Notes under the pieces: model-generated
Database searches by the model: none
Told to the model about the DNA's origin: nothing
What the model saw: only the letters and a program-made list of their open reading frames with translations
Made by a program: the position numbers and the translations under genes
Shown here: piece after piece, positions 1-16,178 of the stretch
How positions within the stretch are numbered: the first letter of the stretch is position 1
How the letters are laid out: each line of letters opens with the position of its first letter
UHGV virus genome: UHGV-1561483
Reading direction: 5' to 3' (one strand)
Origin: a virus
Length of the DNA stretch: 16,178 nucleotides

Positions 1-78
1 ATGATTCAATATTATCACCCGATGTTTACTTATAATCTGGTGAACAACATTATTGATATTATTCAAAGGAGTATGTAA
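1..78 (+). CDS. 3' end of a hypothetical protein (gene starts upstream of window)
   Basis: Open frame from position 1 to TAA at 76-78; its stop overlaps the next ATG (TAATG), suggesting translational coupling. Only 25 codons visible. Confidence 0.3.
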   Translation: MIQYYHPMFTYNLVNNIIDIIQRSM

Positions 79-263
79 TGACAAGTGAGCAGGCTTTTAA
101 ATTAAGAGAATTAATTGAGATGTATAGTAAAGCTGTTCATACATCAACAGTTATTGATGAATCAGTTTTCTCTGGATATGCTAACAAGATTAAATACAAA
201 ACTCTTATGGAAGAAGCTAAAGTAAATCTTGATTCTTATATTGAAACTTTAATTGGTGAATAA
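78..263 (+). CDS. hypothetical small protein (61 aa)
   Basis: ATG at 78 preceded by AGGAG (67-71); compact same-strand operon context. Confidence 0.55.
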   Translation: MTSEQAFKLRELIEMYSKAVHTSTVIDESVFSGYANKIKYKTLMEEAKVNLDSYIETLIGE

Positions 264-264
264 C

Positions 265-531
265 ATGGGCTTTCCTAAATTAGAAGTAGGCGATTTAGTC
301 TTAACAAAATTGTGGAATGATGCTCAATCAGTAGAAATCTGTCAATATCGTGGAGCAACAGGTAACTTGATGTATACGATTTATAACCCAGAAATTTTGT
401 TAGAGTGTCATTTGGAACGCTTTATAAAAGACACCGATAGTATGCCTTATAGTGTATCGATTGTGCGTAAATCTGATACAAAGGAATACTCTAAAATTTT
501 AAAACAAATTCATGCCAATAAAAAGGATTAA
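265..531 (+). CDS. hypothetical protein (88 aa)
   Basis: ORF-track start at 253 is TTG inside the previous gene; first ATG at 265 chosen. Stop at 529-531 lies 1 nt before the next ATG. Confidence 0.5.
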   Translation: MGFPKLEVGDLVLTKLWNDAQSVEICQYRGATGNLMYTIYNPEILLECHLERFIKDTDSMPYSVSIVRKSDTKEYSKILKQIHANKKD

Positions 532-532
532 T

Positions 533-1075
533 ATGAAACGATTAGTATTAGAAGTTAGTCCGCTTTTTGGTGAATTGGCTATAGAAAAAGTAAATAACAT
601 GTATCGTTTGACGCAAGAAGACGATATGCTGTATTTTACGCCTAGTGAAATCATTCATTTAACCCAAATTGAATATCCTTATACTGATAAAATAGTAAGC
701 ATCAATGATGAGCACAAAATTCATTTTTATTCTTCATGCCCAGGATTTAATATTAAAAGTGAGTCAATGTGTTTATCAGTTATTCATTGGGATAGTTTTA
801 TAGCTAAGATTAAATATTTTTATTATTCTAATGAAAGAAAACATAGTTTAAAATGGTTTAAAAATTGCAATGCTATTATTACTAACGCTTGCGATCAGTG
901 TGGTCAGAATGATGAAACTGTTTTAAACGTATCAAAATGTTATGAAGAGGGAGATGTCTTAACTATTCGCCAAATTGACGATTTTCGATCACATATTGTC
1001 ACATTTACCAAAGACGAAGCTATTGCGCTAAAGACTTATCTTGATTCTGTCATTCCAACTATGATTTCAAAGTGA
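533..1075 (+). CDS. hypothetical protein, member A of a tandem paralog pair (180 aa)
   Basis: AAGGA (523-527) then ATG 533. C-terminus ...DEAIALKTYLDSVIPTMISK is shared with the next gene; several Cys pairs (CPG..., CDQCG) present. Confidence 0.6.
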   Translation: MKRLVLEVSPLFGELAIEKVNNMYRLTQEDDMLYFTPSEIIHLTQIEYPYTDKIVSINDEHKIHFYSSCPGFNIKSESMCLSVIHWDSFIAKIKYFYYSNERKHSLKWFKNCNAIITNACDQCGQNDETVLNVSKCYEEGDVLTIRQIDDFRSHIVTFTKDEAIALKTYLDSVIPTMISK

Positions 1076-1081
1076 GGAAAT

Positions 1082-1603
1082 ATGTTTATTTCAAGTGAAA
1101 GCGGTTTAATTCGTGTTGAATTTAAAAATGACATCTTTCTTATTCAAGGAGATGATATTATTAAAATGAGTTATGACGAAATCAAGAAAATTTGTAATGC
1201 TCTTGAAAATCATGGAAAGGTGAATGCTGTCATTGATATTGGCGATTTATGGGTGACACTTTATGAAGTATCCGAAGGATTTAACATTGAAGATGAAAAC
1301 AACATCTTAGCTATTGATAAAAGAAGCGATTTGTTTGATGTGTTAAAAGTTTATGAACAGTCAAACGGTGGAAGAAAAGCTGCATTGATTTATCAAAAAC
1401 CACATTCATGCGGAACTGCTTCAATCATTTCCAATATTGAAGGCGAAGTTGATACTTATATGTGTGTTTTAAAAGCTGGTGGTGACCGTCATCCGGATTT
1501 TATTTCTATTCGTCAAAACAATGGAGAAATTTCATTATCAAAATCAGAAGCTGAGGCTATGATTAAGTATTTAACAACCGTTACACCTTCAATGAAAGGA
1601 TAA
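1082..1603 (+). CDS. hypothetical protein, member B of a tandem paralog pair (173 aa)
   Basis: GAGGAAA (1074-1080) then ATG 1082. C-terminus ...SEAEAMIKYLTTVTPSMKG matches the C-terminus of the preceding gene. Confidence 0.65.
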   Translation: MFISSESGLIRVEFKNDIFLIQGDDIIKMSYDEIKKICNALENHGKVNAVIDIGDLWVTLYEVSEGFNIEDENNILAIDKRSDLFDVLKVYEQSNGGRKAALIYQKPHSCGTASIISNIEGEVDTYMCVLKAGGDRHPDFISIRQNNGEISLSKSEAEAMIKYLTTVTPSMKG

Positions 1604-1605
1604 TT

Positions 1606-2067
1606 ATGATTATTAATGAAAACTCTTGGCACTATAAATTATTCAAATTGTTTAACGATGAATGGCAACGACCTAAGACACTATGCGCATATTTTTGGTC
1701 TATTGCCATTCCTACATTTTTCGTTTCTATTTTTGGATGTGCTATACTCGTAGGGCTAACAATTATTTGTGCAGAAAGCCTACAACGTTGGCTTATTTTT
1801 GGTAGTTTATGGACTTTGCTTCCATCAGCATTTATACTTGCGATTTTGGTTGTTTTACTTATTATCGGTTCATTTGTTATTCCTGCACATTTGTGTGAAA
1901 AATATAAAGATTATAAATGGAAAAAGGATTATGCTTTACACGTAGAAAATATTGATAGGGCGTATAAAGGTTTACCTCCTATTCAACCCAAGAAATCGAT
2001 TATCGTTGAATTTTTAAAAGCTCGTAAAGCTAAAGTATGTCCTGTTATTGAATATAAGGCTGAATGA
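1606..2067 (+). CDS. predicted small membrane protein (153 aa, 2-3 hydrophobic helices)
   Basis: AAAGGA (1594-1599) then ATG 1606; long hydrophobic stretches (FWSIAIPTFFVSIFGCAILVGLTIICA, LLPSAFILAILVVLLIIGSFVIP). Confidence 0.6.
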   Translation: MIINENSWHYKLFKLFNDEWQRPKTLCAYFWSIAIPTFFVSIFGCAILVGLTIICAESLQRWLIFGSLWTLLPSAFILAILVVLLIIGSFVIPAHLCEKYKDYKWKKDYALHVENIDRAYKGLPPIQPKKSIIVEFLKARKAKVCPVIEYKAE

Positions 2068-3077
2068 TGAAAACAGTAATGAAAAGCTATTTTGGTAGTC
2101 ATCTTTATGGAACTTCTACCCCAGAATCTGATGTAGATTTTAAAGAAATCTTTGTTCCTCCTGCTCGCGATATTCTTATCGGAAATGTCAAAGAGCATAT
2201 GAGTAAAAACACTAACAACACATCATCTAAAAACACTAAAGATGATATTGACCATGAACTATACAGTCTTAAGTATTTCTTTAAATTAGCAGCAGATGGT
2301 GAAACCGTAGCATTGGATATGCTCCACACTCCACCTGAGCTAGTGGTTAAATCTGATTTACCTGATGTATGGAAATTTATCCAAGACAATCGTTCACGGT
2401 TTTATACAACTAACATGAAATCCTATTTAGGATATGTCCGCAAGCAAGCTTCTAAATACGGTGTCAAGGGTTCTCGTTTGGCCGCATTACGTGATGTATT
2501 GAAAGTAGTTAATCAAATCCCTGAGCAGTGGGTTGATTATCAAGAAGGAATTCCAGATCGTCTCCGACGTACGAAGGTAGAAGATATTAAACATCGTCTT
2601 CCAGAAAACGAGTTCTGTGAATGGGTGTTCCATAATCATGAGAAAACAGGCCCGCAAACGTTCTATACTGTGTTGGGTCGTAAATATCAGACAACGCTTT
2701 CTCTTATTGAGCTTAAGCAGTCTTTGAATAAACTTGATGCTGAATACGGCGAACGTGCTCGTAAAGCTGAAGCGAATGAGGGTATTGACTGGAAAGCTCT
2801 GAGTCATGCTTGTCGTGGTGGACTCCAATTGTTGGAAATTTACAAAACTGGTGACTTAGTTTATCCACTCCAAGATGCTCCATTTATTCTCGACGTGAAG
2901 CTGGGTAAGCATCCATTTAAAACAGTTCAAGAGTTTTTGGAAGATGTGGTCGATCAAGTAGAAGCAGCATCAATTGAAGCTTCTAAGAACGGTATGCAAC
3001 AAAAAGTAGACATGGGTTTCTGGGATGACTTCCTTGAGAGGGTGTATCTCGAAAACCATCGAAGTTATTATAAATGA
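2064..3077 (+). CDS. nucleotidyltransferase-fold protein (337 aa)
   Basis: N-terminal motif GSHLYGTSTPESDVDF (G-S-x10-D-x-D, nt about 2094-2141) typical of pol-beta-type/minimal nucleotidyltransferases, with a downstream acidic ALDMLH that could supply the third carboxylate. ATGATG start overlaps the upstream stop; followed by an intrinsic terminator. Confidence 0.6.
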   Translation: MMKTVMKSYFGSHLYGTSTPESDVDFKEIFVPPARDILIGNVKEHMSKNTNNTSSKNTKDDIDHELYSLKYFFKLAADGETVALDMLHTPPELVVKSDLPDVWKFIQDNRSRFYTTNMKSYLGYVRKQASKYGVKGSRLAALRDVLKVVNQIPEQWVDYQEGIPDRLRRTKVEDIKHRLPENEFCEWVFHNHEKTGPQTFYTVLGRKYQTTLSLIELKQSLNKLDAEYGERARKAEANEGIDWKALSHACRGGLQLLEIYKTGDLVYPLQDAPFILDVKLGKHPFKTVQEFLEDVVDQVEAASIEASKNGMQQKVDMGFWDDFLERVYLENHRSYYK

Positions 3078-3079
3078 TA

Positions 3080-3106
3080 GGGAGCCTTCGGGCTCCCTTT
3101 TTTTAT
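3080..3106 (+). terminator. Rho-independent terminator (GGGAGCC-TTCG-GGCTCCC + T7)
   Basis: Perfect 7-bp GC-rich stem with a UUCG tetraloop (3080-3097) followed directly by TTTTTTT (3098-3104). Confidence 0.85.
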
Positions 3107-3129
3107 TTCAAAAATTTTTTCACAAAACG

Positions 3130-3159
3130 GTTTACAAGCATAAAGCTTTATGGTACTAT
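3130..3159 (+). promoter_or_regulatory. T4-early-type sigma70 promoter (GTTTAC -35, 18-bp spacer, TGG-TACTAT -10)
   Basis: GTTTAC at 3130-3135, TACTAT at 3154-3159, A/T-rich upstream; same architecture as the 4568 and 15390 promoters. Confidence 0.65.
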
Positions 3160-3172
3160 ACAACTATCAACT
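3151..3172 (+). repeat. 22-bp exact direct repeat, copy 1 (TGGTACTATACAACTATCAACT)
   Basis: Identical 22-mer recurs at 4589-4610; covers the -10 and the start of the 5' UTR of two promoters. Confidence 0.9.
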
Positions 3173-3193
3173 GATACGGATTTGGAGAATAAA

Positions 3194-4162
3194 ATGAAAA
3201 CTGTAACTATCAATAAGGGTATCTACTTCGGTAAAGAAATCTCTGGAACTTTTGAGCTCTTAGGCGAATGGTTCCCAGATAATGCTCCGGTAGATGCACA
3301 AGGAGATGGTAAAGTTTTTGTTGAAATTGACGGTAAACGTCGCGGTGTTTGGGTTTACAAATCAGATATTTCATATGATGGTGTAAAAGTTGAAGAAGTT
3401 AAAGAATCGTATGAAGATATGAAAACCCGCATTAATAAAAGATTTAATGTTATGGGAATGATGACGAATGGTATTATTAATGGAAATATTCGTTCATTAA
3501 TTATCTCTGGCGCAGCAGGTATTGGTAAAACGTATTCTTTAGATAAAGCTTTAAATAAAGCAAATGATATTGGATACATTGAATATAAAAGCATTAATGG
3601 TAAAATCTCTGGTATTGGTCTTTATGAGCAGCTTTGGAATAATCGTGAAGAGAATTCTGTCCTTTTGATTGATGATGTGGATGTTTTCTCTGATATGGAC
3701 ATTCTTAATCTTCTAAAAGCTGCTCTGGACACTGGAGAGACCCGTAAAGTCTGCTGGAGCACTGCGTCTTCTTACTTAGAAGAAAAAGGCATTGAGCGTG
3801 AGTTTGAATTTAAAGGAACGATTGTTTTTATCACAAACGTTGACATTGACCGTGAATTAGACCGTGGTACTAAACTTGCTCCACACTTACAAGCATTAGT
3901 GTCCCGCTCGGTTTATTTAGATTTGGGCGTTCACACTAATGAAGAAATTATGGTCAGGGTTGAAGATGTTATTCTTTCAACTGACATGATGCAAAAGCGC
4001 GGTCTTTCTGATGAAGAAACTTATAAAGCATTATCATGGATGAAAGTTAATGTTAATCGTTTACGCAATGTTTCACTGCGTACTGCTCTTTATCTTGCTG
4101 ACTTTATTATGACCGACAAAAACGGTTGGGAAGAAATTGCTGAGGTTACTCTTCTGAAATAA
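3194..4162 (+). CDS. AAA+ ATPase-domain protein (322 aa)
   Basis: Walker A GAAGIGKT (nt 3509-3532), Walker B VLLIDDVDV (about 3661-3687), candidate sensor-1 IVFITN. ORF-track start at 3074 runs through the terminator and promoter, so the start was moved to ATG 3194 after GGAG. Confidence 0.7.
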   Translation: MKTVTINKGIYFGKEISGTFELLGEWFPDNAPVDAQGDGKVFVEIDGKRRGVWVYKSDISYDGVKVEEVKESYEDMKTRINKRFNVMGMMTNGIINGNIRSLIISGAAGIGKTYSLDKALNKANDIGYIEYKSINGKISGIGLYEQLWNNREENSVLLIDDVDVFSDMDILNLLKAALDTGETRKVCWSTASSYLEEKGIEREFEFKGTIVFITNVDIDRELDRGTKLAPHLQALVSRSVYLDLGVHTNEEIMVRVEDVILSTDMMQKRGLSDEETYKALSWMKVNVNRLRNVSLRTALYLADFIMTDKNGWEEIAEVTLLK

Positions 4163-4259
4163 TTCATAAGAGGACTTCTATGACAAAAGGCAGTTCAGAA
4201 ATAGATTATATGGACTGCCATTAAAAAGATGACTAGAATTAAACTGGTGAATGGAGGTA

Positions 4260-4565
4260 ATGATGTTATACTCAAAGGCTCGTGAAATTTACGAAACTAA
4301 AATTAAAGAAGCAGTATTTCAGTTCGCAACAACGATGCGATGGACAAATGATTGGGAGTATTCAAAAAATCATAAGAAGCCCATGGTGACAAGAAAGGCT
4401 CATATGTTAGTGTTAATAGACCGTGAGCAGATTAAAGCCCGAGAAGCCCTCCAGAATCATAAAAAGGCTGCCTTTGAATGGTTTATGGATAACACTGCTC
4501 CTGAGACTAAGAAAGCAGTGAGCGCATGGTTCAGTGGAAAAAATTGCGAAAGAAGTTTCTTTTAG
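4260..4565 (+). CDS. hypothetical protein (about 101 aa)
   Basis: GGAGG at 4253-4257; in-frame ATGs at 4251, 4260 and 4263, start ambiguous (4263 has the best spacing). Confidence 0.5.
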   Translation: MMLYSKAREIYETKIKEAVFQFATTMRWTNDWEYSKNHKKPMVTRKAHMLVLIDREQIKAREALQNHKKAAFEWFMDNTAPETKKAVSAWFSGKNCERSFF

Positions 4566-4567
4566 TG

Positions 4568-4597
4568 GTTTACAAGACTGTTCCTCTGTGGTACTAT
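4568..4597 (+). promoter_or_regulatory. T4-early-type sigma70 promoter
   Basis: GTTTAC 4568-4573, 18-bp spacer, TACTAT 4592-4597; near-identical to the promoter at 3130-3159. Confidence 0.65.
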
Positions 4598-4610
4598 ACA
4601 ACTATCAACT
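4589..4610 (+). repeat. 22-bp exact direct repeat, copy 2 (TGGTACTATACAACTATCAACT)
   Basis: Identical to 3151-3172; embedded in the promoter upstream of the 4626 gene. Confidence 0.9.
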
Positions 4611-4625
4611 ACGGAGGAACAGAAA

Positions 4626-5153
4626 ATGAACGCTAAAGATATTTTCAACTTGGTAAATTACAACGATGGTAAATTTAAATCTGAAGCACAAAGCAAGTTC
4701 TTTAACGACATCTCAATCGGAGGTGAAATTACTGTTGATGGAGGACAAATTTACAAATCCCGTTGGAATTGGATCGTTATTATTGATGAGATTGGTATTG
4801 TAGAAATTTACAAGAATACGAATAAAAATCGTGCATTACACTGGTCTCGTGATACTAACGAACAGTACAAAAAGGATAAAGCATCTAAATTATCTCGTGT
4901 AACTCAAGAAGATATTGAGTTCATCAAGAAAGATATTTTGATGTATGATAACTTAATTGCTGAAGAGCAAGCTGTTATTGATAAATTTGATGAGATTAAA
5001 GCTTCTCGTGAAATTCCTGATTTTATGAAAGAATCAGTAAATGAACGATACTCTCTCATTTCAGAGCGTATTGAAACTTACAAAAAGCAAAGAGCTGAAC
5101 GCCAAAATACTCTTCGGAAGTTTGAAGAACGGTTAAAGACGGTACTCGCATAA
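4626..5153 (+). CDS. hypothetical protein with charged helical C-terminus (175 aa)
   Basis: GGAGG (4613-4617) then ATG 4626; C-terminal third is rich in E/K/R and looks heptad-like. Confidence 0.65.
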   Translation: MNAKDIFNLVNYNDGKFKSEAQSKFFNDISIGGEITVDGGQIYKSRWNWIVIIDEIGIVEIYKNTNKNRALHWSRDTNEQYKKDKASKLSRVTQEDIEFIKKDILMYDNLIAEEQAVIDKFDEIKASREIPDFMKESVNERYSLISERIETYKKQRAERQNTLRKFEERLKTVLA

Positions 5154-5155
5154 CC

Positions 5156-5179
5156 GCTTTATACCAAGGATGGTATAAT
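5156..5179 (+). promoter_or_regulatory. candidate promoter, MotA-box-like GCTTTA + 12 bp + TATAAT (T4 middle-type), overlapped by an inverted repeat
   Basis: GCTTTA 5156-5161, TATAAT 5174-5179; inverted repeat ATACCA-AGGA-TGGTAT at 5161-5176. Confidence 0.45.
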
Positions 5180-5208
5180 GGTTCTAAGCCCTTTTAATTG
5201 AGATTATT

Positions 5209-5613
5209 ATGAAACAGTTGATAATTAAAAGATTGAATTTATTGATATGTTGTTTATGTATAGTAATTGCATATGGTTATTACGCAATTAATGATTATAT
5301 GCATTATAAAGATTATGATGTTACTGTAGTTAATACCATTACAGGAACACAAGGAAAGGGGTCTAGTTTATCGTTTATTGCTGTATATGAACTCAAAGAC
5401 GGTTATAGATTTAGCGAATATATTTCACCAGAGATGTATTCATCAATAGAAAAAGGCGATAATATTACTGTAAGTTTACGTCCTTTCGACGTAAAACAGA
5501 CATTGTTTGATAATATTGTTTGGTTCTTTGGAATGGTATTAGTTCAATCTGTGTGTGGTGCTTATATAGTCTTTTCCATCATATTCTGCGTATTTAGTAA
5601 AATTGAAAATTGA
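5209..5613 (+). CDS. predicted small membrane protein (134 aa)
   Basis: Hydrophobic segments at both ends (LNLLICCLCIVIAYGYYAI; IVWFFGMVLVQSVCGAYIVFSIIFCVF). Confidence 0.55.
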   Translation: MKQLIIKRLNLLICCLCIVIAYGYYAINDYMHYKDYDVTVVNTITGTQGKGSSLSFIAVYELKDGYRFSEYISPEMYSSIEKGDNITVSLRPFDVKQTLFDNIVWFFGMVLVQSVCGAYIVFSIIFCVFSKIEN

Positions 5614-5624
5614 GTGAGGAAAAT

Positions 5625-6512
5625 ATGTCAGTAGTAATTAATAATGTCAATGCAGTAATTAAATCTTTAGTTAATAAAAAATTGAATGAATGGACTGTAC
5701 TTCGTCGTGGAGAGCCAGATAAATTTTTTCATAGATTTAACCCAACTTTGGATTTGAATGTTATTGACAGAGATGTTCATGCTGAAATTTTAGATAAATT
5801 TAAAGTTGATATTGGGTTTGGATTAGATAAACATTTACAACGAACAAACGGGTCTGGAATGGGTTTATCTAATCGCATCATGAAAGCCCTTAATAAAATT
5901 GGAGCGTTGTCTCGTATTAATGCGAGTGAAATCCTTCGTAATTATAATAAAGGATATGACCTTTATGGTCGACTAATGCCAAAATTATCATTTGACCAAA
6001 TGATCGCAGATTTGTGGGAAAATCAACGACGATTATTAGCATTGGGAGCTCGATTAGCTAAAGGTCTAGATAAACAAATGATTTTTAAGACCAATAATAC
6101 AGAAGACCTTAAATGCTTTAAATTTAGTATTCGTGGCGATGATTATTACATCAGAGCTCGCTCCACAGATTATGTCAATATGGGCCATCATCTCTGTTTA
6201 GCTTTTGAAGTTTTAAAAGAAGCTGGAACATTAGAATATACGTCTGGTACTAAATGCCCGATTGGTTCAAATTGTATTTTGATTTATCGCCCGGATGAAT
6301 CCAGTTCAACTAAATTGCCTACGAAACCTGTACCAGTTCGTAGTAATGAAAAACATTCTGAACAAATTGATTATTTTAATAAGCAAATTGAAGAGCTGAA
6401 TATTTCTATTCAACAGTATGACGATGAAATTTTCAGACTATCTGGATTGAGTAGTAAAGCTAAATCTGAGCGTGAAAAGTTAATTAAAATTGTTGATTTA
6501 CTTAAATCTTAA
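5625..6512 (+). CDS. hypothetical protein, paralog family member 1 (295 aa; globular domain + Pro-rich linker + C-terminal coiled coil)
   Basis: ORF-track start 5610 is TTG; ATG 5625 follows GAGG. Internal motif LLALGARLAKGLD, linker PTKPVPV, heptad-like tail. Confidence 0.6.
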   Translation: MSVVINNVNAVIKSLVNKKLNEWTVLRRGEPDKFFHRFNPTLDLNVIDRDVHAEILDKFKVDIGFGLDKHLQRTNGSGMGLSNRIMKALNKIGALSRINASEILRNYNKGYDLYGRLMPKLSFDQMIADLWENQRRLLALGARLAKGLDKQMIFKTNNTEDLKCFKFSIRGDDYYIRARSTDYVNMGHHLCLAFEVLKEAGTLEYTSGTKCPIGSNCILIYRPDESSSTKLPTKPVPVRSNEKHSEQIDYFNKQIEELNISIQQYDDEIFRLSGLSSKAKSEREKLIKIVDLLKS

Positions 6513-6520
6513 GGAACACC

Positions 6521-7549
6521 ATGAAAACTCGTTCTCAAATTGAAGATATGGTTCGTAATGCCAGCTATACCCGTAATGTTATGACATTTTTGTGTGAAAA
6601 TAATTTAGACCCTGATAAAGTTAATCGTGTTATTCATCACTTTAAGTATACGAATAGCAGTGAATGGGTGCGTAATTTTAGTAAAGCGGGGTATATTACA
6701 CAAATGACTGCTCGTGAGCAGCTCACCGATTTCTGTAAAACTATTGATTATAAAAATCCTCTATTTGTTCAAGGCGTTGGTCAGAGTAAGGTCGATTTAT
6801 CAACAGGATTTTTTAATCCAAATCATTATCGTCTTGAATGGAGATTTATTGCTCTATTCCGTAAACAATTAAAGCAAATTTTGTCGACGGCTAGTCGATT
6901 AAAAGGTTCTGATATTAACTTAAAGAATCTGAAATTTGATGGTTATACTCTTCAGATGGAAGTAAGACCATTAAAAGAAAATAACAGAACTGCACGAATT
7001 AGCTTTAAGCCTAATACTAAAAATTCTCTTTCAATTTGTGAATGCCTTAAATCACAGTTGACAGAAGCATTTAAGTATATGGATGTTGTTGCTGCTGTTC
7101 AGTCTAAGATTTTACCTCGTTTTGAGCGAAATTGGGAACATACAACAACGTATGAACTTGATATGATCGTTTCATTTAAATATGAATTTTTGAGAAAGGA
7201 CGAAGTTACACAAGAGAAAAAGCAAGAAGTGCAAGATAACTTAAATTTAAATTTATCCAATTACTCATCAAACGATCCTAAATTTTGGATGTATAGTTCA
7301 GGTAATAAGGATGCATGGAAATTCAATAAAGTGAATTTTCTTCCTGTTGAAAATCCGAGTCTTAAACCTGTTGAAAAATGGCATGCAGATGCGATTGAGA
7401 AGTCTATCAAGGCAGTAGATGATGAACTCGTTAAAGCAACTAATGAAGTGCTAGAAGCTGAAAAGATGCTAGAAAAAGCTCAAGAAAAAGTCAAAAATCT
7501 CACGAAGCAACGTTCTAAACTGAACAATGCACTAAATGCACTGAACTAG
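6521..7549 (+). CDS. hypothetical protein, paralog family member 2 (342 aa)
   Basis: AAGGA (6511-6515) then ATG 6521. N-terminus MKTR..., internal motif LFRKQLKQILSTASRLKGSD, linker PVENPSLKPVEK, heptad-like C-terminal helix. Confidence 0.7.
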   Translation: MKTRSQIEDMVRNASYTRNVMTFLCENNLDPDKVNRVIHHFKYTNSSEWVRNFSKAGYITQMTAREQLTDFCKTIDYKNPLFVQGVGQSKVDLSTGFFNPNHYRLEWRFIALFRKQLKQILSTASRLKGSDINLKNLKFDGYTLQMEVRPLKENNRTARISFKPNTKNSLSICECLKSQLTEAFKYMDVVAAVQSKILPRFERNWEHTTTYELDMIVSFKYEFLRKDEVTQEKKQEVQDNLNLNLSNYSSNDPKFWMYSSGNKDAWKFNKVNFLPVENPSLKPVEKWHADAIEKSIKAVDDELVKATNEVLEAEKMLEKAQEKVKNLTKQRSKLNNALNALN

Positions 7550-7578
7550 TTTACTTTACCACAGGGATGTGGTATAAT
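7549..7578 (+). promoter_or_regulatory. candidate promoter (GTTTAC -35, 18-bp spacer, TGGTATAAT extended -10), overlapped by an inverted repeat
   Basis: GTTTAC 7549-7554, TATAAT 7573-7578; inverted repeat ACCACA-GGGA-TGTGGT at 7558-7573. Confidence 0.55.
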
Positions 7579-7606
7579 GTTCTTACTTTCTACTGAGGAG
7601 ATTAAT

Positions 7607-8608
7607 ATGACTCGTAACGAATATATCAAATCATTCAATAGCGTTATTGATGATAAAGCTATACCGATGTTTGGCCAAAATAGCGTTCTTTCTATTATCA
7701 ATCAATGGCTCAATAGTGTTGATGCAAGTATTGTTTCTTCTACTAAATTTATTCATGAAATTCGTAAAATTTCTAGCCGTGTAGATAAAGATGTTATCAA
7801 GAAAACCTTTAAAGAGTCTCGTCTTCTTTCATATTTGGTTAATCGGGATATTCTTGGTAATTTTGGGAAAGAAATTAAACGAACCAAAGATGTAGTAGGA
7901 TATAATTGGTTCGGTGATGTTAATTCTTATCATCTTAATAATAAAGAAGACCCTGAGAATATTTTTACTCGTCGTTGGATTAGTAATTTCAGACTTTTCA
8001 AAGGACAGATTCTAAAATCAGCTTCTAAATTATGTTATGGCGATTATCGTCAAATTCATCCTTTGGCTTCTGATATGATTATCATAAAAGAATATGAACT
8101 TGATAAAAATAAAGTATCTATTTTTGTGAATTATGGATTTTTTACACCAGAAACTAACCAAAAGAATATTAATAAATTTTTCTCAATTGCTAGCACTATA
8201 ACTCGTCAATTAGAGACCGCATTACTTTGTATGGAAACAGTAGAAAATATTCATACATATCCTTTTAAGAATATATGCGGATGGGAAGGATATAAAATTG
8301 TAATTAGTCTTCGTGAAGTGAAATGTGCTTATTCACCTACTGATAAAGAAATTTATCAACAAAAATGTGAGGAAATTGTGAATACTCCTAAAGAAGAAAC
8401 TACCCTTGAGGAACTAATGGATAATCTTGATGATTCGCCTGAACCGGTAGAAATTCGTCCAGAAGTTATTGCACTAGAAAAAGCTTATAAAGAAGTTCTA
8501 GAAATTTCTAATAAAGCACAGAAAGAATATGAGCAGGCTAAAAGGATTTGGGAAGAATCTGTTAATCGTCTTGATCGTCTGGAACAAGCTTTACAGTTAA
8601 TTAAGTAA
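7607..8608 (+). CDS. hypothetical protein, paralog family member 3 (333 aa)
   Basis: ORF-track start 7577 sits inside the TATAAT; ATG 7607 follows GAGGAG (7596-7601). N-terminus MTRNEYIKSFNS resembles member 4; internal motif LFKGQILKSASKLCYGD; linker SPEPVEIRPEV; C-terminal coiled coil. Confidence 0.7.
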   Translation: MTRNEYIKSFNSVIDDKAIPMFGQNSVLSIINQWLNSVDASIVSSTKFIHEIRKISSRVDKDVIKKTFKESRLLSYLVNRDILGNFGKEIKRTKDVVGYNWFGDVNSYHLNNKEDPENIFTRRWISNFRLFKGQILKSASKLCYGDYRQIHPLASDMIIIKEYELDKNKVSIFVNYGFFTPETNQKNINKFFSIASTITRQLETALLCMETVENIHTYPFKNICGWEGYKIVISLREVKCAYSPTDKEIYQQKCEEIVNTPKEETTLEELMDNLDDSPEPVEIRPEVIALEKAYKEVLEISNKAQKEYEQAKRIWEESVNRLDRLEQALQLIK

Positions 8609-8660
8609 TTTAAAGCCAAGGATGGCTCGGAGTATAAACTATTAACCAAGTGAGAAGAAC

Positions 8661-9587
8661 ATGAAAACTCGTAAACATTATATTGATTATTTTGACAGTC
8701 TTATTACTAAACATCGTAATTATCAGATAGGACACAGAGCAGTAATCAATAATATTCTTCGTGATTTTTTAGACTATATTGGATGGGAAAACCATATTTG
8801 TAAAGATACACAAAATGCGTATTCACATTCTCTTGGTTCTTTGCTCGAGTGGTTCAAACGTTCCCGATTACTATCTTCTGTGATAGCTGTTAATAATGTT
8901 AAAAAATTTATGTATCCAAGCTACATTGAGACTAATGTATCAAATGCTAGTGTTGTTACATTTAATATTATTAACGACGTGAAAAGAACTTATTTAGAAG
9001 AATGGTTTTCTAAAGATAGTAAAGAAAAATTTGCCAGTGAGTTTTCACACGAATTTAATAATAATGTGAATATGCTTTTTAAGCATTCTCGTAGACTGTT
9101 TTGTCATGGCGATGACCGTACTATTAATGTAAATGTAAAAGATTGGGTTACGGCTAAATTCATTCCATCATCACAGAATGGACCATTTGAATTGTCAATT
9201 ATTGTTTGTGCTCCGCATGAAATATATAAAAATATTCCATATATGAAACCATGTGAAGCTAATAAACATAATAAAACGATTCGTTCTTTGACTTATAATC
9301 TTCGTACGTTATTGTCTAAAATGGACGTAGTTGAATCCTTTGATGATAATACGAATTATGGTCTTTCACTATTTGAAACTAAAGTTGTTATTAAGTTAAA
9401 GGACCCTAGTAAATTTAAACCTACGCCAAAGCCCAATCGTGGGAATGATACTATGAAAGAAGAACGCGAATATCTCAGTGCTCGTTTGATTGAAGTTGAA
9501 AAACAGATTGAAGAGCATACTAAAGTTATTAAGGCTTTAACTGCCAAAGCAAATGGTTTACGTGATGCTATTGAGGTACTGAAATGA
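8661..9587 (+). CDS. hypothetical protein, paralog family member 4 (308 aa)
   Basis: N-terminus MKTRKHYIDYFDS, internal motif LFKHSRRLFCHGDD, linker PSKFKPTPKPN, heptad-like C-terminal helix. Weak RBS. Confidence 0.65.
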   Translation: MKTRKHYIDYFDSLITKHRNYQIGHRAVINNILRDFLDYIGWENHICKDTQNAYSHSLGSLLEWFKRSRLLSSVIAVNNVKKFMYPSYIETNVSNASVVTFNIINDVKRTYLEEWFSKDSKEKFASEFSHEFNNNVNMLFKHSRRLFCHGDDRTINVNVKDWVTAKFIPSSQNGPFELSIIVCAPHEIYKNIPYMKPCEANKHNKTIRSLTYNLRTLLSKMDVVESFDDNTNYGLSLFETKVVIKLKDPSKFKPTPKPNRGNDTMKEEREYLSARLIEVEKQIEEHTKVIKALTAKANGLRDAIEVLK

Positions 9588-9901
9588 AAAAGCGTTTATT
9601 AGAAGATATTGCAGCTTCAAGTAATTCCAGTCTAATTAAAATTATTATGGCTGGTGAAGAAGACGATCTGGAAATGCGTGGAAAGATTCATGGTTGTGAC
9701 GATTTAGATTTTAAACCTCCAGCTTGGGATGCCATTATGGCTATGGTTGAACGTCGCGAAAGGGCTTCTAAAAGCGTTCCTAATTGTCCTGAATGCGGTA
9801 CTGAACAGGTTCAATTAGTCCATTGGCAGACTAGTAATCTTCGTTATAAATGCCGTCATTGCAAACACCGATTTAACCGAGAAGAAAATGACCAAGCGTA
9901 A
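9584..9901 (+). CDS. small zinc-ribbon protein (105 aa)
   Basis: CPECG-x17-CRHCKH cysteine pairs at the C-terminus; ATGA overlap with upstream stop, GAGGT RBS. Confidence 0.6.
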
Positions 9902-10130
9902 AGAATATATGGAGATTGCTGAAAAGGCAGTACGTGAATTAGCAATAGCATATTATAATGAACATGGTAAATTTCCTGATAGATACAGCGTGCTTAAATC
10001 TGCTTTAACTCGTTCATATAAAAATATGCTATCAGAAGTAAGTGATATTATATACAAACATAAAGAACAAACGGGCCAAAGTCTTGATTACGACGAGACT
10101 TTTAAACAAGTACTAGGAATTAAGGAATAA
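9888..10130 (+). CDS. hypothetical protein (80 aa)
   Basis: ATG 9888 overlaps the upstream gene by 14 nt; ends 1 nt before nrdC. Confidence 0.5.
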
Positions 10131-10131
10131 T

Positions 10132-10395
10132 ATGTTTAAAGTATATGGTTATGATAGCAACATCCATAAATGTGTGTATTGCGATAATGCAAAACGTCTT
10201 TTGACTGTGAAGAAACAGCCGTTTGAATTTATCAATATTATGCCGGAAAAAGGTGTTTTTGATGATGAGAAAATCGCTGAGCTTCTGACGAAACTAGGTC
10301 GTGATACTCAAATTGGTTTGACAATGCCACAAGTATTTGCTCCTGATGGAAGTCATATTGGCGGATTTGACCAATTGCGGGAATACTTTAAATGA
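10132..10395 (+). CDS. nrdC: thioredoxin/glutaredoxin (hydrogen donor for ribonucleotide reductase)
   Basis: 87-aa ORF with CVYC active site at residues 14-17 and AAGGA RBS; length and sequence match my recollection of T-even NrdC. Confidence 0.88.
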   Translation: MFKVYGYDSNIHKCVYCDNAKRLLTVKKQPFEFINIMPEKGVFDDEKIAELLTKLGRDTQIGLTMPQVFAPDGSHIGGFDQLREYFK

Positions 10396-10607
10396 TGCTC
10401 GAAGGAACTGATTATATCCATGACTACCGCGGAAGCGCGGTATATGTAGGTGATGAGGTTGCAGTTTATTACGGGTATGGAACTTTGATGACAGCAAAGG
10501 TTATTCAAATTAAAAATAACCGTGCTAAACTCGAAGTTTATTATTCTAATGGTGAAAAGTCTATTTCTAAGTGGAAATACGGCGATTGCATGGTCAAACT
10601 GGGGTAA
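10392..10607 (+). CDS. hypothetical small protein (71 aa)
   Basis: ATGA overlap with the nrdC stop. Confidence 0.55.
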   Translation: MMLEGTDYIHDYRGSAVYVGDEVAVYYGYGTLMTAKVIQIKNNRAKLEVYYSNGEKSISKWKYGDCMVKLG

Positions 10608-10609
10608 AT

Positions 10610-10780
10610 ATGATTTACGATATTAATGTAGCAAGAGCTCCGTCAATGGTTACTATTCCAGCTGAAGAATTAGATCGTCTTCAGAAAATTGAAGAGCTTC
10701 TTTGGGAAATTGAATCTGATTTGCCATCAGGATTAGAATCCTGGATTGACTATGAAGAACTTAATAAATTGCGAAATTAA
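10610..10780 (+). CDS. hypothetical small acidic protein (56 aa)
   Basis: ORF-track start 10571 is GTG inside the previous gene; ATG 10610 lies 2 nt after the upstream stop. Confidence 0.45.
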   Translation: MIYDINVARAPSMVTIPAEELDRLQKIEELLWEIESDLPSGLESWIDYEELNKLRN

Positions 10781-10790
10781 GTGGTGACAA

Positions 10791-11111
10791 ATGACTATTG
10801 AAAATAAATTAGATGTTGATGCAGTTCTGAGTGAAATCATTGAAGACCATGATGCATTTTCAGAAAACTATGATTTCGATTTTTCCGATTATCTTAAACC
10901 TATCGAAATAGAAGACTGGGTGCAAGATGGTAAATGCCAATATCGTCAGTGTGTTTATTTTAGTCCAAAACATAATGTACATGTGGCTGTAAATGAATCT
11001 CGCTCAGGTTCTTATCATTCTGACTGGTATTATGCAGTTCCGACTGTTGAACTAGTCGAGCCCCATGAACGTGTAGTAACTCAGACAGTACGAGAATGGA
11101 TTACGCTATAA
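10791..11111 (+). CDS. hypothetical acidic protein (106 aa)
   Basis: ATG 10791 after GGTGA; same-strand operon context. Confidence 0.55.
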   Translation: MTIENKLDVDAVLSEIIEDHDAFSENYDFDFSDYLKPIEIEDWVQDGKCQYRQCVYFSPKHNVHVAVNESRSGSYHSDWYYAVPTVELVEPHERVVTQTVREWITL

Positions 11112-11251
11112 AACCTTGGTGGGCGGCTAGATGGGAAACTGTAGAGCCAGAGCCGGAAGAACCGGTTTACACTGATGAAGAAACAGTATATAATGAACCA
11201 ACGATAAATGACTTAATTGATATGGAGATGGGACATGATTACAGTAGATAA
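11096..11251 (+). CDS. possible small acidic ORF (51 aa), below the ORF-track size cutoff
   Basis: ATG 11096 to TAA 11249-11251 fills an otherwise apparently non-coding 120-bp gap; overlaps both neighbours by about 16 nt; weak RBS. Confidence 0.25.
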   Translation: MDYAIKPWWAARWETVEPEPEEPVYTDEETVYNEPTINDLIDMEMGHDYSR

Positions 11252-11681
11252 GTGGTTTAGAATTAATCGTGCTGATAAAGGGCTGTGTAATTACTGGCCG
11301 GAACTTAGTGCAGGTACTGTCTTTAAAGTTCGTGAACTTGCAAAAGAATGCGAAGATGATATAGAACCTGATACTGGAATTATTGAAATTGAACTTTCTG
11401 ATGGAAAGATTATTAACATCTACGATAAGCCAATTACGTATTGGTGTTTGTGGAATACTGAATCAGTAGAAAATGGTGAAATTGAAGAAGTCGTAGAACG
11501 AGTTGATCAAGCTATTCATAAACCTAAAGCCGCTTTTCAAGGTGAACGCATTTCATATGCATTATCTAAATCGGCGTTGAAAAAAGATATTGATGATTAC
11601 GAAGGAAATTTAATGCAAGCCGCGGCAGAATATATTGAATGGCTTGAAACTCAAATTTCTTTTTCTGACCGAGCGTTTTAA
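11235..11681 (+). CDS. hypothetical protein (148 aa); sits where I recall T4 pin (Lon protease inhibitor), by position only
   Basis: ORF-track start 11217 is TTG; ATG 11235 follows GGAG (11224-11227). The pin assignment rests only on my recollection of T4 gene order upstream of gene 49. Confidence 0.55.
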   Translation: MITVDKWFRINRADKGLCNYWPELSAGTVFKVRELAKECEDDIEPDTGIIEIELSDGKIINIYDKPITYWCLWNTESVENGEIEEVVERVDQAIHKPKAAFQGERISYALSKSALKKDIDDYEGNLMQAAAEYIEWLETQISFSDRAF

Positions 11682-11857
11682 TGAAAACCGAATTAATTTA
11701 TACTGAAAAGTTAAATGGTGGTAAGGTTTGGAAACTTTTTATTAAAGGAAGTCCTACTGACCCTAATATGACCACTTGTATAGGAACTTATTCTCGTCCT
11801 ACTAAAAAGATGATTCGACAATATAAGCGATTGCATCAAATGTTTTACAATACTTGA
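11681..11857 (+). CDS. possible small ORF (58 aa), below the ORF-track size cutoff
   Basis: ATG 11681 overlaps the upstream stop (TAATG); ends at TGA 11855-11857 just before the gene 49 leader hairpin. Confidence 0.35.
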   Translation: MKTELIYTEKLNGGKVWKLFIKGSPTDPNMTTCIGTYSRPTKKMIRQYKRLHQMFYNT

Positions 11858-11861
11858 AAAT

Positions 11862-11893
11862 AATAAATACCCTTATCTATTCAAGGTAAGGGT
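11862..11893 (+). promoter_or_regulatory. gene 49 leader: late-promoter-like AATAAATA followed by a hairpin that pairs the Shine-Dalgarno of gene 49
   Basis: AATAAATA 11862-11869 (7/8 to the T4 late TATAAATA). Stem ACCCTTA (11869-11875) / TAAGGGT (11887-11893) with an 11-nt loop; the 3' arm contains the AAGGG SD located 7 nt before ATG 11900. Confidence 0.5.
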
Positions 11894-11899
11894 TTTATT

Positions 11900-12373
11900 A
11901 TGTTATTGACTGGCAAATTATACAAAGAAGAAAAACAGAAATTTTATAATGCACAAAACGGTAAATGCTTAATTTGCCAACGAGAACTAAATCCTGATGT
12001 TCAAGCTAATCACCTTGACCATGACCATGAATTAAATGGACCAAAAGCAGGAAAGGTACGTGGATTGCTCTGTAATCTCTGTAATGCTGCAGAAGGTCAA
12101 ATGAAGCATAAATTCAATCGTTCTGGCTTAAAGGGACAAGGTGTTGATTATCTTGAATGGCTAGAAAATTTACTTACTTATTTAAAATCCGATTACACCC
12201 AAAATAATATTCACCCTAACTTCGTTGGAGATAAATCAAAGGAATTTTCTCGTTTAGGAAAAGAGGAAATGATGGCTGAGATGCTTCAAAGAGGATTTGA
12301 ATATAATGAATCTGACACTAAAACACAATTAATAGCTTCATTTAAGAAGCAGCTTAGAAAGAGTTTAAAATGA
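11900..12373 (+). CDS. 49: endonuclease VII (Holliday-junction resolving / packaging endonuclease)
   Basis: 157-aa ORF; N-terminus MLLTGKLYKEEKQKF recognised; Zn ligands Cys23, Cys26, Cys58, Cys61 and catalytic Asp40/His41/Asn62/Glu65 all at the positions known for T4 endo VII. Confidence 0.92.
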   Translation: MLLTGKLYKEEKQKFYNAQNGKCLICQRELNPDVQANHLDHDHELNGPKAGKVRGLLCNLCNAAEGQMKHKFNRSGLKGQGVDYLEWLENLLTYLKSDYTQNNIHPNFVGDKSKEFSRLGKEEMMAEMLQRGFEYNESDTKTQLIASFKKQLRKSLK

Positions 12374-14187
12374 CAATTGAAAAAGAAATTGAAGGATTGA
12401 TTCATAAAACTAATAAAGACCTTTTAAACGAGAATGCTAATAAAGATTCTCGTGTTTTTCCAACTCAACGGGACCTTATGGCTGGTATTGTGTCTAAACA
12501 CATTGCCAAAAATATGGTCCCGTCTTTTATTATGAAAGCGCATGAAAGCGGAATTATCCATTTCCATGATATTGATTATTCCCCTGCTCTTCCATTTACT
12601 AATTGCTGTTTAGTAGATTTAAAAGGAATGCTTGAAAACGGATTTAAGCTCGGTAATGCACAGATTGAAACTCCTAAATCAATCGGCGTTGCTACTGCAA
12701 TTATGGCACAAATTACTGCACAGGTTGCTTCTCATCAATATGGCGGAACGACTTTTGCGAATGTAGATAAAGTACTTTCTCCTTATGTTAAACGCACCTA
12801 CGCGAAACATATTGAGGACGCGGAAAAATGGCAAATCGCTGATGCGTTGAATTACGCCCAGTCTAAAACAGAAAAAGACGTATATGATGCATTCCAAGCT
12901 TATGAATATGAAGTAAATACTCTCTTTAGTTCAAACGGACAAACGCCTTTTGTAACAATTACGTTTGGTACGGGAACTGACTGGACTGAACGAATGATTC
13001 AGAAGGCAATTCTGAAAAATCGTATTAAAGGTCTTGGTCGCGATGGGATAACTCCTATTTTCCCTAAGCTTGTTATGTTCGTTGAAGAAGGTGTTAATCT
13101 TTATAAAGATGACCCGAACTATGATATTAAACAGCTTGCTCTAGAGTGCGCAAGCAAAAGAATGTATCCTGACATCATTTCGGCTAAGAACAATAAAGCT
13201 ATCACCGGTTCATCTATTCCTGTTTCTCCAATGGGTTGCCGCAGTTTCTTGAGCGTATGGAAAGATTCGACTGGCAATGAAATTCTTGATGGACGTAATA
13301 ATCTTGGTGTTGTAACATTGAATCTTCCTCGCATCGCGTTAGATTCTTATATTGGAACACAATTCAATGAACAGAAATTTGTTGAATTGTTCAATGAACG
13401 AATGGATTTGTGTTTTGAAGCTTTGATGTGTAGAATTAGTTCCTTAAAAGGAGTTAAAGCGACTGTTGCTCCTATTCTTTACCAAGAAGGTGCATTCGGG
13501 GTTCGTCTTAAACCCGATGACGACATAATTGAGTTATTTAAAAACGGTAGAAGTTCAGTGTCTTTGGGATACATTGGTATTCACGAATTGAATATTCTTG
13601 TCGGTCGTGATATTGGGCAGGAAATTTTAACTAAAATGAATGCTCGTCTTAAGCAGTGGACTGAAAGAACCGGTTTTGCTTTTAGCTTGTATTCTACTCC
13701 TGCTGAAAACCTGTGCTATCGCTTCTGTAAACTTGATACTGAGAAATATGGAAGTGTAAAAGATGTTACTGATAAAGGATGGTACACTAATAGTTTCCAT
13801 GTTTCAGTAGAAGAAAATATCACTCCGTTTGAAAAGATTTCTCGAGAAGCACCATATCATTTCATTGCGACAGGTGGTCACATTTCTTATGTTGAACTTC
13901 CTGATATGAAAAATAACTTAAAAGGTCTTGAGGCTGTATGGGATTATGCTGCACAACATTTAGATTATTTTGGCGTTAACATGCCAGTAGATAAATGTTT
14001 TACATGTGGAAGTACCCATGAAATGACTCCTACTGAAAACGGGTTTGTTTGTTCTATTTGTGGAGAAACTGATCCTAAAAAGATGAACACAATAAGAAGA
14101 ACTTGTGGTTATTTGGGAAATCCGAACGAACGTGGATTTAATCTTGGCAAAAATAAAGAAATCATGCATAGGGTTAAACACCAATGA
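12370..14187 (+). CDS. nrdD: anaerobic (class III) ribonucleoside-triphosphate reductase, uninterrupted
   Basis: 605-aa ORF; C-terminal zinc ribbon CFTC-x14-CSIC at residues 543-564 and glycyl-radical motif RRTCGYLG with Gly580 (nt 14107-14109), matching T4 NrdD numbering. ATGA overlaps with gene 49 and nrdG. Confidence 0.95.
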   Translation: MTIEKEIEGLIHKTNKDLLNENANKDSRVFPTQRDLMAGIVSKHIAKNMVPSFIMKAHESGIIHFHDIDYSPALPFTNCCLVDLKGMLENGFKLGNAQIETPKSIGVATAIMAQITAQVASHQYGGTTFANVDKVLSPYVKRTYAKHIEDAEKWQIADALNYAQSKTEKDVYDAFQAYEYEVNTLFSSNGQTPFVTITFGTGTDWTERMIQKAILKNRIKGLGRDGITPIFPKLVMFVEEGVNLYKDDPNYDIKQLALECASKRMYPDIISAKNNKAITGSSIPVSPMGCRSFLSVWKDSTGNEILDGRNNLGVVTLNLPRIALDSYIGTQFNEQKFVELFNERMDLCFEALMCRISSLKGVKATVAPILYQEGAFGVRLKPDDDIIELFKNGRSSVSLGYIGIHELNILVGRDIGQEILTKMNARLKQWTERTGFAFSLYSTPAENLCYRFCKLDTEKYGSVKDVTDKGWYTNSFHVSVEENITPFEKISREAPYHFIATGGHISYVELPDMKNNLKGLEAVWDYAAQHLDYFGVNMPVDKCFTCGSTHEMTPTENGFVCSICGETDPKKMNTIRRTCGYLGNPNERGFNLGKNKEIMHRVKHQ

Positions 14188-14654
14188 ATTATGATAGATT
14201 TTATCCTTGCGATTTTGTGAATGGCCCTGGATGCAGGGTCGTTCTTTTCGTTACAGGTTGTTTGCATAAATGCGAAGGGTGTTATAATAAATCAACATGG
14301 AATGCTAGAAATGGCGTTCCATTCACTGGTGAAACACTAGAACAATTAATTGAATGTTTGAATAATGATTATATAGAAGGATTAACTATAACTGGAGGTG
14401 ACCCTCTTTATCCTGATAACCGAGATGTTATTCATTGCATTGTTCAAACAGTAAAAAATCTTTATCCGAATAAAAGCATTTGGTTGTGGACCGGATATAA
14501 GTTTGAGGATATTAAACAACTAGAAATGCTTAAATATGTTGATGTTATTATTGATGGGAAGTATGAGAAAAATCTTCCGACCAAAAAGCTGTGGCGAGGA
14601 TCAGATAATCAGCGACTTTGGTCAAATACCGATGGGGTGTGGAAACATGATTAA
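14184..14654 (+). CDS. nrdG: anaerobic ribonucleotide reductase activating protein (radical SAM)
   Basis: 156-aa ORF; CLHKCEGC (CxxxCxxC) cluster near the N-terminus; ATGA-coupled to nrdD. Confidence 0.92.
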   Translation: MNYDRFYPCDFVNGPGCRVVLFVTGCLHKCEGCYNKSTWNARNGVPFTGETLEQLIECLNNDYIEGLTITGGDPLYPDNRDVIHCIVQTVKNLYPNKSIWLWTGYKFEDIKQLEMLKYVDVIIDGKYEKNLPTKKLWRGSDNQRLWSNTDGVWKHD

Positions 14655-14760
14655 ATTGAATTATATTATGGACACTATAAATGATATGATTTTTCATTTT
14701 GGTCCAGAATTTTATTCGCAGTATAGTTTAGTGCTTATCAATGCTTGGTTAATCAATTAA
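14647..14760 (+). CDS. possible small ORF (37 aa)
   Basis: In-frame ATG at 14647 overlapping the nrdG stop. The ORF-track version (14536-14760) overlaps 119 nt of nrdG and is not credible. Confidence 0.2.
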   Translation: MIKLNYIMDTINDMIFHFGPEFYSQYSLVLINAWLIN

Positions 14761-14768
14761 GGGTAAAT

Positions 14769-14981
14769 ATGTATAAATTTCGTAAAGGTTTAGCTGATTT
14801 TCTTACAACCGTAACATTCTTTTTGTTTATGGCAGTTGGAGCTATTTTCCTTATTCCTTTTATTGTTATATTTTTCGTGATTAGTTTGATTTCTCCAGAA
14901 AAAGGCTTATCTTCTAGTGAGTTCAATGAGCGTCTGGATAAAATTACTAACAAACTGAATGCTGCTCTTAGTAAGGAATAG
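14769..14981 (+). CDS. small single-pass membrane protein (70 aa)
   Basis: ORF-track start 14745 is TTG; ATG 14769 follows AAGGG. Hydrophobic stretch TVTFFLFMAVGAIFLIPFIVIFFVISLI. Confidence 0.5.
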   Translation: MYKFRKGLADFLTTVTFFLFMAVGAIFLIPFIVIFFVISLISPEKGLSSSEFNERLDKITNKLNAALSKE

Positions 14982-14983
14982 TT

Positions 14984-15292
14984 GTGAAACAAAACAAGAT
15001 TGAAGTCTATGGAATTCCAGATGAAGTAGGTCGTTGTCCTGGATGTCAATCAGTTACAAAACTTCTAAAGGAGCTCAATGCTCCTTTTACTTTCTATAAA
15101 GTTCTTACAAATAATGGTAAGATTGAGTATGATCGTCCACTGATTGTATCTCTTGCTAAACGCGCTGGATTCACATCTCTTAACATTCGTTATCCAGTCA
15201 TTTTCATCAATGATTCTAGACAAAAAAACATTAAACACTTCAAAGAAACTCTCATTTCACTTGGATATGATAGAGATATCATAGAAGACTAA
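14984..15292 (+). CDS. nrdH: glutaredoxin-like (NrdH-type) redoxin with CPGC motif (102 aa)
   Basis: GTG start 6 nt after AAGGA; CPGC dithiol about 18 residues from the N-terminus in a thioredoxin-fold-like context; sits downstream of nrdD/nrdG. Symbol assigned from motif and position, not verified. Confidence 0.7.
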   Translation: MKQNKIEVYGIPDEVGRCPGCQSVTKLLKELNAPFTFYKVLTNNGKIEYDRPLIVSLAKRAGFTSLNIRYPVIFINDSRQKNIKHFKETLISLGYDRDIIED

Positions 15293-15295
15293 GAC

Positions 15296-15316
15296 GGCCC
15301 TCTGGGCCTTTCTTTC
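15296..15316 (+). terminator. probable Rho-independent terminator (GGCCC-TCT-GGGCC + T-rich tail)
   Basis: GC-rich 5-bp stem at 15296-15308 followed by TTTCTTTCT; lies between the redoxin gene and the next promoter. Confidence 0.55.
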
Positions 15317-15389
15317 TCACATTCTGTATATTACCATTCTAAGCTATCGTTCCCTTCTTATCGTTCCCTAAAATAATTTTCACAAAGTT

Positions 15390-15419
15390 GTTTACAAGAA
15401 GTTCAAACTGTGGTATTAT
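15390..15419 (+). promoter_or_regulatory. T4-early-type sigma70 promoter
   Basis: GTTTAC 15390-15395, 18-bp spacer, TGG-TATTAT 15411-15419; upstream TTTTCACAAA element shared with the 3130 promoter. Confidence 0.65.
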
Positions 15420-15449
15420 TAACATATGAATTGCCTTTGAGGAATTGAT

Positions 15450-15626
15450 ATGGTTGATAAAGAGATTAAAAGGGATCAGTATTATCGTGTTAACGGACAT
15501 ATTGTTATTGTTACAGCAGTAGATGATCTAGATGTTCATTATACTGTACTTAAATGGAACAAACGCATGATTTGTGATCGTGCTGTATTTAGTTCAGTTG
15601 CTAAGGAAATTAAACTCCATGGGTAA
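15450..15626 (+). CDS. possible small ORF (58 aa), below the ORF-track size cutoff
   Basis: ATG 15450 about 7 nt after GAGG and about 30 nt downstream of the promoter -10; ends TAA 15624-15626, overlapping the next start. Confidence 0.4.
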   Translation: MVDKEIKRDQYYRVNGHIVIVTAVDDLDVHYTVLKWNKRMICDRAVFSSVAKEIKLHG

Positions 15627-15912
15627 AACGTATCGTCGTAAAGATTTAAAAGTACGTGATTATGACTATTTCGGAAAGCGTAAAGCTCCTGATGGTGTAA
15701 GTCATAAAGATATGGTTGAAAACATTTTTCGCTCTGATAAATGGCGTAGAATGAAAGGCATTGATTCAGAAGTTAAAGATGAGTTAAATCGTCAATTACG
15801 CGGTGAAGTAAGAAAGTTGAAAAAATCAGTTTACATTGACGATGATTTTGATTACAATACTTCTCAACGAGTTGCTAAGCGTAAATCAAACGAGTGCTAT
15901 CGTTACAGCTGA
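15619..15912 (+). CDS. small highly basic protein (97 aa)
   Basis: ORF-track start 15574 is GTG with no RBS; ATG 15619 chosen. Very rich in Lys/Arg (YRRKDLKVR, GKRKAP, RKLKK, AKRKS). Confidence 0.5.
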   Translation: MGKTYRRKDLKVRDYDYFGKRKAPDGVSHKDMVENIFRSDKWRRMKGIDSEVKDELNRQLRGEVRKLKKSVYIDDDFDYNTSQRVAKRKSNECYRYS

Positions 15913-15919
15913 GGAAAAT

Positions 15920-16051
15920 ATGAATATCAAACGCATGCTTTTTAAACAGGGATTATATACTTTAAATGTTGCTCCAAAAGGCGATACGACCAAGTGGTCA
16001 GTAAATGACTGGATTAAATTTATTGATGAAAATGGTAATTGGAAAATTTAA
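15920..16051 (+). CDS. hypothetical small protein (43 aa)
   Basis: ORF-track start 15836 overlaps the previous gene; ATG 15920 follows GAGGA (15911-15915). Confidence 0.35.
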   Translation: MNIKRMLFKQGLYTLNVAPKGDTTKWSVNDWIKFIDENGNWKI

Positions 16052-16178
16052 ATGAATCCTGAATCTAAATTATCGCAACGAATTGCTGAAGCTCGTCGCC
16101 AGTTCTTTGAAAATATGATAGCCCAGGGTATTGATGACGAAGTTTTTCTGAACTGGTTTTGGAATCACAAATATTCAA
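16052..16178 (+). CDS. 5' end of a hypothetical protein (continues past window end)
   Basis: ATG 16052 directly after the upstream TAA; open to the window end (MNPESKLSQRIAEARRQFFENM...). Confidence 0.4.
   Translation, partial: MNPESKLSQRIAEARRQFFENMIAQGIDDEVFLNWFWNHKYS

Follow-up and report, generated by a model that had tools for sequence, protein, structure and literature searches.

A tandem pair of MobD.1 (y05I) family genes in a Tequatrovirus: homology, locus variation and a predicted PUR/Whirly-like fold

MobD.1 and the PC4-like superfamily

MobD.1 of bacteriophage T4 (UniProt Y05I_BPT4), which carries the Pfam label 'y05I-like putative transcription factor', is encoded between mobD.2-type genes and nrdC.11 and is the single copy of its family in T4. 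The block from nrdC.11 to mobD.3 is dispensable and has been deleted in genome-reduced T4 (PMC9825161). The T4 mobD gene lies where other T4-like phages carry a second family gene, and MobD.1 is named in the description of mobD solely as the boundary of its insertion site (PMC2988022). A search of the literature found no experimental or functional study of MobD.1 function. The second family gene, annotated as RB32ORF097c or RB51ORF104, lies downstream of mobD.1 in RB32, RB14, RB51, AR1, T6 and other phages, and the RB51 record describes its product as 'similar to mobD.1'.

The PC4-like superfamily, to which the fold predictions described below point, is held together without sequence conservation and comprises 'type I' domains with two repeats in one chain and 'type II' domains formed by two single-repeat chains; according to a review published in 2020, eukaryotic Pur-alpha is the sole reported protein with both types of domain (PMC7549692). 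Single-repeat dimers are represented by human PC4, the phage T5 PC4 homolog (4bg7), Borrelia Pur-alpha and YdbC. The Whirly proteins (PBF-2 p24 and StWhy2) and the trypanosome MRP1/MRP2 proteins are basic and tetrameric and have no third repeat. The two phage proteins analyzed here, which are acidic and in which a third repeat is suggested, are encoded by two adjacent genes, hereafter A and B, in a stretch of 16,178 nucleotides of the virus genome UHGV-1561483, which is referred to as the window (Table 1).

Table 1. Coordinates of the gene pair, its domains and its neighbors in the window
Feature	Positions	Strand	Description and basis
Upstream 'phage tudor' gene	253–531	+	Pfam PF24144; within a cassette variable between phages
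Gene A	533–1075	+	Ortholog of T4 mobD.1 (y05I), 180 aa; ORF, 86% identity to NP_049711, Pfam, phrog_1502
A, N-terminal domain (residues 1–100)	533–832	+	Two predicted beta-beta-beta-beta-alpha repeats, PUR/Whirly-like (PC4-like type I)
A, C-terminal domain T4_y05I_C (residues 101–180)	833–1072	+	Predicted strands, then terminal helix; Pfam; AlphaFold2 (AF2) pLDDT about 50
Imperfect 9-bp tandem duplication creating CDQCGQ	890–907	+	TGCGATCAG TGTGGTCAG; sequence
A, C-terminal helix with signature (residues 160–176)	1010–1060	+	TKDEAIALKTYLDSVIPTM; DSSP of model; most conserved family columns
Gene B	1082–1603	+	MobD.1 paralog 'RB32ORF097c', 173 aa; ORF, Pfam, RB51 annotation
B, N-terminal domain (residues 1–96)	1082–1369	+	Two predicted beta-beta-beta-beta-alpha repeats
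B, C-terminal domain (residues 97–173)	1370–1600	+	Predicted third unit, five strands and helix; AF2 pLDDT 74–95
B, C-terminal helix with signature	1541–1591	+	SKSEAEAMIKYLTTVTP; AF2 model, family alignment
Membrane protein gene (RB32ORF096c-like)	1606–2067	+	phrog_944 membrane protein; conserved neighbor downstream of B
nrdC.11	2064–3077	+	RlaP-family nucleotidyltransferase, last gene of unit; Pfam PF10127, 96% identity to T4 nrdC.11
Intrinsic terminator-like hairpin and T-run	3079–3098	+	Strong hairpin; closes the transcription unit

The gene pair, its family and its locus

Positions 1–4200 of the window show 95–96% DNA identity over their whole length to more than 400 Tequatrovirus (T4-like) genomes, and on the annotation of these relatives the window is placed in the rI–mobD.x–nrdC.11–nrdC.10 region of a Tequatrovirus. 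All long open reading frames (ORFs) of the window are carried by the + strand, which is the direction of transcription in annotated relatives. The window is AT-rich, with 30–38% G+C, and the pair itself is low in G+C (30–32%).

A preliminary description of this DNA had presented A and B as neighboring paralogs with homologous C-termini, the rest of the two proteins having diverged. The two genes are indeed adjacent, lie on the same strand and encode homologous proteins, which share 26% identity over 179 columns in a BLASTP alignment (E = 8e-8) and produce a Smith–Waterman score of 87, compared with 30.3 ± 5.1 in 2000 composition-preserving shuffles (z = 11), none of which reached the observed score in the full-length test or in any sub-test. 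The last 25 residues, which contain the C-terminal peptides quoted in that description, give z = 8.3 when compared alone. The N-terminal domains alone give z = 7.2, the C-terminal domains alone give z = 6.8, and the two proteins without their last 25 residues still give z = 6.9, in conflict with the view that similarity ends outside the C-terminus. These results confirm that the homology between A and B spans the whole proteins and includes the C-terminus but is not limited to it. Since the scores are far above the shuffled background, the similarity is not an effect of AT-rich composition. A chance resemblance between AT-rich coding sequences, in favor of which the low G+C content can be cited and nothing beyond it, is of negligible probability in view of these z-scores and of the C-terminal motif being conserved in all 41 aligned family members, stand-alone C-domain proteins included, and this reading was rejected on the shuffle tests.

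A pair of Pfam domains common to both proteins covers the full length of each. A matches T4_y05I_N (PF24449) with E = 5e-39 and 133.4 bits and T4_y05I_C (PF24448) with E = 1e-22 and 80.4 bits, and B matches them with E = 5.5e-34 and 117.2 bits and with E = 6e-23 and 81.4 bits, the gathering cut-offs being 24.9 and 27 bits, respectively. Matches to phrog_1502 have E-values of 8e-81 for A and 2e-66 for B, and NCBIfam gave no matches to either protein. By these profile matches, A and B are both members of the T4 MobD.1/y05I family. T4 MobD.1 has the same two-domain architecture, and its gene occupies a position like that of A, with matching flanking genes. Identity and synteny thus identify A as the ortholog of T4 MobD.1, and by the tree described below B is a paralog and not the ortholog. 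B is 94–98% identical to the RB32ORF097c/RB51ORF104 products encoded at the same position, shows no substantive difference from RB32ORF097c and is one more allele of it; proteins with at least 80% identity to B are found in about 434 phage records, with at least 90% identity in 432 of them. When 1.84 billion cluster representatives were searched exhaustively with a profile, 29 proteins were returned at E ≤ 0.001, one of which (P0070, 1572 aa) is a repetitive-protein artefact and not a family member. The family is, as far as these profile searches extend, small and confined to T4-like phages. The pair is already known, being annotated in hundreds of T4-like genomes and belonging to a family with Pfam entries. 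Many T4-like phages share it as an unremarkable trait, and its value for discovery is small.

The ATG start codon of A at position 533 is preceded by an AAGGA Shine–Dalgarno sequence at 523–527 and lies one base past the stop codon of the upstream 'phage tudor' gene, and an alternative ATG at 512 falls within that upstream gene. The GAGGA Shine–Dalgarno sequence of B at 1074–1078 overlaps the stop codon of A. A, B, the membrane protein gene and nrdC.11 are separated by spacers of 0–6 nt or overlap, and a terminator is annotated in phage e11/2 at the position equivalent to the hairpin that follows nrdC.11. Promoter scans within the A/B pair and between the four genes gave no signal above shuffle expectation, the late-promoter sequence TATAAATA does not occur in the window, and no MotA-box-like site was found near the pair. 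In the preferred reading, which as a whole is judged slightly better than even, A and B are co-transcribed in the non-essential mobD.x–nrdC.11 unit of a Tequatrovirus. The mechanically called nrdC.10 ORF (3074–4162) starts at 3074, at the terminator-like hairpin, and related genomes annotate its start at a position equivalent to about 3191, so that the first 39 or so codons of the mechanical ORF are probably untranslated.

The order of a y05I family member, either two-domain or C-domain only, followed by a membrane protein gene and an RlaP nucleotidyltransferase gene is seen in Tequatrovirus, in Mosigvirus-like contigs, in Dhakavirus, in Tegunavirus fHe-Yen9-01 and in unclassified contigs, with one or two extra ORFs between the membrane protein and RlaP genes in fHe-Yen9-01 and in contig L021. 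This linkage across several genera is a robust contextual clue and points to a functional module. T4, unlike the window, has neither B nor the membrane protein gene. A free-standing HNH homing-endonuclease gene, mobD (L003 6430–7209), sits exactly in the place of window positions 1082–2067, suggesting that in T4 the invading endonuclease gene took the place of about 1 kb of resident cassette.

Other small gene families occur nearby. Window positions 78–263 carry a small gene of Pfam DUF7438, with the PHROG label 'helicase loader', and in related genomes (e.g., L010 1818–2731) four to five tandem DUF7438 genes, including mobD.2a, mobD.3 and mobD.4, lie just upstream, forming an array larger than the A/B pair. 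Farther downstream, adjacent genes for proteins of 342 and 343 residues (6521–7549 and 7577–8608), the first of which matches Pfam DUF7235, were considered as a paralog pair and rejected because they lack BLASTP similarity (E = 2.2).

Age, selection and recombination

At the DNA level, a single in-register match of 21 nt over the GFNI motif is all that is left between A and B. In neighbor-joining (NJ) trees of the N-terminal domain, A groups with a second allele class of about 45% identity and with Dhakavirus MobD.1 to the exclusion of B (bootstrap values of 99 and 81), and B-type sequences form a clade of their own (bootstrap value of 100). The clade joining A to the single-copy MobD.1 proteins of Mosigvirus-like and Dhakavirus phages, which have a single A-like gene, does not include B. 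In addition, one contig with an nrdC.10 gene 98% identical to that of the window has at the locus no family member other than a B-type gene, which shows 57% identity to B. Since B falls outside the clade of A and its single-copy orthologs and since a B-type-only locus exists, the split between A and B is old and predates these lineages. The tandem arrangement may result either from an ancient duplication followed by losses or from recombination that juxtaposed alternative alleles. The in situ duplication originally envisaged is therefore unsupported as a recent event, and both recent duplication and gene conversion were rejected on the short DNA remnant and on the position of B in the tree.

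Mean pairwise dN/dS ratios, calculated gene-wide by the NG86 method from ten Tequatrovirus orthologs per gene, are 0.20 for A, 0.175 for B, 0.15 for the membrane protein gene and 0.06 for nrdC.11. By this measure, A and B are under purifying selection that is somewhat relaxed. Gene-wide positive selection was not seen, and the diversifying selection suggested for the pair gives way to cassette replacement and recombination as the source of variability at the locus. Phage e11/2 is about 97% identical to the window on either side of a divergent cassette (window positions ~255 to ~960) that is about 50% identical, has no tudor gene and encodes a divergent A. The right breakpoint of this cassette lies inside the C-terminal domain of A, which explains the near-identical C-terminus among A-type alleles. 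The window, T6 and ECO4 have the 'phage tudor' gene, which lies in the swapped cassette; T4, RB51, UFV11 and e11/2 lack it.

Recombination has also joined the two paralogs. In a natural chimera, nucleotides 1–388 of A are fused to B from nucleotide 369 at a GAA-N-T-TG microhomology, leaving one gene for a 179-aa protein; several sequencing runs contain this chimera, as does Shigella phage SP21535. The existence of this chimera indicates that the C-terminal domains of A and B are structurally equivalent and interchangeable. Among B orthologs, dS is 0.07 in the C-terminal domain (1370–1600) and 0.28 in the N-terminal domain (1082–1369), a drop of about four times that hints at a recent recombinational sweep or at a mosaic boundary inside B.

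The preliminary description pointed to several cysteine pairs in A as candidates for metal-binding prediction. A does contain six Cys residues, including one CxxC, and this part of the description stands. The CxxC, however, is a product of the 9-bp tandem duplication (Table 1). A perfect 9-bp repeat, encoding CDQCDQ, is still present in T6 and in one IMG/VR contig (L006), whereas T4, RB51 and ESh28 lack the insertion. Of the 21 A-type cluster representatives, 20 lack it as well, and the remaining one, a chimera (P0020), has CDQCDQ. No Cys column is invariant or nearly so in the family alignments, which excludes a conserved metal site at the level of the family. Metal-binding Cys pairs of the zinc-ribbon or CxxC-pair kind were thus rejected, and the CxxC of A is, judging from its distribution, restricted to a subclade and incidental.

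The combined reading that a small, Cys-rich and possibly metal-binding effector was recently duplicated in situ and diversified under selection, with only its C-terminus retained, draws on the tandem position of the genes in an accessory region, on the six Cys residues and the CxxC of A, and on the presence of very divergent A-locus alleles between otherwise ~97% identical genomes. It is nevertheless highly improbable, because the homology is full-length, B branches outside the clade joining A to single-copy orthologs of other genera, B-type-only loci exist, dN/dS is 0.18–0.20, and the CxxC stems from a 9-bp duplication confined to a subclade of a family with no conserved Cys. The locus is instead a clean example of phage accessory-region variation that is not point-mutational diversifying selection, and its modes of variation comprise cassette replacement, paralog juxtaposition, paralog fusion and homing-endonuclease displacement.

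Predicted fold and possible function

No relative of A or B by sequence was found among solved structures in the PDB, none of the 41 family members matches the PurA, Whirly or PC4 Pfam families at E ≤ 1, and a BFVD fold search returned family members only. The AlphaFold2 model of B, built from a 41-sequence alignment, has a mean pLDDT of 88, and that of A has pLDDT values above 90 at residues 1–100 and of only about 50 in the C-terminal domain. Both models have the element order (four strands + helix)–(four strands + helix)–(four to five strands + helix), the two N-terminal repeats being assigned by DSSP to residues 3–45 and 53–100 of A and to residues 2–43 and 49–95 of B. The models show significant three-dimensional similarity to bona fide PC4-like, Whirly and PUR proteins, and their best structural matches are nucleic-acid binders. 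The N-terminal domains of A and B are thus predicted to be type I PC4-like domains with the Pur-alpha/Whirly fold. The phage proteins have no detectable sequence homology to Pur-alpha (PURA; PDB 3k44 and 5fgo), from which they also differ in being acidic and in having a third unit that is predicted to be five-stranded.

In the model of B, the C-terminal domain consists of strands at residues 101–104, 113–116, 125–130, 140–145 and 148–152 and a helix at residues 154–170. A profile comparison by hhalign between repeat I and this domain gives E = 6e-4 but a probability of only 12%, and the weak match pairs L-x-Q-E-D-D...helix with I-R-Q-x-D-D...helix. The family C-terminal domain is also found as stand-alone proteins of 69–87 residues encoded at the same locus. 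The order of secondary structure elements, the weak profile match and the stand-alone homologs suggest that one further single unit, the third, makes up the C-terminal domain and that the terminal helix of this unit is the C-terminal signature noted in the preliminary description. The family consensus of the signature is F-T-K-x-E-A-x-A-L-V-x-Y-L-N-S-V-I-P-T-M, and conservation across the family is highest at these columns. The conserved signature probably reflects protein-level constraint on the C-terminal helix and not gene conversion, because the DNA similarity between A and B is almost nil and dN/dS is about 0.2; among A alleles, its conservation would also reflect the recombination breakpoint inside the C-terminal domain.

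A DUF7189 gene, 67–72 codons long, immediately precedes the y05I gene in one related contig (L023 3772–3990), and in another (L021 1172–1375) it is found some 1.3 kb ahead of the gene for the stand-alone C-domain. DUF7189 matches repeat I below threshold in 16 of the 41 members of the family, with a best E-value of 3e-5, and hhalign reports E = 0.003 on an i-x-i-x-Q-x-D...helix motif. Possibly, DUF7189 is a further case in which one repeat of the y05I fold stands alone.

By analogy with repeat III of Pur-alpha and with PC4, the C-terminal half-domain most likely pairs with a second copy. If the half-domain needs such a partner, A and B would be dimers, and because most related phages have only one family gene, homodimers are likely to be the ancestral state. 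A self-sufficient monomeric C-terminal domain seems unlikely, judging from the stand-alone C-domain proteins. A and B are therefore regarded, with moderate confidence and on the strength of the models, as anciently diverged MobD.1 paralogs that would act as three-unit, probably dimeric accessory proteins binding single-stranded nucleic acid or a partner. The fold suggests that they may bind single-stranded nucleic acid, or a partner resembling it, and this binding is possibly connected with the invariably linked membrane protein and RlaP nucleotidyltransferase. In the record of phage ECO4 (L001 2033–3094), A and B are both split by frameshifts, and A is split into three pieces in T2 (AP018813 54402–54929) and into two in RB14 (NC_012638 53853–54382). 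Either sequencing errors or the decay of a dispensable gene into pseudogenes would account for these copies, which fit an accessory role.

The calculated pI is 5.5 for A, 4.8 for B, 4.3 for the N-terminal domain of B and 4.2–4.6 for distant homologs, the conserved motifs of the N-terminal domain are acidic or polar, and no conserved basic or aromatic residues were recognized on its sheets. Some proteins with a PC4-like fold bind proteins instead of nucleic acid. Since A and B are acidic and since proteins of this fold can act in this way, nucleic-acid binding is rated only moderately above protein binding or mimicry. A possible, less probable reading keeps the family and the fold but assigns A and B no binding of nucleic acid. 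They would instead act as acidic modulators that bind proteins, or as mimics of nucleic acid, with a host factor as their target (for example, a protein that binds nucleic acid or one that takes part in defence), and the presence of two paralogs and of divergent A alleles would provide different target specificities. Against this stand the nucleic-acid binders among the best structural matches, dN/dS ratios of about 0.2 with no gene-level arms-race signature, and a literature search that found no anti-defence link. It is also conceivable, though improbable, that the MobD.1 family represents the first viral or prokaryotic Pur-alpha architecture and that A and B form a heterodimer via their C-terminal units, as MRP1 and MRP2 do, which would bind ssRNA or ssDNA and work together with the membrane protein and NrdC.11.

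A concrete predicted fold, of the PUR/Whirly type with a third half-repeat, now stands behind the Pfam label 'putative transcription factor'. What is added to the known pair is the fold assignment, the proposal that the signature is a helix belonging to a probable dimerization half-domain and the conserved linkage, each of them a prediction. For an uncharacterized and dispensable T4 gene, the predicted fold yields testable hypotheses, namely that its product may dimerize and may bind ssDNA or RNA.

Follow-up and report, generated by a model that had tools for sequence, protein, structure and literature searches.

The DNA analysed here, one 16,178-nucleotide stretch of virus genome UHGV-1561483 (hereafter the window), is the early region of a T4-like phage (Tequatrovirus), in agreement with the original prediction, which had placed it in a phage early region. 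It is about 97% identical to many Tequatrovirus genomes, and nrdC.11 and nrdC.10 are annotated beneath the match; the nrdC.11 annotation stands at the matching position in PP01 and T4. The two genes considered here are orthologues of T4 nrdC.11 and nrdC.10, which were catalogued long ago as T4 early genes and so are not new, and each of which is dispensable in T4. The earlier reading had recognized neither these T4 names nor the membership of the first gene product in a described family, RlaP. Searching the literature for the locus tags and accessions yielded nothing relevant, and Rfam and tRNA scans of the whole window gave no match.

The first gene, nrdC.11 (2064..3077, + strand), encodes 337 residues; translation may start instead at the second ATG, at 2067, which would give a protein of 336 residues, matching its 336-residue relatives. 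The G-S-x10-D-x-D motif reported earlier is real. It occupies residues 11-25 (nucleotides 2094-2138, + strand), reads GSHLYGTSTPESDVD (G11-S12-x10-D23-x-D25) and carries the putative metal-binding carboxylates. Among 101 homologous sequences, 33 to 55% identical to the NrdC.11 query, G11, S12, S22, D23 and D25 are invariant. In the AF2 model, G11-S12 falls at the junction between strand 3-10 and helix 12-15, and D23-x-D25 where strand 24-31 begins. As third catalytic carboxylate the candidates are D61 and D63, within DDIDHE (2241..2258, + strand); both residues are invariant in one alignment and conserved to 90% or more in another, and the modelled strand 62-68 begins there. D85 is likewise conserved. 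The model, which is confident (pLDDT 93.9), fuses the nucleotidyltransferase (NTase) core to a C-terminal helical domain made of helices 119-151, 214-262 and 285-336, with a beta-rich insert that covers roughly residues 155-209. The conserved basic residues of the helical domain (the region with the insert is encoded at 2445..2816, + strand) are K131, K135, R138, R231, K244, H248 and R251, of which K131, R231, K244, H248 and R251 are invariant in the alignment.

Immediately downstream lies the terminator-promoter cassette that the first reading had noticed between the two genes. Its terminator half (3079..3105, + strand) is an intrinsic-terminator hairpin, GGGAGCC-UUCG-GGCUCCC, followed by a T-run. 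In the hairpin (3079-3098) a UUCG loop caps a stem of 8 bp, 6 of them G-C; its folding energy, -17.1 kcal/mol (z = -3.7), is equalled by none of 200 shuffled sequences. The terminator is kept in an 82%-identity relative (L075), where changes in the stem preserve pairing. Next comes a T4-type early promoter (3110..3172, + strand) comprising an A/T-rich upstream element, a -35 box, a TG-extended -10 box and a leader: GTTTACA (-35, 3130-3136), a 17-nucleotide spacer and TACTAT (-10, 3154-3159), with TG upstream of the -10. The pattern GTTTAC-N17-20-TANNNT occurs six times in the window, where 0.79 would be expected, and the cassette recurs at 4567-4610 and 15370-15419. The promoter fits the published PST/T4 PeSL consensus, TTTACW-N17-TAYWAT, and the hairpin is the stem-loop half of the cassette. 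The element between nrdC.11 and nrdC.10 is conserved and of the kind already described as PeSL (promoter-early stem-loop) cassettes (Arbiol et al. 2010, PMC2839356; Comeau et al. 2014, PMC4122927): it too consists of a stem-loop terminator and then a consensus early promoter, and it too sits in a hyperplastic region, tied to the gain and loss of gene modules between related phages, although at the window's cassette recombination is deduced from comparative genomics alone. In phage HY01, for instance, two such cassettes flank an inserted gene. The PeSL literature (PMC2839356, PMC4122927) contains no mention that we could find of the window's own copy.

The second gene, nrdC.10 (3194..4162, + strand), encodes an AAA+ ATPase of 322 residues, built from a beta domain at the N terminus (1-61), the AAA+ core (about 73-243) and, from 249 to 322, a helical lid/C-terminal region. 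It starts at the ATG at 3194, behind a GGAG at 3184-3187, and M1 is nearly invariant across homologues. The ATG at 3074 that a mechanical ORF list offers was rejected as the start because the frame opened there passes through the terminator and the promoter. The canonical Walker A and Walker B motifs announced by the original prediction are borne out by the invariance of their key residues: G106, A107, G109, G111 and K112 in GAAGIGKT (residues 106-113; 3509..3532, + strand), across 59 homologues, and D160 and D161 in LLIDDVD (residues 157-163; 3662..3682, + strand). Downstream are the putative sensor-1 residue N215, in FITN, and a putative, SRC-like arginine finger, R238, in VSRS (3827..3910, + strand for the two), followed by two lid arginines, R291 and R296, as a putative sensor 2 (4061..4090, + strand); all four are invariant. 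In the predicted structure N215 follows strand 209-214, R238 ends helix 229-237, and R296 opens the lid helix 295-307, with R291 just ahead of it. The features by which AAA+ proteins are recognized, from the two Walker motifs through sensor 1, the arginine finger and sensor 2 to a core with its lid, all have counterparts in NrdC.10.

Which AAA+ clade the protein resembles most is less clear-cut. Its alpha/beta core and lid, its Walker motifs, sensor-1 Asn, SRC-like SRS motif with its Arg and lid Arg are found alike in the MoxR type (NorQ, CbbQ), MCM, the NtrC type, DnaA/Hda and the RFC clamp loaders. RFC and Hda are among its structural matches, neither being the best, and PHROG clamp-loader families match only at E ~1e-4, against E = 1.3e-166 for its own family, phrog_1250. 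The SRS motif is present, and the segment inserted after helix 168-178, ahead of strand 209-214, seems, in the predicted structure, to resemble a pre-sensor-1 insert, which clamp loaders do not have. A VWA partner is something that a MoxR-type ATPase might have; Pfam searches of the ten ORFs around the pair revealed neither such a partner nor an RNA-repair gene. PDB sequence searches with the protein and with its full-length profile found nothing meaningful, and PADLOC and NCBIfam assigned it no significant family.

It had been suggested that the NTase and the ATPase form a two-component module, with the caution that the terminator and separate promoter might mean independence. Such a module, in which the ATPase would load, remodel or regulate the NTase or its RNA, is very unlikely. 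Tequatrovirus and related genera do carry both genes adjacent, on one strand and always in the order nrdC.11, nrdC.10, but the linkage is weak: the two lie within 8 kb of each other at only 9 of 69 loci anchored on NrdC.10 and 26 of 79 anchored on NrdC.11, with a spacer ranging from 115 to 2284 bp. Close relatives (81% identity) have no NrdC.10 within 8 kb, one contig (L012/L116) carries the two genes 40 kb apart, and the two are distributed differently among genera. Among bacterial loci with NrdC.11-like genes, none of the recurring neighbour families, which were compared as families rather than by a direct NrdC.10 search, resembled NrdC.10. The module idea is unsupported because a conserved terminator and early promoter separate the genes and because other phages carry further genes inserted there, at the cassette. 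It is the caution that holds: nrdC.11 and nrdC.10 are neighbours by local gene order only, not the halves of a two-part machine. We envisage two independent, non-essential early genes next to each other in a hyperplastic region, split by a mobile-type PeSL cassette.

NrdC.10 would then be a separately transcribed ATPase, probably oligomeric and complete in its catalytic motifs, acting in a process other than that of NrdC.11; our best guess is DNA replication/recombination or protein remodelling. Its family is spread more widely than NrdC.11, often present without it, and extends to jumbo phages. The annotated neighbourhoods of its homologues in four cultured phages, PAC2, 121Q, RcRudolph and Atu_ph07, show no consistent partner. 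In uncultured environmental T4-like phages, a homologue lies directly upstream of a UvsW-like helicase gene, on the same strand, at 21 of 60 loci, some of which also have UvsX or UvsY nearby, and this order persists among homologues only 35 to 48% identical to each other. That phrog_1250 is a widely conserved phage AAA+ family working with the recombination/replication machinery is a speculation, and on balance an unlikely one; if it were true, recombination-dependent replication in T4 would involve an accessory ATPase that has so far gone unnoticed.

The identity of NrdC.11 can be specified further. Pfam RlaP (PF10127) matches it with 43.8 bits, above the cutoff of 23 (E = 3.2e-11), over model positions 23-143 of 249 only, and phrog_388 matches with E = 2.6e-136; at the sequence level, the two matches confirm that the motifs are not due to chance. 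Foldseek gives KNT/ANT(4'), 3c18, HalB and LinB as the best structural matches, with probabilities of 0.98-1.0 but E ~3e-3 and TM scores of 0.24-0.30. Taken with the confident model and the Pfam score, these NTase matches agree with the pol-beta-type fold proposed originally. PDB sequence searches with the protein, its full-length profile and an N-terminal NTase-only profile found nothing meaningful, the PfRlaP structure included, and NCBIfam and PADLOC assigned no significant family. NrdC.11 is a RlaP-family, pol-beta-type nucleotidyltransferase, whose enzymatic activity is presumed by analogy with its Pseudomonas homologues.

The same structural matches bear on two other possible activities. 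NrdC.11 might make or mimic a signalling nucleotide or oligonucleotide, as CD-NTase/OAS enzymes do, or Hailong HalB, which synthesises oligodeoxyadenylate, and thereby subvert host defence. HalB does rank with the top matches, at probability 0.99-1.0 across ~150 columns, and PfRlaP can use dATP. The likeness is, however, to the generic NTase core only (TM ~0.25), no cGAS/CD-NTase occurs among the 50 Foldseek matches listed, Pfam assigns the protein to RlaP, and bacterial relatives adjoin RNA-repair genes, not defence effectors. PADLOC, Pfam and NCBIfam gave no match to cGAS, CD-NTase or OAS families either, and we judge the signalling role highly improbable. Hardly any credence can be given to the other activity, the nucleotidylation of a protein or a small molecule, whether as an AMPylase like MntA, acting to neutralise a HEPN RNase, or as an aminoglycoside/lincosamide-type transferase. 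The nearest solved folds are KNT/ANT(4'), AAD(9) and LinB, but this reflects a common two-domain architecture at 7-15% identity. An MntA profile does match weakly across the GS..DxD motif, at residues 9-26 only and with 13.2 bits against an NCBIfam cutoff of 60, which is why the MNT antitoxin reading fails; moreover, NrdC.11 has 337 residues and a large C-terminal domain, whereas MntA is a small single-domain NTase. PfRlaP and PaRlaP, for their part, left E. coli proteins unlabelled.

T4 NrdC.11 is identified as a RlaP, in sequence-similarity cluster 5 of PF10127, by a preprint of December 2025, which also describes two Pseudomonas RlaPs, PfRlaP and PaRlaP, that append one or two NMPs to RNA 3'-OH ends, prefer Mn2+ and accept neither DNA nor protein as substrate. 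Being untemplated, such addition would, as the preprint remarks, put back the right nucleotide only part of the time. NrdC.11 shares with the family the G-S, DxD and candidate third-D carboxylates, the N-terminal NTase and C-terminal helical domains, and the conserved basic residues, which recall the positively charged RNA cleft of PfRlaP. It departs from it in several respects: the characterised enzymes all belong to cluster 1a, only the N-terminal half of NrdC.11 aligns with the Pfam model, the beta-rich insert is modelled within its C-terminal part, and in T4-like phages no ligase gene is next to it.

Among bacteria, by contrast with these phages, full-length NrdC.11 relatives (32-54% identity, mostly 34-41%) do adjoin RNA-repair genes, as RlaPs do: RtcB, Pnkp-Hen1 or TROVE/Ro60, verified with Pfam, lies within 4 kb at 14 of 80 loci. 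RtcB is also near a homologue in two phage loci; nrdC.11 has no RNA-repair gene beside it in the window or in T4, nor is there one at most phage loci. Clustering the neighbours at distant phage loci brought out lineage synteny only and no recurring RNA-repair gene; two families that did recur are, judged by eye, what we take to be NadV- and NatV-like NAD-salvage genes.

In T4 itself the repair genes pseT (Pnkp) and rnlA (Rnl1) are encoded about 80 kb from nrdC.11. NrdC.11 follows RnlA and PseT almost exactly across 50,697 phage records, when compared as aggregate totals per genus and not as per-genome intersections: NrdC.11/RnlA/PseT number 285/287/286 in Klebsiella phages, 83/83/83 in Shigella, 75/77/77 in Aeromonas, 69/69/69 in Acinetobacter and 56/56/56 in Enterobacter, the corresponding figures for NrdC.10 being 149, 76, 48, 72 and 36. 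The T4 PseT and RnlA tRNA repair pathway counters the PrrC anticodon nuclease. The 3'-OH ends that a RlaP would produce suit 5'-phosphate ligases such as Rnl1. These bacterial neighbourhoods and the genus-level co-distribution are what is new here.

By analogy with the Pseudomonas enzymes, NrdC.11 most likely acts in tRNA repair, where it would extend broken RNA ends by one or two nucleotides. D23, D25 and D61/D63 would coordinate a pair of divalent metal ions, probably Mn2+; the broken RNA would sit in the basic cleft that the NTase and helical domains form, and one or two untemplated NMPs would be added to its 3'-OH. It has been predicted in print that phage RlaPs put back, before ligation, the nucleotides that RloC removed, and the original suggestion of tRNA repair coincides with this published prediction for the family. 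On this model NrdC.11 would provide an extra end-healing step in PseT and Rnl1 tRNA repair, ahead of sealing, making good the nucleotides lost when an RloC-like anticodon nuclease trims the tRNA that it has cut, and so allowing ligation to yield a usable tRNA again. That tRNA is the target is our deduction. The enzyme might instead mend some other RNA 3' end, such as the CCA of a tRNA acceptor or a toxin-trimmed mRNA or rRNA, rather than an RloC-type break in the anticodon loop: RlaPs label species of rRNA, tRNA and cleaved-tRNA size with little NTP specificity, and the sequence of NrdC.11 specifies no target. This we consider quite unlikely. In a mimic of a cleaved tRNA, PfRlaP favoured the 3' end of the 5' half over the acceptor-side strand, and relatives associate with the ligases RtcB and Pnkp, which implies an end that is later sealed.

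Overall, we hold it reasonably probable that the locus carries two independent early genes, of which nrdC.11 encodes an RNA-end nucleotidyltransferase of tRNA repair, and nrdC.10 an AAA+ ATPase that works apart from it. NrdC.10 is highly conserved and occurs across T4-like and jumbo phages. Since the tRNA-repair role of NrdC.11 already stands in print as a prediction, and related enzymes of bacteria are characterised, the window adds supporting comparative evidence only; the dispensability of nrdC.11 makes the idea directly testable by T4 genetics. If NrdC.11 does restore the nucleotides excised by RloC, it would be a third enzyme in the classic T4 PseT/Rnl1 pathway, and one more round in the contest between phage and host over tRNA.

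The segment 2000-4200 of the window matches 709 phage records by megablast, nearly all of them Escherichia, Shigella or Yersinia T4-like phages, at up to about 97% identity and with a single match spanning at least 80% of the query in 485 of the 709. In phages PP01 and T4 the annotation names the genes beneath this match nrdC.11 and nrdC.10, and therefore the gene pair here is T4 nrdC.11/nrdC.10; its setting is the early-gene block mobD.1 ... nrdC.11, nrdC.10 ... nrdC, 49, nrdD, nrdG. Both genes are already catalogued, and the nucleotidyltransferase (NTase) family and likely role are already published; a COG3541 nucleotidyltransferase match for nrdC.11 and an AAA match for nrdC.10 were given by Nolan et al. 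(2006). Many of the matching GenBank records mislabel both genes as 'thioredoxin', apparently after the gene name nrdC, and now and then NrdC.11 as 'HNH homing endonuclease'. The features noted in the original prediction (an NTase motif, Walker motifs and a terminator-promoter cassette between the genes) are confirmed in the sequence, and most of its cautious interpretation holds, except for the suggested two-gene module, which linkage and spacer evidence does not support.

Several other genes of the window are recognizable. Positions 9888-10130 hold the nrdC.1 orthologue, and 512-1075 and 1082-1603 are tandem paralogous ORFs, each with the Pfam T4_y05I_N and T4_y05I_C 'putative transcription factor' domains. 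Directly upstream of nrdC.11, where T4 carries the mobD HNH homing endonuclease, the window has ORFs 1082-1603 and 1606-2067, as in PP01. At 12370-14654, the 605-aa nrdD has no interruption and lies directly against nrdG; in T4 nrdD contains the I-TevII intron, and in PP01 the segH homing endonuclease separates the two genes.

The nrdC.11 ORF (2064-3077, plus strand) encodes a 337-aa protein with the motif G11-S12-x10-D23-x-D25. It matches Pfam RlaP (PF10127) at 43.8 bits against a cutoff of 23, with the alignment confined to the model's N-terminal half, and phrog_388 'nucleotidyltransferase' at 2.6e-136. With a limit of E <= 1e-3, an exhaustive HMMER search retrieved 3423 cluster representatives. 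Among 101 aligned sequences, 33-55% identical to the query, G11, S12, S22, D23, D25, N57, Y132, R231, K244, H248, R251 and P268 are invariant, and conservation at D61, D63, D85, K131 and K135 is 90% or higher. In the confident AlphaFold2 model (pLDDT 93.9) an alpha/beta NTase core forms the N-terminal part and a long helical domain the C-terminal part, and an insert rich in beta structure falls at about residues 155-209. The best Foldseek PDB matches of the model are two-domain NTases, namely kanamycin/aminoglycoside nucleotidyltransferases, Hailong HalB, LinB and 3c18, a structural-genomics protein, with probabilities of 0.98-1.0 but weak E-values (~3e-3) and low TM-scores. The above-cutoff RlaP match, the invariant G11-S12/D23/D25 and the modelled core bear out the assignment to the pol-beta-type NTases. 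Because of its conservation and the predicted secondary structure, D63, possibly together with D61, where strand 62-68 begins, is a candidate for the third catalytic carboxylate.

Iyer et al. (2021) call RlaP the commonest NTase of jumbo phages and find it distributed in parallel with RNA ligases; they predict that it restores the nucleotides lost to RloC-type nucleases ahead of ligation. In a preprint of December 2025, Carruthers, Fatma and Huang report for two RlaPs from Pseudomonas the addition of one or two NMPs at an RNA 3'-OH; the enzymes work preferentially with Mn2+, can use any NTP as well as dATP, and do not use DNA or proteins as substrates. On a cleaved-tRNA mimic they favour the broken end, and they partly rescue aminoacylation of a tRNA lacking one anticodon-loop nucleotide. 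The crystal structure of an RlaP consists of an NTase domain and a helical domain, with a basic cleft. In the same preprint T4 NrdC.11 is explicitly marked as an RlaP, in sequence-similarity cluster 5, whereas the assayed Pseudomonas enzymes belong to cluster 1a.

Prokaryotes were scanned for NrdC.11 relatives using one genome per species, and the best 80 of 156 stretches were kept as loci. The relatives at these best 80 are 32-54% identical to NrdC.11 (mostly 34-41%), and most align along almost all of it. An RtcB ligase, a Pnkp-Hen1 pair or a TROVE/Ro60 protein, each confirmed by Pfam, lies within 4 kb in 14 of the 80, and in two phage loci RtcB is likewise close by. The T4 tRNA-repair genes pseT and rnlA lie about 80 kb from nrdC.11 and are therefore not adjacent to it in these phages. 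Distribution was counted over a 50,697-record phage collection by the genus in the organism name, as aggregates rather than per-genome intersections. For NrdC.11, RnlA, PseT and NrdC.10, in that order, the records number 285, 287, 286 and 149 for Klebsiella phages, 83, 83, 83 and 76 for Shigella, 75, 77, 77 and 48 for Aeromonas, 69, 69, 69 and 72 for Acinetobacter, 56, 56, 56 and 36 for Enterobacter, and 59, 54, 97 and 121 for Vibrio. In these aggregate counts NrdC.11 follows RnlA and PseT almost exactly in five of the six genera, with PseT differing in Vibrio, and NrdC.10 does not follow RnlA/PseT. This comparative evidence (bacterial neighbourhoods and genus counts) is new here and favours the RNA-repair reading of NrdC.11; the distribution is telling even though the genes are not adjacent. 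By analogy with its homologues, NrdC.11 most likely extends tRNA 3'-OH ends before sealing by Rnl1 (RnlA): it would add one or two untemplated nucleotides to the 3'-OH of a damaged tRNA, Rnl1 would then seal the break, and the enzyme would constitute an extension of the PseT/Rnl1 pathway directed against nucleotide-excising anticodon nucleases.

The terminator-promoter cassette separating the two genes comprises an 8-bp, G+C-rich hairpin with a UUCG loop followed by a T-run (3079-3105; folding energy -17.1 kcal/mol, z = -3.7) and an early-type promoter, GTTTACA-N17-TACTAT with an upstream TG (3130-3159). The hairpin, -35, -10 and Shine-Dalgarno are kept in T4, PP01 and other relatives, and a relative at 82% NrdC.11 identity retains the stem via paired changes. 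The promoter fits TTTACW-N17-TAYWAT, the published PST/T4 consensus of promoter-early stem-loop (PeSL) cassettes, which are drivers of modular shuffling in the hyperplastic regions of T4-like phages (Arbiol et al. 2010; Comeau et al. 2014). An early promoter and leader recur in the window at 3129-3172, 4567-4610 and 15370-15419; two of the copies are 82% identical across 44 nt, including the identical stretch TGGTACTATACAACTATCAACT. The T4 nrdC.10 leader is flagged in the CRISPRi-ART guide table as cross-matching the imm.1 and gene 20 leaders.

NrdC.11 lies within 8 kb in just 9 of 69 NrdC.10-anchored viral loci, and NrdC.10 in just 26 of 79 NrdC.11-anchored loci, all co-carrying loci belonging to enterobacterial or Acinetobacter T4-like lineages. 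NrdC.10 is missing nearby in some relatives with 81% NrdC.11 identity, the two genes stand 40 kb apart on one contig, and the spacer, where both are present, measures between 115 and 2284 bp. In phage HY01 (locus positions 2579-3317, equivalent to window 3078-3193) a 161-aa gene annotated 'RNA polymerase ADP-ribosylase' (ADP-ribosyltransferase) is inserted between them; upstream of it the nrdC.11 hairpin is followed by a different promoter, and downstream a different hairpin precedes the nrdC.10 promoter and leader. With a terminator-promoter cassette on either side, this insert of HY01-type phages is a clear case of PeSL-type modular insertion, the behaviour reported for such cassettes. The linkage counts, variable spacer, 40-kb separation and HY01 insertion speak against NrdC.11 and NrdC.10 being a module, and the accompanying caution that the genes may be independent was well placed: NrdC.10 is an independent AAA+ ATPase.

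The ATG at 3194, six bases past GGAG, is the start of the nrdC.10 gene (3194-4162, plus strand), and M1 of this 322-aa form is nearly invariant across homologues. The in-frame ATG at 3074 in a mechanical ORF list was rejected, as that frame crosses the terminator and promoter. Walker A (GAAGIGKT, residues 106-113), Walker B (LLIDDVD, residues 157-163) and an AlphaFold2 model (pLDDT 90.4) with an N-terminal beta domain (1-61), an AAA+ core and a helical lid uphold the AAA+ assignment; Pfam AAA models match only below their cutoffs, and phrog_1250, of unknown function, matches at 1.3e-166. Invariant residues lie in Walker A and at D160/D161 of Walker B, N215, R238, and R291/R296. From their positions, N215 would be sensor-1, R238 the SRS-motif arginine and R291/R296 the lid arginines, and the protein looks like an active, oligomerising ATPase.

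The NrdC.10 family extends beyond T4-like enterobacterial phages to Vibrio, Aeromonas and Acinetobacter phages, the jumbo phages 121Q, Atu_ph07 and PAC2 and a 65-kb Rhodobacter phage. In 21 of 60 loci, on uncultured environmental T4-like contigs, a UvsW-like helicase lies directly downstream of the NrdC.10 homologue on the same strand (around position 8000-11000 in L019-L057), and UvsX or UvsY is sometimes near. This arrangement persists among homologues just 35-48% identical to one another, whose nearest cultured relative is that of Pseudomonas jumbo phage PAC2 (42% identity); the neighbourhoods of four cultured phages contain no consistent NrdC.10 partner. The adjacency of the UvsW-like helicase is a weak hint of a role in replication or recombination.

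Both genes are dispensable in T4, and accessory, host-specific roles therefore fit: a genome-reduction study lost the fragment nrdC.11-mobD.3, both genes are 'Not Fit' in CRISPRi-ART, and HIDEN-SEQ transposon mapping found both non-essential, with insertions at 69/71 and 65/68 sites. In 483 Tequatrovirus records the identity of NrdC.10 is at least 99%, and that of NrdC.11 is mostly 95-99%. NrdC.10 is much the more conserved of the two across Tequatrovirus, a sign that purifying selection may be stronger on the ATPase, even if laboratory growth does not require it.

Follow-up and report, generated by a model that had tools for sequence, protein, structure and literature searches.

The exact 22-bp direct repeat that flanks nrdC.10 and nrdC.9 in UHGV virus genome UHGV-1561483 very probably forms the core of the T4-type early promoters in front of nrdC.10 and nrdC.8, which belong to a dispersed subfamily of cassettes. 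Both promoters are present in the T4 reference, and the family has been described before. The finding is thus real but ordinary, since this promoter family is copied around T4-like genomes and its members are already described as recombination-prone cassettes. Its value lies in correct annotation of these two sites and in little beyond. As a worked example, it shows one full terminator-promoter cassette marking a gene-swap junction, even across genera, with the other cassette fixed in place, and it cautions that exact repeats in the accessory regions of phages need not all be recent duplications or pending deletions.

Promoter anatomy at the two repeat copies

The window, that is, the whole stretch of 16,178 nucleotides, is a Tequatrovirus (T4-like) region running from mobD.1 to nrdD, and approximately 500 Tequatrovirus genomes match it at 95-99%. 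The 22-mer, TGGTACTATACAACTATCAACT, has exactly two copies in it, at 3151-3172 (+) and 4589-4610 (+), offset by 1,438 bp, which confirms the exact direct repeat described in an earlier note on this DNA. No third copy was found in the window, even allowing 3 mismatches, and none is expected by chance (0 matches over 200 shuffles). Since the bases bordering the copies differ (A/G on the 5' side, G/A on the 3' side), 22 bp is the maximal exact repeat here. Both copies start 15 bp 3' of a GTTTAC and are preceded by GTTTACAAG (3130-3138 and 4568-4576). Beyond GTTTACAAG and the 22-mer, identity between the two cassettes falls to 48-66% (upstream 48%, spacer 62%, leader 66%). In phage SA20RB, a near-identical relative, both sites are annotated in GenBank as T4 early promoters. 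The features of the region, with the basis for each in brackets, are as follows.

3079..3098, + strand: intrinsic terminator hairpin 3' of nrdC.11, AGGGAGCC-UUCG-GGCUCCCU (terminator scan; SA20RB terminator annotation)
3106..3129, + strand: A/T-rich UP-like element 5' of the -35, ATTTCAAAAATTTTTTCACAAAACG (near-identity to several T4 promoters)
3130..3136, + strand: -35 GTTTACA of the nrdC.10 early promoter (geometry; SA20RB annotation)
3151..3172, + strand: 22-mer, copy 1 (exact match, geometry)
3184..3194, + strand: Shine-Dalgarno sequence (SD) and candidate RegB/S1 cleavage site GGAGAATAAAA in the nrdC.10 leader (match to the published consensus)
3194..4162, + strand: nrdC.10 coding sequence, 322 aa, P-loop NTPase-like (99% identity to T4 NrdC.10)
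4189..4219, + strand: hairpin in the nrdC.10/nrdC.9 gap, GGCAGUUCA...UGGACUGCC (RNA fold; SA20RB terminator annotation)
4260 (or 4263)..4565, + strand: nrdC.9 coding sequence, DUF7203 (gene comparison, domain match)
4568..4574, + strand: nrdC.8 early promoter, -35 GTTTACA, located 2 bp past the nrdC.9 stop codon (geometry; SA20RB annotation)
4589..4610, + strand: 22-mer, copy 2 (exact match, geometry)
4613..4623, + strand: SD and RegB site in the leader of nrdC.8, GGAGGAACAGA (partial consensus match; T4 nrdC.8 GGAG cleavage data)
4626..5153, + strand: nrdC.8 coding sequence (98% identity to T4 NrdC.8)

Both sites have the full anatomy of a T4-type early sigma-70 promoter: a GTTTACA -35 (hexamer TTTACA), a 17-bp spacer and a TACTAT -10 extended by TGG immediately on its 5' side. 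The 22-mer runs from the extended -10 through the -10 and discriminator into the ~7 bases that would be transcribed first, and the proposal that it forms the -10 plus early 5' UTR of a promoter was borne out. In copy 1, the TGn (TGG) occupies 3151-3153, the -10 occupies 3154-3159 and the discriminator ACAACT occupies 3160-3165; judging by a 7-nt distance to the -10, transcription would start at the A at 3166, followed by TCAACT. Copy 2 has its TGG at 4589-4591 and its TACTAT at 4592-4597, then the discriminator, and its predicted start is the A at 4604. An SD with an ATG follows each copy, as had also been noted (GGAGAATAAAATG at 3184-3196 and GGAGGAACAGAAAATG at 4613-4628), and both promoters, with their SD and ATG, lie on the strand common to all prereplicative-type genes identified in the window.

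T4 early promoters have been described as UP/-35/TGn/-10 promoters (PMC2988021). The window copies resemble the T4 early sigma-70 "uber" promoters (motA, imm.1, e.8) in their -35 GTTTAC, 17-bp spacer, TGn and TAnnnT, in the upstream A/T-rich element and in an early-strand position just 5' of an SD and ATG. Compared with their T4 orthologues, they differ by a few bases outside the 22-mer and not at all in kind. The UP-like element of copy 1 is near-identical in the T4 motA, frd.3, imm.1 and e.8 promoters, to which AAAAATTTTTTCACAAAACG is common. That of copy 2, GGAAAAAATTGCGAAAGAAGTTTCTTTTAG, is weaker and lies within the nrdC.9 coding sequence, the 3' end of which contains the upstream part of the second promoter; it is conserved in Mosigvirus and Dhakavirus. 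Going by these elements, both promoters would be active in this particular phage, with the host sigma-70 RNA polymerase using them straight after infection.

The two sites differ in their secondary structure. Upstream of copy 1, the hairpin at 3079-3098 (-17.1 kcal/mol, z = -3.8) is directly followed by a T-run (3099-3105), ends 31 bp before the -35 and constitutes the stem-loop part of the upstream cassette. No hairpin adjoins the promoter at 4568; the nearest (4189-4219; -13.9 kcal/mol, z = -4.7) lies ~350 bp upstream, before nrdC.9.

Each promoter would give rise to a short, unstructured leader, in which the GGAG SD would double as a site for the RegB endoribonuclease. Since both 5' leaders have a folding MFE of 0, a structured leader element was rejected. 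Consistently, an Rfam search of 2900-4900 with E values up to 1 returned only two sub-threshold chance matches (L20 leader and sxy). The earlier note had also raised the possibility that the repeat is a processing site, but the known site here is the RegB GGAG in the SD just 3' of the 22-mer (PMC1702504). A RegB/S1 target is a single-stranded GGAG with an A-rich 7-mer behind it. Compared with the 11-nt consensus GGAGAAUAAAA (Durand et al. 2006, PMC1702504), expressed as GGAGRAYARAA, the sequence at 3184-3194 is an exact match and that at 4613-4623 a partial one; they lie 11 nt and 2 nt downstream of copies 1 and 2, respectively. They are thus like the RegB/S1 sites of T4 early leaders but fall outside the 22-mer, which corresponds to no known processing site. 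Primer extension has detected the nrdC.8 leader RNA in T4 infections, which speaks to transcription and not to the start site, and the T4 nrdC.8 GGAG was found by the same method to be "moderately cleaved" by RegB (PMC1702504). The nrdC genes go unmentioned in the DksA RNA-seq paper.

Origin of the shared promoter sequence

The same 22-mer is found at the two orthologous sites in T4. Overall, we found six exact copies in T4, at the promoters of the ndd.6 side, motA, e.8, nrdC.10, nrdC.8 and imm.1, and six more near copies with 3-5 mismatches. All exact copies lie on the early strand, 15-45 nt 5' of an ATG. Gene names were assigned by matching the ATG coordinates to annotated starts; five of the six ATGs are annotated gene starts, and the SD-linked ATG on the ndd.6 side, at 167019, is unannotated. 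IMG/VR genomes contain 3-6 copies of the 22-mer.

The similarity between these cassettes extends beyond the 22-mer in a mosaic manner. The nrdC.10 copy matches the frd.3 promoter at 100% in its spacer, which is functionally unconstrained, and the ndd.6-side and imm.1 copies at ~90% in its leader. Similarly, the nrdC.8 copy shares 90% of its spacer and 84% of its leader with the ndd.4 copy. Distant paralogues score 85-100% in the segments where the window pair scores 48, 62 and 66%.

Such constancy of the 22-mer could reflect a function of its own. Its 3' half, ACAACTATCAACT, is invariant in the six T4 copies while spacers and distal leaders vary, and the related CTATCAACT is kept across genera. 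It might be a dedicated cis-element, either the binding or recognition site of a phage factor or a leader signal for early shut-off, promoter escape or transcript fate, held invariant by that function and not by promoter strength or copying; that the mechanism of early-promoter shut-off is described as not completely understood (PMC3014915) fits such a role. Yet the exact element is absent from 33 of the 39 T4 early promoters of the same sequence-defined class, the leaders show neither structure nor an Rfam match, no factor is known, and the last two bases of ACAACTATCAACT are altered at the nrdC.10 site in relatives that carry an insert there. We consider a dedicated cis-element unlikely. It is distinctly unlikely, too, that ACAACTATCAACT, comprising the discriminator and the first transcribed bases, defines a functional subclass of T4 early promoters and is not a mere passenger of gene conversion; as a subclass mark, it could be a cis-signal for rapid early shut-off, promoter escape or transcript fate.

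Alternatively, each copy may have been independently selected towards the best -10, discriminator and start for the host RNA polymerase, with no copying involved. The 5' half of the 22-mer, TGGTA-TAT, is indeed near the general early-promoter consensus, reviews note that T4 early promoters have further consensus regions (PMC2988021), and the weaker CTATCAACT form of the 3' half appears at many promoters outside the family, with per-base frequencies of 0.4-0.67. The earlier note had set its own reading against a generic consensus present at most early promoters: the exact 22-mer is no such consensus, being found at 6 of the 39 T4 early-type promoters, whereas CTATCAACT is widespread among the remainder. 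We built a position-independent model from all 39 T4 GTTTAC-N18-TAnnnT sites. Under this consensus model ~1e-4 identical 22-mer pairs are expected, compared with 15 observed, though convergence may be commoner than this model allows, should a particular combination of bases be under selection. Moreover, the identity is mosaic and reaches into spacers and leaders, for which no constraint is known, and in related genera a different homogenised core, AGACCTATCAACT, works with the same host polymerase. Pure convergence is hence quite improbable.

Since consensus alone cannot explain the identity, we infer copying, or gene conversion, between cassettes, and the mosaic similarity points to gene conversion as the homogenising process. 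Under this preferred reading of a dispersed, homogenised promoter family, the identity would persist partly through selection on the polymerase-contact and start-site bases and partly through copying between cassettes, either by gene conversion or by homologous recombination; the phage depends on recombination to replicate.

The earlier note had offered a recent promoter duplication as one option. Such a local event, with one cassette copied across nrdC.10 and nrdC.9, would make the pair mutual closest relatives and the module newly bracketed. An exact identity of 22 bp and a common GTTTACAAG, in copies on one strand separated by 1.44 kb, agree with such a duplication. However, the low identity of the pair beyond these motifs and the greater similarity of each copy to paralogues at other loci (frd.3, motA, imm.1, ndd.4) contradict it, as the two copies are not each other's nearest relatives. 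T4 has the same arrangement. Furthermore, each of the two positions has a promoter in Mosigvirus and Dhakavirus as well, with lineage-specific cores, and the context of the nrdC.8 promoter, AAAAGTTTCT[T/A]TTAGTT-GTTTAC, is nearly unchanged in them. A recent duplication is accordingly very improbable.

Gene content at the two junctions in related phages

The repeats had further been proposed as substrates for homologous recombination that would delete or shuffle the intervening genes. We queried 50,697 phage records with an artificial junction, in which window positions 2830-3172 were joined to 4611-4950. None of the records covers 80% or more of this junction, and the existence of sequenced relatives without the repeat-bounded segment was therefore rejected. 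Deletion of nrdC.10 plus nrdC.9 was seen in 0 of the 638 related records, nor did any of these relatives show recombination between these two particular copies; the comparison suggested in the earlier note, for variants lacking exactly this segment, thus came back empty. Gene shuffling is a different matter. At the copy 1 junction, relatives have at least four alternative gene contents: no insert (326 records), a 2-ORF insert (155 records, Enterobacter phage CC31 among them), an insert with a 66-aa ORF (120 records) and a modA-like insert (ECO07P1). Homology ends after ACAACTATCAA, within the 22-mer, and picks up again at TTGGAGAATAAAATG. The claim of recombination therefore stands for shuffling at copy 1 and fails for exact deletion of the segment.

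At the nrdC.9/nrdC.8 junction, no homology breakpoint was found among the relatives sampled. A 251-bp query across it is covered to at least 80% in 500 of 615 records, and sampled relatives of 80-90% identity still span the 22-mer of copy 2. The downstream cassette is a stable, ancient promoter that has no hairpin and overlaps the end of nrdC.9.

The genes between the repeats had been taken for an accessory module. Homologues of NrdC.10 were found in 1,312 phage records, and conservation on this scale (~1,300 records) indicates that the segment is not a dispensable one; the nrdC.10-nrdC.9 pair is lost in none of the related records, a probable reason being the conservation of NrdC.10 throughout T4-like phages. 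The label "ATPase" given to nrdC.10 is plausible but unproven, since the Pfam matches of the protein (AAA/nSTAND/P-loop) are all sub-threshold. A genome-reduction paper reports unplanned large T4 deletions of nrdC.1-6 and of nrdC.11-mobD.3, and contains nothing specific on nrdC.10 or nrdC.9. That the repeats are the ends or target of a homing-endonuclease or transposon-like cassette carrying nrdC.10 and nrdC.9 is hardly credible: T4-like genomes are rich in homing endonucleases and mobD lies two genes upstream in T4, but the window lacks mobD, the segment encodes no endonuclease or transposase and is absent from none of the 638 related records, and the repeats are promoter sequences whose paralogues lie at unrelated loci.

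The behaviour of copy 1 is that of a known class of elements. Promoter-early stem-loop (PeSL) regulatory cassettes were defined in RB49/phi1; for the T4/PST pair they have been reported with the promoter consensus TTTACW-N17-TAYWAT, and the exchange of the ndd.4/ndd.5 cassette is a worked example of their action (Arbiol et al. 2010, PMC2839356; Comeau et al. 2014, PMC4122927). All parts of a PeSL are present in the upstream cassette, which has terminator hairpin, UP element, promoter, leader, SD and ATG in the same order. Likewise, it is intergenic in a hyperplastic region, with ORF indels between close relatives, here in the four junction states, and with crossovers located in the A/T-rich tract or in the stretch from the -10 to the ATG. 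Copy 2 differs in lacking an adjacent hairpin, in overlapping the nrdC.9 3' end and in its stable junction free of ORF indels and breakpoints; it can be classed as an ordinary early promoter or a "half PeSL". Neighbouring PeSLs can recombine to give mini-circles and deletions, and mini-circle formation has been shown for RB49/phi1. The PeSL authors drew an analogy to integron gene cassettes and phage "morons", small self-expressed modules at defined intergenic junctions; unlike integrons, the window has no integrase or attC site. PeSL exchange is believed to proceed by general homologous recombination acting on short repeats (PMC2839356), and the upstream cassette would act as a portable junction at which small gene modules are gained, lost and swapped.

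Two probable T4 early promoters with a shared 22-bp core

The window region is matched at 95-99% identity by about 500 Tequatrovirus (T4-like) genomes, and its + strand is the early-transcribed strand of T4. Mapping T4 proteins onto the window named its genes as follows.

Genes of the window, all on the + strand, named by T4 protein mapping
mobD.1, then two ORFs replacing mobD
2067-3074: nrdC.11, RlaP-type nucleotidyltransferase
3194-4162: nrdC.10
4263-4562: nrdC.9, DUF7203
4626-5150: nrdC.8
After nrdC.8: nrdC, pin, gene 49, up to nrdD

The exact 22-bp repeat described in an earlier note, TGGTACTATACAACTATCAACT, was recovered unchanged on the + strand at 3151-3172 (copy 1, upstream of nrdC.10) and 4589-4610 (copy 2, upstream of nrdC.8). 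The identity spans 22 bp in full, with differing bases on either side; no third match was found in the window with up to three mismatches allowed, and none in 200 shuffles. GTTTACAAG lies 15 bp ahead of each copy, both sites present TTTACA, a 17-bp spacer and a TG-preceded TACTAT, and a Shine-Dalgarno sequence and an ATG follow each copy. The GenBank entry for SA20RB, a near-identical phage, lists both sites as T4 early promoters and a hairpin matching window 3079-3098 as a terminator, with a further terminator between nrdC.10 and nrdC.9. The geometry and this annotation support the proposal that both sites are promoters, and the parts that the 22-mer spans bear out its reading as a functional element.

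Parts of the 22-mer
TGn: extended -10
TACTAT: -10
Six bases: discriminator
First seven transcribed bases, from a putative start (A3166 in copy 1, A4604 in copy 2) placed 7 nt after the -10

The nrdC.10 and nrdC.8 leaders are predicted to be unstructured. GGAGAATAAAA at 3184-3194 exactly matches the published RegB/S1 target consensus (RegB is an endoribonuclease that cuts at GGAG in T4 early mRNA leaders), and the GGAG of T4 nrdC.8 was moderately cleaved when tested by primer extension (PMC1702504). The suggested shared leader or processing site thus exists in the form of RegB sites, a predicted one after copy 1, but just downstream of the 22-mer rather than within it.

A dispersed promoter family

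The two copies are not a private pair. In the T4 genome, assembled from five pieces, the early strand carries 39 GTTTAC-N18-TAnnnT sites and all six exact copies of the 22-mer, which precede ndd.6 (downstream of denB), motA, e.8, imm.1 and, at both sites orthologous to those of the window, nrdC.10 and nrdC.8. Six near copies (3-5 mismatches) lie before ndd.4, frd.3, trna.4, denV and mobD.5, and between motB and cef. IMG/VR T4-like genomes hold three to six exact copies each; the other four GTTTAC promoters in the window lack the 22-mer.

Recent local duplication, as the earlier note proposed, is excluded: JS98 (Dhakavirus) and Shf125875 (Mosigvirus) have a promoter at each of the two orthologous positions, with a different core, TG(T/A)TA(T/C)TATAGACCTATCAACT, that recurs at several promoters of the same locus. 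In those lineages the nrdC.8 promoter still overlaps the end of the preceding ORF, and a Klebsiella phage has a promoter upstream of nrdC.10. Because the promoters are orthologous and the core is lineage-specific and repeated within the locus, the positions must be old, and the cores appear to have been homogenised lineage by lineage.

A position-independent model built from all 39 T4 sites predicted about 1e-4 identical 22-mer pairs, versus 15 observed, and the bases of the 3' half show only a moderate preference at the 33 T4 promoters that lack the exact 22-mer (CTATCAACT, 0.4-0.67 per base). Identity also reaches, in a mosaic pattern, segments free of known constraint. The nrdC.10 copy matches the frd.3 promoter at 100% identity from -35 to spacer, motA at 85% in the upstream tract, and both the ndd.6-side and the imm.1 copy at about 90% in the leader. 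The closest paralogue of the nrdC.8 copy is that of ndd.4 (spacer 90%, leader 84%), whereas the two window copies share 48% upstream, 62% from -35 to spacer and 66% in the leader. Given this mosaicism, we infer that copying between cassettes (promoters with their surroundings) supplements selection on polymerase-contact bases. Reviews have noted consensus regions in T4 early promoters beyond the canonical elements (PMC2988021). A separate function for the invariant segment that covers the discriminator and start site, for example in early-promoter shut-off, is improbable; the shut-off mechanism has been described as incompletely understood (PMC3014915).

Junction polymorphism and PeSL cassettes

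The repeats had also been proposed as recombination substrates, with variants lacking the intervening segment expected. An artificial deletion junction, a single 22-mer joining nrdC.11 to nrdC.8, was searched against phage records, and none of the 638 matching records carried it. Loss of nrdC.10 is probably selected against, given that 1,312 phage records contain a homologue, those of Klebsiella, Acinetobacter, Aeromonas, Vibrio and jumbo phages among them. The nrdC.11|nrdC.10 junction varies between relatives and takes at least four forms.

States of the nrdC.11|nrdC.10 junction
T4/window arrangement: 326 records
Module of two ORFs that brings a second early promoter: 155 records, Enterobacter phage CC31 (90% identity) among them
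66-aa ORF: 120 records
modA-like ADP-ribosyltransferase with its own promoter and a frd.3-type terminator: ECO07P1

Homology with the window ends after ACAACTATCAA within the 22-mer and restarts at TTGGAGAATAAAATGAAAACT; the left breakpoint of vB_SsoM_113 falls directly after the ATG. A polymorphic junction with a breakpoint inside the 22-mer upholds the view of such cassettes as recombination substrates. The 90% nucleotide identity of the CC31 module to that of phage G2540 (piece 3296-3740) and relatives suggests exchange of the two-ORF cassette between distantly related T4-like phages; one of its CC31 ORFs is annotated DUF4031.

In promoter-early stem-loop (PeSL) cassettes, a stem-loop terminator and an A/T-rich tract precede an early promoter, which is followed by a Shine-Dalgarno sequence and an ATG; such cassettes concentrate in hyperplastic regions, with crossovers mapped to the A/T-rich tract or the -10-to-ATG interval, and in RB49/phi1 recombination between neighbouring cassettes yields mini-circles (PMC2839356). 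Later work added the T4/PST pair to the family, giving TTTACW-N17-TAYWAT as the promoter consensus and citing the exchange at ndd.4/ndd.5 as an example (PMC4122927). The nrdC.11|nrdC.10 junction behaves as these cassettes do, copy 1 shows every testable PeSL feature, and the ndd.4 cassette of the published exchange is the very paralogue closest to copy 2. Copy 2, in contrast, lacks a hairpin and junction polymorphism, with no homology breakpoint at nrdC.9|nrdC.8 in the relatives sampled, and is therefore a plain early promoter. The earlier interpretation is thus partly right and partly wrong, and the whole finding maps onto known biology: T4 early promoters, PeSL cassettes and RegB sites.

Further observations in T4 and the window

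In T4 (NC_000866), the motB-cef cassette is of the family type with ATATAC for GTTTAC; after it come a Shine-Dalgarno sequence and, at 6557, an ATG to which no annotated gene corresponds. For ndd.4, the start annotated at 166764 uses the first of the ATGs in ATGGAGGAACAGAAAATG and so overlaps the Shine-Dalgarno sequence of the same gene; the true start appears to be the ATG at 166749. The nrdC.4 early promoter (window 7549-7578) reads GTTTAC-TTTACCACAGGGATGTGG-TATAAT, its spacer itself being a hairpin, TACCACA-GGGA-TGTGGTA; near-identical spacers occur at two unlinked T4 promoters (T4 2458 and 50973). At many T4 early promoters (e.g., T4 20612, 65799, 129918, 133331 and 146143), the spacer and the bases right after the -10 are complementary and form an inverted repeat across the hexamer, a feature that the 22-mer family lacks.

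NrdC.10 is conserved in phages of many host genera; it carries the Walker-A-like motif GAAGIGKT, and its P-loop/AAA/nSTAND hits in Pfam all fall below threshold. Its last few C-terminal residues differ from those of T4 NrdC.10 (322 vs 325 aa, alignment stopping at residue 316). The homing-endonuclease gene mobD, which T4 carries between mobD.1 and nrdC.11, is not matched anywhere in the window; two ORFs (173 and 153 aa) stand there instead (1082-2067). T4 pin, a Lon protease inhibitor, maps in two pieces (residues 1-146 at 11235-11672, 144-161 at 11801-11854) separated by about 128 bp, which suggests an insertion or rearrangement near the pin 3' end.

Follow-up and report, generated by a model that had tools for sequence, protein, structure and literature searches.

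T4-type phages contain intergenic cassettes that combine a promoter with a stem-loop, the PeSLs (promoter-early stem-loops) and their middle-promoter version, the PmSLs (Arbiol et al. 2010, PMC2839356; Comeau et al. 2014, PMC4122927). Such a cassette runs from stop codon through promoter, stem-loop and Shine-Dalgarno sequence to start codon, its stem-loop often lies between the -35 and -10 elements, and its stem can contain G-T pairs. PeSLs are found in hyperplastic regions, next to non-essential ORFs, and one cassette can recur at different loci; in the T4 relative PST they are reported, degraded ones included, at ~43-51 kb, which is the nrdC region. Other T4 hairpins mask a ribosome-binding site on read-through RNA only, with the promoter inside the structure, as at soc, 49 and I-TevI. 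The same arrangement is described for gene e (PMC3014915). A GGA triplet in a hairpin loop is found in turn in the sites of CsrA/RsmE, for which the published consensus sequences are CANGGANG and RUACARGGAUGU, the RsmE form being (A/U)CANGGANG(U/A).

We analysed a window of 16,178 nucleotides from the virus genome UHGV-1561483, a T4-like phage with ~96% identity to T4, spanning nrdC.8 to nrdC.3. Three intergenic sites in this window are read here, with a probability of roughly 0.55, as PeSL-type composite cassettes in which the ~17-bp spacer of a phage promoter also encodes a short stem-loop. They resemble the PeSLs in the features given above. The published stems, however, are poly-G/poly-C (RB49) or, placed upstream of the promoter, AGNA/TCNT (PST/T4) and come without a described conserved loop, whereas here it is the loop, C[A-N-GGA-Y]G, that is conserved, on short stems of variable sequence. 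The three cassettes are thus a variant of the known PeSL architecture, distinguished by this loop. That promoter/stem-loop cassettes had already been described in T4-type phages was not recognised in the first-pass annotation of this DNA.

Promoters and hairpins of the nrdC region

The first-pass annotation, made from the sequence alone, had noted three intergenic dyads with a GGA-containing centre, two of them overlapping a TATAAT; the dyads and both overlaps were found in place (Table 1). The dyads had been taken for the same element. This applies to sites 1 and 3, which share the exact 10-mer CCAAGGATGG, and less well to site 2, which has a symmetric 2+2 nt insertion (CCA-CA-GGGA-TG-TGG).

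Table 1. Coordinates of promoter elements and hairpins in the window.
Feature	Position	Strand	Basis or remark
UUCG terminator	3081-3098		C(UUCG)G example
Site 1 outer helix extending the hairpin	5152-5156 paired with 5179-5183	+	RNA fold
MotA-box core GCTTTA of PnrdC.7	5156-5161	+	12 bp upstream of -10; identical to T4
Site 1 hairpin, full stem TTATACCA/TGGTATAA around AGGA	5159-5178; loop 5167-5170	+	sequence and RNA fold
Site 1 dyad ATACCA-AGGA-TGGTAT	5161-5176	+	sequence
-10 TATAAT of PnrdC.7	5174-5179	+	overlaps site 1; expected start ~5186
nrdC.5 stop codon TAG	7547-7549	+	overlaps nrdC.4 -35 region
-35 region GTTTACT of nrdC.4 early promoter	7549-7555	+	minus_35 / 'early promoter 50.0' in T4 record U76612
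Site 2 hairpin TACCACA-GGGA-TGTGGTA, full stem	7557-7574; loop 7564-7567	+	sequence and RNA fold
Site 2 dyad ACCACA-GGGA-TGTGGT	7558-7573	+	sequence
-10 TATAAT of nrdC.4 early promoter	7573-7578	+	overlaps site 2; TGTGG just upstream is an extended -10; expected start ~7585
Second hairpin, read-through RNA only, directly adjoining site 2	7575-7604	+	7575-7585 paired with 7594-7604; fold of 7546-7612
Degenerate -35 TTTAAA of site 3	8609-8614	+	GTTTAC at same position in other genera
Site 3 hairpin AGCCA-AGGA-TGGCT	8614-8627; loop 8619-8622	+	sequence and RNA fold
GGAG, then -10-like TATAAA	8629-8632, 8633-8638	+	18-bp spacer from TTTAAA

Site 1 is PnrdC.7, a mapped middle promoter dependent on MotA, which is listed with start site 53325 among the identified middle promoters of T4 (PMC2988021 Table 1). 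In T4 its -10 occupies 53337-53332 and the mapped start lies 7 nt past it; given the corresponding start expected in the window, the PnrdC.7 transcript itself does not contain the hairpin. The site 1 hairpin folds at -10.9 kcal/mol (5150-5190), is unchanged across 12 Tequatrovirus sequences and is kept in Mosigvirus with a different stem (ACCC-AAGGAC-GGGT), as well as in Dhakavirus and Gaprivervirus. Site 2 is the T4 early promoter of nrdC.4, of sigma70 type and annotated in U76612, which a promoter scan recovers as TTTACT-17-TATAAT with TG. Its hairpin (-9.1 kcal/mol) reads CCACA-AGGA-TGTGG in T4 itself. Among 13 Tequatrovirus sequences the polymorphisms inside this hairpin are confined to the loop N and to an A/G directly 5' of CCACA that turns an A-U pair into G·U; one strain has a further difference two bases upstream of the stem. 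A nearly identical copy of its 30-bp core recurs in T4 at the rIIA.1 promoter and, in a Jiaodavirus, upstream of cef.

Judged by alignment, site 3 is a degenerate version of an early promoter that other genera retain intact, its counterparts in Mosigvirus, Dhakavirus and Gaprivervirus having the form GTTTAC-XY-CCAAGGAYGG-Y'X'-GGAG-TATAAT. In the window the dyad ends 5 nt before TATAAA, with GGAG between them, and the hairpin folds at -6.8 kcal/mol. The site 3 hairpin is kept in 11 of 13 Tequatrovirus sequences; in one strain a G-to-A change breaks the stem (C·A mismatch), which counts against the cassette reading. At each of the three sites the start, mapped or expected, comes after the whole hairpin, which is consequently carried by read-through RNA only. 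A stem-loop presenting a GGA loop on read-through transcripts was one of the possibilities raised at first pass, and it is the one that the evidence favours.

Selection on the hairpin

In the T4 genome (168,903 bp, both strands) CCARGGATGG, for which a genome-wide search had been proposed, occurs only at the two intergenic sites 1 and 3, ~0.1 being expected by an estimate from base composition. The relaxed pattern CCA(N0-2)RGGATG(N0-2)G gives 6 matches: 4 in promoter or intergenic positions (the early promoter of rIIA.1 and sites 1-3) and 2 in coding sequence. Restricted to the window, the count of the 10-mer is not significant (2 matches versus 0.61 expected; at least 2 in 23 of 200 shuffles). 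CCACAAGGA occurs 5 times in T4, 3 of them at equal offset from the GTTTAC of early promoters. The earlier remark that the dyad exceeds what a promoter needs is borne out, since only one of 56 mapped T4 middle promoters, PnrdC.7, has this hairpin, and among ~40 regex-predicted sigma70-type sites in T4 it is found only at the nrdC.4 and rIIA.1 promoters.

Covariation of the outer stem bases is seen both among T4-like genera and in unrelated phage contigs (AGCC/GGCT, AACC/GGTT, ATCC/GGAT, TCGCC/GGCGA). In the GTTTAC promoters of T4-like genera given above, XY/Y'X' is AT/AT, AA/TT or TT/AG, and it is AG/CT at T4 site 3; complementary flanks are found in only ~6% of ~45 unrelated database matches to the same core. 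The pattern TTGAC-N-CCAAGGAYGG-N-TATAAT in unrelated phage contigs has a spacer of 16-18 bp in 13/13 matches (47% by chance), and in most of these the stem is lengthened by differing sequences (TAGCCCA/TGGGCTA, TCGCCA/TGGCGA, ACTGCCA/TGGCGGT). In a fixed-register test on 88 distinct promoter-context sites, Watson-Crick pairs numbered 60, 55, 53 and 46 at the four positions outside the closing C-G pair, against shuffle means of 26, 23, 22 and 29 (p <= 2e-4 each) and 11-34 pairs in slid registers, and all four pair types were present; many copies are kin by descent or cassette duplication, and the independent covariation events are well below the sequence count. In stems of at least 4 bp the internal non-Watson-Crick pairs comprise 18 G·T and 3 A·C, and such stems accompany the promoter-plus-core pattern in 19/64 viral versus 9/116 bacterial matches (Fisher p = 1.9e-4). 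The hairpin is thus under selection, and with a strand asymmetry.

The register of the hairpin relative to the -10 shifts by up to ~6 bp, and the GGA ranges from ~-24 to ~-16 relative to the start, which argues against a contact with RNA polymerase. Taken together, outer stem covariation, the preference for G·T over A·C and the shifting register suggest, at slightly better than even odds, that the dyad is selected as a single-stranded hairpin of the sense strand and not as a duplex DNA element. We infer with similar, limited confidence that RNA is its functional form; tolerance of G·T would also fit a hairpin formed by a single strand of the DNA. The z-scores of the single hairpins are weak (-2.35, -1.40 and -0.77 for sites 1, 2 and 3). 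Selection of GGA over other loops may be a candidate reading, the GGA having been held fixed in all database searches. Among 71 spacer hairpins not triggered by the motif a GGA loop was present in 5 only, and a purine-triplet control in metagenomes, a small and underpowered sample, gave 1/8 for GGA and 12/110 for the others.

Other explanations of the dyad

The stem-loop might act as an attenuator, terminator or 3'-end protector that halts or slows polymerases coming from upstream or shields upstream mRNA from 3' exonucleases, with a loop that is irrelevant and inherited with the cassette. Such a role has been proposed for PeSL stem-loops and was demonstrated for one of them, from RB49, in a lacZ read-through assay (PMC2839356). 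A lenient terminator scan flags site 2 (7-bp stem, then TAATGTTCTT), and spacer dyads with other loops occur at other promoters of the window, such as CATAAAGCTTTATG at the nrdC.10 promoter, and beside GGA hairpins in the same foreign contigs. However, these are short stems rich in A/U, sites 1 and 3 have no U-tract and are unlikely to terminate, which sets them apart from PeSLs, and in the other-genus form GGAG intervenes between stem and UAUAAU. Moreover, T4-like genera keep the loop AAGGA[TC] while stem bases vary, and ~ten promoters of one contig (L470) keep A-N-GGA-C while stems covary, which suggests that constraint is stronger on the loop than on the stem; we consider this explanation rather unlikely. 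Processing by RegB/S1, in which the hairpin, through its loop GGAU, and the GGAG next to it would be RegB sites whose cleavage inactivates or uncouples read-through early mRNA, appears improbable. RegB cuts GGAG/U in early-gene intergenic regions, and does so efficiently alone if the GGA is unpaired and the fourth nucleotide constrained (PMC3014915), a geometry that CCA-AGGA-UGG offers along with an A/U-rich 3' side. At site 3, GGAGUAUAAAC fits 5/7 trailing positions of the strong-site consensus GGAGRAYARAA (PMC3014915), and the GGAG between hairpin and -10, conserved in the Mosigvirus, Dhakavirus and Gaprivervirus promoters, is a possible RegB target. In contrast, most known strong sites are Shine-Dalgarno sequences followed by A-rich tails, secondary structure is reported to protect against RegB (PMC3014915), and the hairpin also occurs in phage contigs unrelated to T4, some with a GGAC loop in place of GGAG/U, a loop that several T4-like copies have as well. 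Published RegB mapping of the nrdC region was not found in the literature examined.

There is also a small chance that the dyad itself has no function and reflects promoter consensus and common ancestry, through tandem duplication or PeSL-type recombination, with quasipalindrome templated mutation perfecting the palindromes. An extended T4 promoter consensus, as considered at first pass, does explain the right arm (TGG/TGTGG is the TGn extended -10, after which comes the -10 itself) and leaves the complementary left arm unexplained. The site 2 core shared with the rIIA.1 and cef promoters fits mobile cassettes (PMC2839356), nrdC.3 and nrdC.4 are distant paralogues, and the window-level motif statistics are weak. 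Against this stand the compensatory changes that yield several different stems, unrelated contigs included, the excess over bacterial promoter-like sites with the same core, and the G·T versus A·C asymmetry, which is unexpected from duplex-level processes. In addition, the 10-mer is intact where the proteins are down to <=24% identity, which implies purifying selection or gene conversion. The operator also envisaged at first pass, here taken as a double-stranded site at which a dimeric phage or host protein would repress the promoter, found no support and is highly improbable. The place between -35 and -10 is classical for an operator, T4-like phages conserve the inner half-sites CCA/TGG, and the mechanism of T4 early-promoter shut-off is incompletely understood. 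Yet the arms covary and the inner ones differ in other phages (GCAC/GTGC, GGGC/GCCC, GGAC/GTCC), the most conserved part is the asymmetric centre, the G·T/A·C asymmetry speaks against a duplex site, the position varies relative to both -10 and -35, and unrelated phages have the hairpin. In T4 DNA the conserved C positions are occupied by glucosylated hydroxymethylcytosine, which also counts against an operator.

The loop on read-through RNA

If the sites are PeSL-type cassettes acting through RNA, transcripts begun at an upstream promoter and reading through the intergenic region would carry the stem-loop and those from the hairpin-bearing promoter would not, so that it would mark read-through mRNA. 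The unpaired GGA of the loop could then be bound or cut by a GGA-reading factor. Tentatively, host CsrA is the most likely reader; T4 RegB/S1, to whose requirements the loop sequence also conforms, is an alternative, and with either factor read-through and promoter-initiated RNA would differ in how the downstream gene is handled. As in CsrA/RsmE sites, a short hairpin with C-G and A-U closing carries the GGA in its loop. Site 2 contains an exact ACARGGAUGU, its ACA-G-GGA-UGU agreeing with the CsrA SELEX consensus at 10/12 positions, and sites 1 and 3 fit CANGGANG 8/8. Hairpins of E. coli CsrB (ACACCA-GGA-TGGTGT, CTCCA-GGA-TGGAG) are one loop nucleotide away from those of the phage. The phage candidates differ in that they occur one per intergenic region, not as a multi-site leader or sponge, and in the C and G that flank CANGGANG where the RsmE consensus has A/U. 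We know of no precedent for a CsrA-type site inside a promoter spacer. CsrA might form a bridge between the hairpin and the GGA in the Shine-Dalgarno sequence further downstream, which is less likely at sites 1 and 3 because their weak Shine-Dalgarno sequences (GAGA, GAGAAG) contain no GGA.

Short intergenic T4 hairpins overlapping promoters are also known with a C(UUCG)G tetraloop, in or beside which lie the MotA boxes of T4 P43, P39 and P47. Conservation of that tetraloop is owed to its exceptional thermodynamic stability, whereas AGGA is no special tetraloop, and only the GGGA variant in the window, not AGGA, fits GNRA. Like the T4 hairpins that mask ribosome-binding sites, the GGA hairpins are present on upstream-initiated RNA only, with the promoter start inside or beyond the structure. 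Unlike them, they lie wholly in the spacer, unpaired with the Shine-Dalgarno sequence, so that an effect on translation would need a trans-acting factor. The window itself has two masking hairpins. A weaker one, adjoining site 2, covers the nrdC.4 Shine-Dalgarno GAGGAG, with its left arm at or upstream of the expected start. The clear example, which the differential handling proposed here would parallel, is at the neighbouring nrdC.8 promoter, where promoter-initiated RNA is unstructured and read-through RNA forms a 15-bp hairpin masking the Shine-Dalgarno sequence (-25.4 kcal/mol, z -6.45).

GGA-loop hairpins in three nrdC promoters

The three inverted repeats reported upstream of nrdC.7, nrdC.4 and nrdC.3 (sites 1, 2 and 3) were found exactly where the first-pass annotation had placed them. 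The surrounding region shares about 96% identity with 48.8-53.9 kb of phage T4 (minus strand), and 698 phage records match it. The description of the three as the same element holds for sites 1 and 3, which share the 10-mer CCAAGGATGG, but not fully for site 2, which carries the core with a symmetric insertion; in T4 the centre of site 2 is also AGGA. Site 1 is the MotA-dependent middle promoter PnrdC.7, with GCTTTA 12 bp 5' of TATAAT and a start mapped in T4 at 53325, 7 nt past the -10. Site 2 corresponds to the early promoter annotated 5' of nrdC.4 in the T4 record U76612, and it was recovered by the consensus scan with an extended -10. Site 3 is a degenerate TTTAAA-18 bp-TATAAA. Its counterparts in Mosigvirus, Dhakavirus and Gaprivervirus have the intact form GTTTAC-XY-CCAAGGAYGG-Y'X'-GGAG-TATAAT, which makes site 3 a decayed copy in which the hairpin and the GGAG survive. 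The individual hairpins are of modest thermodynamic stability in fold predictions, with AGGA, GGGA and AGGA as predicted loops at sites 1, 2 and 3, and no Rfam family was found at E <= 1 except one chance ribozyme match.

Features of the nrdC region discussed in the text (window coordinates)
Feature	Position	Strand	Remark
nrdC.8	4626-5153	+	
nrdC.7	5209-5613	+	
nrdC.6	5625-6512	+	
nrdC.5	6521-7549	+	
nrdC.4	7607-8608	+	
nrdC.3	8661-9587	+	
Site 1 hairpin	5159-5178		ATACCA-AGGA-TGGTAT at 5161-5176
Site 2 hairpin	7557-7574		ACCACA-GGGA-TGTGGT at 7558-7573
Site 3 hairpin	8614-8627		AGCCA-AGGA-TGGCT
GGAG beside site 3	8629-8632		
nrdC.8 early promoter	4569-4597		TTTACA-17-TACTAT, within 4566-4632
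nrdC.8 promoter spacer segment	4578-4592		
nrdC.8 Shine-Dalgarno region	4608-4622		
-10/start region after site 2	7575-7585		left arm of the second hairpin
nrdC.4 Shine-Dalgarno region	7594-7604		right arm of the second hairpin
Stretch alignable with Mosigvirus	5108-5183		nrdC.8 end and PnrdC.7 promoter with hairpin
Tandem direct repeat	7526-7543		AATGCACT(A)AATGCACT, nrdC.5 3' end just before site 2
PeSL-like layout after nrdC.11	3078-3196		
UUCG-tetraloop terminator	3081-3098		GGGAGCC-TTCG-GGCTCCC and T-run
Terminator-like hairpin 5' of gene 49	11858-11902		ACCCTTA...TAAGGGT, then TTTTATT
Terminator-like hairpin with early promoter	15293-15452		GGCCC-tct-GGGCC, then TTTCTTTCT, then GTTTAC-N18-TATTAT

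The nrdC cluster consists of accessory genes. Comparison of the window's proteins with one another makes nrdC.3 a distant paralogue of nrdC.4 (E = 0.001, 24% identity across 270 residues), and nrdC.6 and nrdC.3 have a C-terminal stretch in common. According to a published report (PMC9391042), nrdC.5 counteracts the Dsr1 defence system, and the genes from nrdC.6 to nrdC.3 (5625-9587) may be diverged members of an anti-defence family, with a separate promoter cassette for each gene. A recent tandem duplication is an unlikely origin of the shared 10-mer because identity among the nrdC.3-nrdC.6 proteins does not exceed 24%. An IMG/VR search with the nrdC.4 protein returned 5 loci only.

Covariation of the stems in T4-like and unrelated phages

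The first-pass annotation had proposed a search for CCARGGATGG to test its enrichment at promoters. The excess of the 10-mer was not significant within the window alone, so the case was made genome-wide and across phages. The whole T4 genome contains CCARGGATGG at two intergenic places only, sites 1 and 3, and four of the six T4 occurrences of a relaxed pattern are in promoter or intergenic DNA. CCACAAGGA occurs five times, three of them in early promoters at an identical offset from GTTTAC. Hairpins of 8 bp with an RGGA loop are also present inside T4 coding sequence on the minus strand, at 142,873 in nrdA.1 (TGGCAGCC-GGGA-GGCTGCCA) and at 62,144 in vs.1 (ATTTTCTA-AGGA-TGGAAAAT; fetched loci L005 and L004), which shows that GGA-loop hairpins also occur outside promoters.

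Comparison of T4-like genera shows complementary changes in the two bases on either side of the core (AT/AT, AA/TT and TT/AG, with AG/CT in T4); among about 45 unrelated database matches to the core, the flanks are complementary about as often as chance predicts. Scanning viral contigs for TTGAC-N-CCAAGGAYGG-N-TATAAT gave 13 sites, all with a 16-18 bp spacer, A/T-rich DNA on the 5' side and a Shine-Dalgarno sequence and start codon on the 3' side; most of these have stems lengthened by unrelated sequences. With the core relaxed to CANGGATG we obtained 64 distinct sites, among which each of the four bases is found at N and of which 19 have stems of at least 4 bp, compared with 9 of 116 for the identical pattern in bacterial genomes (p = 1.9e-4). 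We then counted covariation by script in a fixed register, a MAFFT alignment of 98 promoter sites keyed on the -35 and -10 boxes having broken the register of the arms. Among 88 distinct promoter-context sites, Watson-Crick pairing was found in 46-60 at the four positions past the closing C-G, against 22-29 in column shuffles (p <= 2e-4 each) and 11-34 in slid registers; because many of the sequences are related, the independent events are fewer than these counts imply. Non-canonical pairs within the stems are G·T in 18 cases and A·C in 3. The observation is real and non-random.

Polymorphism among close relatives was also recorded. In Tequatrovirus the site 1 hairpin is invariant, the site 2 hairpin differs solely in its outermost pair (A-U to G·U) and in the loop N, and the site 3 hairpin is broken in one strain. 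The only stretch of a 3.6-kb query that blastn could align between the window and Mosigvirus (e.g. OL960577, locus L012 1501-1577) is 76 bp long, at 87% identity, and takes in the last part of nrdC.8 together with the PnrdC.7 promoter and hairpin. In the Klebsiella Jiaodaviruses only 62 bp could be aligned, namely the site 2 promoter and leader, which lie 5' of cef there.

The same arrangement was seen in contigs that are unrelated to T4. The densest set among the loci seen is in L470 (IMGVR_UViG_3300044568_002742, a 71-kb uncultured phage), where about ten promoters in 7 kb (1500-6800) have the form TTGAC-ATAGCAC-A[G/U/A]GGAC-GTGCTAT-AAT, with compensatory (ATAGCAC/GTGCTAT to ATAACAC/GTGTTAT) and G·U variants of the stem and with the loop C[A-N-GGA-Y]G retained. 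Three further contigs of 51 kb, 363 kb and 102 kb (loci L249 at 1091-1120 and 2365-2394, L043/L447 and L090/L445) each have two or three sigma70-consensus promoters with CA-N-GGA-UG spacer hairpins, and the spacer hairpins of neighbouring promoters there have unrelated loops. BLAST against the phage collection gave no identification for L470, L090 or L249.

Promoter consensus, operators and stem-loop cassettes

The first-pass annotation had allowed that the extended T4 promoter consensus might explain the element. It does account for the right arms (TGG, TGTGG, then TATA), which coincide with the TGn extended -10 and the -10. The complementary left arm and the loop are not explained in this way: of the 56 mapped T4 middle promoters extracted, 55 lack them, as do nearly all predicted sigma70-type T4 promoters. 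An operator bound as double-stranded DNA, also suggested by the dyad symmetry, would be expected to have conserved half-sites at a fixed position. We found instead that the arms covary, that the position of the hairpin relative to the -10 shifts by about 6 bp between cassette types and that G·T pairs predominate in the sense strand, and the operator is disfavoured. Readings of CCA-N4-TGG as a CRP-like, GntR-like or restriction site found no support in the analysis and were dropped. Taken together, the covariation, the G·T bias, the polymorphism and the variable register point to a hairpin formed by the single-stranded sense sequence, in the simplest case RNA, rather than to a duplex operator or an RNA polymerase contact.

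The architecture itself is known from the promoter-early stem-loops (PeSLs) of T4-type phages. Arbiol et al. (PMC2839356) described PeSLs in RB49 and phi1, drew G-T pairs in them, showed recombination and proposed that they attenuate upstream transcription. Comeau et al. (PMC4122927) added T4/PST and a middle-promoter version to the class; the degraded PeSLs that they reported in PST, at about 43-51 kb, fall in the nrdC region. [quoted passage not shown] The same core is found at T4 rIIA.1, T4 ndd.6 and Jiaodavirus cef. The degenerate promoter of site 3 fits the degraded category. The difference from the published PeSLs lies in the part that is conserved: here the stems vary and T4-like genera share the loop C[A-N-GGA-Y]G; the sites are a PeSL variant with a conserved GGA loop. 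The reuse of the cassette at non-homologous loci is the only hint of a role in recombination or mini-circles.

Attenuation in the plain sense is possible, chiefly at site 2, which alone passes a lenient terminator scan. Sites 1 and 3 have no U-tract and lack the G+C-rich stem directly followed by one that defines an intrinsic terminator, and the true terminators of the window look different from the three sites. A classic PeSL layout is found after nrdC.11, where a UUCG-tetraloop terminator is followed by an A/T-rich stretch and an early promoter (GTTTAC...TACTAT) whose spacer contains a perfect 14-bp palindrome, CATAAAGCTTTATG. Two other terminator-like hairpins are listed in the table, together with a tandem direct repeat that the terminator scan flagged as a minus-strand hairpin.

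Read-through RNA and candidate readers of the loop

All three hairpins lie 5' of the mapped or expected starts, so that only RNA begun further upstream carries them. No intrinsic terminator was found between the upstream promoters and the three sites, except the lenient match at site 2. Of the readings offered at first, a stem-loop presenting a GGA loop on read-through transcripts is the one favoured by the covariation, the G·T bias and this position. Two promoters of this stretch have spacers or start regions that would pair directly with a ribosome binding site. At the nrdC.8 early promoter a spacer segment is complementary to the Shine-Dalgarno region; in predicted folds the read-through RNA forms a 15-bp hairpin (-25.4 kcal/mol, z -6.45) and the promoter-initiated RNA is unstructured, making this a predicted read-through-specific translational mask. 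A second, weaker hairpin abuts site 2, where the -10/start region pairs with the nrdC.4 Shine-Dalgarno region and the left arm would be missing in promoter-initiated RNA. Spacer-encoded marking of read-through RNA would thus be recurrent in this stretch. The GGA hairpins, by comparison, would mark such RNA via a trans-acting factor and not by direct pairing.

The candidates for this factor that we infer from the loop are host CsrA and the T4 endoribonuclease RegB with ribosomal protein S1. CsrA sites are expected to have a second GGA 10-63 nt away, typically the Shine-Dalgarno sequence. Here the GGA is within the predicted hairpin loop, and the loop matches the published CsrA/RsmE consensus, RUACARGGAUGU or (A/U)CANGGANG(U/A). 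Site 2 matches ACAGGGAUGU at 10 of 12 positions, with ACARGGAUGU exact, and sites 1 and 3 match all 8 core positions of CAAGGAUG with C/G, not A/U, at the flanks. The CsrA-binding hairpins of E. coli CsrB, as read from the genome (ACACCA-GGA-TGGTGT, CTCCA-GGA-TGGAG and similar), are one nucleotide away from those of the phage. A second GGA is present about 30 nt downstream of site 2 (GAGGAG) and about 10 nt downstream of site 3 (GGAG; the Shine-Dalgarno sequence GAGAAG has no GGA), and the Shine-Dalgarno sequence of site 1 is GAGA. Literature searches on CsrA and T4 yielded no direct link between the two and no binding or CLIP data for CsrA on T4 RNA.

RegB cuts GGAG/U in early-mRNA intergenic regions and works best on an unpaired GGA with a constrained fourth base (PMC3014915). 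The loops read GGAU with the U in the closing pair, and the GGAG beside site 3 is a further candidate for cleavage. Its sequence GGAGUAUAAAC agrees with the A-rich 3' context GGAGRAYARAA at 5 of the 7 trailing positions, a fit not seen at sites 1 and 2. A host factor is favoured over RegB because the hairpin occurs in contigs unrelated to T4 and in GGAC variants. As to the specificity for GGA, every pattern search had GGA fixed, GGA loops were not enriched among the non-motif-triggered promoters of the fetched loci (5/71), and a control with purine-triplet loops in metagenomes was underpowered.

We give a chance of roughly one in four to the general reading that in many lytic phages, whether T4-like or unrelated to T4, the only free 17 bp of internal promoters house a hairpin with high affinity for host CsrA or another GGA reader; read-through mRNA would be bound and thereby silenced, stabilised or made a CsrA sponge, while promoter-made mRNA would escape. 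If true, this would be a general protein-mediated discrimination of read-through from promoter-initiated transcripts, and promoter spacers, usually deemed free sequence, would hold a second, RNA-level message in compact phage genomes. Spacers of this kind would then not be neutral, which is relevant to annotation pipelines and to users in synthetic biology. For nrdC.7 and nrdC.4, which sit in an accessory cluster with nrdC.5, it would add a testable layer in which transcripts of one gene from an upstream early promoter and from its own promoter are handled differently. Should CsrA be the reader, the host Csr system would be linked to gene expression in T4, for the first time to our knowledge, and also in many uncultured phages.

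A family of early promoters sharing GGTACTATACAACTATCAACTA 3' of the -10 was also recorded, at T4 70.6 kb (70,650-70,700; locus L004 ~20,650-20,700, minus strand), at T4 167.06 kb and at the nrdC.8 (4569-4603) and nrdC.10 promoters of the window. The spacer of the T4 70.6-kb copy contains ATCCTTG, the reverse complement of CAAGGAT.

Follow-up and report, generated by a model that had tools for sequence, protein, structure and literature searches.

T4 is the best-studied lytic phage, and its internal proteins IPI, IPII and IPIII form an anti-defence set in which one short conserved module is combined with divergent bodies directed at different host defences. By analogy, the NrdC.3–NrdC.6 proteins may follow the same logic of a conserved module and a variable effector. 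However, the internal proteins carry their module at the N-terminus, as a capsid-targeting peptide removed by cleavage, while that of NrdC.3–NrdC.6 is a C-terminal coiled coil, and the latter proteins show no sign of virion packaging and no sequence relation to IPI, IPII or IPIII. To our knowledge, no function has been assigned to nrdC.3, nrdC.4 and nrdC.6 since the sequencing of the T4 genome. The T4 nrdC.5 gene, encoding a DUF7235 protein (PF23882), allows a T4 deletion mutant to plate again on cells equipped with the Dsr1 sirtuin (SIR2 NADase) defence (Srikant, Guegler and Laub, eLife 2022, PMC9391042), and NrdC.5 is the only one of the four proteins with an experimental phenotype. DSAD1 of phage SPbeta, described as neutralising the defence-associated sirtuin DSR2 (PMC11087589), appears to be a functional analogue of NrdC.5; its reported target is DSR2, whereas NrdC.5 counters Dsr1.

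The stretch of DNA analysed here (hereafter, the window; 16,178 nucleotides) is Tequatrovirus DNA with about 95% nucleotide identity to T4. Four consecutive plus-strand genes, coding for proteins of 295, 342, 333 and 308 aa in the program-made list of open reading frames, match in length and position the array described in the initial annotation. Because of their identity and synteny with T4, they are assigned as orthologues of nrdC.6, nrdC.5, nrdC.4 and nrdC.3, in that order. The product of the first gene (5625–6512) shows 97% identity to T4 NrdC.6 across 259 aa and comprises a head (aa 1–222, 5625–6290), a Pro-rich linker (aa 223–244, 6291–6356) and a coiled-coil tail (aa 245–295, 6357–6509). 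The second (6521–7549), with 94% amino acid identity to T4 NrdC.5 and the same genomic position, has a head (aa 1–222, 6521–7186), a long linker modelled with low confidence (aa 223–282, 7187–7366) and a coiled-coil tail (aa 283–342, 7367–7546). For the remaining two proteins, the boundaries were inferred from alignment: NrdC.4 (7607–8608; 98% identity to its T4 counterpart) has a head of approximately aa 1–245, an acidic, Pro-rich linker (aa 246–287, 8342–8467) and a tail (aa 288–333, 8468–8605), and NrdC.3 (8661–9587; 95% identity) has a head of approximately aa 1–248, a Pro-rich linker (aa 249–264, 9405–9452) and a tail (aa 265–308, 9453–9584).

The initial annotation did not recognise the family, but the genes have long been annotated in T4 and are already covered by database families (DUF7235, PHROG 1435, 2351 and 2257, PF26897 and PF26899). 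NrdC.6 matches PHROG 2257 over its full length (E 1.5e-152), NrdC.4 and NrdC.3 give full-length matches to PHROG 1435 (E 2.6e-169 and 3.2e-100, respectively), and NrdC.5 matches PF23882 over profile positions 1–307 of 307 with 432 bits (E 1.6e-129; gathering score, 30 bits). PF26899 is precomputed on all NrdC.6 homologues, and PF26897 on NrdC.4 homologues. The PF23882 scan returned no match for NrdC.6 and NrdC.4, and only 11.2 bits, below the cut-off and confined to the tail, for NrdC.3 (E 0.24). Scans of Pfam, PHROGs, NCBIfam and PADLOC matched no known anti-defence protein or other curated, named family, and neither sequence nor fold gave a significant match to an enzyme or structural family that is solved or curated.

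The architecture of head, Pro-rich linker and C-terminal helix is common to all four proteins. In an unsupervised MAFFT alignment of the four families together with gp91 of the Moonvirus phage Merlin (334 aa), two motifs, the linker and the helix fell in the same columns and in the same order. One of these, motif B, is the internal motif highlighted in the initial annotation, and it was aligned across all families; it reads NQRRLLALGARLAKGLD in NrdC.6 (6021–6071, plus strand), with counterparts at 6857–6913 (NrdC.5), 7997–8044 (NrdC.4) and 9075–9116 (NrdC.3). The other, motif A, had been missed; it reads LNKIGALSRINASEILRNY in NrdC.6 (5889–5945, plus strand), and its counterparts (FSKAGYITQMTAREQLTDF / FKESRLLSYLVNRDILGNF / FKRSRLLSSVIAVNNVKKF) lie at 6677–6733 (NrdC.5), 7808–7864 (NrdC.4) and 8853–8909 (NrdC.3). 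Both motifs are also aligned in the local hhalign comparison of NrdC.6 with NrdC.5. The shared build could be described as a mostly helical N-terminal region with the two motifs and a small core of beta-hairpin, helix and beta-hairpin, together with a Pro-rich linker that is disordered and a C-terminal amphipathic helix of about 45–60 residues with six heptads.

The proposed linkers were found in all four proteins, and the proposed C-terminal heptad helix was recovered in both AlphaFold2 (AF2) models and in the periodicity of all four tails, where 75–92% of the a/d positions in the last 42 residues (six heptads) are hydrophobic. When aligned from the C-terminus, all tails are in the same heptad register. 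They usually end in L-x-x-A-[ILV]-x-x-L-[KN]; in NrdC.6, the Ala is replaced by Ile and the Lys is followed by one further residue. Position-specific similarity between tails of different families is weak: in five of six pairs, an offset of zero ranks first or close to first, but by small margins.

The relationship among the four proteins, which the initial annotation considered recognisable, is mostly beyond the reach of pairwise comparison. BLASTP detected NrdC.4 versus NrdC.3 alone (24% identity over 270 aa, E 1.4e-4), the other five of the six pairs being non-significant, and HMMER profiles cross-matched only between these two. An exhaustive HMMER search of 1.84 billion proteins yielded no cross-family match, and with the NrdC.5 profile it returned no representative of NrdC.3, NrdC.4 or NrdC.6. 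Profile–profile comparison with hhalign, based on diverse profiles, linked NrdC.4 to NrdC.3 at 99.1% (E 8e-18; local E 8e-14), and NrdC.5 to the combined NrdC.4 and NrdC.3 profile at 97.4% in global mode (E 4.5e-11) and at 94.7% in a local comparison of heads only (E 5.8e-8, over NrdC.5 residues 49–236). That the resemblance merely reflects chance or composition, with AT-rich genes encoding Lys/Glu-rich helices, as the low pairwise identities and the BLASTP result might suggest, is scarcely credible in view of profile–profile E-values of 1e-11 to 1e-18, the far lower scores of decoys and of NrdC.8, a neighbouring protein also ending in a charged helix and used as a negative control (hhalign score only 0.6–3.6), and the independent placement of NrdC.4 and NrdC.3 in one PHROGs family. 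For NrdC.5, NrdC.4 and NrdC.3, the controls contradict the absence of a significant relationship, and the homology of these three proteins is established at the level of sequence profiles. The relatedness proposed initially is thus clear for NrdC.3 and NrdC.4 and extends to NrdC.5 by profile–profile comparison, while the membership of NrdC.6 is probable, not proven.

Aligned globally over its full length with the combined profile of the other three, NrdC.6 reached 78% (E 2e-6) and a score of 34.2, compared to 6.2±3.3 (maximum 13.6) for 60 block-shuffled decoys. Its head alone scored 33.8 in local mode (E 2.7e-4; decoys 18.4±2.5, maximum 25.7), but only 15.3 in global mode, inside the decoy range (maximum 20.6). 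The match between NrdC.6 and NrdC.5 is a 60-residue block with both motifs, in which residues 84–144 of the former are aligned locally with residues 48–127 of the latter. AF2 models cover these two proteins, and that of NrdC.6 is the only confident one (pLDDT 77.6, pTM 0.66); the NrdC.5 head is poorly modelled (pLDDT 54, and below 50 for residues 1–108), while the C-terminal helices of both have block pLDDT values of about 77–90. NrdC.6 contains a beta-hairpin (165–178), a helix (186–199), strands (204–221) and a helix of 50 residues (245–294), and NrdC.5 has the same elements in the same order (144–162, 169–185, 190–219 and a 59-residue helix, 283–341). Along the sequence-derived alignment, the two models match in secondary structure at 74% of the positions, and for the heads alone at 66% versus 41±11% in shifted controls. 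A Foldseek search with the NrdC.6 model found full-length matches (E 1e-7 to 8e-4) to 300–335-aa proteins of other T4-like genera, and both models match Merlin gp91 (E 1.8e-4 for NrdC.6 and 1.1e-3 for NrdC.5), which occupies the syntenic position, has the same motifs and tail and aligns with NrdC.5, NrdC.4 and NrdC.3.

One could alternatively propose that only NrdC.5, NrdC.4 and NrdC.3 are true paralogues and that NrdC.6 is an unrelated protein with an acquired or convergent linker and tail. The lack of BLASTP and HMMER signal between NrdC.6 and the others and the global score of its head are in line with this proposal, as is the nature of the tails, which are generic heptad sequences transferable by microhomology deletion, as in gp094 of phage Manna, a chimera of NrdC.6 and NrdC.4. 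Nevertheless, we regard it as rather unlikely, since the local two-motif score and the collinear global score both exceed the decoy maxima, the secondary-structure elements of the two models correspond one to one, the structural matches of NrdC.6 include a protein itself alignable with the other three, and NrdC.6 adjoins NrdC.5 in every examined genus that has the array. The two-motif block, the common architecture and order of secondary-structure elements, and the Foldseek links, of modest score, to the single-copy Moonvirus relative make NrdC.6 a probable member of the family.

The number of family members varies among lineages, with one in Merlin, three in Mosigvirus, Gaprivervirus and Dhakavirus, and four in Tequatrovirus; in the three genera with three copies, an NrdC.6-like, an NrdC.5-like and an NrdC.4/NrdC.3-like gene follow each other in conserved order. 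The in-situ duplication suggested earlier is plausible as a recent event for nrdC.4 and nrdC.3 only, while the other splits are old, since this trio is already present in those genera. Array genes are often deleted or fused in natural isolates (ACG-C40, Manna and fPS-65), and microhomology deletions can move tails onto other bodies. Tandem paralogues in an accessory region, a copy number dependent on lineage and frequent deletions or fusions resemble the poxvirus "genomic accordions" and the amplification of T4 tifA; unlike those recent amplifications of identical copies, this array goes back to ancient duplications, and its copies are too divergent for BLAST to recognise. The dN/dS of the four genes is 0.11–0.50, versus 0.00–0.02 for the flanking nrdC, gene 49 and nrdD. 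In every family, conservation is higher in the tail than in the head. Alleles of nrdC.3 in phage genomes fall into classes of about 95%, 61% and 55% identity, with the 55–61% alleles occurring both within and between genera, and in their products the N-terminus and the tail are conserved and the centre is 20–60% identical.

According to the HIDEN-SEQ preprint (10.1101/2025.11.20.689424), the neighbouring gene nrdC.1 inhibits Septu, bas37_0203 inhibits Druantia III, and all four array genes are non-essential on K-12 in both T4 and Bas37. Judging by its size and gene order, bas37_0203 would be an orthologue of nrdC.8. In the main text of that preprint, nrdC.3–nrdC.6 are not mentioned among the genes conditionally essential on clinical isolates, and one comparison table there lists them without significant effect. 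On sequence grounds, the NrdC.5 protein of the window would be expected to neutralise Dsr1 as well. The arms-race interpretation offered initially, in part anticipated by the published work on NrdC.5 and Dsr1, is partly supported overall: the action of NrdC.5, the flanking anti-defence genes, dispensability, the elevated dN/dS, the nrdC.3 alleles and the stronger conservation of tails than heads are all consistent with it.

Alternatively, the four proteins could be host-takeover or regulatory factors whose target is an ordinary process of the host or the phage, for example the nucleoid, transcription or metabolism, and the effect of NrdC.5 on Dsr1 could be indirect. No mechanism has been published for NrdC.5, the proteins have no similarity to known anti-defence or other curated families, and in the HIDEN-SEQ main text and table nrdC.3, nrdC.4 and nrdC.6 are without a conditional phenotype. 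We nevertheless consider this unlikely, since the genes can be dispensed with completely on K-12, are often lost or fused in natural isolates, evolve faster than their neighbours and are located in a block in which three genes have anti-defence phenotypes; taken together, these traits are those usually seen in host-range accessory genes.

We favour, as reasonably probable, an explanation in which the four genes represent one old, highly diverged T-even family of dispensable early accessory proteins with counter-defence heads and oligomerising tails. NrdC.5 is the characterised reference in this family, NrdC.4 and NrdC.3 being its remote homologues and NrdC.6 probably another. Since NrdC.5 disarms Dsr1, the other three are good candidate counter-defence proteins, presumably acting against other host immunity proteins; the identity of their heads is 15–25% at best and they fall outside DUF7235 by the Pfam threshold, so a different target is expected for them. 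The variable heads would form the target-binding part, different heads binding different defence proteins, and the tail may have a non-catalytic role, mediating homo-oligomerisation that yields avidity or an inhibitor resembling a cage or clamp. The link to a proven counter-defence protein, through remote homology and the common design of head, linker and coiled coil, turns NrdC.3, NrdC.4 and NrdC.6 into three concrete candidate inhibitors of bacterial immunity. The family would illustrate how an anti-defence gene grows from one to four copies across related phage genera, which bears on the prediction of phage host range for therapy.

It has also to be considered that the family-specific tails of the paralogues could join in one hetero-oligomeric coiled coil, producing a single multi-headed complex, so that no paralogue would work alone. 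The conserved order of the trio in three genera, tails that are conserved within families and different between them, and the common heptad register would fit such an assembly, but plasmid-borne NrdC.5 alone seems to be enough to restore plating of a deletion mutant on Dsr1 cells, Merlin has a single member, and individual members are lost in natural isolates, making this idea quite improbable. A broader and more speculative extension of the favoured explanation, which we hold only tentatively, is that NrdC.3–NrdC.6 and their single-copy relatives from other T4-like genera constitute a modular counter-defence superfamily, in which the conserved coiled coil docks or assembles and the fast-evolving heads choose the receptor to be blocked. 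The tail might then either form homo- or hetero-oligomers, resulting in a multi-headed inhibitor, or insert itself into receptors of the Dsr1/Avs7 type, at their sensor domains built of repeats. In that case, a new defence-system inhibitor would be concealed in each of three T4 ORFans.

A consensus scan also gave a match to a sigma-70-like promoter, a putative one, on the plus strand at 7550–7578 (TTTACT-17-TATAAT, with TG upstream), which sits in the 57-nt gap 5' of nrdC.4 and is overlapped by a small hairpin at 7557–7574.

The window is a segment of a Tequatrovirus genome. Its region 5400–9900 matches hundreds of T4-like phages and is 95.2% identical to the T4 reference at the nucleotide level; the genes of the window follow the order of the T4 nrdC.11-to-nrdG block. 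The four array ORFs, all on the plus strand, are almost certainly the orthologues of T4 nrdC.6 (5625–6512, 295 aa, 97% amino acid identity over the shared part), nrdC.5 (6521–7549, 342 aa, 94%), nrdC.4 (7607–8608, 333 aa, 98%), and nrdC.3 (8661–9587, 308 aa, 95%). They are separated by gaps of 8, 57, and 52 nt, and the end of nrdC.3 overlaps nrdC.2 by 4 nt. The opposite strand carries only short ORFs, and no Rfam families were found across the whole window. Short DNA repeats between the array genes occur at chance level, with the exception of the start 'ATGAAAACTCGT' common to nrdC.5 and nrdC.3. A sigma-70-like promoter match in the nrdC.5/nrdC.4 gap (7550–7578; TTTACT, 17-nt spacer, TATAAT, with TG upstream), which overlaps a hairpin with a 7-bp stem (7557–7574), could, judging by its sequence, drive early transcription of nrdC.4 and nrdC.3 from within the array.

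In Pfam, NrdC.5 corresponds to DUF7235 (432 bits), and precomputed annotations of homologues carry PF26899 for NrdC.6 and PF26897 for NrdC.4, both absent from the Pfam copy searched. PHROGs already unites NrdC.4 and NrdC.3 in phrog_1435, while NrdC.5 belongs to phrog_2351 and NrdC.6 to phrog_2257; all three are listed as of unknown function. A literature search found no mention of the Pfam or PHROG accessions of the four genes, nor a description of these genes as one family or of their tails.

The initial annotation described the array as four related genes whose products combine a variable N-terminal head, a Pro-rich linker, and a C-terminal coiled-coil tail. NrdC.4 and NrdC.3 were the sole pair with BLASTP support (24% identity over 270 aa, E 1.4e-4) and the only one whose HMMER profiles matched each other; an exhaustive HMMER search of 1.84 billion representatives with the NrdC.5 profile returned 13 proteins, none of them from the NrdC.3, NrdC.4, or NrdC.6 families. 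The profile–profile comparison suggested in the initial annotation was performed with hhalign, using redundancy-filtered profiles to which divergent orthologues from Mosigvirus, Gaprivervirus, Dhakavirus, and the exhaustive search had been added. It linked NrdC.4 to NrdC.3 (99.1%, E 8e-18) and NrdC.5 to NrdC.4+NrdC.3, both globally (97.4%, E 4.5e-11) and locally with the heads alone (94.7%, E 5.8e-8; NrdC.5 49–236 / NrdC.4 64–256). These three proteins are very probably homologous.

The link to NrdC.6 is the weakest. Its global alignment with the merged NrdC.5+NrdC.4+NrdC.3 profile, tails included, reached 78% (E 2e-6) with a score of 34.2, versus 6.2±3.3 (maximum 13.6) for 60 block-shuffled decoys and 11.5 for a reversed profile. 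Without the tails, the signal shrank to a 60-residue block (NrdC.6 84–144 / NrdC.5 48–127) with a local score of 33.8 versus 18.4±2.5 (maximum 25.7) for the decoys, and the head-only global score showed no excess over decoys. The latter result, as well as the restriction of the BLASTP and HMMER signal to one pair, would fit NrdC.6 being unrelated to the others despite its similar tail, but the local score and the tail-inclusive global score, both above every decoy, make this unlikely, and NrdC.6 probably belongs to the same family as the other three. Unsupervised alignment of all families with MAFFT brought into common columns the Pro-rich linker, the C-terminal helix, and two motifs: the internal motif B described initially (NrdC.6 133–149, NrdC.5 113–131, NrdC.4 131–146, NrdC.3 139–152) and a motif A missed at that stage (NrdC.6 89–107, NrdC.5 53–71, NrdC.4 68–86, NrdC.3 65–83). 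The initial observation of related genes with a linker and a coiled-coil tail is confirmed, with NrdC.6 as a probable member, and a merely accidental resemblance among the four is scarcely credible.

The structure prediction and Foldseek searches also proposed initially were informative for NrdC.6 and less so for NrdC.5. The AlphaFold2 model of NrdC.6 was usable (pLDDT 77.6, pTM 0.66), while that of NrdC.5 was poor (pLDDT 53.8), with reasonable confidence only in the core (110–222) and tail. Although built from separate alignments, both models have the same order of elements: motif A/B helices, a beta-hairpin, a helix, two strands, a disordered linker, and a long terminal helix (NrdC.6 245–294, NrdC.5 283–341). 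Along the sequence-derived alignment, the two models have the same secondary structure at 74% of positions, and for the heads alone at 66% versus 41±11% in shifted controls. Foldseek comparison of the NrdC.6 model with BFVD returned its own family as top matches, followed by full-length matches to uncharacterised proteins of 300–335 aa from other T4-like genera (E 1e-7 to 8e-4, 12–17% identity). Among these was gp91 of Citrobacter phage Merlin (A0A0K1LMI4, 334 aa), also the second-best (E 1.1e-3) and sole useful match of the NrdC.5 model, which did not recover its own family. The shared element order and the convergence on gp91 further argue against an unrelated NrdC.6. The gp91 gene is the only one of its kind in Merlin's syntenic nrdC-to-nrdC.10 interval; its product contains motifs A and B, has the tail end QKLASAVEALNE, and as a single sequence aligns collinearly with the NrdC.5+NrdC.4+NrdC.3 profile (E 2.8e-4). 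NrdC.8 had been considered as a fifth member on account of its charged terminal helix and of a 175-aa KPV15 protein appearing weakly in both Foldseek lists; it was rejected because its global hhalign scores against every family were only 0.6–3.6, and it thus serves as a negative control with a charged C-terminal helix.

In the C-terminal 42 residues of each of the four proteins, 75–92% of heptad a/d positions are hydrophobic, and the tails aligned from the C-terminus share one heptad register, with 36–40% charged residues. Most families end in L-x-x-A-[ILV]-x-x-L-[KN]; in NrdC.6 Ile replaces Ala, and one residue follows the Lys. In every family, conservation is higher in the tail than in the head, with within-family identities of 0.69 and 0.64, respectively, for NrdC.6, 0.46 and 0.38 for NrdC.5, 0.68 and 0.55 for NrdC.4, and 0.75 and 0.65 for NrdC.3. 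Between families, tail similarity mostly reflects heptad periodicity: for five of the six tail pairs the true offset ranked best or close to best, but by small margins, and position-specific similarity, barely above that of heptad-shifted alignments, was discarded as evidence.

Searches with tblastn identified 742, 583, 554, and 654 phage records for NrdC.6, NrdC.5, NrdC.4, and NrdC.3, respectively, all of them enterobacterial T-even-like phages. The comparison of copy number and order across relatives, likewise called for initially, revealed four copies in Tequatrovirus (NrdC.6-NrdC.5-NrdC.4-NrdC.3), three in Gaprivervirus and Dhakavirus (NrdC.6, a small membrane ORF, NrdC.5, NrdC.4) and in Mosigvirus (NrdC.6-like, NrdC.5-like, NrdC.3-like), and one in Merlin. 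Therefore, the NrdC.4/NrdC.3 split is the youngest and the others are old. The predicted membrane ORF (66–71 aa) between the NrdC.6 and NrdC.5 genes was located in Gaprivervirus VR7 (locus L005, 3844–4059) and Dhakavirus-like fDHCT2 (locus L006, 3870–4070), and is missing from this position in Tequatrovirus.

NrdC.3 alleles are about 95%, 61%, or 55% identical, with about 90% conservation across residues 1–75 and the tail, and 20–60% identity in the centre. The dN/dS values of the window versus T4 or EP01 were 0.11–0.50 for the four array genes, compared with 0.00–0.02 for nrdC, gene 49, and nrdD, which means purifying selection that is relaxed or mixed with diversification. Deletions and in-frame fusions of array genes occur in natural isolates. 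Phage ACG-C40 (locus L004, 5802–6213) retains only an NrdC.5 stub and the NrdC.3 tail, and Sf25 has an NrdC.6 with an internal duplication. Salmonella phage Manna gp094 (locus L007, 4215–5252) is an in-frame fusion of NrdC.6 (1–268) to NrdC.4 (251–333), and the protein P0224 fuses NrdC.5 to an NrdC.3-like part; both retain the C-terminal tail. Since their junctions lie at non-homologous alignment positions, within 3–4-residue microhomologies (DDEI/CEEI, NKVN/NNVN), these chimeras represent microhomology deletions and were excluded as evidence of homology. In P0230, a 173-aa ORF followed by an nrdC.4 start, an unrelated N-terminal part of 120 aa precedes a tail with 100% identity to the NrdC.5 tail. 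This could reflect either genuine replacement of the head or chimeric assembly, and because of the latter possibility (an 803-bp metagenome contig, locus L009 1–803, whose first 478 nt had no match in the phage collection) it was not counted as a natural head swap.

The initial interpretation, proteins in an arms race with host targets or defences, finds partial support and had in part been published before. The array genes are known T4 ORFs, one of which, nrdC.5, has a published counter-defence role with a Dsr1 phenotype in T4: a clone of this phage bearing a compensatory deletion was unable to plate on either ECOR17 or MG1655 with the ECOR17 dsr1 gene, and nrdC.5 restored plating on Dsr1 cells (Srikant, Guegler and Laub, PMC9391042). 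The TPR sensor of Dsr1, common to Avs7, recognises phage major capsid proteins (PMC12803255). The HIDEN-SEQ preprint (10.1101/2025.11.20.689424) reports inhibition of Septu by nrdC.1 and of Druantia type III by bas37_0203, and classes nrdC.3-6 and bas37_0198-0201 as dispensable on K-12. From its size (528 nt) and position, we infer that bas37_0203 is the nrdC.8 orthologue. The array is flanked by nrdC.1 (9888–10130) and nrdC.8 (4626–5153), each with an anti-defence assignment from this preprint, the latter through the presumed orthology. Together with the role of nrdC.5, this makes the nrdC.1–nrdC.8 stretch look like a counter-defence island; for NrdC.3, NrdC.4, and NrdC.6, the chances of a counter-defence role appear about even.

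What is new is the grouping of all four proteins, NrdC.6 as a probable member, and of their single-copy relatives in other genera into one family with a head, linker, and coiled-coil tail, which turns three T4 ORFans into testable candidates. Each head would bind a different host immunity protein, that of NrdC.5 acting on Dsr1, and the tail would drive oligomerisation, either to increase avidity or to form a clamp-like inhibitor. A non-enzymatic binder is more likely than an enzyme, since the array proteins show no catalytic-looking conserved residues and no known fold, and their heads evolve fast. Taken as a whole, from gene identity to immunity-binding heads and an oligomerising tail, this is the reading we moderately favour. 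The tails could instead assemble the paralogues into one hetero-oligomer, which seems improbable; a little less so is that the array proteins act on ordinary host processes, the Dsr1 effect being indirect.

The T4 reference NrdC.6 (NC_000866, locus L001 6219–7046) is annotated as 275 aa and lacks the coiled-coil tail because of an unrelated C-terminus (…IEELIFLFNNMMMKFSDYLD), whereas the tail is present in the window (5625–6512), EP01, and ACG-C40. In the HIDEN-SEQ T4 stock nrdC.6 is an 891-nt gene, and therefore the reference carries a frameshift or sequencing error.

Upstream of the nrdC.11 nucleotidyltransferase gene, two adjacent plus-strand ORFs (512–1075 and 1082–1603; 187 and 173 aa) are mutual paralogues (BLASTP 26% identity over 179 aa, E 7e-8) with similar C-termini (…EAIALKTYLDSVIPTM / …EAEAMIKYLTTVTPSM). 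They occupy the position of T4 mobD and mobD.1, where Bas37 has similar-sized genes. Downstream, at 12370–14654, nrdD is one uninterrupted 605-aa ORF directly followed by nrdG; in the T4 reference, by contrast, nrdD is interrupted by the I-TevII intron and separated from nrdG by the homing endonuclease gene mobC. Since mobD is likewise missing upstream, this phage lacks three T4 mobile endonuclease elements in the block.

What the first reader, a model, noticed from the sequence alone, without database searches (positions are those of the whole stretch)
11862..12373. Gene 49 leader hairpin sequestering its Shine-Dalgarno, with a late-promoter-like box and an internal in-frame start
A 7-bp stem (ACCCTTA / TAAGGGT) pairs the AAGGG SD of gene 49. 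The upstream AATAAATA is 7/8 identical to the T4 late promoter TATAAATA and would place a late transcript start inside the hairpin, freeing the SD. Inside the gene, an in-frame ATG at 12101 (Met68) is preceded by GAAGG and would give a nested 90-aa product. This matches the published description of T4 gene 49 (translation blocked on long early transcripts, released on late transcripts, two nested products), so it is a sanity check rather than a novelty; the features are directly visible here.
Basis: partly seen in the sequence, partly recalled or inferred. Interest (0 to 1): 0.4.

Follow-up and report, generated by a model that had tools for sequence, protein, structure and literature searches.

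The report
Gene 49 leader: late-only translation switch
This is the known control region of the T4-type DNA-junction-cutting enzyme gene: an RNA hairpin hides the ribosome site on early transcripts and an embedded late promoter removes it. The second, shorter protein described for T4 cannot start at the published position in this phage.

Summary
The window comes from a Tequatrovirus, 99.1% identical to Escherichia phage JLBYU31. Gene 49 (endonuclease VII, 11900-12373) differs from T4 gp49 at one residue.

**Hairpin: real, and larger than reported.**
- It buries the Shine-Dalgarno sequence and the first two bases of the AUG.
- It is the most occluded start site of 30 plus-strand ORFs in the window.

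**Late promoter: well supported by sequence.**
- AATAAATA (11862-11869) is the only WATAAATA in 16 kb, against 6.6 expected.
- It is the commonest T4 late-promoter variant and predicts a transcript start at 11875.
- The predicted SD unpaired probability jumps from 0.00 to 0.74 at that position.
- A late box followed by an SD-sequestering hairpin recurs in all 67 related loci examined, out to Aeh1, RB43 and Acinetobacter phages, with compensatory base changes.

**Nested start: wrongly assigned.**
- T4's annotated 105-aa product starts at GTG codon 53, not Met68.
- That codon is GTA here and varies freely among relatives.
- The GAAGG before Met68 is dictated by the invariant Glu65-Gly66 codons.

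Verdict: known biology, correctly recognised apart from the internal start. Low interest.

The parts
11166..11194 (+). Sigma-70-type early promoter (TTTACA-17-TATAAT) upstream of pin. It is the likely source of long read-through transcripts that carry the complete gene 49 hairpin.
   Evidence: It is the best promoter-like site in the 8000-14500 scan, matching 11 of 12 positions. It aligns with 'early promoter P1' annotated in T4 record Y00122.1.
11862..11869 (+). T4-type late promoter box AATAAATA, the A(-13) variant of TATAAATA. It is embedded in the 5' arm of the hairpin.
   Evidence: It is the only WATAAATA in the window, against 6.55 expected. A(-13) occurs at 9 of 50 T4 late promoters (PMC2988020). 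T4 has the same box at the same place. A TAAATA-type box lies in the 60 nt upstream of gene 49 in all 67 related loci, at 24-33 nt from the start codon in the 44 loci where that start is firmly placed. An equivalent box is annotated as a late promoter in OL960576.1.
11875..11875 (+). Predicted late transcript 5' end (+1), inferred from the box occupying -13..-6.
   Evidence: The position rule comes from PMC1524935. The SD unpaired probability is 0.00 for 5' ends at or before 11870, 0.23 at 11872, 0.49 at 11873, and 0.74 at 11875. No transcript data exist for this phage.
11860..11901 (+). RNA hairpin of 18 bp. The 5' arm is 11860-11878 with a bulged U at 11868, the loop is 11879-11883, and the 3' arm is 11884-11901. 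It occludes the SD and the first two bases of the AUG on long transcripts.
   Evidence: MFE is -17.7 kcal/mol with z = -5.35, and the same helix forms in 91-nt and 150-nt contexts. The inverted repeats were also found. Across 31 unique leaders the core 10-bp helix is 88.6% paired, and 6 of 10 pairs change on both sides. There are 63 compensatory cells against 18.3 +/- 5.3 in shuffles. A covariance model built from those leaders hits the window only here.
11888..11892 (+). Shine-Dalgarno sequence AAGGG of gene 49, lying in the 3' arm.
   Evidence: Read directly from the sequence. Unpaired probability is 0.00 in long transcripts.
11900..12373 (+). Gene 49, recombination endonuclease VII, 157 aa. 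Its stop codon overlaps the nrdD start (ATGA at 12370-12373).
   Evidence: ORF. Pfam PF02945 and PF09124 match. PDB 1e7d/1en7 match at E = 1.3e-104. It differs from T4 gp49 at one residue, D17N.
12056..12058 (+). Codon 53 (Val), GTA in this phage. In T4 this codon is GTG, the annotated start of the nested 105-aa product. That start is therefore absent here.
   Evidence: T4 carries two gene 49 CDSs, compared with the window sequence. In the phage collection the exact 30-mer occurs with GTA in 282 records and with GTG in 95. Across 68 diverse CDSs the codon is GTT 33, GTG 15, GTA 10, GTC 7.
12092..12103 (+). It is present but has no support as an initiation site.
   Evidence: GAAGG is made of the Glu65 and Gly66 codons, which are invariant residues. 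Only 4 nt separate it from the ATG. Synonymous sites nearby show no extra constraint. Met68 is replaced by Ile, Thr or Val in 5 of 46 relatives.

Best explanation
This is a temporal translation switch for endonuclease VII, the same one described for T4 gene 49.

Early and middle period:
- Host-sigma RNA polymerase starts far upstream, for example at the conserved promoter at 11166-11194.
- It reads through pin and the 58-aa ORF into gene 49.
- On these long RNAs the 18-bp hairpin (11860-11901) forms. It buries the Shine-Dalgarno sequence and part of the AUG, so ribosomes cannot initiate.

Late period:
- Polymerase carrying the late sigma factor gp55 recognises AATAAATA (11862-11869), which lies inside the DNA that encodes the 5' arm.
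- It starts at about 11875, so the late mRNA lacks 15 of the 19 nucleotides of the 5' arm (11860-11874).
- The hairpin cannot form, the SD is free, and full-length gp49 is made when branched DNA must be resolved before packaging.

Shown here:
- The predicted structure and its statistics.
- The 5'-end dependence of SD accessibility.
- The uniqueness of the late box in the window.
- Covariation of the stem, and conservation of the box-plus-hairpin arrangement across T4-like phages.

Inferred:
- The actual late 5' end and the translational effect in this phage. These rest on near-identity to T4, where the literature reports the mechanism.

The T4 nested 12-kD product that starts at GUG53 is not part of the switch in this phage, because the codon is GUA.
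For: - The hairpin folds at -17.7 kcal/mol with z = -5.35, and it persists in longer contexts.
- The SD unpaired probability is 0.00 for 5' ends from 11201 to 11870. It rises to 0.74 at the predicted late start 11875.
- Gene 49 has the most occluded start site of 30 ORFs in the window.
- The only WATAAATA in 16 kb sits here, against 6.55 expected.
- The T4 leader is identical apart from one loop base and one extra T.
- All 46 loci in the first set have a TAAATA box 24-33 nt before the start codon, abutting a hairpin that engulfs the SD.
- The box tracks each clade's own late consensus. It is CTAAATA in the Aeh1-like loci L043-L046, which matches the reported Aeh1 late consensus (PMC1524935).
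- Covariation: 6 of 10 stem pairs have double changes. The covariation score is 0.489, against 0.193 or less for slid controls.
- A U-G wobble is conserved in 25 of 31 leaders, and the sense strand folds better than the antisense in 64 of 67 loci. Both point to an RNA structure on the mRNA strand.
- Literature: gene 49 is listed with e, soc and I-TevI as having an inhibitory structure at the initiation region (PMC3014915). T4 gene 49 mRNA is classed 'early' by RNA-seq (PMC9697503 supplement).
- The early promoter P1 annotated in T4 is conserved in the window.
Against: - There are no transcript 5'-end, ribosome or protein data for this phage or for its exact leader variant.
- The first three bases after the box are CCC, which is less AT-rich than the downstream segment typical of T4 late promoters (PMC2988020).
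- The primary T4 paper (Barth et al. 1988) is not in the held library, so its details rest on reviews, GenBank annotation and memory.
- In the modelled late transcript the AUG itself is still partly paired, with unpaired probability about 0.16, through weak downstream interactions (MFE -4.6 kcal/mol).
Confidence: 0.85

Rival explanations
1. The hairpin is mainly an intrinsic transcription terminator. It would end the upstream pin / 58-aa-ORF early transcripts before gene 49.
For: The consensus scan flags 11869-11893 followed by TTTATTATGT as terminator-like. GenBank record MK327946.1 annotates the equivalent hairpin as a 'putative transcriptional terminator'.
Against: The T-run is interrupted, and it exists only in the T4-like clade. 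In most other clades the 3' arm runs straight into the ATG with no T-run, as in ...GGTGAACCTATG. What is conserved is the overlap with the SD and AUG and the adjoining late box, not a terminator tail. T4 gene 49 RNA is classed early, which implies read-through. Terminator-like sites in the region are no more frequent than in shuffles, 4 against 3.6.
Confidence: 0.05
2. This phage makes a nested 90-aa C-terminal product from Met68 (12101), using GAAGG as its ribosome site.
For: The ATG and a GAAGG 4 nt upstream are present. ATG68 is kept in 41 of 46 relatives. Because the GUG53 start is missing here, any nested product would need another start.
Against: T4's annotated nested CDS starts at codon 53, not 68. 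GA(A/G)GG is forced by the invariant Glu65-Gly66. The 4-nt spacing is short for an AAGG-type SD (general knowledge). Synonymous variability around codons 60-69 is ordinary. Met68 becomes Ile, Thr or Val in five relatives. Such a product would lack all four Cys residues and the D40, H41, N62 and E65 region.
Confidence: 0.08
3. The inverted repeat acts at the DNA level as a cruciform. It could be a substrate or autoregulatory site for endonuclease VII itself, or it could act on the antisense strand.
For: Endonuclease VII cleaves cruciform and branched DNA (general knowledge). The repeat is an 18-bp palindrome-like element with a 5-nt loop.
Against: A conserved U-G wobble is present at one stem position in 25 of 31 leaders; in DNA or on the antisense strand this would be a mismatch. 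The sense RNA folds more stably than the antisense in 64 of 67 loci, with means of -14.1 and -9.7 kcal/mol. The element always overlaps the SD and start codon, which a DNA role does not explain.
Confidence: 0.01

Closest known systems
Bacteriophage T4 gene 49 leader (Barth, Powell, Trupin and Mosig 1988, Genetics 120:329; cited in PMC2988022 and PMC2988021; summarised in PMC3014915)
   Same: The gene is orthologous, differing at one residue. The late box AATAAATA is the same and the core stem ACCCTTATCT/AGGTAAGGGT is identical. The SD, the upstream early promoter and the downstream nrdD overlap also match.
   Different: The loop is AUUCA here and AUUUA in T4. One extra U in the 3' arm gives an 8-bp outer helix with a 1-nt bulge, against 7 bp with a 2-nt bulge in T4 (-17.7 against -15.9 kcal/mol). 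Codon 53 is GTA rather than GTG, so T4's annotated internal start is missing. A 58-aa DUF7279 ORF lies between pin and gene 49 here, whereas in T4 its tail is fused to pin.
T4 gene e (lysozyme), soc and I-TevI translation-initiation hairpins with embedded late promoters
   Same: The logic is the same. Early read-through transcripts carry a helix that sequesters the SD or AUG, and a late promoter in or next to the 5' arm yields a truncated, translatable mRNA (PMC3014915; PMC2988022).
   Different: The genes and sequences are different, with no sequence homology to this leader. Gene e has two late promoters.
Aeh1 mobE RBS-sequestering hairpin (Gibb and Edgell 2009, cited in PMC2988022)
   Same: A hairpin plus late promoter provides temporal control in a distant T4 relative. 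Here the Aeh1 gene 49 leader (L045) also carries a CTAAATA box followed by a hairpin.
   Different: mobE is a homing endonuclease gene. The gene 49 module of Aeh1 was examined here only in silico.

Membership tests
T4 gene 49 hairpin / late-promoter translational switch | The downstream gene is the endonuclease VII orthologue | tested here: met
   PF02945 matches at 8e-22 and PF09124 at 1.5e-33. PDB 1e7d matches at 1.3e-104 over residues 1-157. The protein differs from T4 gp49 at one residue, D17N.
T4 gene 49 hairpin / late-promoter translational switch | The SD and/or AUG is sequestered in a stable helix on transcripts that start upstream | tested here: met
   In silico only. The helix has 18 bp, -17.7 kcal/mol and z = -5.35. 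SD unpaired probability is 0.00 for 5' ends from 11201 to 11870. Covariation supports the helix.
T4 gene 49 hairpin / late-promoter translational switch | A late promoter is placed so that the late transcript lacks the 5' arm | tested here: inconclusive
   The motif and geometry fit. The box at 11862-11869 predicts +1 at 11875, and the SD unpaired probability from that 5' end is 0.74. The real 5' end cannot be measured with these tools.
T4 gene 49 hairpin / late-promoter translational switch | An upstream early promoter supplies read-through transcripts | tested here: met
   TTTACA-17-TATAAT at 11166-11194 aligns to the annotated T4 early promoter P1. No strong terminator-like site lies between it and gene 49 apart from the hairpin itself. 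This is sequence evidence only.
T4 gene 49 hairpin / late-promoter translational switch | A nested in-frame product starts from the internal GUG at codon 53 (105 aa) | tested here: not met
   Codon 53 is GTA at 12056-12058. T4's second CDS starts at GTG codon 53. In the phage collection GTA occurs in 282 records and GTG in 95.
T4 gene 49 hairpin / late-promoter translational switch | gp49 is translated late but not early in infection | not testable with these tools
   This needs time-resolved protein or ribosome data for this phage.
gp55-dependent T4 late promoter | An 8-bp TATAAATA-type box at -13..-6 | tested here: met
   AATAAATA matches 7 of 8 positions. A(-13) is the commonest variant, at 9 of 50 T4 sites (PMC2988020). 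It is the only WATAAATA in the window.
gp55-dependent T4 late promoter | An AT-rich segment immediately downstream of the box | tested here: inconclusive
   The downstream 10 nt are CCCTTATCTA, which is 6 of 10 A/T and starts with CCC. T4 itself has the same sequence.
Intrinsic (rho-independent) terminator | A GC-rich stem followed by a U-run, conserved as such among relatives | tested here: not met
   The stem has 4 GC pairs out of 10 and the T-run is interrupted. The T-run is absent in most other clades, while the hairpin persists.
Curated Rfam RNA families | A score at or above the family's gathering threshold | tested here: not met
   The best hits are ohsC at 29.3 bits and rnk leader at 22.9 bits, each against a threshold of 50.

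The most novel reading that the evidence does not exclude
The late promoter embedded in an SD-sequestering hairpin upstream of gene 49 may be an ancient, strictly conserved cis-regulatory module of the T4-like phages. It is present in all 67 related loci examined, with about 20 different stem sequences kept paired by compensatory changes, and with the box following each clade's own late consensus. The 'two nested proteins' feature of T4 looks different. It depends on a freely varying synonymous third base (GTG in T4 and T2; GTA, GTT or GTC elsewhere). It may therefore be a lineage-specific by-product rather than a conserved part of endonuclease VII regulation.
Probability: 0.6. Interest if true: 0.3.

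Novelty: already known. Interest (0 to 1): 0.15.

Why it matters
As a sanity check it shows that the first-stage reader can recognise a real, experimentally described regulatory device from raw sequence.

The follow-up adds two modest points.
- The hairpin-plus-late-promoter arrangement for gene 49 is conserved with covariation across the whole T4-like group. This makes it a good positive control for covariation-based detection of translational switches in phage genomes.
- The textbook T4 nested gp49 product cannot arise from the published start in most relatives, this phage included. That argues against transferring the double-CDS annotation of T4 gene 49 to related genomes.

Tried and rejected
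- **Primary paper.** Reading Barth et al. 1988 (PMC1203513), Miller et al. 2003 (PMC150520) and Gibb and Edgell 2009 (PMC2655525) failed. None is in the held library.
- **T4 start-site data.** I looked for a T4 dRNA-seq start-site table in bioRxiv 10.1101/2024.04.04.588121. The held supplement does not contain the table.
- **CM-fitted alignment.** Alignment A2 included 7 reverse-strand hits to the same palindrome-like element. I did not use it for pair counts and used the structure-naive MAFFT alignment A1 instead. A1 misaligns a few 3' arms (L036, L039, L040, L047), so its counts are conservative.
- **More close relatives.** A pattern scan of IMG/VR for the codon 53 context returned only the five close relatives already held. 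The GTA/GTG census therefore used two 30-mer megablast searches of the phage collection.
- **Hidden internal ribosome site.** Per-codon synonymous entropy across 68 gene 49 sequences showed nothing around codons 47-56 or 60-69. UUG at codon 56, which has a well-spaced GGAAAGG, is intact here, but the codon is TTG 28 and TTA 23 of 68 among relatives, so it is not conserved as a start.
- **Terminator, DNA-cruciform and Rfam-family readings.** All three were considered and rejected.

Full report
**What the window is.** The region 11600-12500 matches 752 phage records. The best is Escherichia phage JLBYU31 (Tequatrovirus) at 99.1% over its full length, and T4 matches at about 97% in two pieces. 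The ORF at 11900-12373 encodes 157 aa. It matches Pfam Endonuclease_7 and the endonuclease VII dimerisation domain, and the T4 endonuclease VII crystal structures at E = 1e-104. It differs from T4 gp49 at one residue, D17N. The neighbours are a PinA-family ORF (11217-11681), a 58-aa DUF7279 ORF (11681-11857), and nrdD (12370-14187), whose ATG overlaps the gene 49 stop codon.

**Checking the observation.**
- All the strings are at the stated coordinates.
- The 7-bp stem is the core of a much larger helix. 11860-11905 folds into 18 bp with one bulged U, at -17.7 kcal/mol and z = -5.35, and 0 of 200 shuffles fold as well. The same helix forms in 91-nt and 150-nt contexts.
- The helix covers the SD (11888-11892) and the A and U of the AUG.
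- Among 30 plus-strand ORF starts in the window, gene 49 is the clear outlier. Its mean unpaired probability over -15..+3 is 0.06, and its local MFE is -18.1 against -10.4 for the next.
- AATAAATA at 11862-11869 is the only WATAAATA on either strand of the 16-kb window, where shuffles give 6.55 +/- 2.39. The motif is therefore depleted elsewhere and present exactly here.
- The in-frame ATG at 12101 is codon 68, and GAAGG precedes it by 4 nt.

**How the switch would work.**
- T4 late promoters are an 8-bp box at -13..-6 (PMC1524935).
- 32 of the 50 listed T4 sites are perfect TATAAATA, and 9 have A at -13, which is the variant seen here (PMC2988020). T4 itself has AATAAATA at this site.
- The box position predicts +1 at 11875.
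- I folded transcripts with different 5' ends. The SD unpaired probability is 0.00 for every 5' end from 11201 to 11870. It is 0.23 at 11872, 0.49 at 11873, and 0.74 at 11875.
- The predicted late start therefore sits exactly where the SD becomes accessible.
- Long transcripts plausibly come from the sigma-70-type promoter at 11166-11194. It matches 11 of 12 positions and aligns with 'early promoter P1' annotated in T4 record Y00122.1.
- A T4 time-course study classes gene 49 mRNA as 'early' (PMC9697503 supplement).
- A review lists gene 49 with e, soc and I-TevI as having the SD or AUG sequestered in a helix (PMC3014915).

**Comparative evidence.**
- I collected 44 gene 49 loci from IMG/VR at 50-100% protein identity, and then 23 more with a profile query.
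- Every one has a TAAATA-type box followed by a hairpin whose 3' arm contains the SD and usually reaches the start codon. In the first set of 46 leaders (window, T4 and 44 loci) the box ends 24-33 nt before the start codon. In about ten of the further 23 loci my start-codon placement was uncertain, so distances are not quoted for them.
- The stem sequence differs widely between clades. Examples are ACCCTTATCT, AGGTTCATCT, ACTCTTATCT, ACCTCTATA, AGAGTCAT and ATGACACC.
- The box follows each clade's late consensus. It is CTAAATA in the Aeh1-like loci, which is the reported Aeh1 late-promoter consensus.
- In one locus (L070) the box lies in the loop rather than at the foot of the 5' arm, but the logic is the same.
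- On a structure-naive MAFFT alignment of 31 unique leaders, the 10-bp core helix is 88.6% paired. Six pairs show changes on both sides. There are 63 compensatory cells against 18.3 +/- 5.3 in shuffles. The covariation score is 0.489, against 0.193 or less when partners are slid.
- A U-G wobble is kept in 25 of 31 leaders, and the sense strand folds better than the antisense in 64 of 67 loci. The pairing is therefore in the mRNA, not in DNA or an antisense RNA.
- A covariance model built from these leaders hits the window once, at 11860-11896.
- No Rfam family reaches its threshold.

**The internal start.**
- T4 RefSeq and T4 'wild' both annotate a second gene 49 CDS of 105 aa. It begins at codon 53, a GTG that reads VRGLLC....
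- That gives a product of about 12 kDa, which agrees with my recollection that Barth et al. 1988 describe an AUG and an internal GUG start. The paper could not be read here.
- Met68 would give 90 aa.
- In the window codon 53 is GTA.
- In the phage collection the exact 30-mer context occurs with GTA in 282 records and with GTG in 95, the latter including T4, T2, RB3, RB5 and others.
- Across 68 diverse gene 49 sequences the codon is GTT 33, GTG 15, GTA 10, GTC 7. This is as variable as gene-wide Val usage allows.
- The published nested start is therefore a lineage polymorphism and is absent here.
- For Met68, the GAAGG is made of the invariant Glu65-Gly66 codons and the spacing is only 4 nt.
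- Met68 is Ile, Thr or Val in five relatives, and nearby synonymous sites are unconstrained.
- Nothing supports Met68 as an initiation site, although it cannot be excluded without protein data.

**Rivals.**
- The hairpin is flagged as terminator-like by the scan and is annotated as a terminator in one GenBank record. However, the T-run is clade-specific, while the overlap with the SD and AUG is universal.
- A DNA cruciform role is contradicted by the conserved wobble pair and the strand asymmetry.

**Verdict.**
- The finding is a correct recognition of a known T4 regulatory device in a close T4 relative.
- The hairpin was understated, the late promoter was reasonably called, and the nested start was mis-assigned.
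- Novelty: already known.
- The incremental results are the breadth of conservation of the module and the non-conservation of the nested GUG start.

Noticed in passing
window 11217-11857, compared with L001 1135-1620 (T4): T4 pin appears to be a deletion fusion. The window has a PinA ORF ending ...SFSDRAF*, followed by a separate 58-aa DUF7279 ORF ending ...KKMIRQYKRLHQMFYNT*. T4 pin reads ...SFSDR-MIQQYKRLHQMFYNT*, which is pin joined in frame to the last 15 codons of that ORF. T4, T2 and RB14 match the window in two pieces with about 15% of the query missing.
   Followed up: partly
window 12283-12307 (+), inside the 3' part of gene 49: There is a MotA-type middle-promoter-like motif, TGCTTCA...N...TATAAT (GCTT-N15-TATAAT), identical in T4. 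The same pattern is annotated as a middle promoter in Mosigvirus OL960576.1 and is found in 19 of 67 related loci. It could drive nrdD independently of gene 49 translation.
   Followed up: partly
window 12370-14654: nrdD is an uninterrupted 605-aa ORF here. It has no group I intron or I-TevII, and no mobC lies between nrdD and the next ORF (14184-14654), unlike T4. A strong terminator-like hairpin at 14219-14244 and a promoter-like site at 14261-14288 lie inside or after that next ORF's start.
   Followed up: no
whole window, both strands: The late-promoter octamer WATAAATA is strongly depleted, with 1 occurrence against 6.55 +/- 2.39 expected. This is consistent with selection against stray late promoters in this early-gene region.
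   Followed up: no
L070 541-606: In this distant relative the late box TATAAATA lies in the loop of the SD-sequestering hairpin (CCTCCAATA / TATTGGAGG), rather than at the base of the 5' arm. The geometry differs but the outcome is the same.
   Followed up: no
window 12065-12067 (codon 56, TTG): An in-frame UUG lies 8 nt downstream of GGAAAGG, which is better SD spacing than either GUG53 or AUG68 has. It is intact in both T4 and this phage, but among relatives the codon is TTG 28 and TTA 23 of 68. It is noted only as an untested alternative internal start.
   Followed up: partly
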